Shown here piece after piece: positions 1 to 64,000 of a DNA stretch of 64,000 bases (positions are counted from its first letter, which is position 1; each line of letters opens with the position of its first letter). Under the pieces are notes generated by a model that was not told where the DNA came from, did no database searches, and saw only the letters and a program-made list of their open reading frames with translations. Source of the DNA: Fimbriosthenelais zetlandica. Lineage: Eukaryota. The stretch is from NCBI GenBank assembly GCA_977030845.1, contig OZ365115.1, positions 10,230,001 through 10,294,000 on the forward strand, read 5' to 3'. The position numbers and the translations under genes are program-made.

Positions 1-109
1 CCATGACAATAAGCAACCCAGTGCTTACCAACAGTTGGCCTCGAGGAGTCGACCTCCAGGTCAAAGTCAAGAGCTGGGACGGAGACCTGCTCCTGCTGGC
101 GGGCGACAG
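1..109 (+). CDS. XRN1: XRN1 exon (5'-truncated by window)
   Basis: Open frame HDNKQPSAYQQLASRSRPPGQSQELGRRPAPAGGRQ ending CAG|gtcagt, phase 0. Confidence 0.75.
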
Positions 110-3100
110 GTCAGTTACAAAAATTAAATATATAATTCTTTGTTATACATAAAAATTATATTAAAGTATTAATAACGTGACAATAAAATATAATGTATTT
201 TCTACAAATTGAAGTATATTAAAAAGGTACTATTTGTCAAAGTCAATGAGCACCTGACTATGTATTCTTCCAGGATGATAATGGTTATGCTAACATGTGG
301 CAGCAGCTACAGTCAGCTAACTTGGTTCCTCATAAAGCCACTCAGCCTGGACCCAGTACCAGTCAGGGGCGGAATCACAACCAGAATAACGCCTCCCAAG
401 CCCGCCAGCCCCCTCAGGGAGCTCCCCCCGCTCCCCCTGTACATAACGGAACAGGGGCCGCCAACAACGCTAGCTCCCCCCAACCCCTCTCACTGGCACA
501 GGCAGCCCTGGCCCTGGACAAGGCCAAGTTACCTATTAGTAAATACCAGAATCAGCAAAAACAACAAAAGGAGATCAGAAAGACAGGTCCCGAGGACGAG
601 GTATATTCCAAAGTTTATCTATACGATTTCATCTGTGTTAAAAGAATTATTAATTTAATATTATATCATTAATTAATTAAAAAATAATAACATTTACCTG
701 TAGGGAAAATAAACAATTTAATCAATTTATATTAATTTCAGATGGAACATGGGACGAGCGAGGAATTCCTCAGCCTGATGAAAAGCCTGGAGTTGTCTAA
801 CCTCAATAAAAACAAACAGCCAGCCAAGGAACCCGCCTCCATCCTACAGACTTCATCATCCTCCCAACAAGATGTGCTCAAACTGACCGACCTAGAGATC
901 GAAGCCAGGCCTAGTCAAATAGAAGATCAACAGAACAAAGTAAGTCCCTTCTCTTCTCACTCCCTTCTCACTAATACCTTTAAGGCATTTCCTTTGACCT
1001 GCTTAGAAAGGTGTGGAAATATTAACTAAAATTGTCACCTTATAAATGTTTGTCTGATACACTATTTCATAATCCTCTCTCATCTTCTCCATTAATTCAC
1101 TCATGGTAAACAGTTCTTACAGGTAAAAGGGGACATTTTTTCTAATTTTGACATTTCTTAGATAGTTTTCGCCCTGTGTTGAGCATGAGTGGTGTCGTTT
1201 CTATTGTTAGATTTTTCCTCACTCCTCTCCAGCTGCCTCCTGCGGGTATACCCAATGTTTAAAGTAGATTTGCAGATTATACACTGTTTAATAATTCCAC
1301 TGAAAGGACATCCTTTATTAAAGTAGTATATTCCATCATTAATTAGCTTTATTGGCCAGAGCTGATGGTGTTGAACTAAATTAATGGTACCGTCTTTTTT
1401 AGATCTTTTTTAAGATCTTTTTGGGGCCCTGCCCTGACTATTAGCTATAGTCAGTTCACAAGATATATGATATCAAAAGTTGTAAAAAAATATACTGGGT
1501 AAAAGATATAGTTGGGTCAATTCAAGTCTGAGCGCCGGACAGAGCCATACCACTCATAATGTTAGGTGGTACGCCAGTATGTAATACATCATTTCTAATA
1601 ATACAGTTGACTCTCTCCTAGCGGTCACGCCTCCAATGTAGTCACGCTTCCAAAGTTGTCAAACCTGATAACGATCATTTTTTTCTTGGAGCCTTGGGTG
1701 ACCATAATTTTCTGCACCTATCTATCCTAAATAGACTGTGGTGCAAGAAATAGTTTTATAGAATTCGGAATTTTCCTTTCTAGTCGAACTGTCCTATTGT
1801 AGATTATTTATAATTACGTAATTTATGTGTATTGTGAGATTCTTTAGGAAAATCTTGGATTTGACGATTATGCAGCATTTCCATTTTGTATACCCATTCA
1901 GTAATTATTGTTAGGGCACATTGTTTCTCTTTTTCTTGTATGTAGTTTTGTCAAACTTCTGTTGTGCCTGTTTTCCTTTGTGATGTTCTGCGTATGACAA
2001 AAGTAGTGATATTATAATATTTGATGTTAACAACCATTGGTATGTTAATAATTGACTCATTAAAATCACCCTGTTGCCTGAAAGATAATTAGTCCGAGAC
2101 TCGGAGAGGAAGTATTTGAATATTACTATATTATGATAAAATTAAAAATACACATTTAAGGGCAGCTTAATGATGCAGGGGAATTCATTGCTTTCAAACC
2201 AACATGCCTTTACGCCAATTCGAAATATTCAGCGAAACATTGAAGTTACAATAAATAATCCATTTGTAGGAAGGAACTGCTGCACTCTATCAGATGTTGA
2301 AGATCGGTCAGCCAAGCAAAGAAAACGAGAACAGCAAGACCGCTGCTGCAGGCTCCGGGCAAGTAATCGCAGGCAAGTCTTATGGGAAACAAGTCTCCGT
2401 CCAAGAACTATTCAAAGGTAAGTCAAATATTAGTAACCCTTTCTCTTTATGATTTTGAAATTCCAATTATTTCATATTGATAAGTTCTGTAATTCATGTC
2501 CAGGTGCCAAGCAACATACTCATCCCCAACATCAGAAGCAAGATGCTGGGCATGTCAATCAAGGCTCACCTCAGAAACAGGCCCCGCCTCCTGGACAAAG
2601 ACAGCCAATCCCAGGCATGGCTGCCCCACAGCCACACCCACAACAAGGGGCTATTCATCCTCAGGGTAAAAGGTAGGCCTACTATGTCTATTACAGAATA
2701 TCATTAAGTGTAATACTGCTGAATGCCCTTAAAAGTAATAGCAGTGGATGCAATGAGAGACTGTTGAATAAAGTTTTATTTTGCTTCGGCAGGTCACGGG
2801 TTGCTGAACTACAACAGTGGTGTGGTGCTATGGGCATGCCACCTCCAAGATACGACTACAACCATGGCCCTGATAAACGAGTATGATCTTTGCATTTTTC
2901 TTTGAAATATCCTGTCGTAGAAAACTCATTTCAACTTTATTCAGGGACTTTGTATGCAACATTCAATCACTTTACAGTTGCTATGCACGTAGAGAATATC
3001 TATATTTGATATGTTGATAATACCCTGCTATATGGATGTTTGTTAGAATATTTCTCCTGATTTCCTCTAGGTTAGTGCTGTGGTCACACTAGCTACCGGT

Positions 3101-6100
3101 CTGCGCTACCAAGGATCTATGGTCCGCACAGTGGATCAAGCAGCTGAATCTGCAGCCAGCAATGCTCTACTCAGTATTGTAAGTAATCTCTATTATAACC
3201 ATTTCACACTAATAATGTATTCTACTGATCATGACTGTTACTCATGGAAATGGTTGACAAATTAAAAGGCAGAGAAGCATTATGAGAACATTCAAGTCTG
3301 CCCAGAAGTCTCTACAAGTAGTTTTTAAAATCTTTCTGAGGTGTTCGTTCAAATTCATGTAGGAACTGTTTGGCATATTAACAAAAGGTGCTACTATAAT
3401 GTGGACGTCTGGATATAGATTAATTAAATGTGGAGTTACTTGTACTAACGGGTGATTATTGTTTTATAAATAATACTAACCGGCTGACTTTGTTTGGTGC
3501 TTATAGCATCAGGTTAGCATGAACCCGGTCAATCTTCTGATGACAGGCCACTATCTCCATGGCAAAGTGCCCCCTTACGTGAGTCACGTACTGACGTTAT
3601 GACGTAGTCTTTGTAAACGTAGACGTTCTTGTCCTTCCCTCAGTTACCCATTGTCTACTGAATTCCCTTAGGGAATTCCATAGATACCTATTCCATGTAC
3701 ATACGTCCAAATTAAATAATTAAAGAGATTTGTAAAGATTAGCTGCAGTTTACATGTTATCTTCCTTGCCTGGTATCTCTAGGGTTTAATTTAATATAAT
3801 ATTTTGTCAGTTGGTCATCTGCATGCTGCTAAGTCCGCATGATTGTTTCGCCATACCTTTATTAGGATGTCTTTTTATAATCTTTTCTAGTCGTTTCCTT
3901 ATCGTTTCTCATCAGATGATACTACCTTTATCTGTCATTTAAAATTTTCCTCTCGACCTTTGTGAAGCCTTTTCGTCTAGTCTGAAATTGGATGTCTATT
4001 TTTTGTTGGCAGACTGAGTTACCTCTCAAAGATACATTGTCTTTGTACACTGTTTTATTTTAACCCATCTATTTATCTGCTAAGACTTAAGGATTTGAAA
4101 TAAACCTTGTATTCCATGTACTTGGTAAATATGAAACCTATTTTCTCCCAAGATTTCCGTATCATTCCATACCATAATTTGAATGAAATCTATTGGCACC
4201 AGTTGAAATGATTCTGTGTACTATTTTCAGCAGAAGGGAGGCGGTATGAAGAAGCCACCCCCGTACCTCATGGCTCCTCCAGGTGTGGCCCCTCCTCCAG
4301 GCGTGGCCCCTCCACCGACAGTGTCTGCTCCTCCTCTTCCTCAACCACAGCAGTCCCCGCGTGGCGCCTTCTGCTCCTCTCCCAACTCCGCCTTCACCCC
4401 CGTCATACCTTCAGGTAAGACTACTTCTAGTTATTGATTATTTTTCTGACCAGTATTACCAGGACCCTACTAGCCCATTGCAGATTCCTAGGGCCATCTG
4501 TTTTCCGCGAATTAGCGGAATTGCCCCAAAGACGGTATCCTCAAATTGAATGGAATTCACAGAAATGGCTCTTTTTTTAGGTAGTGGGTCAAATTTTAGG
4601 CATATGATTGCGCCTATGTACCTAAATATTGTAAATTATATAATGTGTATCTGGAAAAGTTAGTAAGGAGACATACTAGCCAACATCATGCATGAAGTTT
4701 TCTGTTTACTTGGTAAAATATACGTGCGTTACGACTACACATACCGACCGTATTATTTGGTGAAAAAAGTGTTTATTTGTTGCTTTTATAATATACAGAT
4801 GTTTTACTCAATTTTATGTCAGTAACAAACAGTATTTGAAACAGAAAAACGAAATATACTATTATATACTATAAAAATAGTGTAAGTTGAGATTTTGTGT
4901 CAAAAAATGGAATTTTGTGTGGGGAAAAAACGGAATTGTGTGTAAAAACACGGAAATGGCCATTTTGGATTTTAGGTAGTGGGTCAAATTTTGGGCATGT
5001 GATTGCGCCTATGTAGGCCTACCTAAATAATGTAAATACCTACCACCACCATTATTATTTGGTGAAAAAAGTGTTTGAAAAAATGTGTTGCTTATAAAGA
5101 TGTTTTAGTCAATTTTATGTCAGTGAAAAACAGTAGTAACAGAAAAACGAAATATAAGAGTAAGTTGAGATTTTGTATCAAAAAATGGAATTTTTGTAAA
5201 AAAAACAAAACAAAACAAAACGGAATTGTGTGTAAAAACATGGAAAAAATGGAAATGGCCATTTTGGAAAACGAAATTTGCCTTTTTCAAAAACGGAAAA
5301 CAGATGGGCCTAGAATGATTCCCACTAACAAGTCTCTTGTCTTTTACATTTTCCATCCTAACATGCTTTTTGCACGGTAAATAATGGGTAAAATTCATTC
5401 CAATGAAGTTAAGTTCATATCCAATGTTAGCCTGACTAGGTATATCGATACTCAATATGTGTATGATTAATTGGACTCTAGGAAAGAATATGCCACCAGG
5501 TCCACCCCATCACCAGGCTCCCAATCACCGATTCCACAACCCCAACATCCGCAACGCACCACCCCCACACCAGCAACACTACCTCCAACCCCGCCAGATG
5601 TTCCCCAACCACCCTCCTGGTCCAGTTCACAGACAAGGTCAACCTCAAGGTCATTTCATAGGTCAAGGTCACGGTCCGCAGCCAGGAGGGTGGGTGAACA
5701 GTCCCCGTGGTAACCCGCACCGTGGACCACCTCACCATGGCAACCACCATCAACAACCCAAGCAACAAATGACCCATAATAAAGGTCAGCAGGGCAAAGG
5801 TCAAGGGTCATGGGATCGATGGCCGAAACACGACCAAGTAGAGCAGAACCATGGACAGCGGGATAGGAAACAGTCAGAAACAGATAGGCAACATGACGGA
5901 GACAACACAAAAACCCCGACTAAAAACCAGTTTGTACCTCTACAGGTAGGTCTAACCTAATACAGTCTTTTGGGATTTTTTTTTATTTTCCTGTGTTTTC
6001 TCTTTCTACTTTCTCGTTCTCGGATTGCTGAATAATTTACAGGTCTATTCTTTCTACCTACAGGTAATGAGGAAACAAAAAACACCACAGCGTGATGTTA

Positions 6101-6384
6101 AACCTGACTCCAACAAAACCCCTCAGAAGCCTGATCAACAAGCTATCAAAGCTGGTGAACCTAGCAGTAAAGCTACTCCCTCTAGAGAATCTAGAGAGCA
6201 GAGTAGCGCGCCAACTAAAACACCACCAAGTAAAAAACAAGAGAAGAAAGCTTCAACGAAATCGCCCTCCCACACTGGTGGGAAGCAGGCAGGTAAAGGC
6301 CAGCCAGCCACACCTAAATCGGCCGGTGGTCAAAAGCGGAAACAGCGCTCCCGTTTAGCTGCTAACTTTGGTAACCAGTCATAA
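1..6384 (+). CDS. XRN1: 5'-3' exoribonuclease 1, 3' part of gene (10 coding exons; 5' part upstream of window)
   Basis: GT-AG exons 1-109, 274-600, 742-939, 2270-2417, 2504-2672, 2793-2880, 3071-3178, 4231-4414, 5482-5945, 6064-6384 join in consistent phase. Peptides match remembered landmarks of the human XRN1 C-terminal region: YANMWQQLQ (cf. FCNIWQSLQ), EGTAALYQMLKI (cf. GTRMLKEILKI), VAELQQWCGAMGMPPPRYDY plus VTLATGLRYQG..AAESAASNAL (cf. TELSRICSLVGMPQPDF..VKLSNGLLVHG), FVPLQV, and terminal RSRLAANFG (cf. KSRKLAVNFG). Confidence 0.93.
274..600 (+). CDS. XRN1: XRN1 exon
   Basis: ttcttccag|GATGAT ... GACGAG|gtatat; 327 nt, DDNGYANMWQQLQ...TGPEDE. Confidence 0.85.
742..939 (+). CDS. XRN1: XRN1 exon
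   Basis: aatttcag|ATGGAA ... AACAAA|gtaagt; 198 nt, MEHGTSEEFLSLMKSLELS...QQNK. Confidence 0.88.
2270..2417 (+). CDS. XRN1: XRN1 exon
   Basis: catttgtag|GAAGGA ... TTCAAAG|gtaagt; EGTAALYQMLKIG...QVSVQELFK; phase 0 to 1. Confidence 0.88.
2504..2672 (+). CDS. XRN1: XRN1 exon
   Basis: tgtccag|GTGCC ... GGTAAAAG|gtaggc; Q/P-rich; phase 1 to 2. Confidence 0.8.
2793..2880 (+). CDS. XRN1: XRN1 exon (dsRBD-like segment, first half)
   Basis: ttcggcag|GTCACG ... AAACGA|gtatga; SRVAELQQWCGAMGMPPPRYDYNHGPDKR. Confidence 0.88.
3071..3178 (+). CDS. XRN1: XRN1 exon (dsRBD-like segment, second half)
   Basis: tttcctctag|GTTAGT ... AGTATT|gtaagt; VSAVVTLATGLRYQGSMVRTVDQAAESAASNALLSI. Confidence 0.9.
4231..4414 (+). 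CDS. XRN1: XRN1 exon (proline-rich)
   Basis: ttttcag|CAGAAG (tandem NAGNAG acceptor) ... CCTTCAG|gtaaga; PPGVAPPPGVAPPP. Confidence 0.85.
4491..5310. mobile_element. MITE with 17-bp TIRs and TA target duplication; internal tandem duplication
   Basis: Left TIR gggccatctgttttccg (4491-4507) versus reverse complement of right end ggcccatctgttttccg (5294-5310), 16/17 identical. TA (within CTAG) on both flanks. Internal block ~4561-4950 is repeated at ~4951-5270. Confidence 0.75.
5482..5945 (+). CDS. XRN1: XRN1 exon (H/P/Q/G-rich)
   Basis: gactctag|GAAAG ... CTACAG|gtaggt; ends KNQFVPLQ. Confidence 0.88.
6064..6384 (+). CDS. XRN1: XRN1 terminal coding exon
   Basis: ctacctacag|GTAATG ... RSRLAANFGNQS then TAA at 6382-6384. 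Confidence 0.92.
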   Translation, partial: VMRKQKTPQRDVKPDSNKTPQKPDQQAIKAGEPSSKATPSRESREQSSAPTKTPPSKKQEKKASTKSPSHTGGKQAGKGQPATPKSAGGQKRKQRSRLAANFGNQS

Positions 6385-7628
6385 ATTCCAACTCGCTTAT
6401 GTTTCCTTTAATTTGAAAATCGAGAGAAAAACTTCGGTTGTGATAGTCACTCGAAGCAGGATGTAACACATTTGGGCAATTTATTTATGGTCTTGTATTT
6501 TATATATATGTTCCTGTGAGTTAATAAGAGAGATGTAGACCAAGTCAAGTTGAAGATTTGGATACTAGGTTGTCTTAGATTTTTAACATATATCCATCGG
6601 GATCGACTGTGTGATAGAAGAATGTGGTGGTATATGTATGTCCATCTTTTTTAGTATTGTCATTTGTTAGAATCTTATAAAATTATATCCCCAGGTGAAC
6701 TGGAATATGAAGGAACTGATGTCTAATTTTTATAACACAACGTGAATATAACTAATAGAAGCTGGGGTTTCATCACGATTTAAAGAGAGAGGATGAATTG
6801 TTAGTCTCATTGCTGAGCAATAGTCAGCAGTGTTAGAGTGAATGGTGCTCCCATTTCTCACATATTACACTCCCCATATATACTATCCAATCAAGTCCAA
6901 CAACCAGTACTGTATTTCCTCAGTGTGTATTCTACCCATATTTTCCAAATCTGTTATATCACTCAGTGAAATGGACTCTGATTTTATTGCGGTTTTATTG
7001 AATGAAATATGAGTGTACCCACCTAATAGTAGTATGGATATAATCAGTCCAGTATACTTCTGTAATAAATTAATTTAATCTATTTTGGGGAAATGTCCCG
7101 TTTTCTATATTATGTAACATGTTGTTCATGCTTTACGTTAGAATGATATTGTAGCATTTTGTCAGTTATTGTTCTTGCTCGTACTATTTTACTTGAGTAT
7201 TTAGTCGGTTATTTAAGATGAATTCTGGAAGTTAAGCTTATTTATTACTGGCCATGTCTTTGTTGAAATAGACAATCACTATTGGAAATGAGACGATATT
7301 GATGGAATATCTTTGTTTTTATCCCTTCCTTTGTGAATCGTCCAATAGTGGAAATTTGTATCGTACCTGACCATATTCTGAATCAATGTAACATTATTCC
7401 CCAATTCCCTTTGGTTGCGATATTGAAATGATTTGATTTCACAGTAATAACGAGGACATTGTAGGAAATGAATGCTCGGCAGTCATTGGTGTCGTGTGTA
7501 ATTTGTTAAGTATGGAGTCTGCACTGTGTCGTTGAACGACTTAGATGGTTTTAGCCTAACTTGTGTCTAGGACTTGGGTCATTTCAGAATTTTATCTGTA
7601 GTTGAAGGATGGACATTCTATGCCCTTA

Positions 7629-7634
7629 AATAAA
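7629..7634 (+). promoter_or_regulatory. Candidate XRN1 polyadenylation signal
   Basis: AATAAA at the end of a T/G-rich stretch following the XRN1 stop, with a U/GU-rich tract downstream. Confidence 0.4.
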
Positions 7635-7784
7635 TACTTGCCCACTGAGATTTATTCTCAAGTAAGTTTCCTGTACTTCTTTTCATGTTACTATTAAACT
7701 TCCTCCCGTGTATTGATGGAGGAAAGGCTGGTCATCAACATATAAAGAAAAAACAGACGTACGATGTCTTTAATCAGGTCAACT

Positions 7785-7790
7785 TTTATT
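7785..7790 (-). promoter_or_regulatory. Candidate distal KCNAB polyadenylation signal
   Basis: tttatt on + (AATAAA on -); strand composition switches from T/G-rich to A/C-rich on + at about this point. Confidence 0.4.
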
Positions 7791-10700
7791 TAACTTAATT
7801 ACCGGTATGATCAACCCCAAACTCTAGGCTATGGTGCCACTGTGTGCTTGCTTCTAACTAAACACCAAAGTTACCATCGCATATACATGTATATATTTCT
7901 TCCTTATCACTTATATACACATATAACAGGTTGTTGACCTGTCATGGCTTGCTAAGAAGCATTTAAGACAAAGTTAGCAACACAGATTTTTATCTTGATA
8001 CTAACTGAGGATAATTTTTAATACATGTAGGATATACACTGGTGGCTGTTTTGTACCCAGTTTCAGTCGAAAGTTTCACCAATAACAATGATTAAGTTTG
8101 TGTATATAATATAACATTAAAAAGTAAACCTACATCACTTTCTTTCAAAGAGCAAGTTAAATATGATAATAGCTGGTGGTTAACTAACATAACACACTCG
8201 GTGCCTATCTACAACCCTCCTATACATGTTTATGGATTTTCTACCATGTCTTATAGCCATTAAATGTCAGGTGATATACATGTAATACTCCCACATTGAA
8301 AAGGCAGCTATAATAGACACTTCATGGGATACCACTATACGACCCATGAGAAATATATTTATCCTATGTCTCCATGCACCACAATTTAACCATTAACATT
8401 AAATGTTACTAACTAGCAACATTTAGTCGTCTGATTATTGTATCTGAATTTGTATCAGCTTTATTTCAATCTAGAACAAATATTAATTTGTAGATAAGCA
8501 TTTATGACAATTTCTTTTTTGTTTGAGAAACATGTTTAGGACTTACATAGTTCAAGTTGGTCTATCGGTATAGACAATAGTCAGACAACCATTGTAGATG
8601 ACTTTTATCTTTATTCCATATTGATGTTAGCCAACTAAGCTGTTTTATTTTATTTTGTTATCTTTCAAACTGTTCATTGAATGCCACTTTATATTAATGT
8701 TGCCCATTATTTCGAATGTAATTAATAGCGAATGTCACACCCCTCCAAAATAATATAATGAAACATCTTCCGTTCAGGTTAAATCCCAGACTAATGTTAG
8801 TCATGAAGATACCATATTCCAATTATACTATACCCCAGAAAATACAGCTTAATAGCTTCACACTATATCACCTCTAGTATTGGCAAATTCTAGCATGAAA
8901 GATACATTCGGAAAATTTATTCTCTTTGAAGACCTCAAGATCATAACTTATAGATAGTGGCACAATGTGCCAAGGCTGATTATAATCTGAAGTCAGGATT
9001 GTCCATGAAGTCTTCAGGTACTAAAGTCAAAAATGTCAAACAGATATTCAATAGAGTCCAAAATTATGTAAACAGAGAGAACCGGAAGTAGACTTTAGCG
9101 TTTTAAGCCACTCTAATTGAACATCATTAACGATGTTTTTATTCCATGTGTCCCTAAAAATCAGGAATGTTAAGGTATATATATGTCATCATGTCAAAGA
9201 GTGACATTAAATACATACATCAGTATGCCATGTAATAAAATGTTTTGAATTATAAGTGGAGTAGAGATAATGGTAAAGCCTGCATGATAAGTGAATTAGT
9301 AAGACTGCATGGGCATTTCAACGGCAGGTGGTAATTCAGTACATTACAATAGTCAATGGTTCTTGCATTTCATATAGCCAAAATCCGAGAACACCCAAGT
9401 TACTCAACCAATGCCTATTGCCTTGAACAGGAGTGAATGAACTATTTACACTAACAACTGGAAACAATTGTAAATGCAGTGGTCCAAACAGGCACTCACT
9501 AATTACCAGGTACAAAAGGGAAAATATATAGGAAAGGGATGTTTTGCTAAGCATACCACAATTTTGAATATATGTTTTCTTTCCATGGAACTAATAACCA
9601 AACTATCATCATGCAACTAAAGGCCTATCAATTGTACATCTTCACTTATATGGTTAAACAGTTCCACAATATAGATGAACAGGCTTGTGTAATCTTAACA
9701 AGTGCTTAAATTATCTATTTACACAACAATGTATACATGTATGTATGCTACAACTAAAGTATAGAGCTGTCAAAACATGTCCAAAAGTTAAAACCATGAA
9801 GTATCTTTATGAGAGAATCACCATAATACTATACCACTTTGGACATCAATATGCATGGCTATGTTATTCAGGTATCCCCAAACTTTTCATTTGTATTATC
9901 CACGACTACATGTAGATACAATAGGGTATTCTTCACATTTCTTTCCACTTATGGGTGGTGACATTCTCTTTATACAAAACACCAAATAGTAAACAGCATC
10001 GACTACTAGAAAAGAATGATAAACTATGTACAAGAAACTTCAAAGGTTGTCAGCAAGTTTTCCAATATTTCACATTTAACCAAGTTTGTTCCAATATTGG
10101 GTGTGGACCCAAGGCTTATCATGGGAGACTGTCACCACCACCGTATATGGTCATGACAGCATCTACCTCCCACAATTGTTGACATCAGGCTCCATGGATT
10201 GTCACACAAATTAAGTTAGCAAGGAAAGATGGTCCTCTTGATTCCCTTAAACCAAATTTTGTAATTCATATGATCATATACCAGTGGCAAGGATATGCTC
10301 AAGGCGTCTGTATATCTAGCATTTGGCCAATGTCTTTAGTTTAATATAAGAAAATGTCTCTTTAAGAATTCTAAATGCGTCTAAGTTGTTTACATTGATA
10401 AGTACTAGCTTCCTCAGACTATGACAGGGGAATCAAAATAATATTTGACCTGACTCAGTTTCAAAAGTTGGTACAAAGACATAGGGATTGTTATAATATA
10501 TAGCAGTCAAAGCATTTGCTTGCATGGACAGCTATTTCTGAGGTATAAAAAGAACTAGGACACTGGATATTCCAGCAAAGATTAATTAATAACATATCAA
10601 GAATCACAGGATAAAAGGTTATTATTGTTGGATAAGTACTTAATGTAGATAAAAAGAAATCTGACAGATGCAAAGTCGAGAATATGACTAAAAATGTAAG

Positions 10701-12319
10701 GAGGAATGGTATACATGTACAATCTAGCCTTTATGTAAGCTTATACTTATTCACGTTTTCTCATTAACAGATGAATGCATGGGCCAACTCTTTTTCTCTG
10801 GAGTATCAAAATTTCAATACAAGCACAATATCAATTTTGGTTATCAATTGGACATACCAACAAGTTGGATAGCAATTAACATAGGAAATTCAACAGTCTG
10901 AACAACCACTATTTACAGGTCATCAGTAGTCAAAATTTGAGCATTTAAAGATCTCACATAATACCAGTCCTCATTAAATATTATTACATAATTGTTCTCC
11001 ACGCAGTGTAATATTCATGATCATTGATAAAAATGCACACATAAGTATGTTTCAATGTTATAATCACAGATTATGAAACACTTGAATAACAACAACGATG
11101 TTTCATCACAATTAACATGTACCAGTCATATCATCAGATTCAAGACTGTCCAACATACATGTGCAAAATCAGCAACATCATTGGACCTCTTGACTGTTGA
11201 TAACCATTCTCTACGCCAATCACATTATAAAATACACAGCGATGTTCCTTATCCCAGTACCTTTATTCAATTACAGGACTGACTTCAGGCATATGGATTT
11301 CAAAGTGTTTGTTACCGTACTCCAAGAACATTAGAATCCATTACGATTACGAATCCCATACTTCCCACTGCATCATACTGTGAGCTTCATGGTTCTCAAC
11401 ATTACTTTTTACATAAGTAGAAAAAAGGTAGGTACCTTATAATTATCTCACAAAAGCTTCTTTTGAATACATTTATAAGTGGGGCAATGAGCGAAGGAGT
11501 TGAACTCTAGGAATAGGGAGAACTAGAGCAAAAGTACTGCTCACCCATAAAAGTGCCCTAAGTTATTACCGTATAGAAGGAGAAGCACTAAACCACTGGA
11601 TGGGTTTGTCAATAATATGGGTGGCTTTGAGAGCCTAGTAATAGTTGAAAATCAATTGTTAAAGGGGCTTTCAAGGTGGATGCTGTTGGGCATCCCATTT
11701 TCAAAAAACGTTTACTCAGCACAGGTTAGCTGCAGCGGCCTAACAGCAGGTGACAATCTGTCATTGCAGAAAAAGGGTCCAAGAAACAGGAAGTCACAAG
11801 TGGCCTCGGCAAATGACCGGAAATACAGCAGCCTATAAGAACAATTGATATGTCTTACAGAAAGTCTTGGTTGTCTCTTAATCAGTCATGTGTATACTTG
11901 TCTCAGATGACTAGAGTGACAGATCACAGGAGGCGAGTTAATATAAACCATCCTGTCCTTACAGTGCTTCAATTTAATTAGACAAAACCAGTTGATATAA
12001 CTAAGAAAGGTGCCAATATATGTATAATCATATATATGCAATATAAACCCATAATGTATTGATCTGCACACTGATATCAAAAATTGAGCACTTTGTTCCT
12101 GGTCAGTTCACCAGTTTCACTTCAGGGGTAACCTGGATGGCTACCATCTTATTATGTGGTGATCAAATCCATGATTCACCAAAGTATACAAGAAGAGCAG
12201 ACACTTTGAAGGTCTTGCTCAACATGATGCTGATCATGACTGTCATTAGGATCCCCAGTTGAAGGGATAGAGGAAGAAAATAAACAGCTGCTTGTATTTC
12301 AGTCATTTGCCAACAGAGG

Positions 12320-12538
12320 TCACTGCAGCGAGCACCCCGGCGTGGCAGCAGGAGTCACTCCGGAACCACCGGGTGACGTGTGGTGGCTAGATCTAGATGC
12401 TGATTGGTTGGTGCTGTTGTTGCCATGTAAACTGGTGGCGGTGGTGGCCGCAGATGAGGCGGTTGTGGTGGCAGAGCCAGTAGCTGGGCCAGAGGATGTA
12501 GACGGGGTGTTGGAAGAGCTGTTGTTGCCATCTCCTAG
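12320..12538 (-). CDS. Putative stop-codon readthrough extension of Kv-beta (72 codons plus second TGA), ending in CaaX-like CSLQ
   Basis: First stop TGA followed by CTAG. In frame: LGDGNNSSSNTPSTSSGPATGSATTTASSAATTATSLHGNNSTNQSASRSSHHTSPGGSGVTPAATPGCSLQ*. GC-rich relative to the AT-rich UTR that follows. Confidence 0.7.
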   Translation of the reverse strand, partial: LGDGNNSSSNTPSTSSGPATGSATTTASSAATTATSLHGNNSTNQSASRSSHHTSPGGSGVTPAATPGCSLQ

Positions 12539-12631
12539 TCACCTCGTGTTGTGCTCCCGAGTGCGGACTGGTTTATTGTTCAGGATCTTGTCTATCTCAT
12601 TCATCACTACATGAGTCAGCTTGGGTACAAA
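12539..12631 (-). CDS. KCNAB2: KCNAB last exon, to first stop
   Basis: ttcttccag|TTT GTA ... ACG AGG TGA; [30 protein letters not shown]. Confidence 0.95.
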   Translation of the reverse strand, partial: FVPKLTHVVMNEIDKILNNKPVRTREHNTR

Positions 12632-15600
12632 CTGGAAGAATGAGTGTTTTTATTAGATTAAACAAAGCATATATCACTCCAATTCCTTTCGGGATATTGG
12701 ACAAGTTAGTAGATTTCGAAAAAGCGTTTGACACTCTTAAACGTGACATAATTATGAGCAACTTCTGAGCAAAACGTTCAATACTGGCTTTGCCAAAACG
12801 GGACTTGCCTAAATTGGTCCTTAAATATCTATCAGGTCATGCTAAAACAATTGTTACACCAAATCAGAACCAATGCATGGACATTATAAGATATTATAGG
12901 CTATTGGCGTCCCACTGGGTACAATACTGACCCATTACTGTTCTTAATTTCCATGAATGATTTGAGATGAGTATAACCTACTGTTCATATAACTTTGAGG
13001 ACCAACCTACCTGTAGAGCCTGCATATTTTCATACAGTTGTTCTACAGATGCAGCACCAAGCAGAACACAGTGGACATTCTCATTTTTCAGGCACCAAGC
13101 TGTAAAGAGAAACAAAAGAATGTTTCACAGCAATCAAAACTTGTTGCAAACTAATCTAGTAGCCTATATAGGCCTAGCCAGTATAGGCCTAATGAAATGT
13201 GGTCTTGCTCAATAATCTTTAGGAACGCTAGGCCTAAGTCTATGCTTAATATTCTTTTTGAAACAGGTTTCTGAAGCTTATATGACATGCTAAATCTTGT
13301 TAAATACAGATATGTAACATTAATGGTAAGAATACCGATTGCGAGTTGGGAAAGGGAACAGCCAATTCTGTCAGCAATAACAGCAAGTTCCCGTAATTTA
13401 GCTTGTTGTCTCCGACCCTCTTCACTCAGGATGCGATCTTTGAGCCAACCATATCCCTGAAAATGTTGAAAACGACAATGAAAAAGACATCTTGCAGGAA
13501 AGATGATATTGAATTTATCATTGAAGATGTAGAAATCGGAAGACATATTATTCATAGGTCGGCCTAAGCAGATACAAAATCCATATCCGATTATTCGATA
13601 TATTGAAAAAGGTGATTGCATAGTCCAAATTGGAGAATCTTTATGGGCATGTGAATGGAAGAAACGTGATTAACTTGAAAATGTATAGATCTAAGCTATT
13701 AACTACAATTTTAATTAAGTTTTCCACGTATTAATTCTGCCCAGGTACTCTCCTAATAAGCACAAGACACAGAATAGAAGTTAGACACAATGAATAAAAG
13801 GCTTAACATGACAGTGTACAGCTTACGTGTGCAAAGACGATATTATTGTCAAAATAAGACTGTCAGGCAATTTCAGTGACCAATAGAGACTGTCTCCGTC
13901 ATGTATGAATTCACAGTGAGTCCTACATCATCTTCCAAAAAGCAGAGACTCTCCAAATATTTAAGATATTTGAAAAAAATAATTATGACATATGCATATA
14001 ATTTTACAGATGTTATATATATACTTTTAGATTTGAATTGCTGACAGACTTATCGTGATTAGATCCAATGCTAATAGTCGACAAAAAAAAGAGAAAAATG
14101 AGGCAAATCTAGGTCCCAGCATTCCTCATGCAATCTCCTAGATAAGAACCTGCTGAAGGGCAAATTCCCCCAAAAGATCAAACTACATGTTTTAGAATTT
14201 AAATTTCTAAACAATTGTCAGGAATTACCGAAAAATAATAAGGGAATTTGCCCTTATTTGCCCGTGGTTGATGATTTTTAGTATCAGATCTCCAGAACTG
14301 TAACGATCTCTTATACAATGGTCCGATACAATTCCTTATAACCAATGGAGACCCCTGACTCTTAACAGACTCTTCCACCAATGTTATTTTATGTTATATA
14401 CATTTATGCAGGGCATAATGACATCAAAGCTTATCTCAACAAATTATCACACAAGCACCAGATCTTCACTGATCACACATGCATACTGGTCAAAGAAATG
14501 AAAGCAAAGAAACATTGTTCTGAAGCCCATGAAAAAATATATATAAATAATAAACCCATGAAAATAATTTAAGCAATAATGATGTTAAAATGAAAAAAGT
14601 ACATCCTAGATGTATATAAATTATTTGCGATGTATAGCTTTTTCCCCTTCATTGCACCGTTCTGATAAGTGTAAATCAAGTGTTCAAGCAATCTGTTTGA
14701 AATGTTAAGTATGAATCACGGAGAAGACCTTGATCACCATCTTGACCTTAGCTTTCTACTGACCTGACTCGCCTGTTGAAGCAGCCATCAGAAGATGATT
14801 AGAATTATAATTGACCACATTTATAAAAACTGAAATATCTAGCCCAGAGCTCTCCTCAAGAACTAATCCCAAATTTGATTGAAAACAATGTCTAAACCAC
14901 TAAATGGGACCATGTTTTTGTGTGTACAAAATCTAAGACATAGGCCGACATATTATGGGCCTTCCCCAAGAATATTTTTTCCTATTTTATTGTGATAGTG
15001 AGGAATGCGTTTTGGAATGAGTAAAACATTTATTCCATGCGTATGTTGAAAAAATAGTAATAGCAATTACACTTTTTATGCTAGTAATTTAGAATTTCAA
15101 GTGCCAATTCGAAATGGGAGCCCCAGCTAGGTAATCTATGTAGGCAGTTGTAAGATATCAAGTATAGTGTTTGCCTAATGCAAAAAAAAGATTGCCTTCT
15201 TTTTATTGTGAATTTTTCGTGTGTAGATTTTTGTTGAACTCACCTTCAGTGCTGCCCGAGAGAGTGTTGGGATACCATCATCATACTTGCCGGTGAGAAT
15301 TCCACATGCTAACGGGGACCAGGTCATAGCACCAATGCCTACACAAAACAACACGGACAAATAACCTAAAGTTACCATGGAAACTAAAAATCTAAATAGA
15401 CATTACCCCAGCACTGGCCATAGTAGAAGAGATGAGGTAAAACACCCAAAGCAATTTTGAAACCTGCTTTTAGGTTATTTTACTATTAAGTTGAAAGAAA
15501 AGATTGTTAATTTGTTCAGTAAGGGGGATTGCCATGGTAACTCGTGCAACACACCAGGAACAGTCTAGTAACCATAAACAACATCATGGGTTTTGATGTC

Positions 15601-18600
15601 AGATGATGTCGTAAGGTTGGGGTATAAAGTTACATTAGGGTAGAGGAGAAGGTAATTCATATTAAACAACACAAAATTAGAGGACATACAGATTTTCATG
15701 TCAAAAATCAAAACAAGGTCTTTATTCCCTGTCAAACAGTAGGGCCTAATGCGAAAGTAATTTTTTTTCATCATTTCCCTTCTTAAAATGTTCGAAAAGA
15801 TAATTTTACAACTTATATAATAGTCAGGTATTCCCTGTGATGAAAAGTCTATGAGGGTCATGTAAGAGGGTAAACGTTATAGAGGAAAGAAAGGAAGTTG
15901 TTGGAAAGGAAGTACTCGGGGTGGAATGAGAAGAGGGATGGGATCCAATAGAAGGACGTTTAAAATTGAAATGGCTGACGTGGTCCAAATTAATAGTCAG
16001 AACTTTGAGCCCATATAATGTCAGAGCTGAGGGTTTAATATTTTGGTAGATAAGCCCAATTCTATTCTCATAGTTTGGTATTGAATTTATGCTCTCTGGT
16101 TTAGGGCATATTTTTTCATGTTACCATACAGGAAGCTAAAGACATAATCAAAGACAAGTAAAATCAAAATTAAAAAGGTTCATGTTAAATACAAATCCAA
16201 TGCAAAAAAATAGTATAAAAATGAAACAGTTTAGACAACAGAGGGGAATAACAGTGAAGAAATAGTTGCCCAGACTTCTTGAGACATTTTTTACACAAAA
16301 GAATATTCTAAACGTCTGCCATTCTAAACGAGGATGAGAAATAAAATCATTCCATCATACAGTGTCTGAGAGCACCTGGGCAGTAGATTTTTTACCAAAT
16401 AACATCGGTTTTCAGTGACCTTGATCCTGCAGTAGTACAATGAAAAGTACTAGCAAAACAAAGAAATCAGTTTGAAAAGAGATCAAGAGCATCACTCTTG
16501 TCATAATCAGACACTAAACATGTCTTTCAACCTCATTTGCCCAAAAGGAGATCTCGGGAGACTTTTCCCAAGGGATAGTCACTAAACTTCCTCTCACATG
16601 ACCTGGGACTGACCTTGCGGGCTGCACGAGTGTACATGGGGATACCGTCGTCGTACTTCCCCGTTAGAAAACCATGGGCGAGTGGTGCCCAGGTCATAGT
16701 ACCTAATCCTAACAAACAAGATCATACCATTTAAAGTAAAATCAGTCACCCTGTCTCTATGAAAATGCCTAGGATTTTTCAGCTGTTTCCACTTGCATGT
16801 ACAGTATATCTGAACCAAAGCTACCTCGAACTTTAGCATAGGGCCTAATGACAATTTTTTTCAAGTAATTACATTACTCGTAAAATGTTGTGACGAACTT
16901 TTTATCGAATATATTGTCCTCTTTTACTTCTTCTGATTCTTCTAGTTCGTTTCATATGTAATTTTGTAGAATATTGAAGGGCAAACATGTGTATTAGTCG
17001 CATAGCAAAGGTTGGATCAGTCTAGATTATCAGGCATAGTGCATGTTAATTAGGCCTATAGGTGGGTGACTTACCAATTTTGTGGTAGAGTTCAGGCATC
17101 TGAATCTCAACCTTCTCTCGTTGGAAGAGATGATATTCTGCCTGCTCGGCGATGGGCGGGATTAGGTTAAATTGCCGTGCTACCGAGTACGCCTCCTGAA
17201 ATCAAATTTATCATTGTTACTTGGGTATATTTAGTAGGTTTCTACCTTGAATTATCAATGAGAAAGTAGAGTCTACTTTATTACTATTAGTGCTAGTAAA
17301 CAGTTAAACTAGTCCAAGTTCTTGTCGAACTATTTATCGTACTAGTACTGGTCGTACTTGTCCCACTTATCTAAAAAATACTAGACGAGTACTGTAGTAA
17401 ATATGGCTGGTCATTCATGCGGAACATTCCCCTCCCCTCTGACCAGCTGACCCCCTCCCCCTGATCAGGTGATCCCTGCCTTGCTCCACTGCCCTGTCCA
17501 GTCAGTTGGACTCCATTAGCTGCGATTTACGGACGTATACAAGACAATACTCTTAGATTACAGCTACCAACTCAACCCCTTCATATCATACCATCTACAC
17601 AGTTGTAAGAACCTTAAAACCGGACATAGTTTTACTACATTTGGTGCCAGGAGTGATTTGCTACTGTGGAATTTAAATGGTTTTCCTCACCGTTTGTCAG
17701 AAGCATGTGAAGGGGACAGGTATGCATTGCTCATTCCCGGACTGTGTGACTGGGGCTTGGTGCATTTCACTTCATATATTATCCTAATAACTGTCATTCA
17801 TTCACAGCGGGCTAGCACTAGGAGTGTAAATCCACTGGAGGAACCAGTAATTAGGATTCGTCATACATTACCTACATTGTATATTTATATGTTTCATATC
17901 ACCTGCATATATTAGCCTGACAACTGTAATTCTTTCACACCGGGCTAACACTTGGAATGTAAATCCAGTGAAAGAACCAGTCATTGGGATTCATTATAAG
18001 ACCTAACAACTGTAATTATTCTACAATGGACTAACACTTGGAGTGCAAATCTAGTAGAGGAATCGGTCATTAGGAATTATGCCATTTCATCAAAACTTGT
18101 ATTAATTTATGTTCATGTGCATGCCTGCATGACGGGCCAAGTCGGGTGTTTATGAAAATGTGGCTCATAGCTTTAGTGGTTTGACCGGTACCATAACTTG
18201 CTAAATACTCGACACTGATCACTTTAATCATAGGCCCAATGAAATGATTTTTTGTCTGGGGTTCTCTCCTGACGGTTGATATAAAATTTGGAACGTGATT
18301 GAAGACTATTACAAACTATTCATTACATTTTAACTCTGGTTTATCATCCGGAAGTTTTTATGATTGACATAGTCTATGTCAGATGCATCCTCCAACAGGA
18401 AGGGACCTTTATAAAACAGGGGGGTGTGTAGTAAATATGGCTGGTCATTCATGCGGAACATTCCCCTCCCCTCTGACCAGCTGACCCCCTCCCCCTGATC
18501 AGGTGATCCCTGCCTTGCTCCACTGCCCTGTCCAGTCAGTTGGACTCCATTAGCTGCTATTTACGGACGTATACAAGACAATACTCTTAGATTACAGCTA

Positions 18601-21600
18601 CCAACTCAACCCCTTCATATCATACCATCTACACAGTTGTAAGAACCTTAAAACCGGACATAGTTTTACTACAGTACTAAGTACATTAATACTCGACTAG
18701 TTATCTGTACCAGTATTAATACTAGTACATGTACCAGGAAAAAGATGAACATACCATAATCTCCATAGGCGACCACCGAGACGTGCCCCAGTACATACTC
18801 CAGCCCTGGTTGATCACATGGGTGAATGCCCGAACGATCTCTGGAATAAAGTATGACAAATTCGCTGAAATCATTTAAGAATCCTTACGTTTAAACGCAG
18901 AAGTAAGGAATCTATATAGTCTGCCTGCCTGTTACCTAGGCGAAATTCAGCACGGTCTCTTAAGTGTCTTCAACGAGTGCCTTTTAAAAAATTTCATAAA
19001 ATGAAACTTTTATAATTTTGGTGTAGATTGATACCCACCTTCCATCGGGGTGTGGGGGTCAGGTTTATTGGCAAAAACAACATCAACGTATTCTAACTGG
19101 AGTCGCTCCAACGATCCCCGCATGCCTGGATGAAGAGTAAAAATGATGTAAGACCGACATAATTATAACATGTCAATTCTGGCTTATACTTTATAGTTCC
19201 TGATGTAGTAAATTATTTTTCAAATTATAAACAATTCGAAAGAAATAAGTATATGAACCAGTAATTACTCTTACCTTCGATGATGTGTTTTCTTGAAAGA
19301 CCTTTTTCTGTTTCGGCCCTGCAGGAGGAGAGTTAATGAAGGTTTTAAACTTTCGAATTACATTATTAAATTTAGATTATGACTATAGAATACGGATAAA
19401 TTATTCAAATATAAAGCATTGATGTTAAAACTTACTTTCCTCCCCAATAGAGCTTTGTTGACACTATGTAACTCGACCTCCTGGAATGATAGAAGTGTGA
19501 TAGAATTTTTTAAACATTATGTGATCTGTTCTTTACTTATTAGATCCATACATATTCATGATCTTTTCCTCCAATGACCAAATACAATGGTTAAACAGCC
19601 ATTTTTTTTTCTAAAGTGGAATTAAGGGGAACATGATAATAGCCATTAACTTACCTCCATTGTTTTTTCTTTAGGATTTTTCCAAGAACTACTTCCGCTC
19701 TGCAAATATAAAATAATTAAAAACACTGAAAACCTTATTTTCTGGAGGTGAGGTCAATTCAAAATTAAGCGGGTAGAAAGAAATCCACAGAGACACATGC
19801 GAAAAAGGGATGTTAAGACACTATCCCGTACCCGACACTATCCCGTACCCGACACTATCCCGTACACGGTTAAGTCAATGGGAGTCAGTAGATCGGCTGG
19901 AATGACACTATCCCGTAGACAGGCCATTAAACTGAAGGAGCTGTGTTTATCAGGAATATAGTATAAACTTATCTTTTCCATGAATTCAATTTAATTCACT
20001 CTAACAAATTAGAAATAGTTAGTTTGGAATCTTTCAACCAAGGGCGGGAAACATGTCATGCGGAGGGGTGCTCGAGTGTCTGCCTCTGTTGGTAAATAAA
20101 GGAACCACTGTCAGTGACGTGACGTTGCTAGGTAAAATGTTGCTTGGTGCAGAGCGCGACGTCAGGGTCACCAAGAACAATGATAGCAATGGCGGACTAC
20201 AGCGGGGATGCGATCATGCAAAGAGGCTGTTTTAAACAATTTTAAGGTATTTTGCATTACATAATTATTAATTCCTCGTGAAAATAGGAAATACAGGCTT
20301 TAACATTGTTTACTTTGCCCTGTGGGCCCAGTGTGGGCTACAGTGTAGGCCTAGGCTAGGGCTAGCCTAGGCCCCGCGGCAGTGTCAGCGAATCGTTTGC
20401 CTATTAGTATTACTACTACTAGTATTTAATTTATGTATTAAGACAAAGCTGCAATGCAGCCTACATTTTATCGTTTAAATGAGAGCTTTAATTAATAATT
20501 CTCGTAAAATAAAATAATCTAAAGTAATATTGTTGTAAATGACCAGTCCTGCAGTGTAATTGGCGATTGGGTACGGGATAGTGTTGGGTACGGGATAGTG
20601 TCGGATACGGGATAGTGTCTTAACAAGGGAACTCACTTCCCGGCCGCATAGACCTCGGCCGTATCAAACACGTTGATCCCACTTTCATAGGCCAACGTGA
20701 CAATCTCTTCAGCTGTCTGAAAAATAATAATGAAAATATTCATTGAAGGAGAACTCGTGATTTGTACACTCATGTCAATAATTTCTTTTCTATCAATGCC
20801 TAATTTCCGTCACATATTATGCAGACGCATAAACATATAGGCCTATAATTAATTTATCCGATTTTCAGGGAATACATAAGTACAATGTCGTCACCGACTT
20901 TCATTTTACATGTACACAGGGGATTAATAAGAATTAAACTTTAAACTTTCAATACTTACTTCATCCGTAATTTGAGCGCCGAAGGTTACCCATGTGCCTG
21001 GAAACATAGATTATTTAATTACAAACCAATCAAGTGACCAATTGACCATGCTCATCTTTTATAAAATAGTCCCTGGTCTCATCCAAATTAAAGCTTCATG
21101 AGACTTTCCGCAACACGGGAAAGAACTCTTAACCTCATCAAAGTTGGAATACTTATGATGGAGAGAAAATCAACTTAAGGAACGATCAAAACCGAGAATG
21201 TAACAACTTGTACGGCAGACTGTCTCCATCATGTGAGAGCACTCGTGAATGGTGAATTAATGATGACTGTGTTACCACAGTCCGCTCTCTGAGGGTACAA
21301 ATACCCGCTCCACTCATCGAGTGGCCAGCTGGTTGAAGTATGGATATTTTACAGTTATGGTGGAGAGTATATAGAATCTCATGGGACCTTTCGGGTTGGA
21401 GGAGCATGTTATATGCATTGCTTGTATTGCTGAGGTGGAAATAATGAAACGGTGGGTACGACTTGGAGAAGGAAGGGGCAGAAATTACCTCTTGGGGAAG
21501 TATGTATGAGATTTTTATGGCCGTTAACCTTTAAGACATGAAGGACCGCTATATAGAAAGTCCCTATAGCTATAATTACAAGGTCGAAGTGCTCTTTCTC

Positions 21601-21780
21601 CCTCTCTAGTATACATATATAATGTCTAATTCCATATAATCAGCGATATAAATTATATTGTTTGAAGTATATTACATTCCTTCATTATATGGTTTCGTAT
21701 CATAGCACGCGTTTACCATAAAGTAGCTAAACTCACCTAGTCCCATATTGGAGACTCGGAGCCCAGACTTGCCCAGGTTT
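12539..21780 (-). CDS. KCNAB2: Voltage-gated potassium channel beta subunit (Kv-beta2/Hyperkinetic-like, aldo-keto reductase fold), conserved core, 328 aa
   Basis: GT-AG exons in phase encode [197 protein letters not shown]-[exon A or B][100 protein letters not shown]. Residues equivalent to the Kv-beta2 active site D85, Y90, K118, N158 are intact. The symbol denotes the family; paralog-level orthology was not tested. Confidence 0.96.
12712..12964 (+). mobile_element. Degenerate CR1/L2-type LINE reverse-transcriptase fragment in the last KCNAB intron
   Basis: DFEKAFDTL at 12712; GVPLGTIL-(frameshift)[11 protein letters not shown] at 12906-12964; stops and frameshifts between. Confidence 0.75.
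13011..13099 (-). CDS. KCNAB2: KCNAB exon
   Basis: ctctttacag| ... |gtaggt; [30 protein letters not shown]. Confidence 0.95.
13336..13456 (-). CDS. KCNAB2: KCNAB exon
   Basis: attttcag| ... |gtattc; [40 protein letters not shown]. Confidence 0.95.
15244..15338 (-). CDS. KCNAB2: KCNAB mutually exclusive exon B (canonical-like NADPH-binding segment)
   Basis: ttttgtgtag|GC ATT GGT ... CTG AAG|gtgagt; 95 nt; [32 protein letters not shown]. Confidence 0.93.
16614..16708 (-). CDS. KCNAB2: KCNAB mutually exclusive exon A (variant NADPH-binding segment)
   Basis: ttgtttgttag|GA TTA GGT ... CGC AAG|gtcagt; 95 nt; [32 protein letters not shown]. Confidence 0.85.
17075..17195 (-). CDS. KCNAB2: KCNAB exon
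   Basis: atttcag| ... |gtaagt; [40 protein letters not shown]; ends phase 1. Confidence 0.95.
17393..18673 (+). mobile_element. Intact non-autonomous miniature LTR retroelement (TRIM-like), 1281 bp
   Basis: Two 247-bp LTRs (17393-17639, 18427-18673), each TGTAGTAAA...TTTACTACA, differing at 1 position. PBS TGGTGCCAGGAGTG at 17642-17655. Purine-rich tract aaaacaggggggtg at 18413-18426 abuts the 3' LTR. 4-bp TSD GTAC at 17389-17392 and 18674-18677. No gag/pol ORF in the 787-bp interior. Confidence 0.92.
18755..18840 (-). CDS. KCNAB2: KCNAB exon
   Basis: attccag| ... |gtatgt; [29 protein letters not shown]. Confidence 0.95.
19039..19125 (-). CDS. KCNAB2: KCNAB exon
   Basis: catccag| ... |gtgggt; [28 protein letters not shown]. 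Confidence 0.95.
19275..19318 (-). CDS. KCNAB2: KCNAB exon
   Basis: cctgcag| ... |gtaaga; [15 protein letters not shown]. Confidence 0.95.
19436..19480 (-). CDS. KCNAB2: KCNAB exon (catalytic K)
   Basis: cattccag| ... |gtaagt; [15 protein letters not shown]. Confidence 0.95.
19655..19699 (-). CDS. KCNAB2: KCNAB exon
   Basis: tttgcag| ... |gtaagt; [15 protein letters not shown]. Confidence 0.95.
19817..20619. mobile_element. TTAA-flanked MITE with subterminal 17-bp tandem repeats (Kolobok-like termini)
   Basis: TTAA at 19813-19816 and 20620-20623. Left end (gacactatcccgtaccc)x3, right end the inverted equivalent x3. Termini GA...TC fit the RR...YY rule of Kolobok rather than the CC...GG of piggyBac. 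Confidence 0.8.
20637..20716 (-). CDS. KCNAB2: KCNAB exon (catalytic D and Y)
   Basis: attttcag|ACAGCT ... GGGAA|gtgagt; [27 protein letters not shown]. Confidence 0.95.
20960..20997 (-). CDS. KCNAB2: KCNAB exon
   Basis: gtttccag|GC ACA TGG ... GAT GAA|gtaagt; [13 protein letters not shown]. Confidence 0.95.
21737..21780 (-). CDS. KCNAB2: KCNAB first common exon (phase-2 acceptor)
   Basis: cttttcag|A AAC CTG GGC AAG ... CTA G|gtgagt; (R)[14 protein letters not shown]. Confidence 0.95.
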
Positions 21781-23117
21781 CTGAAAAGACATAAAATACT
21801 AAAATTAATTATATGGTTTATATGGTCTGAAGCTTAAAGCTTATCGATGTAGTCAGTATTATCCATATGCTAGACCTACTTAGTTAATATTGAAAAGGTC
21901 TCTTGACAAGTCTTGAGAACCCTTTCCAGATTATTGGTTATGTAATGTATTGCTGGATTTTCATATTAACTAAGTCTGGACCAATTATGGGTGCATGTAT
22001 TTACTGCCACAAATACATTGTTCTAAACCTTAAATTCCACATAAGAAAGCTTATTTGACTATGAATGTCACGAGGTTACTTTGGGATGATTTGCATGCCC
22101 TGGTTAAAGAAAATTGCATCAACCGACAATTACCGCTATCCAATTACAAAGGTATAACTGGTCCAACGAAAGGTAACAAAATTCTCTTCTCCGACACATT
22201 GGGTAAATATAAGCTTGTAAAGTGATTTATTTATTGCATGGGTAGGTAAGGCACCAAAGCTAAGAGCGTTAAAGCTTTGACTAAATAGACTTAGGACTTC
22301 ATCCTTCAATGCTCTGTCAGAAACCTCCAAGCATTCATGAGGAGATTTTCCATTTATGTTATGATATCAATGTATAAACCTATTTTATCTCGCGGATATT
22401 AGCCTAAGAGCATTAAAGCTGATATCAATGAGGGTTTTCTTCGTGAATTCCATAATGGCATACATTTTGTCACAAAGTAGCTTGGGTCTAAGATGCTTAC
22501 TTAATTGGACAGATGCCATGCAGTTGTTAAAGGACCTAGATCTAATTGAAGAGACCCCAAATTAGCAGTCTCAATATGTACATTGCTGAAGCGGAAAATA
22601 AGAAACTATAAGACAAAATCATTGGCCACTATGCCTTGCTTATATTAAAGTAGAACTCCTGAATATACCAGAAATTAGTGCCCAATGCTTTACAAAAGAC
22701 AATACATATATGTTTTTCTATTTCTGTGTATGGAAGTAGGAAGAAAGTAGGGAACAAAGGGCAGGTATTAAGACAAAAATAACTTTGCCTATTATATATT
22801 GTGCCTAACCACCAAACTTACACCTTTAAGTCCTCTATGACAATGGGCTTTGGTAACTATAGCTTTGTAAACAACCCTGGAATTCATAGATATCTGGGGG
22901 TGCAAATAACTATATATAGTAATAGGGATGTATGTATTATTTGGGACTTTCGAGTCCTAGATGGCGACTGATCCGTGAACTTCAATGGACGAAGAAGTGT
23001 CAAACAAGTATTTAAAATTCAAATGAAAATAAAAACTAATAATATGTAAATTGCAATGACTCCAGGTTGACAATGGTAGTTTGTCAGGAATGGAGTATGG
23101 GTCTCTTTTACACTTAC

Positions 23118-23260
23118 CCATACCTTTTTAGGGTGCCTAGAGGGTTGTTATTCATCTCAATCTCATCATGAACAGCAGAAGTTGCTTCAACCCTTCTCCT
23201 ATCTGTGTGCACCCATCCTACATTCCGCCGTGAACTTTCCCCTTTTCTTCTTTTATCCAT
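23118..23260 (-). CDS. KCNAB2: Candidate alternative first coding exon of KCNAB
   Basis: ATG-initiated open frame MDKRRKGESSRRNVGWVHTDRRRVEATSAVHDEIEMNNNPLGTLKRYG ending TAT GG|gtaagt, phase 2, compatible with the exon at 21780. Confidence 0.45.
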
Positions 23261-26200
23261 GTTGTATCAATGTGTTATTGTCCGGGAGAATGTTGATATG
23301 ATTATTGTATTGTAAAATCCGTTTGACTAAGTGTTGAAAGTTGGACCTTTAAGAAGATGTTATAAGGTAAGCGAATCTCTGGTGTGGTTGCAGGTGGATG
23401 GAGAAATGCAGTATGTGTGGAGGAGACGGGTATAAGGTAGCCTATATATAGCATTCTCTGAGCTAAATCTTTCTCTCTCCTGTGTCCCCCACTCTCTCTA
23501 AAGCATGACCTGACACTACAATGTTATGTTGGTGCACAGGCACCTTGCAATCCTAAGCATTAGACTCTGTCATAAATTACATGTAGGGATCATATTGAAG
23601 TGAGAGGAGCTAACCACACTAAAGCTAACTTAAAGCTTCTTTTGGCATTTAAAGTGGGTTTACAATGTTTTCCATATACCAGTATATATGTCCCATTTCT
23701 GGGTAACATATACTAACTGCGTGGATTTGAGAAATTCATGGTTGAAATGGAAGGAAGTCAAATTGTAGGTGCCACAGATTTGCTCTTTTGCTCGAGAGGA
23801 ATTTGAGTTTAAAATGTCAACGAGACCCTTGTGGGTCACAGTGAAAGATGATGCCTGATGCTTCAGCAGTGAGTTCCTGACAATCTGAGAGGTCATATCA
23901 GGTTATTACTATATACTTATGTATTAAGAAAAAGACAAGACACAGACAGGAATAATGTCAACGGAAGCATAAATAAATACATAATGTTCCCATGATTTAT
24001 CCCTCTATAATCCATCTATTTAGATGGATTGGTTATCTATTGGATCGATATACATCATGGATTAGCTGATATACATGAACATGCTCCCTTTGCAAGACAC
24101 CAATGTCTGGCATCTTGAAAACTTGCAGTTACTTATCTTGTATCTTACGTAAATCATCAGGTAAAATAAGGCTCCCTCTTTCATGTATGCTGCCTATTAA
24201 TTGGCTGTTAGATGTGAAGGTAATTAGGTAGAGCTTGATTGAGTGATCCCCTTGGACTTCTATTAGAATGGAGATTGATGACGAGAGATGGGGGACCAGA
24301 GGGAAGGCCATAGAAGAATAATCGGGGAGAGGAACTTCTAAGATGGAAGAAGAAATAGAACGGCCAAAAACTATCTTTGGCTTGTTGCCCAGAGGAACAT
24401 ATAACTTTAGTTTCCTATTTCATTACTCCGGGATCATTAAAAGGAATTTCCAATGCTAGCGTGAATATGCTCTTATTGGAATCAGACATTCAGAGAATTA
24501 TCAATTATGAGTCTGATAACGTAATGTTTGTGATGAATTGCTTTATATTTAGATCGAAGCTTCCTGCACGGAATCCCCAGAAACATTATAGTTGCTAGTG
24601 TGTAAATAGATTGCTTGAATTTGACACTTGTTTCCGTGATTTAAACAAGATGCTCAGTCACGAAATGTTCACAATATTTGTTTCCTCCCGTCTAGGATTC
24701 ATTGTTCATTCCCTAACTTTTAATCCTATCAATGTAATAAGGTCCATATCAGTGTACAAACATCAGATTTGCAGGCTGGGTCGGATTCAACTTAAAAAGA
24801 TGGAAGCCACAATGAATGAAATAGGGAAGGGATTCCATTTAATTTAGAAGATTGGTTTTGTTTGGGGGATGGATCCTTTATCGAATAATTAGAGATCTGG
24901 ACCGGGAATTGTTATAGAGTTATAAATTCAAATGAAACTGAACAAAATGGAACTAAAACTGAAGCAGAACTAACTGCTTGTAAAAACATATCTTTATATT
25001 ATATATACTACAAGTACATTAACAGACTGTGAACAGTTGTGCCTATATAAGGGACTTGTTGTTTCCATGGAAAGTGATCAGAGATGATCATAGTTATACG
25101 ATTTAGAAAAAGGCTCATACAGGAGGTCAATATTCAATGAAGCCTTTCTCAGCTAATGTTCCAGGCGACGTCACTGATGCCTAATCACCCAAGAAAAGGG
25201 CTCAGCCTCTGACTATTACATTCCGTGGATGGCAGAAAAAACTAAGACAAATCCCATCCTATTACTTCTCCCCCTGTCAGAACCAACAATCTTCCCCGCA
25301 CCATCTGGCACAGCGCTCTGTCTGTCTTAATTTGATCTGCAAACCAGTTGAACCTTTCCCCATATTAAAACAGAACAATATCATTTTCAAACCTTTCAAT
25401 TTGGATCAGTATTTGGATTAGCCGTTGGTGCACGATTTTACTGTGCACTAATCTGCTTGGTGTACAGTTTTGGCATCTCTTAAGTTGAATGTAGGTAGAG
25501 AGAGATTTTTTTTACATTTTTGCTGACACCCAGGTTCTAACCAGCATTCACATCTTGGAGTCAGCAAGATTAAACTACATTAGCCTGATAGCTAGTGTGT
25601 CACTGAAGCAGAATGCTGCATAGTGTCTCAGAGCAGAGTGCTGGAACAATGTCATTGGTTTGGGTGGGCCAGTCTTACCAGTGGTTGTCTTCAGTTAATT
25701 TAGGTAGACTACTAGTGCAATGTAGTAGTAACGGTAGGCCTAGTGTTCTTACTGTTAGATTGCTTTGCAAAAATCTGAGCCATGATCCTTGCTGAAACCA
25801 TTCTTATCCCAAACTGCACCTACTTCCACTTGTAATAACTCATGGTTGTCCTTCAATCTATACATTGATCCACGTTGATCAGAATCTACCTCTCTCTGCC
25901 TAATCCTCCCCACGACTGATCGCTTAGTTCTGTCTCCAACTACTATTGACAATAGGCAGGACTAGTCGATGACCGGCAGTAGGCGAAGGAGGAGGCAGGA
26001 CAAAAGGATTACTATGTCAATGTCTCCGGGGGAAATCTGTTCTGGCAGCAGGGGCTATTGTGGGCATGAGAGAGAGGGGACTTACTGCAGCAGGCTATGC
26101 ATGTGAAGAATGGATAATTTTGTACATTTCCCATGTTACCTTCTACCTTCTTTTTTTAAACCTCCTCTTTCCAATTTATCGTCTACAAAAGAAAAATTCT

Positions 26201-29200
26201 TTTACGTCTTGCATTTCTCTGTTCGTACAGTCCCTCTTCTGACTTAGAATTTCAGTTAAATTTCATGAGCTTGGCCCAAGTCTATTCTAGCATCAATACA
26301 GTCATTGATGAAACCTAAACGTGGTTTTTAATTGATCAATTAATACTGAGCATTTTCAATTATGCCAAGTGTGAGCGGCTCCTTGTTCACAATGTATTCA
26401 TATCGTTTCTCACTGAATTTTTCATTATTGTAGGGGGCCTATTAGTGACGTCATATTATAAATGTCTTCTTTAACTACAGTAGGGGGGGACACACCGGTA
26501 TCTCGCCGAGACGTTTCTTTCCAATCTCATTACTTCCTTACATGTCTTAGTCCCAACTTAGTCACCAGATGTCTCTGTATGGTCACCATAGCAACCGGCC
26601 CTATGTTGCCTCTTTTCTCGTTTAGCGCGAGATCGTCTCATTAGGACGAGATGTTCCAAATGGTCGCAGTAATGCTGCAGCAAATCAGTGTGACACTAGA
26701 CTCGCAGTAATCCAATGCCTTACAATCTGATTGGATGAAATTCAGCCTTGGCATCTCCCATCCAACATGAGAGTAATCATGTAGCCGATGAAGCGACAAT
26801 AAATACTTCCTCCTGTTTTGACAGTGCTCATTCTTTGAAATATTAGAAGGAAAGAAGTCCTCTGATAATATTTCATGTTACCAAAGGAAGGGAGGGTTAA
26901 ATAGATGTCCTGAATCACTATTGATGTTGGGAATGGACGAACTTCCTGTGGGTAGAGAAAAGAATTATTGATGAGAAAATAAGCTCATCATGAGAGAGTA
27001 AGAGTTACCATTTGTGACCTTGACATACCAGAATAGACACAACTAACCTAGCTTGATCATGACCAGGTCATAGGTCCATGGAATAGTTGGATATTATATT
27101 ATCCCTCTTAAAGGTGCCACCTAGTTATATTAGAGATAGATTCAGCGAACTTATTTTAGGACATGTACATTGGGAGATTCTTTTAATAACCTTAGGCATT
27201 TCGCACAGAGGATGTATTTCAGCTCATTATGATATATATGCCTCTTGATCCTAAAGTAGAGGTTACAGATGATTATGGTACACAAATTCTCCAAAAGAAT
27301 GATTATTATTAATTGGGAACATTGCTTATACGTGAGCTGGGACTGCAATGTAGCGCAGAACAATTCTTTGGAGACGCTGTAATGTTATAGGACAATATAT
27401 AATGCACATTAAGAATGGGCGAGCCAGCTGAGCAACTGTTTGTTGTCTAAATATGATTAACCGATACCAATTCATATGATGAATGGTTATTATGGGCTAA
27501 AACAAACAGGGCTTTATGTCCACTGGAGATTAGCTCTCCATGGCCCAGTGATCAGAAAACAGAATTAGTGATAATGACCAGCAGAAGCCAAGTTCAGGAA
27601 AGTGTTCCATCAATAGGCTGCATACAGTCAGCCTCTGTTCACAATCCCATAGATAGCCAACGTTATTTCAAAGGCAGCTTAGAAAATATAAGGAGATAAT
27701 GAAAGGTATTTTTACCATTTCTCCAATTAGGCAGCCCATAAGCTCTTTTAGGCTTGGTGTAGAACCACACTGGCAGAACCAGTATCCAAGTACATGTACA
27801 TTATTTTAGTACCAGTACAAAAATAGTACTAGTAGTAGAATTAGGCCTAGAAATGCAAGGAACACTCACGAATCAACCCGTACATAGGAGACCTTCCATG
27901 GACTGATGTGAAAAACATTGGATAATATTTAAAAATCATTTTAAAACACTTACTGAGACATGGAGTCTTAATATTCCAAAGTAGCAGTGGTATAACATTT
28001 TGTACGAATGCCTCTACACCCTTCCACACATTCACATAATAGCATTGCTCACATGTAGGCCTACAGATACCACTATGACTTGTGATTGTACCCAATTCCT
28101 CGGCCATCCCTCTCCTTCTCTTCACAATTATGTTTCTCGTATTATAGATTTTCCTTTTATCTTCCAGCGCCATTTTGCGAGGCAACTATCCATATGGATT
28201 ATACCATTACCATCTCGTGACGCTATAGATCTATATATACACCACAATGGGGGTAAGTAATGCACCACATTATGTGTTATTTAGATCTTTTTATATTCCC
28301 TAAGTGTCTATTATTCCCACTTGAAATGCACTTTTATTTCCAACCTTGATTAGACACATGTTTGAGACACTTTTACTATAAGCAGTTCAATTGCCAATAC
28401 ACTCTATGATATGTGAAATTAGATTGAACCAATGTTTGCACAAGCTTGGGGCCATCCAAAAGGTCGTCAAAAGGTCGTTGATTGATCCAAGTATGACCTG
28501 GTTGACCTTCTTGAGATCTGCTGAAGCTCGATCCGAAAAAGAAATTAGCCATAGACTTAGCATTGCTTATTTCCACCAGCTATTACAGCTTACATTCCCA
28601 TACATATAGAAAAACCTCAAATAGTGTACTATATTCTGGGTCTGTATTAGTAGGAAGGAATGCCTTGGAATTATAGGTGCAAAGCCACATAATGACCCCC
28701 ATTTCCTGGGCCTACTCTGGCAAAACTGATGACAGTCAACATTTCAGCCCATACAAGGCATATTAGGCTGAGTGAATGCAGCATCAGTCTACATGTTGGC
28801 AAGGTCCAGCTCATACTTCCTCCGCATTTTGGTGAACAATGACAGGTGAATAAAGCCATCATATGACAGGTGGTTTATGGCTAAGCCAGGGGTCAGGGTG
28901 GCCTTGCATACATTATACAGCCTGGTAATTTATACGATGAGCCTGCTTGTTACCATATTCATAACATACTCCCTTTCATCCAAGCTTGACAATTAGTCAA
29001 GGAATAACTTTCCTTGCAGCTCGAGAGATAATAGCCAATGTATATATTCATATGCAAAAGACTTTTGAACAGTGGCAAATATGAATATGAACACTTTAAT
29101 AGGGGCAATACATTATGTGTCATACGAATCCAGGATTTCAGTAAGGGGGACCCCAGAAAACAATTCATCATTATTTGCGAAAATTTACTAAAATTGTCCT

Positions 29201-30391
29201 ACATCTGGACCTACATATAACTGTCCCTAACCAGTGTTGTAAATATATGACAAGATTATTGGAAATCATTCAATTGTAGACCTATAGCTGGCCTAGGGTA
29301 TATAATTGTGACGCTAAAGTGGGGCACATGCCCCCTCTGGATCCCACATTACAAACAGTCAGTTTTAATTGAGAAATTCCCAGGTCATTTATTTAATTGA
29401 TTTGCACTTAATTAACTTTCGCTGCAAAATGTGAGATGACTGAATGATCATCGTGTTACGTAAATGGCAATGCTATTGTTCTTTTCTTCAGAGGTAGCTG
29501 TCAAAAGCTTGACATTTTCCACTCCTTTAAGCCTTTTAATTCAAAATCCTGTTTGACATTAGTGGAGACTTTTCATTGCGACAATAGCTATATAGGCTAG
29601 CCTATTCAACAGACACTCAGATACTAACGGGGGAATATCAGCATCAATGGTTTTTTCTTCAAAGAACCAGATACTCCAGGGCCCAGGGAGACTTTAGAAG
29701 CATATCCCAGTTTAGAACCAATATTTGTATAATCCTATAGTTTTTCTGGAGGAGTTCTGATATGTCAACGGCTGATTGGCTTCTGTCAACAAAGGAAAGG
29801 ACAGTACAGTGACATGTGCACTTCACTTCAACAAAGTCCAACTTCCTGTGCAGTAGAGATAAAGGAGACTTCTAAACAGCAGGAAGACTAAACCGGGATA
29901 TCCTTCTTTCTCCCTTTTTTCTAAACCTTTTGACCTCCAGGCGGCAAGCAGAGCATTGATGGGTGCCTTTAAAACTAAAATGTCAGACAGGAAATTGAAA
30001 TTTTCTTCTTGTGGTGAAGACTGGATGCTCTTTTACCTGTAAATGTACATATATGTCGAATGGCAGAAACACTATACTTGCAATTAGATACCGTTAATAT
30101 ATTACTTTCAATTATACACCTGGGGCCTCTTTATGCCTAGTAATTTTCCATTACCTGTGGCAATTGTCCGTCTGAAAAAGGCCCCAGGTCCCATGTCTTC
30201 ATTATGGAGCAAAATAATATGGGAATAGTTGTTGCACAGCTTCCAATCCATGTCCTTAATCCACCAAAACAATCTCCCCCCGCCCCCGACCCAAAAACAG
30301 TGGTCAGTGGACAAAACTTATGCCATTACTTGACCGAAAATCTACCATCGTTTGCCCATTAGTAAAATGTTTAGATTTAATCTCATCTAAC

Positions 30392-30834
30392 CTGTAATGT
30401 TTTCGCAGCATGCTTGGAGAATGATGTGGGGTAGTCGTTAAGTCAATACTTCTGTTTTGGTTGAAATCTCGATCATCAGTTATGTCACGGCCTCCAATGA
30501 AAAGGTCGCATCCACCAATGCCACCTCGCCCAATTATGACGTCACGATTACTGAGACTAAAGCGTTCTCGGCCTCCTCCAATGTTGTCACGTGTTGCTCC
30601 TCCAGGCCGACACAAACGGAGGCCCCCCTGGCGGGTACATCGGAAACATTCAAGGTCGGAGGCCAGAAGCTCCGACGTTTCACTGGAGTCCGCCAGGTTG
30701 AAAGTGTCCACAAGTGACGTCACACGAAGCCCTAAATCTTTGTCAGAGCACTGGAAGCAGTGCCGAATAAAGATGGCTTCTAATTTGCCTCCTTGTGTCT
30801 TGTAATTTAGCTTGTAGATGTCATTGGAGATCGA
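30392..30834 (-). CDS. KCNAB2: Candidate alternative N-terminal exon of KCNAB (only ATG gives MLRKHYR; long ATG-less in-frame upstream extension)
   Basis: Ends CAT TAC AG|gttaga, recreating the family-typical YR|NLGKSG junction in phase 2. Frame is open for 147 codons up to a TGA at 30835-30837; the only in-frame ATG is at 30411. Confidence 0.55.
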
Positions 30835-31149
30835 TCATGCATAGCCTCACAATGGTCTCCAGAGCAGGTCCTTTCAGAAACGTTGTTTCAGTTCAGCTTT
30901 CTCCTGAACCTATTAACAATTCTAGTTTCAATTTCGCTCAGTCAGTTCACAGAACCCAGAGGTGTCATCTGCAGCGAGATACTTGATTGTAGTTATTTCC
31001 CAAAGTATATAAAATTAATGAAGTCTATTTGACAGTAGATCCATTCATGCAGAAATGAGATTGAACCTTGTCATTGAAATAAGTCAATGTTCTGTGCTTA
31101 TATAACAGCTGTAGTTTGATCACTGATAAATCATGAACTACTGAAGCTC

Positions 31150-32800
31150 CTGCAGAATGGATCAGAAGTATTAACTACATTTGAAGATAGATCTGTATAA
31201 CATACCTAGCATTTTCCAGGGGATGTATCAGGGAATATCTTGAGCAAGTCCAACAGGTCTTAGAGACATTGTGGTACAGTTTTCTCTCTGTCTGACCTAT
31301 ATTTGCTGCTAGATTCTTTATTACTAGTCCTGATGGTAAACTTTCCGATTACTAATACACCCGACAGGTTCTTGCCTAACAGGAAGAGCTCGGAAGTCTT
31401 TGTTCTGCTCATTACAGACACCAGCTTAGGTATTACTCGCCTGCAGCTCGTTCCTCCATTCTCTTTTTGAGAACACTGGTCAGCACATACTTTCTGAATC
31501 CTCCACTCCGGTAAAAAATTTCAAACGTGTCATCCGTTAACTCATGACGTTTCTGCAGGGGCAAGGAATGACTGATATGTGATTTTGATTCTAGTTAGAG
31601 TTTCTGACATTGTCCATTTCATCTCCATGTCTAAATGTAAATTCTGCTAATATACATCCAGCAAATGGCTCCTCTTTCCCCTGTCCTCTCCTACAGTATA
31701 GATCGTGATCCAAGCAGAAGTAATCCGATCGAGTAATCATAGGTCAGGATGAAATAAACCTGAAGTCCATGGTCTCATGCTTTAAATGAGTGATACTAAC
31801 TAAAAGTATTTAGGAGAACCTCTCCTGTGTTAAGTAGTCATGTGTCGATGGCAGAACACCTGAACTCATCTCTTAGTGACATATTGCTTTTAAAATATTC
31901 ACGAACATCAAGTGAACAGGAGAGGGGATGGGAGCTCCTTTGAGGTCAATCACTCAACCAAGGCTTTTATAATTCATACAAAGTACACGTAATACTGATT
32001 AGTTAAGAGTGACTTGATAGAAAGAAGACCTGCATCTAATGCCCATGAGTGATCCATAAGTCACCAGAACATTAATTTTGCACCTATTCCTAACAACAGA
32101 GTTAATATCCATGGGGATGGCAGAAAGGACTATTCTGTGATAGTGCACATCTGGTCAGTGATTAAATAGGCCCTGAAAATCCTAACTCTGCCATCCTGTC
32201 AGACTCGACAGATCCTCTTTTGCATTCAAGGGTTCGAGCAGTATTTTAAATGAAGGTTTTACCTTTGTGCCGACTGCAGGTGAACCCAACAACTAGCACC
32301 TGTTTTGACCTTTAGCCAGTTTAGCAATAAAATAATGAATGCGATTGATCATGGGACACATTGGTGTATCATTGGTATCCCCTGCAGCAACGAGATCGGC
32401 TGTGGTAGAAATGCATCATCTTCTCCCGGGAGAATAGCTTAACAGAGGTAGTATGCTTTTAACAGTAGGCTCAGTGTCCAGGGGCCATTAGCCTCTCATT
32501 TCAGCTCATCAGGAGGGCATTTGAACACATCGATTAATGACTGCGTTCACCACACAGTCCCAGCTGTATGTGGTATCCAGATTAATGTTCCCAAGTTCTG
32601 CAGTAAGGTCATTTTGCTCTTTTCCATATTAAAGTTTCTCACATATATGTATTAAATCTCGACTGATTAATCCATAATTGTACAGATTGATCCCTTGTGA
32701 CTTTTTGAGGAATTCTGTCCTGTGGAGGCCCTAGTTCATTGCCTTTTTGTTCCATCTACACATATCCTGCAGTAGTTGATGAAACAAGTCTGCTCAACAG
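31150..32800 (-). mobile_element. Highly decayed non-LTR retrotransposon (LINE) remnant, clade unresolved
   Basis: Fragmentary motifs in LINE order on the - strand: DGTKKA..LGPPQ (~32710-32757, resembling RTE-type MYDGIKKALGPTQ as remembered), LPGEDD (~32415-32432), PQRS..SPLLFT (~31911-31945); many stops and frameshifts. Confidence 0.4.
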
Positions 32801-35800
32801 CAGAACCTCATGTCACATCCAGAGTTCCTGTAATTCTAGTAGGCAAAATGTCCAATAAACACTCCTCAATCATCACCCATCTAAATGCCAGTGTAGGAAA
32901 TGCTCATTTTACTTCGAATTATTACGTTTAAAGAGAGTAAAAATGTTGTGACTTGATTCTGAGGCTGAGTGATGGTGGGTGGGGTTGGTGCTATGGTGGT
33001 GACGGTGTGTTAGAATAGTATTGTGAGGAGTATAGATGTGGGGTGCTTGTTCAGTGAGGACCGGTTGGCTGGTGAGGAAGCGGATGGTTGGGAGTACCGT
33101 TGGGAGAGGATGAATCTCTCTCACTGGAGCCAACACTAAACATAAGCATGAGAGGCTGGAGGCAGCTCGATCAGGACTTGGTGTATAGTGGCAGTGTCTA
33201 CATGCAGGACTTAGCAGCAGGTGTCGCCCAGGGGAAAGGCATCATCACCTATATATTTATACAGCAGGTAACTGCAACAAGGGGGAACATACATGTACAT
33301 GTACATAATACACACTATAGGGCCTATTATACATACACCTGAGATACCTTACAGGCCATGGCTAATACCCATGGTCTATCCATGATTACCCTCATGGTAC
33401 CTGCTAATTTGTACCATCTTAAGATCAACAATTACCAGTACTCTGTATTGGAAACATGAGCCATAGAACTAATGAAGAGTACTTACGACATCTGCAGGTA
33501 GAGGCGTGCTAGCCCAAGTATTGGTGGTGACATTAATGTGCAGATATCAGGTGTTAGAAGAAAATTATTGCTTTGTACATGAAAAGCCATTTCCGCCGGT
33601 TATTCTGCAGATAATTGGTGCTCTGTCCCCACAATGCACCTGATGTATGTGATTAGATAATGCTCACCAGTTGAATTCACTGGATTTCATGTTCCAGGTG
33701 CGTTTCTGGTTGGATTTCTGTTATTGTTTGTATAGGGATCAGATTAAACAATATACCACTGCCAGGTACATCATGTGCACATGCAGCAGTGTAAACCCAA
33801 CTTACTTGATAAAATTAATGTATAAAATGTTAAAATATGACTCCGTGTGACTGTGACTCTCACATGCGTTTTACCTGAATGCTTAATGAAAATCAGATGA
33901 CATTGCTTTTGAGATATAACACAGTTAGTAACCCCTGGTTATCTTTGGATGTGGGATAAGATGTATCAATAATGTTGGATGATTGATGATGACAATATTC
34001 CCCTTTACGTGGAATATCACTCAAGTGTTAATCGACAAAAGATGCTACTGTATTGGGCAAAAGTAACAGGCAGTAGGTTGCCAAGCCAGTAATCAATCAG
34101 ACACCTTTCTAAATCAGATATGAATACGCTGGACAGTCTAAAGTCTGATCCCTTAAAATAGATAACCAAATGAATAGTTCTACAGAGTGCATGGCAATCG
34201 ACCTTACTGATGCCACTGCTTTGTGCCAAATTCAGTTCATCTGGCCTTCTAGGTGTGAATCTAGACTGGCTCAACTCCCAACAGACTTTTCCCAGTCCGA
34301 ATCATGTAGGCATTCTCTACTGATATAGATATAGATATAGCTCCATCAATATCTATCAAATTTAATGGATATCTTTTCATCCCATACAGATGAAAAAACT
34401 GCACTTTGTAACAGTTACTGTCAAGGCACTTATAATAACTTCAAACATAGCTGAGGTATAGAGGTAAAAGCAGAAGAATTATCAGCCTATATGGGATGTG
34501 TTGTGGACGGGACAGATATCTGCTCTATTCATATCACGAGCTCCCCCGTGAACAACTCGACCATAAAACCTGCCCTTGATAACATGGAATCAGATCCCCT
34601 GGTGGACACAATGGAAATCATTTGAAAACGGATGGAATGGGTGTTACATAATTGCTCACTGCGTTTTGCATGACCGCAGCACTATTTTATGGAGTCGGGC
34701 ACGCGAAATGATTAGCCTAAACCATTGTGTTCCAGATCAAATCTTTACAATAGCCCGGTGAATGATAATTATGGCAGGTGGGGTTTCCACTGCAGCATCT
34801 AAAGTGCTGAGCGAGGAAAAGAACATTCAGCAATCACATGACAATGTATTGTGACAGAGAATAAGCTGGAAAGCATTGAATATGAAAACTGGATTTAAAA
34901 TGCTAACTATTGTTACTGGCTGAAAATATCCTCAGCATGCAATAGTACCCGTCTCACTTATTTTGTTTATAGCCCATCCCTTTGCATTATTGTGTTTATT
35001 CCTCCATATAATTATGAGGCATGATCCCATACATCATGCAATGTGATACAAACTAATCCATCCCTTTTGCTTGTAGATTACAGGTGGATGAATTTCGAGC
35101 CAATAACAAACTAGTGTTGAGACATTCACCCATCCTGTTTTGAAATCCCGATGGTGAATAAGCAATAATTATGGGACAATTCAGCAGAACGTCAGCTGGT
35201 GCTTTTCAGTGTTTATCTCAATAGCTTCTAAATGAAATCCATAGGCTATAGGTTCTATAGATGGATGAGTGCCATTATGAGCTGCCTAAAAGCTTCGGAC
35301 AGTTTCATTCTGAAAAATATAGAGGAAAAAGAAAGGAAGAAAAGAATCATTCAGCTGGATGCCAGACGTCCTCTGAATTTCCAGAATAGATTACTGGATG
35401 GAGTGACAGATGGCAAAGACAAGGTCGGGTCACATCCTATAATATGCCAGCTTCATTCTCCACCCAACACATGGCATGGGAACTATTTCTCGGGCAAGTT
35501 GTCAGCTTTTTTGTCTGCGCTTTGGTGACATAGCTTTCTCACTTATCTGGATTACTTGGCTTAGCTCTGAATACCATCGCTATTTCCCACATTTCATATT
35601 GAAAGGATGGTTGGAACTGAACCTTCAATACTGGATGTACCAGTCAAGCCTTTCAATTTGCCAATTGTACTATGCTAAATTGCCTAAACTATACAATAAG
35701 ATCATCTGAAAATCCTATACAGCCTTACAGACTCTGCCTTCCTACTGCTTGCCTATCTGGGCAGGATGACAATCAATGATCCTCAGTTTCATTGTTTACC

Positions 35801-37759
35801 TCCTGAGTGATAAAACTCAGGAATGGATCTTGTGCAGCTGGGACCACCACAATATATACCAGACCCTGAAAGACATAAACACAACTTATACACGGCAGAT
35901 TCTTGTTTCACAAACAGTTCCAGGCGTCAGCCAGAGACTATACTTATTTCCCTTTCCCTTCCTTGTTTACCAGACAAAGCAATATAGATGTGACTGGTTG
36001 AGAGGGCAACAGTATTGAACTTAACATACAAATGTTTTGTTGCCTGCATATGAACCATAGGAAAGTGAATGCACACAATAATGTTGATGTCAGTGCATTC
36101 TGTCTCCAGTACTCACCACTGTACTTCCAATTGCTTTACTTCCTCTAGTATAGTAACTATCCTCTATTGATCAATAGTAGAAAATTATTAGCAAAGTATA
36201 CATAGTGTATGTACACCATCCATGTGTATGTGTATATAATATTCTGCACTTATTGATAGACAAATGATGTAAGACACTTCTTACTAAATGTGATCTCCCT
36301 ACGTTCTGTATTTCAAATGGAAAGACAGAAATTGGGAATTATATGTTAAGCATAAGGCATTCTGAGATGGGTGATAGTTATCTTGTAACCATGGTGATTT
36401 CTAATGTAGATTGTAAGGAGATGTGGGATGAGGAGCTGGCAGTATTTTCGTTGCTTGTGGTGGCTGGAGGTGGTTCGGTGGTGACGGTGGCAGTGGTGGC
36501 GTGGGAGACTGAAGCAGCATCAGCGGGAATGCTGCAGGTATATTCCCAGACCCTCTCCCTAGGAATTGCAGCCAGATTTTAAACCAGCATGTGCAAATGA
36601 ACATAATTGTCCTTCTTTCTTCTCCCTTTCCACCTTTAAGGATGTCCTGCTGAATTGCCTATTGCTTTTCCAAACAGTTTCCATGGTCTTCCTTTTCCCT
36701 GGACTCCTCTCAGCCAAGCCTAGTGTTGTAATGTTAAGCAGACCAGAAATCCCTTCCTCCGTCTCCTCTCTTCCTCCAGTCCCTTTCTCGAGCCTCCTCC
36801 CTAGTCTAAGTGTCACCGTTGCCATGGAAACGGTGACAGCGTTGCATCGACTGAGGGGGTGTGTTTTCTCACAGACATGGCCATGTTGACGGAATCTTTG
36901 CCAGGCTCTCATTTGAAATTCAGTGCCAATACATTCTCATAAATGACCATCAATGAACACCTGCATGGGAAGGATAGGTAATGATGTGAGAAAAACTCTG
37001 TCAGGGAAAAGAAGGAAAACACAATAAGCTTAATTAACCCACAATAATACAAACATAGTAACTAATTTGAGGTCCTATGCATATGTTTCTATGACACTAA
37101 GTCCTCTCTAATGGGCATTTTCCAAACTTAACTAGTTTTTTTGTAAATACAGTACAGACATTCAGATTTGAATCCCTATAGGATTTGTTACAAGAAATTT
37201 TCCACTCTCTAGAACAGTTTCCTGGGTCTGGCTGATGCACTACATTGGCCAGAGCACGTCCGCCTGTCTTTGTCAAGGCCGCTTGCAGACCACCACCACC
37301 TGCAAGCTGGTTACCATGGAAACCATGCTATCATTAATTTATAGAATGTTTTAATGGTCACTTAAACACTAAATAAGAAGGGCCCTCCTCTGGTCTAGGC
37401 CCTGTGGGGGTAAAATTAGCTACAGTAGGAAAAAAATTAAGGATATTTTGTGCTGCTGCATATTATAATGTCTGACCACCTGGAAGATTCCCTCACGGAA
37501 GTTTTTACTAAAAATTTTGAAGGAGAAGGATTGGGTGAAATGAATCAAGCAGACTGCATAGATAAAAGCTGAGTAATGATGTCTGGCTTTTGTGGGGTAT
37601 AGTAGAATTCATAGTATAGGCTAAAGTCAATATGCCCATTTATAATAGCTGTACTCTAGCATTAATAATTTTTACCACTCTTCCTTTCTAATATCATGCG
37701 GTCTGCCTGCTCACTACTTGAGCCACTTTGGTTCATTCACCCCTGAAAGACCCGTTTCC

Positions 37760-38480
37760 TGTTCCCTGTCCTGGTTTTTATACCGTTTCCGGTTCTACCG
37801 GAAGTGGCCAGCTGCCTACAGGGAAGTCCTGGGGGAGGGTGATGTGGAGACCCAACCATATTTCACAGGCGAGCCGTCACGATGCCAAATTAAGAGAATA
37901 AATATTCCATGAACGAGTCACGCCCGTCGATTTTATTGAGAAAAAGAAAAAGAGACTGTTATTGGCGGTAAATTGCTCCTTAGTAAACACCCTGGCAGCA
38001 GAATTCTATATTCGCTGAGGTCCGTGCCCCCGAGCCTGCAGGATGAATTATTAGTTGCAGTTCTCCCACTGACCACTTGGTGGCAGTAGAAAGTTGGTGT
38101 TGTCAGAGCGAGGCTTGATTGATGGTATTTCTGTGGCTGCCGCTAGATGGGGGCGATCTGCACTATTTGAATGATTTCACACAGAGAGAGCTGCTGCTGC
38201 AGTGACATAAAAAACCCAGATTTGGATTGGAGCTCGTGAAAGGTGTCTTTGACTCAAGCCGAGAATTGGATGCATTCCGGAAGTGAGACTTCGGAAGCCC
38301 ATTCATGCGCGGAAATGGAAATATAACTTAAGATATTGAAGGCTTATAAATCACTGTCAAAAGTTTGAAAACGAGGGTTGGGCAGCTGATTCTTTGTGAA
38401 AGAAAAGCTAATTAAGAAACGTCAGAAGGAGATCTAGCTGTGATTGATTCAGCGGAATGAGTTGCTGGCGCTATCATGAT
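37760..38480. promoter_or_regulatory. CpG-enriched promoter/enhancer-like island with ETS motifs
   Basis: CCGGAAGT motifs near 37798 and 38277, further CGGAAG/CGGAAA words, and raised CpG density relative to flanks. Confidence 0.35.
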
Positions 38481-39055
38481 GCATTGTAAGGAGGCCGGAT
38501 CGATCAACTCTTATTGCAGTTTGTAATGAATTACACAACCTCCTCCTATTTTCTCTTAATGCCGACTGGAATATTTGTATAATAATGCCCATATTTCCAT
38601 TGAAACTTCATTCGCCTCCCCATAATTCAGAAATTCTGGTAGTTAGCCTAAGCTTTGGCAGATGACACATTTTACATCTTAGCTTAAGCTTATGTGTTCG
38701 TGATTATCAGTATCAGTCTACACTGCATGTCCTTATATTCGCTTATGTAAACCTGTGTGGAATTCCTTTGGATGCTGCCTTAAATAACGATCATGGAACT
38801 AGTGTTCTGTATCAATTGTTTCGCGGTTTTGTATAGAATGCCTAGAATAGGCCTCTGGTCACCTGACCGCCTCACTAGCTCCACCGAGCGGTAATTAACC
38901 ACAAGTTAAAATTGTCTACAAGGGCTCTACCGATGAGGAAGGGGACACTGTTCCTACAGTTGGAACAATGTACCTTCATTTTCTGTAAGAGCAGGGATCT
39001 TAGCATCTGATTCCGATGTTAAAATCACATCACCCACCCGCCCTGTTTGACTTAC

Positions 39056-39208
39056 CTGAATGCCTTGGGGTAGGTGACCCCGGACCCGGTGGACCTGGAG
39101 TCAGCAGTGGCTGTTGAAGCCTTTGCCTGGACACAAGCCTGACGCTCTGAGTCATTTCGGTTTCCAACTTCTCCCTTTCCCATCCGGTCTCCAGACCGCT
39201 GGACCATA
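39056..39208 (-). CDS. KCNAB2: Candidate upstream KCNAB exon (153 nt, symmetric)
   Basis: tgtatttccag|T ATG GTC ... GCA TTC AG|gtaagt; phase-2 frame MVQRSGDRMGKGEVGNRNDSERQACVQAKASTATADSRSTGSGVTYPKAFR splices in frame to NLGKSG. Confidence 0.65.
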
Positions 39209-39330
39209 CTGGAAATACACAAGATTAAATCATGTTACCAAATATTAATTATCGTAATTTATGTACTGTACGATGCACGATCTAGAGTACTAGTTTTGTA
39301 GCCCTAGGATGAAAAATACCCAAATTTTCT

Positions 39331-39851
39331 CCCGGGGGGGGGGGGCACTCAAAGAGAAAGTGGGTACATACGCTCGTTCCCAATTTCAAGGAGAAAGGGG
39401 TACTTGTACTACAAACATCGAGGACCGCGAAATCTAAAAAAAAGGGGTACTTTTTCAAAACCTCCTCCTCGAAAATATAAAAAAGGGTATATTTTCCATA
39501 CAGATAATGAAAATGATGATTGTCAACTTTTGGACATATTGCATGAATAAAGTTCCCCGCCCCCTGCTTGTGCTGCCTCCTACAGGCCCACACTTCCACA
39601 TTCTCCAGCTGTATACATTATACAGCCCAGAGATGATACAGCTTGATGAGGTTCTATTTCAGTTCATTCTTTATGCTGTGTTGTTCTTGTACATATAATA
39701 TAGTTGGTTAAAACAAATATGCATTCTCCGCGTATTTGAAAAAAGGGGTACTTGTGGACAGGAAAAATCTCCTCGTTTTTCAAGAAAAAGGGTACTTTTT
39801 GAAGTTGGGGAACGAGCGTATGTACCCACTTTCTATTTGAGTGCCCCCGGG
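39331..39851. mobile_element. MITE with long TIRs and 8-bp TSD
   Basis: TIRs cccggg(g)n-cactcaaa.agaaagtgggtacatacgctcgttccc at both ends (~55 bp). TSD aattttct at 39323-39330 and 39852-39859. Repeated aaaggggtac subterminal motifs. Confidence 0.88.
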
Positions 39852-40971
39852 AATTTTCTATATCTATGTAAATCTGGAAATGGTGGGAATAGACTCGAGA
39901 AAAAAAATCGGGCAAGAATGCAAATGGTGAGGGAAGAAAACACTAATGACAGTATTATACAGCTAGGAATATTATTGATAAATGATGTGAAAATATTAAA
40001 GGGTATATACCATGCGTAGGCTATACCATAGAGGCTATGCCATACTATATTATGTGCAGCCATTTTATTCATTTTGTGATATACGGGTAAAAGGGCGTCT
40101 ACCTATAATAATGAAAGATTCACTATTACATATTCAAGGTAAAGACATTGTGGCTGAATTTGAACTGCAGGCGGATCCAAGAGGTCGCTCTATATATACC
40201 CTACTAAAGCTTTATTCCTCCAGGTCTTATTATTACACGACACACTTCACAGCACTTGAAGTGATGAATCAAATAGATTATACCCGCGGGATATGACACT
40301 ATATCTGAAGTCGGCTCTCACGGATCAATATCATATAGGTCTGAAACACCCCAGGGGGCAACTCCCATCACCCTCCCCTAACAACCTGCTGTATCCCATC
40401 CTCTCCTTCCCACCACTCGCCTCAAACAATTTCCCCATGCAACTGCAGTCAGTAGTTCAATAATTACACAACAAGGGGGAGTGGGTAGGACTGTGGTGCC
40501 CCCTCGTGTAGTGATCACGAAGCTACTCTAGTGAGGAGGAATGACTGGCTGGGTCTTTTCTTAGTACTGTGAAAGCAGCATAGAGGGCGTGTGCGTACTG
40601 GAGCGGCATACTGATCTTCTTTTATGGATCGAAAGAAAGGCTTTACAGAAAGTGAGAAAATGAAACCCAGAGGTGAAAAATGTGTCCCTATCGATTGAGT
40701 TGTTGTTGTGTAGGGGTTAACGCGAATTTCTACAAATTATCATTTATATCATGACGGTGCCTACTTGTGACACTGAGCCATATGCTCTTTTATCAGTAAA
40801 GATAGCCTCTCCCAATAACATGAACAAACGCATATCTGGGAAAAATGGATTTTTTTCAATGCCATTCAATGCCACCCATAACGGGACAATCTCAATTTCT
40901 CGGGTATAGCCCTATACTAGACGCCTATTGCCGTGTGGAGGCGTAGCTTTCAAGTAGAGGACAGTCACTCT

Positions 40972-40990
40972 AGAGCCCTCTGGTGGCAGT
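40972..40990 (-). promoter_or_regulatory. CTCF-like motif
   Basis: - strand reads CTGCCACCAGAGGGCTC, close to the CTCF core CCACCAG(A/G)GGGCGC. Confidence 0.4.
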
Positions 40991-42477
40991 TCCGAAATGA
41001 ACCAGCGAATACGACTATCGACGAGCCATCAGGGCTGGCAGCAGAGATAATCTAGCCAATAGATTTTTGAAAAGATGTTCCCGCAGAGGGAGGGATGGTA
41101 TTGGCTGGAACAGCTCCTATAAATCCAAGTAGTGTAAAATAAAAATCGCTCCCGGTCTCCGTCTCACAGCCCGGGTGATTCAAAGGGATCAGTTCTTGGT
41201 CGGGGAGAATAAAACTAAATAGGAAGGGATAATATGGTGGCTGGAATTAAAGGCCTTCTTTTGCTGTCTGTGTTGGAGATTTATCCTGGAGCTCATTCCT
41301 CTCTATGCTCATGGCAGTCTAAGGATAAAGGCTGATCGTAGCTGATAAAAACACAACTTGATGTATGTAGCAGATCGTTTTAGTTGATCATTCCAGACGT
41401 GTCCCTCGTAAAGTTTTCAGAGTTGGCAAGCATCAATGGAAGTGCATTTGTCTCTGTCAGACTCTTTCTATGATATAGTGAGATAAGAAAAGTATTGTTC
41501 TGGATATATCATCCACCGATATATCATTTAGTCTAATTTTACTGCATGATCCTTATCATTATGCATACTTATCTGTTAAAATGGATGCATATTGATCTAG
41601 TATGATATAGGTTTACAACTAGGCTCCATGCCCTTTTTACTTAATCATCTTGTTTTTGGCTTTGTTTGGCATGTTGAATATGGAACATCAAGATAGATGG
41701 CATACATGCCAGAACGTATCAGTCACAGTCTCCTGTGATGATTCTGATTCAGCCAGATGTCCCATGCTTCACTGGACACCCTGCCACAAGTATAACAAGG
41801 CCCCAAAGAGGAGAGGAAAATACCTCAGCCTATGATAAATGGTTAGACAGTTAATATTATGCTTTATGTGGCCTTGCTTCCTGATATGTTTGAGGGGTGA
41901 TTCATAATATAAAATAATAATTGTCAGGCTGAGAACATTCCGTATTAAACACTTCCTCATTGTTGTGTTTTAACACCTTGTATTTGTTGGATCAAGTGTC
42001 GGGCAACCATGGTTTAAACAAGATCCAGCACTCAAAGTGTACTCCAACAATTGGTATTGGCTGAGCAGGCGGGTAGGCAGGCAGGAAGAGAGACTTTGAA
42101 GCATCAGTGATCACATCGACTTCTATTTTAGACCTAATCTAAGCTCCGAATCTACTCTACAATCTGAGTTCTACGTGTTGGATCTTTACCATCGATTTAG
42201 GGAGAGTGAGCAGGTCGATATGCTCGACAACTGGGGAGGAGTAGTATGTTGGGTGGGGACACTAGGGAAGGAAGAGGAGGAGTAAATAGTACACATGTAC
42301 ACAGTCATTGTAATGGTATATGACATTGGGAACTGAGAGAAATAATGAGAGAAATATTGAATGCATGGAGGGAGTGCCATCTGGAACAAATCCCAGAATA
42401 CAGATCTGTATGATAATTGTCTGGGTGAATGGCTGTGATCAGAATGGGCTTCCTTTTATAGAGAGGCCAGGGATGTG

Positions 42478-42668
42478 GGAAAGTGGGTGAGTGCGTGCGT
42501 GGGAATGTGGTTGAGTGGTTTGGACGGTGGTTGAGTAGTTGGGAAGGTGGGGGAGTGTGTGGTTGAGTGGTTGGGAAGGTGATTGAGTGTCTGGTTGAGT
42601 GGTGGGGACGGTGGTTGAGTGGGTGGGAAGGTGGGTGAGTGGTCGAAGGTGGTTGAGTGGGTGGGCAG
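42478..42668. repeat. Degenerate G/T-rich minisatellite (GGTTGAGTGG-like units)
   Basis: Repeated ggttgagtgg/gtgggaaggt words over ~190 bp. Confidence 0.8.
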
Positions 42669-45600
42669 GTTACTTACTTACGTGATAAGTTGGTGATAAG
42701 GACAGGATATGGAAAATATAGTACTTTATTATAGATAAATGATAATTTGTAATCCTTGTAGAATTTTGAAGTGAAATTCGACGCTGTTTTTTTTTTATAT
42801 ATCGGACCCAATCTTCATGGGAAGAAATTCCGTGGACGAAGTGTGGGACGCAAGGGGGAAGGAAAGGGATCGAAGATGACAAAAATAACATTACATCTGT
42901 CCCTCATTTCTAGATAAATTCGGACCTTTAGCCCTTCTTCTCCCGAAAAGGGTAACGTAGGTGAAGATAGTACTGCTAAATATTCCAGCTGTCAAACAGT
43001 CTTTGTTTCCTTCCCAAAACATTTCCTCTTTCTAAGGTGCTTGCGGCGGTAGACAAGGTAGCTAATAAAGAAAATAAATGTAGTGTTTCCCTCCTTGCTG
43101 GAATACCAGTGAGAGAGAACCTGTAACAATGCCACTGAATTTGTTTTTTGCCATTTGTGAGGTGGCCAATAGTTGATAGACAATCATAGAGAATGGACCT
43201 TGGTAGATAGAGAGGTGTCTCATGGGAGGTCTTGTACTTGCAATAGATGGCCCCTATGGAAGGAAATTGCCTCGTGTGGGAAATGTCATATGACCCCCAA
43301 TACATAGATGCTAAGTAATCAGGTCTCAAGACCTCAGGCAAGCGGGGCATGCTCAAACAAGACATATTTCCTTTAGGGCAACAACCTATATTGACATTTG
43401 GATTCCAAACGATGTGCTAAATCGTCCTTTCCCTGATGGTTTGGACATCTGTGCATCCCGCTATAATGGGTTTGTTGCATGTGGCAAGTTTTATTAATTG
43501 GAAATAAAGCCCCTTTCCACTCTGATAAGGATTTGTGACCTTAGAGCTTTTTCGTTTCCTTTGTTCTGGCGTGTACCTTGATAGATATTTTGGGTATAGG
43601 TTTATTATGGCGTGTTGCCGGAGACAAACGAATGTAGGTGGTCTCTGGGGAACCCTTGTGCAAATCCCTTCCCCATACTCACTCCATTTTTCCCCTTTGA
43701 AGAATGTCTTTTTGAAGCTGCAAGAAAGATTGCCGTATGGTGTTCAAGGGCACATTGACTTTGGGAAAGGCTCTTGTCTCGATGGGCCTTTGATGGGCCT
43801 TTTCTAAGCATTAAATAGGGTTGAATACCATACACCTCAGCCACTGACAAAGCCCTATTTCCTCCAGTGTATAGGGCTTCTAGAGAGCCCCATCTGCCAC
43901 CATGCCACACACCACTGACTGCCAATACCCAAACCGTACATATAGACAGGATGCTGTTCTGGCAGCTGCTATATCTGGTTTCTTTCAGGAACAATGTACA
44001 ATATTGTGCCACAAACACTCCAAGTGTAAGGGTATATGCAGCAAATATAAGCCGACATCTACTGAAAATATTACCCCTGATTAAATGTGGTTATTGAGGT
44101 CTCTGACTGATTTCAGTCAAGTGATGAATATTCATGATGTTATATAAATGACTTCCTATATAGTTACATATGGCATACCCCTTGAGATGACAATCATGCA
44201 GTAAGGCCCGTCATTTTCCGAAGCTAAGGCTTAGGACATCTCTTCTATATAGATACATCATCTTTTATTCAATATTGAAACAATGGCGGCCATCATGCAC
44301 ATGAATACATTGACATGATTTCGCTTAACGGTATTTATCTTGCTCCAAGCATCACATTAACCTGCATGGCTTTCCATAAAAAGGCTTCCCCGATAGAGCT
44401 TCTCGGGAGATTTATATTATTTATTTATCATACCAACCAATGTCCCAAATCTCTCATAAGGGTTTATGTAGGTGCCTATGTTCAAGAGTGTATGGAAGGG
44501 AAAAGTATACGTTTAAACGTATGTATACGTATACTTCAATGACAGATATAATATACATATTATTTTGTGGAATATCCCAACATATTGAACCAGCAAATCT
44601 TCAAGTACACCAACTAGGCCCAGCTTTATTATAAATTAAAGAATTGCCTATTTGTTATTCAAAATCTTGCGTCCTGCATGGAAGCGACAAAAGTCGGAAG
44701 GATTCTCATTAATTATACCAGCATATCTAGCATGACCAAGGCATATATATTCGTCAGCATCGGGTGACATGGATGTACTTTGCATCATTCCCTAGTTGTT
44801 TTATCCCTGACTTTGTCCTAACAATTTATGGGTATAAAAGCACTGCCTACGCTACGCACTAATTGGACGATAGATTTCCGCCATACAATAATTTCCTGAC
44901 TCACGTCTTTCTTTTATCTCGGTAAAAACGAACGCTAATGTGTACGACTTGATGAGAGGGCCTGGTGAGCTGCAGACAAAGGGAAAGTGGATGAAATATA
45001 CCAATTATAGTTCTATCAATGTTCACGCCTGAATGGACACGAGAGGGCAGCTGGATATCTGCATGGCATGCAGTGCTGGTTAAAGCCTAGAACGTATGGC
45101 CATAGACGGTAATAATTCATTCCATGGGTTCTTCTGACTCAAAGATTGTCAATACCATGCAGGCGGTATGATTTATAAGATATTTACAAGATATGTGCAA
45201 CCAAAGTACCGGATGTGAGTCATTCGTAACACGTACAGTACATCTTCGATGTACGATCTAGGGAACAGTATATAATCTCACATTGTTATTATTGGAAAGT
45301 GTTATAGCAAGAAATGCATAAAATGCAGATCATGTAGGCATACTATTAAAAAGAGCCATGTAATTTGCCTTTAAGGGCTCTCGGTGGTGTAATCATATTG
45401 ATTATTGAAGATTACAGCAACCCCTGGAAATCCCAATCAATTTAATCAGGGGAACAGACGAATAATAAGCGCAGTACACATGTAGTGTCATCGTCCCTTC
45501 AGCCCCTCAGATTGTATGTTTTGAGCCATACATCTGATACACAGAGGGGCTTGCTCCCACATATAACCGTCCTGTTGTCTGGTTCATTAGGTCCTTTGCC

Positions 45601-48600
45601 CTCAGGGGACTACAACATAAAGGTGCACACTCCTCCACAGAAGGCTGACTTGGTGCAAGCTGAACCATTAGACCATAGCAGCATCACTATGTACTGTACA
45701 GGAACGTCCCATTAAGGGCGGGATTTATAACACGGCAGACCTGTATAGAACCCATTTACATAACAATGGATTCTCTCTGCCATGGTACCCTCTCAATCCC
45801 CACTTGTTTCCCTTCCAGACAATGGAGTGAACCTTTAGTACCAGGAGTAATAATAAAGTCAGCTAATGAATTATGATCACCAGATCCTTCTCAATTCCAC
45901 ACACGGCTTCTTATAGATCCTTATCGGAGATCAGATAATGTAAGATCCACAGAATTGCCTTAACTCTTCCCAGTTCTCTTTCGAAAAAGAGAACGGCAAA
46001 AATGTCTCAATATTATTTTGGAAATTAAATTTTATGAAAGATTACTTGTGAATACCGGTCCATGCAGGCATCGACGTAGTTGGAAAGTACTGTAGATGCA
46101 TGCTGTCACTTTTTATTATCAATTATAGTTAGATTAGTAAAACACTGAACGTAGATTTAAGTTATTGAGGTATTCACTTTCATCCAAATGGACACATGCT
46201 GGATACTAAAGCTTTACTCACTTCCCACTACTGGGCGACAATCAACCTCCATTTCTTGCCATCTTATCAGAGAGTCGCCACCATACAATGCAATTTGCTT
46301 GAAGAAGTGTCTCAGCGACTGGCAGATTAATTAAATTGACCAGCTTTCCAACAAGGAATTTGAGAGTCTCAAATGGAGATCCGTATGATTCTCAGGAAGT
46401 AACGCCATAAAGGATGTCTCCATTTCCCCAGTCATCACCATAAGCAACCGCCCACTCTTGCCTTTCCCGCTAATTTGAAGGACTGTGCAGAGGTTTGCTT
46501 CCCTAATTGTTTTCAAATAAAAAAACAGTTTCCTTCAATAGTACTCTACAGGCCCTTGCCATAGTGCAAAATGACCCTTTGAGACCTTATATCCTCATTT
46601 TAGAAAGCGAAGACTCTTACATCAATAGACATTTTTCTTATTCAGAATATTAATGAAAAGGAGTTAGGGCCTTGGGCACAGACGACATTCGTCAGGAGTG
46701 ACGTCATGTGCTGACTCCATTCCGGCGCCCAGTGCGGCTGACGTTTTGTCCAATGGGGGCCCTAATGGAAACGCAATTAATGACGTCACCAGGAATCAAT
46801 ACAAACAAATACTTGTAGAATGGGATTAATAACGACATTGGGAAGACCCCCTGACTTCTAATTGGATGAGATAATGTGAGTTTGTAACACCACAAAATAC
46901 CACAACATCATGTGTCCCAGGACAAACATAGTTTTGTCATCTTTTCCCATGACAAAACATTGTTCTGCCATCCGTCCACTATTTATAGGCGTGGTCTTGT
47001 TAATGTTTACAGTACGGCTATATAGATGGCTTCGGGTGAGTTGAGGGAAGTCCAGTCTGAGAATTTCCTCACCAAAGAATAAGTCGGGGGTCACCATGCA
47101 GGAAGAAGACCCCATTCGACAATTTACCCCCAATATTATCCTGGTTCAGATAATCCTGGACCCTTTCTTACTCAGCTGGGGTTCTAACTTTGCATTATTC
47201 TCACTTGAACCTGAAACATTGAGACTTCTACCCTTTCCTTGCTTTAGATGCCATTGCCACCAGCTCTAGTTGCCATCGATTTTCCTACCGTTTCTATTGT
47301 ACAAGTGCCATGTTCAGAGACAAATTGGCCCTGCTACGTGTCGTGGGGCAGTTTCTGTGGCAGTGCATTTAATCTCACTTTCGGAGAGCTCGTATAGGTT
47401 GTCGCTTACAACTTCAAAGCATTCTCTGACGTGAATTGGGCACGGGAGTGTCGTACAGGCGATATGTCACGCCCAATTTGTGGTTAGGTGTGGATGTGAA
47501 TGGATGGTAGTGTAGTGTGGGGAGCTTTATGGGGGGAAACAGTGAGTGTTACCTCATTATTATCCCACCACGAGAATATTCATAATGCTTTAACCTACAA
47601 ATGTCCACCATCTCTATCAGACGGTAAATAAATTTACAGGATTGTCCTTTCTACCAAAGGGAAATCATTGACGAATTGAGATTGATTTTCTCACTCAGAA
47701 TATTTCTTATGGGATTGAAGTCTTTTCCATGAAAGGAACCTGTCACATCAATTCAAATTTGACAGTATCACGGCTGAAAGTATAAACTGGAAATGGATTT
47801 GGGTTGGAATTATTCATTGAAGGGATTAAAACAGTGGAGCTCTAAAAGATCCAAATATCTATCATCTTCTTATGATGTTCTCCCCAATATTGCAATATTC
47901 TACATGTCATACATATTCTACAATTTCTACATGTAAAAAAGCCATTACGTAATCAGGTGGCTAGTGCTTACACGGTGTTATTAGGCTAATCTTATTAACC
48001 GAAAAATTAATATTTTACTGAAGTACGTTCACCAAGAATTCCATTAAAAAAGAACCTTGGACCATGAATGGGAATAGCATTTGAATGTACTCATAATATT
48101 TATTGAGGGTATTTATTTTGCTGGTGTGAATAAGTGTTCCAGTCCCCATTCTCATGTGAACTGTGTTTACTTTACGGGTTTTTTTTGTGGTTCGATCACT
48201 TCCTTCCTCATTAAGAGCACAACTGGCCTTTTAGCCAGCTGAATACATCCCATCACTGACGGTAAAAACCTCCTCAACGCCACCTACAGAGCCTTTAACA
48301 CATCAGGATTTGATTTCCAGCGTATGCATTGTGTGAATCGCGTGCAGAATCTGTGCAGTTGCGTGATGCAAAGAATCACGCCTTGCTCCCCTGGTGTGGA
48401 AGTTTTAAATCACGCTATTGATCCATTTCAAGGCTAATCATACTTCTACTTCCGACAGAATCTTGGTGAGCATTACAACTAATTAAATTTAGAATAATGT
48501 CAACTAAATTCCGGCAAAAAAGCTTTTCTTTGATGAAGTATGTTTACAGCAACATACATATGAACGGTTTAGACCAAGATTAATTAAACTTGGCACAAAA

Positions 48601-51600
48601 CATTCGTTGACTTTTCAGTTGTCATGGCAACCTTATCAGTGGAAGCAGTAATAGAGGAGTTTGGTCTAACACAACTCCTGCAGGTCCTTTTTTGACTAAC
48701 CAGGGCAGTATCCATAGCAACCTTATCTGCTAGAGCCCTTGAGACAGAAACGATGTTTTAGAACTTGTACACTACGGCCCTTTCAAAAGATTTCAGGAAG
48801 CTTTGCATCTCCCAGTCATAGTAGGTTACCGATGACAATTTTTCATTTAAACTTGGTCTTGATCACAAGTAAAGGGTCAATGATCAATGGAATTCAAGTT
48901 CCTTATCCGTCTTCCTCTTTTGATTATTCGTTATTTATTTTTCATCCTCCAACCGGCCGATCTGCCAGGAATATTCATTCCAGAATGATAATGGAACAAT
49001 ATATGACAATCATCGAGGAAGTCATAAAACTTGGATCATTTTTATCCCCGGATGGCCAAAGACATCCAGTAATACATATTTCATGATTCCCAATCTATTA
49101 AATTTTTACTTCAGGACACGGGCACCTGATGTATTTCTTACAATTAATTGCCACTGACATATAAATGGGGGATGGCAGCAATAAAACATGCTCCTTCCCT
49201 TTCAAAGTGGAACTATACTATGGAGAATGCTTCTATTAATCGATCAGTGTTTTCTAACATAACCCCCTTGAGAGAACACCTATAGTATAGAGGCTCTACA
49301 CTGGTTAGGGGGAGGGATTACAAAAGATGAGAGCTGATGGGAGGATAACAAGGGATAAAAGGCATTTCACAGAAAGAAAATGATGCCTGGCAGAGTAAAT
49401 GATTAGACTTCGAGGCTGTCCAGCTTGAGCGGTGATTGGTGATTGGGCATCACGTGTCGTCTGAATCATTGATGGGGCGCCAGATGAGCCATGCTAATCG
49501 GGCCCCTCTGTGTCAGGCTCAGTGGGTACAACTCGATACAAGTGCCAATAGAGCTTAATTTGTGTCTCAAGACTTAAAGCCCTTTGGCTTGAGATTAGGG
49601 TTGCAGATCCTGCTGTAACGTATAGTCAAGTTAGAACTGCCGTTTCTTCTCTGATAAATATAGACCCTAAACTTGAGCTGTGTTATATGTACATGAACAT
49701 AGAATTTTACTGCTGATTGGAAGCTTTTCTTACTGTTAAAGGTCAGACTTGATATAGGCCGATGTCGTTGGAGCATGTATAAAGTAACCTGGGCTGAAAT
49801 AATTCCAATGTCCTGTCGGTAAACTGCTGGTATCCCAAAGGGTGTTGACATAGCTCCCCACTTCCCCCCAGTCCCTCCTGGCATGTCCCAACAGGGAAAT
49901 GGTTTTATTCCTGGTCATGTTTCCTTGTTCACTCTTATTCTAGGTCACAATCAATAACATTTACTTGTTCAGGTTATTGACAGATTGGGGATTGGATAAA
50001 TTTCCAATTTCTGGATTTAAGCCAAGCTACAATTTCATCAGCAGTTCACGCTGTAAAACTCAAGAGAGGAATTGTTGGTTACGACCTTATATAAATGATA
50101 GTGTGATTGAACCCATTCAGAAGTTGAGCAATGAAAGACAGAGCTGTGAAAAGCTATAGGAATGAGACGTCGTAATTGATCCCCTTATAGTGCCTAGAAT
50201 CACCATGAAATCACGACCTGCATGCTACATGTCATGATCTGGACTCCTGGCCTTATTTGAAAACCCTTCTGGGACACATTTTGGAACTGGCTCAATGTGC
50301 GGATAACATGTTATTTAAATTAGTGTGGTGGTGAACCAAAATACACCGAGTCCTATACACAGAAGCCTTAAGGCGAGCATCCATCATCATTTGAACGTCG
50401 TTAACCCTGTTTAGTCAAGATATGTTTGACCCAACTGCAATCCTCGTTAATAAACCTGGTTTTGTAATAGGCTACCCAAGACGACCCATCGATTAACCCG
50501 AATCAATAGGGGGTGGAGGAAAAATATTACAGGAATATCAGACTTAAAATATACGTAAGCCCAAGTATTTTGCAAGTACAGTGGAATTTACGATTAACTG
50601 GAAACCTGACAGGAATACTTAAGTTGGAGACAAAGCTGTATAGACTATATTTTGGTCTTTGATGAGAATGGACCATGAATCAATGAAGTGAGTAAACCGA
50701 AATCTCCAAAAGAGCTTATAGGCAATGGCTGTGGAGTGTTTGGATGTATTTCTCTTCTCAGTTGTACAGATCATTGTCATTTTCTTGGCCCAGACTGTGA
50801 GTGGCTCTCGTTGGGATGTCGTGTTGGCAGGGGTCATGTAGTGTATTGTAAAATGGCAGGCTTTTAGCTGCTCGGAGTTCCCCATGAGAGATGGCAGTAA
50901 AGGGTGATAAAAGGGTAGGACACGGCAGACCAGCCCTCTGTGATCGCCATCCAGGACTCAGGTCCATACACTGCCTTTGACAGGCCATACCCATGAGACT
51001 GGCCGAGGAAAAAACTGAGATCTGAGGTTACAGCTATAGGTATTTAAAGTCAACAACACGGGCAATTAGCCTGTAGAAACTTGTTCAAAAATCAGAAGAC
51101 CTTCTATACCCCTTGAAATAATGGTTCCATGTACATACTGAGATTCTGGATATCTATTGGATGGAATCAACAAACTAAACTTCCATAACGTCAATAACAT
51201 TTGTTGGTTTAGCAGAAGGGTAATACATAAAACTGCTTTCATAGCACTCCTTATAAGAATCTGATGTTCAAGCAAGCAGAGCTGAGGGTAAGCAAAAGCA
51301 CTAAGATTGACCACACATAGAAGTGGTCAATATCTGACTATATATAAACCGGCCAACTGACGGGCCCTGCATTGATTCCCTGTCTCCACAGGGCCTCAGT
51401 ATACGGTGGTGGGTGGAGTAAGACATGGACAGATTGGTCAATGATCTGAATATTGGAGACATCACGGGTGGTGTACACGAGTGATGTCCACATTGTACAT
51501 AAAAGACATCCAGAAGTGGATATGTCTATGAGATGCCAGTCTGGCCATAAATGCAACAGAGATTCAGCACTGACCATGTCATCTAGTTAGCTATCCTGCT

Positions 51601-54600
51601 GCTTCAGGGATGCAGAATTTGACGCAATATAATATAGAACATGTCCCATGCACTAGCGTTTATCTGGCCTATACAATAATGTGAAGTACTGGCCATTTTT
51701 GCAAATAATTTTTATGCGTGAAACTGTGGGGGAAATATTGTTCAGTTAGCAATCATGTATGTAATTCCAAAGTCTATTCCACCTCCTATTGTACAGGAAA
51801 CAAAATCTATATTGAGGGTTCTAGGGCAGATATTGACGGATGACAAAATTTATTACAACTGACGGATAAAGCCAGTCAGTTAAACAGCATTCAGAATTGG
51901 AATCGAGCTGAAGAAATATGCCTTCAAGCCAGAAAAAGAACGCGGGGTCAGCTGATAAAACTGAACTGCCTCGCCTTAGTTATATTGCCTATTGATTCAG
52001 TGCGTCGGCGACAGGGTGGAGTTGGCGGGACAGAATTAAAAGAACAGGAGAGAAATGTGGTGCCATAAATTTAATTACATTATTCCATCACATCACAAGT
52101 TCATTTCTTTAGTACAAGCAGATAATTAGGATAAGTGTCAATATACTGCAGCCTTTAGATTTAATATGTTCTCATTTTTTTTCTCATGCCTGGATTGGAA
52201 TTTTAAATGGGAAAAAAAGATTAGAAGTGTTGTTCGTATCACGAAAGGCACTGAGTGAAGTACGGGCTTTCTTGTGGAACCATTGCCTGGGTGAATACAA
52301 TATACAGTTCTCTTGAGTCACGAGATCTTATCATTTTATTGCATGTCCCCAGTTCATACAACTATATATAGTCCAGCTATATATTGCTTTCAATCAAAGA
52401 TATAATATATATTACTATTAGAACCTATTAGAACTAGGTATTACATCATACATGTATACCTAGTAACAAGGAACTATACTTGCTGGTCATAATGATCTAA
52501 AGCCATTTCATGGATAGATTAGCTCAATATTGTGGTTCGATGCAATAGGTCTTTAGTAACGTAGAGTAAATCTCTTAATGAACTAGGCCTCATTAATGGC
52601 TTAATGTATGTATGATATAACGTACGGTTCATCCCTTTCCTCTCATTTCCATATTGATGAATTTTAGGCTTTAAGAAGTGTACCCATCTGGCCAGTACTT
52701 CACCTTATTGATTCCCAGTCATCGATTCCTTCATACCCCATCGGTGGAAGGAAGCCCTGAGGCTTCACCTTCAGGAGGATTGGAAATCCCTGATAAGGCG
52801 ATGAGGTAATGGAGAGATGGGCTGCGGAAAGGAACAAGGGGATTTCATGTTTTGATGAGAGGATTATTGATTTAAATAACTCAACAGCCTCTAGTCCTTC
52901 CCAGTGAGTGATGACTATACGTACCATGATTTTACTTGTATATTCCCCGAGGTGTCTTCCATATGTACACAGAGAGGTATACAGATAAACTATCGGGTAT
53001 CTTTTAAGAAGTCCCTTCTGATATAGATAACAGGAATTTGCTATCGTGGAGAATAGAAACTTTTAAAACCAAGTCAATCATGTTTGGTGTTATCGTACTG
53101 GTATCATAAGTACATCAATCCTATGGGATTCCTTGCATGGCATGCCTGGAGTGTTTCATGTTTCAGGGGTTTGAAATGGCCTAAGAATAGCAGATAGGAA
53201 CCCAAGTATCAGGTCAAGTCTTGGGGAAACACGTGACAGAATGCCTATGCGTGGAAACACGTTGGTAAATCCATCATGAAAATAGAAGTGACCTTATAGT
53301 CGGTCTATCAGGTACAATCGGGAATCCATGAACTGGAGGGGATGCTACACAAAAACATTGTCTATCTCTACTTCTGGTTGATTTGGGAGTATACTTCCGG
53401 GTGGTGCTTAACCCATTGACATACGGGGCCTAGCTGTGATGGGGGCCCCCTCGGGCCAGATCTGGGCATGTGGGATAACGTTGTTGTGGGAGTGGTAAGC
53501 TTGGGGCCCCAATAGAGCTGTATCTCGGAGGCACTGAAGGAATAGAGATGAAAGATCAAACCTCTAGAGACTGATATAGTATACAGAGGAAAGATGACTA
53601 GCCATTCTGAGCCATAAATACCAATAATATACTATACCGAGAGGCTGCACTTGAAGTTTGAATTTTAGTATCTTTCCCTTTGTAGCAAATTTTCTATAAG
53701 GAATTATTGGCTGTTCTGGATTCCACTGTGACAACACTGTAGGAAACGTGAAGAGTCAATGTGATTTATTTTCATTCTATAATGTTATTTAGTGAGGTTT
53801 TAGTGGGAGTGATATTCCTTTAAGGTATAGATTTCTGACAATGTAATATAAGACTTATTTTGGGTGTGTTTTCATGGGAGGCCACTTTACAGGCCATTTT
53901 GGGATAGGGCACAATCCTTCAGGACCTCCTACCCTGCAATTTCCGACAGAACAGGGAAAGTCGCTCAGGTCATTCACCATGGGAATGAAAAGGCCTGTAT
54001 ATCAACAGCTTCCTATGTTATCTGCCCAGCCATGAATATAAGCGACAACAAGGCAGATACCACTATAATCTGCCATTGATGTAAGTGGGCGATAATAGGG
54101 GGATTCCTAGCATAAACTCTCATTCAAATGAAATTGGTTCAGGATGAGGGTAGGCTCTATAGTAACCCGGCTGAAATAAGGCTTGCCTTGCAGAATATCA
54201 TAGGTACTTTGTATGTTTTATTACTAATATGAGTCAAAGAGGCATATTACATTAGCATTTTATGCCTTACTAGGATACTACTAGGGTAATACATTTGGGT
54301 ATTTGCAAGTCAGGTAGCATGGTAGGCTAAAGCTCACTGCAAGGATACTGTATCATGAGGTGCCATTCGATGATTATATCGGCGATTGCCTTGAAGTCAC
54401 TTTAAGATTGTTTTCATGATTAATATGACTAATAATGGTGTAACTGTTATTATAGTATCAATCTAACCTTCGCAAATATCAACACATTCCAACATACTAA
54501 ATAATCCGCTGCATGATCGTATCTATATATGTTACGTCCCATTTCCCAAAATATAATCTAGGTCTATAGACCTGTGGATAAAAGTAACCATGCACACAAA

Positions 54601-57600
54601 CCCATGATCGTCTTCCCACCTGAATGATCCTATTACTGAATTTATATATGATCCATAATATTATGAACATTCTGGGGCCTGTGTCAAAAGGAATATTAGC
54701 AATGTCTATGGCTAATATTCGTTTTGAAACAGGCTCCAATCATGACCACAATCATGACCACAGGAGCCTCTTTTATGTCTTTAGGGCGTCATTATTGGAA
54801 GACCCACTAGATATTTATGATCCACCTCTTGCTATTAGAGGTTTAAATATATTTGAAAACCATATCCAAACCATATCAATATCCATTCAGTGGTATTTCT
54901 GTATGTCATGCAGATTCAGGTCAGCAGGGGTGGGTCCAGGATATGATTCAGGGACCCCTCCCTCCTTTGAAGATATTTTGTCGCTCAGGTAGTGAATTTA
55001 TTGGCCCACAAGGCCCCCCACCCCCACCACACCACCTTAACTGATCCTACCCCCCTTCCCTCCTTTCCAAAATATCTGGATCCACGCCGGAGCTACATGC
55101 AGAAAGCATCAGAGACTAGTGATCCTATTTCACAATAAAAAGGCATTAATATAAAGGAGTTAATGCTATTTGGGTTGTAGAGACACTTTCGTGAGGCAGA
55201 GTAATCAAACGCAGCCGTGGGATAACATGACTCTGTATTGATTGGTTCGGACACCACGTTTCCGACCACACTTAGACTGCCAGCCGTGTGTAACTTTGGG
55301 TTTCCGGTGGAAACCCGATTTCCCAATGGCATCAACACAGGGGACAGCCAATGATTGCCATTGAATATTTGACAAGACCTACTATTTTCGTAACCTCAGG
55401 AGGCTGCTTATTCAACTATTCAAGTACAAGTAACTAGCAATGGTCCATAAATCAATGCATAAAAACACAGAGCTCTATATAAAGCTTTTTACAAAGAACT
55501 GGATATAGGTGCCTCGAAATTTTCATGCAAAAATAGGTTGATTTCTAACTTACTGCTTTCATAAACTGTGCGAAGCTGAATGTTGAAAAACGTATATATG
55601 ACTCGTCAAACATTAGTATTCTTGAAAATCCCAAAAGGCAATGTAGGCCCCAGCTGCTCAATGTCAAAGTGATTGAAAAGGATGTCACGTCAGATGATCA
55701 CACCACTGCTGCAGTTGTTACCTCCAAAGGTCAGAAGAGAAGGCAACAACATTAATCTATCCTGACATGTGACAAAACATCCTTGTGACTTTGACCGCCA
55801 AACTTTCAAGGTAAGACGCCCATATTTTCATCCCAGAGGGAAGTGGCCCTTAGAGAGACGGTGGAGCATGACCTTTACCAGTTTATCCATCCCACTTACC
55901 TGAGTGAGGGACTCCTAAAGCCAGGTGACACTTCCTAGCACCAGGAGGCATTAGTTAGCAGGCAGGTCCCTGGCAATGCCTGCCATATATCCTGCTTGAG
56001 GAAGGGCACCAGTGCTAAGGCCATATTTTATTGGACCTGCCATTGTATAGTGCAAAGTTCACTCGGGCCCTTTCTCCAACCGACGAGGCGGAAACAAAAG
56101 CACTTACTCTTGTCAGGTGCTCGTATAGTATTGCATTGATTAATAGCACCTTAAAATACAATTTCACCTGTATCAATGGATTAATGGACCACTTTGCACC
56201 TGTTTATACTTTACTGATTCCAACTCAACAGTAAGCTATATGTCAGGGTATTATATACTATTAAACAGACAGTAGTTTCTTGAATTTCCTTTCCAAAATC
56301 TTAACAGGTTCCTCAGTGCAGGAAGGTCGCCTGCAGGAATCTCTGAATTGACTACCTGATGTTTTAGATTCTCTAGCTACTTATTCCCATTCCACGCACG
56401 AATGATGAGTAAATCACGTGGTTCATTTCCCCTGGATGGCCACTGTATGGCCAGTAATTAACCCACTGGCTTCACTAAAAAATTTTTACCAGAGGAGGAT
56501 GTGTCTACGTGTCTGCCATTCTCTGGCAAGCTTCGGTTGTGACCTTGTCATATTTAGGGAGGAGAATCGAATGCGAAATAATTACGTCGGCTTCCAGAAC
56601 AAAAAGCTACGATGCGAGTCGCTATAACAGCGTATCATGTTGATCCTCGCTCGCCAGGAGTTCATTGAAGCATTATGCTCTGATAGACCATTAACTAAAC
56701 AAAAAGTTAGAGAGTCTTGCATGTAAGTGGAAGTGATGATGGTGCTGGGTACATGGCTGAAGCCAGGCTACGGCCATTCCATTAAGAGGAACAACCTCAT
56801 CCAAGCCATCAACAATCTACTGGCTCCTTGTAACAGGCAGACTTTAATCCCCCTCTCCGTCTACTATCTTTACTTTACATCAGAGTCAATTGCCAGTGGG
56901 CTGGCGATGTCTAATAGAAAGGACATCGGTCTGGGATAGTTTTTAAATCAGGAGAGCAGTGTTGGAAATCTCCATTCATCTTAGTCAATGTTTTAAAGGC
57001 ACTTTATGTCGGTATACATTTTTTTCAAATAATTACTTGTCTTCTACTTGCTGACGGTAAATGCTTCTCGGAATTCCAGACCTCGTTAGTGGACTACTGG
57101 ATATGCATTGCAAAGTTAAAGGACAGACACAGCCACGAGAAAAAATGAATGAGTATTTTCCGCGTGAACTTGAGGGATACAATCCATTATGTGAAGTACT
57201 ATTCGGTTTCCTCATAAAGTACTGGTAGTTTGGAATTCCGATAGGCTCCCCATCCCATCGTATTGATTTTACACAAAGACTTTTTTCCTATTTTCTTCCT
57301 ACCCTTCCTTTTCAATTATCCTGGCATACACCAGTGGGCAGCAATGACTGGGAATCAATAATATCTGCTTGCATCTTCAAGTGACTTTCTTTATAATTTG
57401 CGGCAGTAGATACAGGTTTTAGATAGAGAAATAACCAAAGAAGATGAGAATTGTGACTACTGCTTTGTTTGTTGTCCAAATCCCCTATCTATTTTTCTGG
57501 GTCTGTGGTTCTGGAAAGGCTCTTGGTAAATGGGCCTTTCACAATAACACCGTAATATGTCACTTTCATGCGCTGCATCAATGACATCTCTATAATTCGA

Positions 57601-60600
57601 ATTTGGCGAGTTCAATAGGTTACATGTATCTTTGTGACTTACATTTCTTTATAATAAAAAAGAGAGGTCCAAATCTGGTACCTAAGTTGCATATGACTCT
57701 CGGGAGGTTATACATGTTTTCACTGGATGGTAGAGAGACATCCATCCTGCCTTGAAGGGCTATCGGGGAAGATTGGGAGGTGCCCTTTATTCCGCAGGAG
57801 ATCATAAACAAGATAAAGTAGGAAATAGTCAATTCCAAGTCGGCATGAACATAAGGCACTTCCTGTATGATATATGTGCAAATCTGGGGAGAGAAGTCTT
57901 CAGCATGGTTTGCTACTTAATTTGGAGCAATCAGCCATGACCGCCCAGTCTCAATTACATCCTTAATTAATCAGTGGAAACGTGACTTCCATAATCTTAT
58001 AAAAGGCCACAAACTTGTTCTTGGCTGAAAAGCTAAGTCCTTTGGAAGTTCATTCTACCATAATTACAATGTCAGATAAGTTATGCCATCAAGATGTACG
58101 TAATTCATTATTTTAATTGATTGCCATTTAGTGTAGCCTCAAGGCCAGTCTTCTCCAATTGTCGTCGCTGCTGGGACTCAGTTTTAATTAGTGTTATATC
58201 AGCTATAAATAGGGTTTTCAACAATTGACAGAGACCTGCGGCTAGAATCTGTCACTTAAATTATGAAACACGAGCCTTCAAAAACATTGATATCATAAAG
58301 TAATTGGGAAATAGCGATGAAACAAACCAGAGTTGCTGCAACCATGGTCCAGACCCCGACTTCCGTGATATGTCATATATAATATACTTAATGTATAAAC
58401 ATGCAGCAGCCCTGGGCTGAACTAAAAGGCTCTGATACCTATGTAAGATCTACGCATGGAGTTTCATGGTCACTCGCCAATATATCTCGCTCTTGTTCCC
58501 TTATACCATGTACAGCATATTGACATAACCTTGTCAACTGCAGCATCTCTGAAGTGTCAGAGTGACATAACCAAGGTACATAGGCATTTCCCCTCCCGAT
58601 AGGCTTCTGTCAACACACTGTAATCTGGAACACTTCACAGCTAACAATAATCTCTGATAATTCAAGTTGAAGGATGACTCCCAGCACTTTTAATAAGCTT
58701 TATATCAGTGATGTCCATAGTAGTGACATTTTCCCATGTGGAAACACTTTAGGCCATTAACTTGGAGGTAAAAATCGATTCATCGAGGCAAAGAGCGTTG
58801 TGTGCAGACATTTTTGTATCTCTACCAGTCCTTTCAGAGTGGGCGATAATATAGGGTATTTATCATGAATTAAGGTGGCATTCAGTGTGTGGTGAATGAG
58901 TAGGGTGGCTGAGGGGAGGTGTAGAGGTAAGAAGAACATGAACCCATGAAATGTTACTGTTTTTCTTTTGAAATGTTGTACAAAGACCACTAAAAACGTT
59001 GATATGAGTCAATATTATTGCAAGTCCTGTCTGCACTTAAACTGACACCGATGCCTTGTTTTCCAAGTCAATCACCTTAAAAAATCGTCTCTGAAGGGGC
59101 TAGATAGGAACAAGCCATATTTTATCATTGAGTATTGCCATTTTGGATGGCCTAATTGGCTTCTGAGTTCACTGGTCCTTAAACATGCAGTTGGCAACTA
59201 GCAGGTTCTTACTGGCAAAACATTGATTAACTTGTCAGCGAAAGGTCACAGACTTAGCCAGTTAAAGAGTTGTGCAAGCACCAATAGTCAAGGTCAAAAG
59301 CACCAAAGTAAACACATTACCAAGACAGTTCAATAACCTACCCACTTATCTTCCCTCACCCTCTTTATTTCCACAGCATTTCCTTGTGGTCCTGTTGCTG
59401 CCGAATCTCAATAGTCCCAAACAGCAACAAACATTTGTGAGTAAATATTCATACCTTTTACTTCCTTTTTCTCTGTAGGAAGTGTTAAAAAATTCAAAAT
59501 GGGGAAAGGATAGGGTTGAATAAAAGATGGAGGCAATGTTTATTTCAGGCAGCAATCATTCGGGTCAGAGTGTTGAAGCAATCATGGGATTTTATGAATA
59601 ATGAAAGAAGGACTCCAGCTGTGCCTTGCTAGCCAGGGCAGGCATGCTATTAAAGGGACAAGGTCTCCTCAAAGTGCCACCCTCCTCCCAAATAACAGTT
59701 TGAGCTTTAGGGCTATACAACTACCACCATGCCATATATTGAGAATGGGTAGATGGTTCTAACTGTATTGGTTCGTCCAACTATTGGGTTGGTAATTATT
59801 TATGAGATCAGGCAGGTAGTTTATCACAATTTGCATAATGAAAAGTACTGACGGTTTGGGTTGTACTAAATTAGAAAAGAGCTAAGAATCGTTCGCTAAG
59901 AATCCAAGTGAATATAGTACTAGCAATTGCAGCATCAACAGTTACTGTATGTTTCCTGTATATTTTGAGTTACTGGATTGCCATTTTAACGACTGCAGTC
60001 ACATCAATTAATTCAAAATTGAGTCGAACGAATACAGATATATGGGAGCTTGTGGAGACGTAATTAAATAATTGGTGACACAAGAACGAGGAGAATTATA
60101 CTGTTGGACGCTTGCCATTAGGATGAATGTTAGAGAGGAAGTAGATTGGGGTTACGTAGTAAGTTATGAGCAACTCATTAACTCGGTTTGACTCTGCCTG
60201 ATGCAATCACAACTGGCAGGAGATGTTAATCAGTAGGAGAGAAGGAGGCCAAGGTTTCCACTACCATGCTACCTACCCTTCCCCAATCAGTTCCTAAGGC
60301 CGTGGTTGCCATGAAAATGAATCCTCCTTGCAAAAGTAATTTTCTTCTGTCCACTTCATTCCCCTCAATTCAGTTTTAAAGGGTTGTCAGAGGCTTTGAC
60401 CATGATGCAGTAAGCTATCTAAAGCGTTGCAGCTTATTATTCTGAAACTGTCCTGCATTTTATAAATTCAAGGCGATGTGTAAAATGAACCACCTACAGT
60501 CCTTTATAGCCCAATTCATTCCATGATTAAATATATTTGCCCATTATTTGACATTCGATAAAGGTCTCGAATGTTATATTGGTGCTAAAGGGTGCACTGA

Positions 60601-63525
60601 CTTTCACATTCTGCATACAGAATGAATGGGACTGCCTTCCATTATAGCCGTCGATACCCCTATAGGACCTGCCAAGCTCCTTTAAATGTTCTTTTCAGTA
60701 ACACAGTAAAAAAAGACCAATTGATCATAAGACGGCATAAATAGGGGAAGAGGTGGGCCTGCTGAGCAGTCAGTTACACATTTATTGATTTATAGCACTG
60801 AGCAAGCGGTCGTCGGTCCTCCAGAGCAATTATTTGCATTATTCAGTATATCATTCAGTCGTTAATATCTGTAATCGCATATCATCGTTTATCACACCAC
60901 TACAGTTACTACCCAGCTTACTGATCAATGACCTAACTGTGCATACTGTATCTCTATTGGGACTGGTATACTTGATACTAGGAAAGTATTTGAGGCATCA
61001 TTTACGTTTTGTCCAGAACTAATTCTCCACTGAATGGGTTTTTGTTGTTTAATCCACAGCTCAATATATAATGCAGCTTCCATGATTGATTCCGGCTCGT
61101 TCTCCGAGGCCATAACTCTCAAGGGCAGAGACTGTAAGGGAAGCTGGAGTAAAAGAAGTTCAATCAAGCAACCCATTCCTTCCCATTCAAAGCCCTTCTA
61201 CTCAAGTTTTAAAAACGCTTATTTCAGCTGATTCCCTCATAGGAAATATTTATCACTTGTGTATTTAGCTATATTGAAGTCATTCATACATGGTTGCAGG
61301 TTGCATCCATGCACCAGATTTCCTTCATATACAGCCCAAGGTGAAGAGAATCCCTGGTCATCCCCGGTAAAACAAGTATGGGATGTATTGCCTATTTAAT
61401 CAATCTCTGAATGAAGGTAATCAATCGTTCACCACATCTCCTCGGGGTTTTTAGCCAAGCACCAAGAATCGCTATGGGCGCTAATCAATTTAAGAGCAAA
61501 TGCTATGTGCCTTACCCCCTTAGACAAAGGGACTTAGTATTCCACGTAGAGGCAGGATGACTTTTGGCAGAAGAGGTATAATGCTTTCCAGAAACCAACT
61601 GAAAATTCAACTCACTCTAACTAAATCCAATGCAATCAGTTCATACTGCACAAGGTTCCCTGCTTAACAGTTTGGTCACTCTCCGTTCGAGCATTGATCA
61701 TTCTGTTTCAGTATATCATATGTGAACTTCTGCTTAACATCTGTTTGGTTTTACAATGTAAAATATACGCAGGGGTTACATTGTTGGGAACCAGGAATAA
61801 ATTGTTCATACTTGGAAACTTTCATTATGATCCACTATATATTTGATACAACTATTCTCACAATGGAGTCGGATGAAACAGTGATGTCCCTATTCAATGG
61901 CTTCCTATCCTGAAAGCCCATAGAAGGCTTGTAGAGAGGCAGCAAATTGTATGAAGGCCCACTTCATCCTCCACTTTCTCCTCATTCCTCATCCCCTTCT
62001 CTCACTCGTGGAAAAGCTATCCATCTTTATCAAATATAGGTTAGACTGACGCTTTGTCCACCACCCTCAATCTCCTGACAGGGAGGTGGAGGTGGATGCC
62101 TCTTTATTTGTCCCATATTTTATGGAATATAAATTCAGGGTAACTTGTGAAATAATCATTGAGAACTCTGGCCAGTTCTCGTGGAGTTTGTAACTCTTTT
62201 ATTAAATTGATGATAATTTTGGGAGTAAGAGCTAGGTTAAAGCGGCGAGGCTGAAGCCTTGGAGTTTTAACGAGCTGCAAAGTTTCAATTTTGTGAATAC
62301 AGGTCATACTTGGGAGACAGACAACAGGTCCAGGGCACAATTTGATGTAGCACAAGTAATGACTCCTTAATTAATTATTATAAAGCTATTAGGTTACACG
62401 AGGTATGATTAAAAGTGTCAATTGGTCTTTTACATTCGTATGACCCAGTTTCAATTGTCACTTTCCACATCGATGCAGTATTAAATTCATTTGTGATATC
62501 CTCAAAGTCATCCTCATAACTTTAAGGGATTTAAAAACTATTTCTCCTCTTTCTCTACAGAATACCGGAGAGGACTGGAGAGGATGCAAAACGAAATTTG
62601 TAGCCGCCGCCAAGACGAACAGCACCATAACATCTGAACTCATATTGAGCAACCATTGAGAAGGAGGAATTCACATTGGTGAATGTTCTGGCCGGTGCAG
62701 AAACTACTTGTCCTTGGTGAGTACACTTTGAAAATATGAGCACAACGAGATAAGAGAGTGAAGTGAGTGAATGCAAGCAATTATAACCGCCAGAAGCAGA
62801 CCATACAAGTGTGTGCAGCATACAGATAAGTGAACCCCTCACCAAGCCCAATTCTGTGCTGAGTGCAAATTAGTCTTGGTTTACTGGCATAAATTGGGAC
62901 TGGAGTGGGATGCTGTGCCAATATCAGTGGCGGGCCTTTAACTGGGTAGGTAAACGCTGACTGAACGTTAAGTGGCAATAGGAGGAACATAAGTGGGCAG
63001 ACAGGCTCTGCAGGCAGGAAAATATATTCCATATAAAAAGTGCCACATAAGCTTAAGTGCACCATTTATGTTCATGGTGGGGTCCTTTCTTGCAATATAT
63101 CAACAGAGAAAAAGTAAGATTGATTCAACACAAATACACCATGATTGACGTAACCCGCTAGTGTCTACATTCCATACGATATAATTTGAGCATATACAAA
63201 GTATGAAATGAATAGACAAATCTGGACGTTGAGTTTAGAATGTGATTATAATTATAGGATTACGATTGATTGCAACCTGCGATAATGTATTTACACAAAG
63301 GCCTAATATCATTCTATGTTCAACCATTCATGATTCAGGAGCTTCAGCTTAGCTTGAGTAATAATTCAGTTCCTCCTGTAATTTCGTGCTAACATATATA
63401 AGACCAGTTCCACCATTTGGTCGACACGAGCTCAAATTATCAATAATAATTTAAAATGGTTCAAGTCAAATAATCTTCATTATATATGTACCTACTACTA
63501 TGTGCATCGGTTGGCATAATTTACA

Positions 63526-63940
63526 GTGTCCCCATAACGTGATGCATCACGTTATGGTGACATTGATTTTTCCCTGTCAATTATCTATAATTAGAGAAAA
63601 CATTGAATATTATTATGTGAAGGTGTTAGGGTGAATTAGAAGCTTCAATATCACACAGCCTTTCACTGATCTAATAAATAAACTGTTTATAACAGACATT
63701 TAACCGTGCATCACGTTATGGAGACATAGCCTACCCCAAAAATATTTGTTAGTCCATATTGAGGGTCCTAGAGCCAGAAATCCATGAAATTTGAAATTTG
63801 AAATTTAATTATATTATAGTAATACTATACTAAGTGTGTACGTACACCAAAGTCATATTTCCTATTTTTCTTCATGTTTGCATCGTAGTACAGATTAAAA
63901 TACATAGGCATCACGTTATGGCGACATAACCTGCCCCAAA
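63526..63940. repeat. Spaced repeat of gcatcacgttatgg.gacat with a 26-bp perfect palindrome
   Basis: ccataacgtgatgcatcacgttatgg at 63532-63557; motif recurs at ~63708 and ~63909, the latter two followed by similar ..cct.ccccaaaa. Confidence 0.65.
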
Positions 63941-64000
63941 ATACTTTAATTCAAAATTACAGTTAAAAATAGGTTTAGTTGATTTTTAAATATTGTTTAT

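Follow-up and report, generated by a model that had tools for sequence, protein, structure and literature searches.

Kv-beta (KCNAB/Hyperkinetic, AKR6) is regarded as a soluble enzyme of the cytoplasm, brought to the membrane solely through its docking to the T1 domain of the channel. Readthrough of the stop codon in this gene family has already been catalogued in Diptera, where Hk-RD of Drosophila melanogaster (FBgn0263220; 49 codons, TGA-C, second stop TGA) and AGAP010067-RA of Anopheles gambiae (45 codons, TGA-C, second stop TGA) stand as orthologous 'Ancient' candidates, each a line of a genome-wide PhyloCSF list (Jungreis 2016, PMC5100048 supplement). A CaaX or prenylation end for Kv-beta/Hyperkinetic finds no mention in the main text of Jungreis 2016, in papers dealing with readthrough proteins and gene models of Drosophila, in full-text searches, or in the 2025 Nature paper on Hyperkinetic and lipid-peroxidation memory. 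Likewise, no paper reporting Hk readthrough outside insects was found in the literature searched.

Several better characterized systems share individual elements with the locus described here. The readthrough isoforms of LDHB and MDH1 unmask the peroxisomal targeting signal PTS1 (Schueren et al. 2014, PMC4359377; MDH1, PMC4132726). High readthrough in the UGA-CUAG context has been established by experiment for OPRL1, OPRK1, AQP4, MAPK10 and MDH1 (Loughran 2014, PMC4132726), and CARYYA, the other classic readthrough stimulator, is effective after UGA as well (PMC4132726). Prenylation signals have also been predicted in readthrough products: a PrePS scan of extensions returned one farnesyltransferase signal, in Drosophila Syx17 (Dunn et al. 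2013, PMC3840789, Table 2), and such a signal has been predicted for the readthrough form of Arabidopsis MT1C (bioRxiv 10.1101/2021.11.09.467898).

The sequence analysed here, referred to as the window, is the whole 64,000-nucleotide stretch of Fimbriosthenelais zetlandica DNA; a Kv-beta gene has its 3' end there, on the minus strand. This gene belongs to the same family as Hk-RD and AGAP010067-RA and has, like them, a UGA-C first stop and a UGA second stop, and the insect-like tails recovered in the same survey (L036-L042) are 42 codons long; unlike the dipteran cases, the window possesses a different terminal-exon type, has CUAG in place of a CARYYA-like sequence, and comes from a non-insect invertebrate. 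As in LDHB and MDH1, a leaky-type UGA-CUAG is found on a soluble NAD(P)-dependent oxidoreductase, the putative targeting signal lies at the extreme C-terminus, and oligomerisation would amplify a small readthrough fraction. In those two enzymes, however, a very short extension bears PTS1 and experiments have demonstrated the localisation, whereas the proposed Kv-beta signal is a CaaX box at the end of a 38-78-residue tether. With vertebrate OPRL1, OPRK1, AQP4 and MAPK10 the locus shares an identical seven-nucleotide signal, conservation at the C-terminus of the extension and independence from downstream RNA structure, although the genes and phyla are different and none of those extensions ends in CaaX (PMC4132726). 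Syx17 and MT1C embody the same idea, namely that readthrough appends a prenylation signal, but each was predicted in one species, with no conservation of the motif between phyla, whereas the Kv-beta case is built on the motif's own conservation in at least seven lineages. The application of this idea to Kv-beta and the deep conservation of the motif appear to be new.

The Kv-beta gene and its C-terminal extension

The identity of the gene as Kv-beta is secure, given a match to solved structures, hallmark exon motifs and library matches. The exon at 17073-17195 matches Kv beta-2 chains in the PDB (E = 4e-20) and has 207 matches at E <= 1e-10 in a representative library, among them full-length vertebrate Kv-beta; the long Kv-beta representatives matched in this library were all vertebrate. 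The family motifs FDTAEVY, YWGTSRW, QAEYH and WSPLACG occur in the remaining exons, and the exon series fits Kv-beta throughout. The features at the 3' end of the gene, in window coordinates, are the following.

13011-13100, minus strand: penultimate Kv-beta coding exon, used as the anchor for fetching orthologous loci
12542-12631, minus strand: terminal Kv-beta coding exon of 30 codons (FVPKL...EHNTR), with a polypyrimidine-AG acceptor upstream
12539-12541, minus strand: first in-frame stop, UGA, proposed to be leaky; the same in a close relative
12535-12538, minus strand: CUAG directly following the UGA; this context is known to stimulate readthrough (comparative data and PMC4132726)
12323-12538, minus strand: readthrough tail of 72 sense codons in the Kv-beta frame, starting CTA GGA
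12323-12334, minus strand: CaaX box Cys-Ser-Leu-Gln (TGC TCG CTG CAG), proposed as a farnesylation signal and conserved across lineages
12320-12322, minus strand: second stop, UGA, which fixes the Cys four residues from the C-terminus; the same in a close relative
12299-12319, minus strand: conserved block CCT CTG TTG GCA AAT GAC TGA, which contains RAATGAC and may lie outside the coding feature

The tail is of low complexity, being rich in Ser, Thr, Ala, Gly and Asn, and judged from this composition it looks disordered; its sole Cys is the one in CSLQ. The residues preceding that Cys are rich in G, P, T, A and S, the composition of a flexible linker, and TPAATPG is found at this place in both the window and L088. 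The GC content is ~0.60 in the tail versus ~0.39 downstream. Since 15% of mononucleotide-shuffled tails also remain free of stops, and reading across the region is largely uninterrupted in the two remaining frames and on the opposite strand, the open frame alone is weak evidence for translation, and comparison with other species is needed. For a random 4-mer with the composition of the tail, the chance of fitting C[SATV][LI]Q is 3.5e-5.

A degenerate in-frame duplication of 105 nt (35 codons) is present inside the tail, with copies at 12390-12426 and 12495-12531 (GNNSSSNTPSTS... and GNNSTNQSASRS...). This duplication makes the window tail, at 72 codons, longer than those of L088, L089 and L009 (38-53 codons). 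A simple-repeat artefact was considered and rejected: the tail contains no tandem repeat, only the single degenerate duplication.

Coding constraint in a close relative

Genomic contigs of a related species from four sequencing runs were aligned to positions 10500-15500. At a threshold of at least 85% identity, the contigs of the close relative aligned to the exons, to a few blocks of the 3' UTR and to one continuous piece, 12271-12634, while the introns did not align. This piece spans the terminal exon, the entire tail and ~50 nt past the second stop; differences were listed only at least 31 nt from the ends of a piece, which leaves 12302-12603 covered, the entire tail included.

Every difference listed for the penultimate exon lies at a third codon position. 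The tail differs from that of the relative by 18 substitutions. In the readthrough frame, 16 of these fall on third codon positions (P = 1.7e-6 for such an excess in one given phase), and all 16 are synonymous. The two remaining substitutions are conservative (R>K and A>T), and the sole indel, a 6-nt deletion, is in frame. By the Nei-Gojobori method, dS in the tail is 0.345 and dN is 0.014, giving a dN/dS of 0.04. The first TGA, the CTAG, the codons of CSLQ and the second TGA are all identical in the relative. A comparable pattern is seen between the tails of L036 and L039, whose three differences are all at third positions.

The silent third-position changes, the in-frame indel and the low dN/dS together indicate that the tail evolves as a coding exon in the Kv-beta frame across a conserved stop, with the coding signature extending up to the conserved second stop as is characteristic of programmed readthrough. 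On these comparative data, the tail is very probably translated. The original prediction had stated that the tail ends in C-S-L-Q before a second stop, with the only Cys of the 72-residue extension, and had taken this tail to be a readthrough product; the codons TGC TCG CTG CAG confirm the former, and the dN/dS of ~0.04 and the conserved UGA-CUAG support in-frame translation of the tail, a prerequisite of the latter.

Extensions in diverged lineages

Orthologous loci were collected through the ORF containing the penultimate exon, which led to eight short gene calls; scanning their alignment against metagenome contigs gave 80 loci, and two further loci were obtained via short gene calls matching an upstream exon. 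The terminal exon, the stop, its context and the in-frame tail were located at each locus by script. Terminal-exon orthologues were located in L002, L009, L010, L088 and L089. Tails with the same type of end occur in seven lineages, that is, the window and six diverged ones, the independence of the metagenome-derived lineages being judged by sequence divergence alone. The label 'insect-like' refers to resemblance to the catalogued dipteran cases.

Window: UGA-CUAG, 72-codon tail ending ...TPGCSLQ
L009: UGA-CUAG, 53-codon tail ending ...PGACSLQ
L010: UGA-CUAG, 78-codon tail ending ...TPGCALQ
L088: UGA-CUAG, 38-codon tail ending ...TPGCTLQ
L089: UGA-CUAU, 42-codon tail ending ...STCVIQ
L036/L037/L039 (insect-like): UGA-CAAUCA, 42-codon tail ending ...PFCTIQ
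L042 (insect-like): UGA-CAGUCA, 42-codon tail ending ...NFCSLQ

All of these tails terminate in C-[S/A/T/V]-[L/I]-Q-stop, at lengths of 38-78 codons and with middles that cannot be aligned. Two gene calls add further ends of this kind, CTLQ in P0161 (a relative of L010) and CSLQ in P0159 (a relative of L042), and the Cys lies exactly at -4 in the window, the close relative, L009, L010, L036/37/39, L042, L088, L089, P0159 and P0161. When the five tails of the CUAG/CUAU type (window, L009, L010, L088 and L089) are aligned, only three positions are invariant: Cys at -4, Gln at -1 and the opening codon, itself an element of the leaky-stop context. The second stop is mostly UGA, and its offset from the Cys is constant in all tail-bearing lineages. 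The codons used for the motif differ among lineages (TGC or TGT for Cys; TCG, TCT or AGC for Ser; CTG or CTC for Leu; CAG or CAA for Gln), which argues for selection on the amino acids and not on a nucleotide element. In all likelihood, to judge from this conservation, the CaaX end is the selected feature.

Other parts of the tails are conserved more locally. HHRPPPA is common to the tails of L088 and L089, and its HH is kept in the window (12368-12385) and in L010. The insect-like tails (L036/L042) begin with QS-x-CPPGG, which provides a second conserved Cys. A profile of the insect-like tails matched their own contigs and one relative only, and a profile of the B-type tail brought one extra relative.

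The tail is absent from the clitellate-like group, in which UGA-A is followed by short unconserved extensions, and from the rotifer-like group, which has UAA stops. In the clitellate-like L034 (3202-3235), a 10-codon in-frame extension ends in CDLQ, a motif predicted to be prenylated but 'shunted'; it may be a remnant or a product of chance. In L002 the first stop is likewise UGA-CUAG, but the in-frame tail runs to ...CVFWQN, and the contig ends 230 nt after the stop. A splice model for this locus, in which a 66-nt intron leads to a CVPL end, was not accepted in support, since CVPL belongs to the yeast prenylation-negative set and the contig ends so soon after the stop.

Two alternative terminal exons are arranged in tandem in L010 (4300-4400; 6170-6264), L088 (13690-13778; 15320-15410) and L007. 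The upstream exon ends ...STLVRKR or ...APRRR at UGA-AAU and is without a tail, while the downstream exon carries UGA-CUAG and the CaaX tail. A scan of the whole window detected only the downstream, tail-bearing type. The insect-like terminal exon, which ends ...STLALR, resembles the upstream tail-less type, such as ...STLVRKR of L010. Given two types of terminal exon and this resemblance, the insect-type and CUAG-type tails may be either homologous or convergent.

Competence of the motif for farnesylation

In every tail, a1 is S, A, T or V, a2 is either Leu or Ile, and X is always Gln, a pattern of the CaaX class recognized by farnesyltransferase (FTase). The signature of this enzyme comprises a Cys at -4, a variable a1, an aliphatic a2, Gln at X and a linker of small residues upstream, and farnesylated CaaX proteins with a terminal Gln include the PRL phosphatases (CCIQ/CCVQ) and CENP-F (CKVQ). 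The Kv-beta tails resemble these proteins, as well as the motifs from the yeast Ras61 screen (PMC9231725), in the Cys at -4, the aliphatic a2, the terminal Gln and the flexible hydrophilic linker. Unlike in PRL and CENP-F, where the motif ends the normal frame and is borne by every molecule, the motif in Kv-beta is reached only via readthrough.

Competence of the individual motifs was taken from functional screens based on yeast Ras61 and Ydj1 (PMC9231725), which report on the yeast FTase, from which the animal enzyme may differ. CSLQ, CTLQ and CVIQ belong to both the prenylation-positive and the cleavage-positive sets, CTIQ belongs to the prenylation-positive set, and CALQ is predicted to be prenylated (0.986) and cleaved (0.959) (PMC9231725). 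Four of the five variants have thus been recovered in published yeast screens, and the fifth is predicted to be positive. The model from that study predicts about one third of all Cxxx sequences to be prenylatable (PMC9231725), so that motif competence alone is not very specific. A search of the window tail for a second membrane signal revealed neither a polybasic stretch nor a second Cys, and a farnesyl group alone would therefore bind membranes weakly.

These results bear directly on the original prediction, which had read the terminal Gln as the mark of an FTase-type signal, had called for a prenylation prediction, and had named loss of the Cys at -4 from orthologous extensions as the outcome that would count against it. 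The occurrence of CSLQ in both positive sets agrees with the first point, and the outcome across all five variants, with four in the yeast positive sets and CALQ scored at 0.986, agrees with the second; the Cys is retained at -4 in six further diverged lineages. Taken together, conservation and screen data suggest that the Cys is likely to be farnesylated.

A different function for the same residues has to be weighed. The tail could be translated by readthrough while C-x-[L/I]-Q serves as a C-terminal docking motif, or its Cys as a redox- or metal-reactive residue, without any lipidation. The case for C-x-[L/I]-Q is indeed one of sequence conservation and not of chemistry, and the additional conserved elements (HHRPPPA in L088 and L089; QS-x-CPPGG in the insect-like tails) imply that the tail may do more than anchor. 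Nevertheless, the Cys stays at -4 in tails that vary from 38 to 78 codons, and the combination of L or I at a2, Q at X and a free a1 is the signature of an FTase substrate, with most of its variants functional in yeast. A terminal Gln also does not fit PDZ-type ligands, and a role independent of lipidation is accordingly considered unlikely.

Stop-codon context and the route past the UGA

The first stop is UGA in 7/7 tail-bearing lineages. UGA-CUAG is present in five loci (window, L002, L009, L010 and L088), L089 has the variant UGA-CUAU, and the contexts of the insect-like loci, UGA-CAAUCA and UGA-CAGUCA, both fit CARYYA. A conserved stop of the leaky type is therefore combined with a stimulatory 3' context, the arrangement seen in programmed readthrough. 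RNA structure in the 120 nt 3' of the first stop is not unusual (z = +0.82).

The UGA might also be bypassed by insertion of selenocysteine, by A-to-I editing that converts UGA to UGG, or by alternative splicing that skips the stop, and it is compatible with such readings that all first stops are UGA, the selenocysteine codon, as are most second stops. Several observations make these routes unlikely. A cmscan of 9500-12700 (3.2 kb that span the tail and proximal 3' UTR, both strands, E <= 10) detected no SECIS element, its sole match being a sub-threshold snoRNA-like one; assignment of the gene to the selenoproteins, for which a SECIS was sought in the 3' UTR, was rejected on this result. Silent-site variation begins four codons past the UGA (12527) and continues from there, which leaves no room for a skipped intron and shows no constraint of the kind an editing duplex would impose, and no significant RNA structure follows the stop. 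The only AG acceptor, that within CTAG, would enter the wrong frame. Finally, CUAG and CARYYA are contexts peculiar to readthrough. With no SECIS, no structure, an acceptor out of frame and early silent variation, near-cognate readthrough is the best mechanism, and the comparative evidence makes it very probable that the tail is reached in this way.

That the open frame and CSLQ are an accident of a GC-rich, trinucleotide-repeat-like 3' UTR that is never translated, a reading to which the open shuffles, the open frames on both strands, the low complexity and the internal duplication lend themselves, is effectively refuted by the close-relative and cross-lineage comparisons, in which a dN/dS of 0.04, 16/16 silent third-position changes and an in-frame indel coincide with a stop-tail-CaaX-stop arrangement in six other diverged lineages, each motif having a chance of 3.5e-5 per tail.

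Proposed mechanism and significance

Near-cognate readthrough followed by farnesylation would operate as follows. A minority of ribosomes would insert an amino acid at the weak UGA-CUAG and translate 72 more codons, thereby adding a flexible, low-complexity tether whose sole strictly conserved feature is an end of the Cys-Ser-Leu-Gln-stop type. The Cys would be farnesylated, probably with subsequent cleavage of aaX and carboxymethylation, and a fraction of an otherwise soluble, NADPH-binding channel subunit would become lipid-tethered. Because Kv-beta forms a tetramer under the T1 domain of the channel, a readthrough rate of a few percent would leave several times that share of complexes tagged; a rate of 5% gives 1 - 0.95^4 = 18.5% of tetramers. 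A small share of the normally soluble Kv-beta is thus probably tethered to membranes. A readthrough-made, farnesyl-anchored minor form of Kv-beta is the best explanation of the comparative evidence, with a probability of about 0.68. Readthrough in vivo and farnesylation of the Cys by the animal enzyme are inferred. The anchor may affect channel localisation, gating or redox sensing, and it may, as the original prediction proposed, hold Kv-beta at the membrane independently of T1 and bring the enzyme nearer to lipid-peroxidation carbonyls.

If this explanation is correct, a conserved lipid-anchored isoform would represent a new way to position or orient the Kv-beta redox sensor. It would also supply a well-conserved case in which readthrough unmasks a lipidation signal, which so far has been a predictor hit only (Syx17 and MT1C), and would extend the readthrough catalogued in Diptera to distant invertebrates. 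A model of sleep homeostasis that invokes lipid-derived carbonyls at neuronal membranes now gives a central place to Hyperkinetic, the fly orthologue, so the idea is directly testable in Drosophila.

A broader scenario may be sketched tentatively, although it is rather doubtful as a whole. Kv-beta readthrough would be common to insects and lophotrochozoan-type invertebrates and would rank among the oldest known in animals, with the farnesyl anchor as its sole invariant product. The minor membrane pool of the NADPH-bound subunit would sample lipid-derived carbonyls of the bilayer, with direct relevance to the sleep-need 'lipid peroxidation memory' of Shaker-Hyperkinetic (PMC12043502). A weak second stop and the conserved block beyond it might in addition allow regulated readthrough that masks the CaaX box, so that three C-terminal states could arise from one mRNA.

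Sequence beyond the second stop

The base following the second stop is C in 7/7 lineages, the context being UGA-C, or UAA-C in L089. RAATGAC is found 10-32 nt past the second stop in four lineages (window, L088, L009 and L036). L088 has the same GCAAATGACTGA after 15527, within CCT GAG GAG GCA AAT GAC TGA, and P0161 encodes PLLAND followed by TGA, as does the window block. This block could be a cis element, or it could encode a short second readthrough that masks the CaaX box; if the second stop is also leaky, the CaaX box would be masked in the products concerned.

P0161, an ENA gene call on a 2778-nt contig, has been translated with TGA as Trp, giving MQR-W-LDAG...CTLQ-W-PLLAND-W-..., which crosses the first, second and third TGA. 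This reading is an annotation artefact and no evidence for translation. In the presumed 3' UTR, two blocks without an Rfam match, 11716-11868 and 10869-10935, are ~90% or more identical to the close relative while their flanks are not, and the two are conserved non-coding elements.
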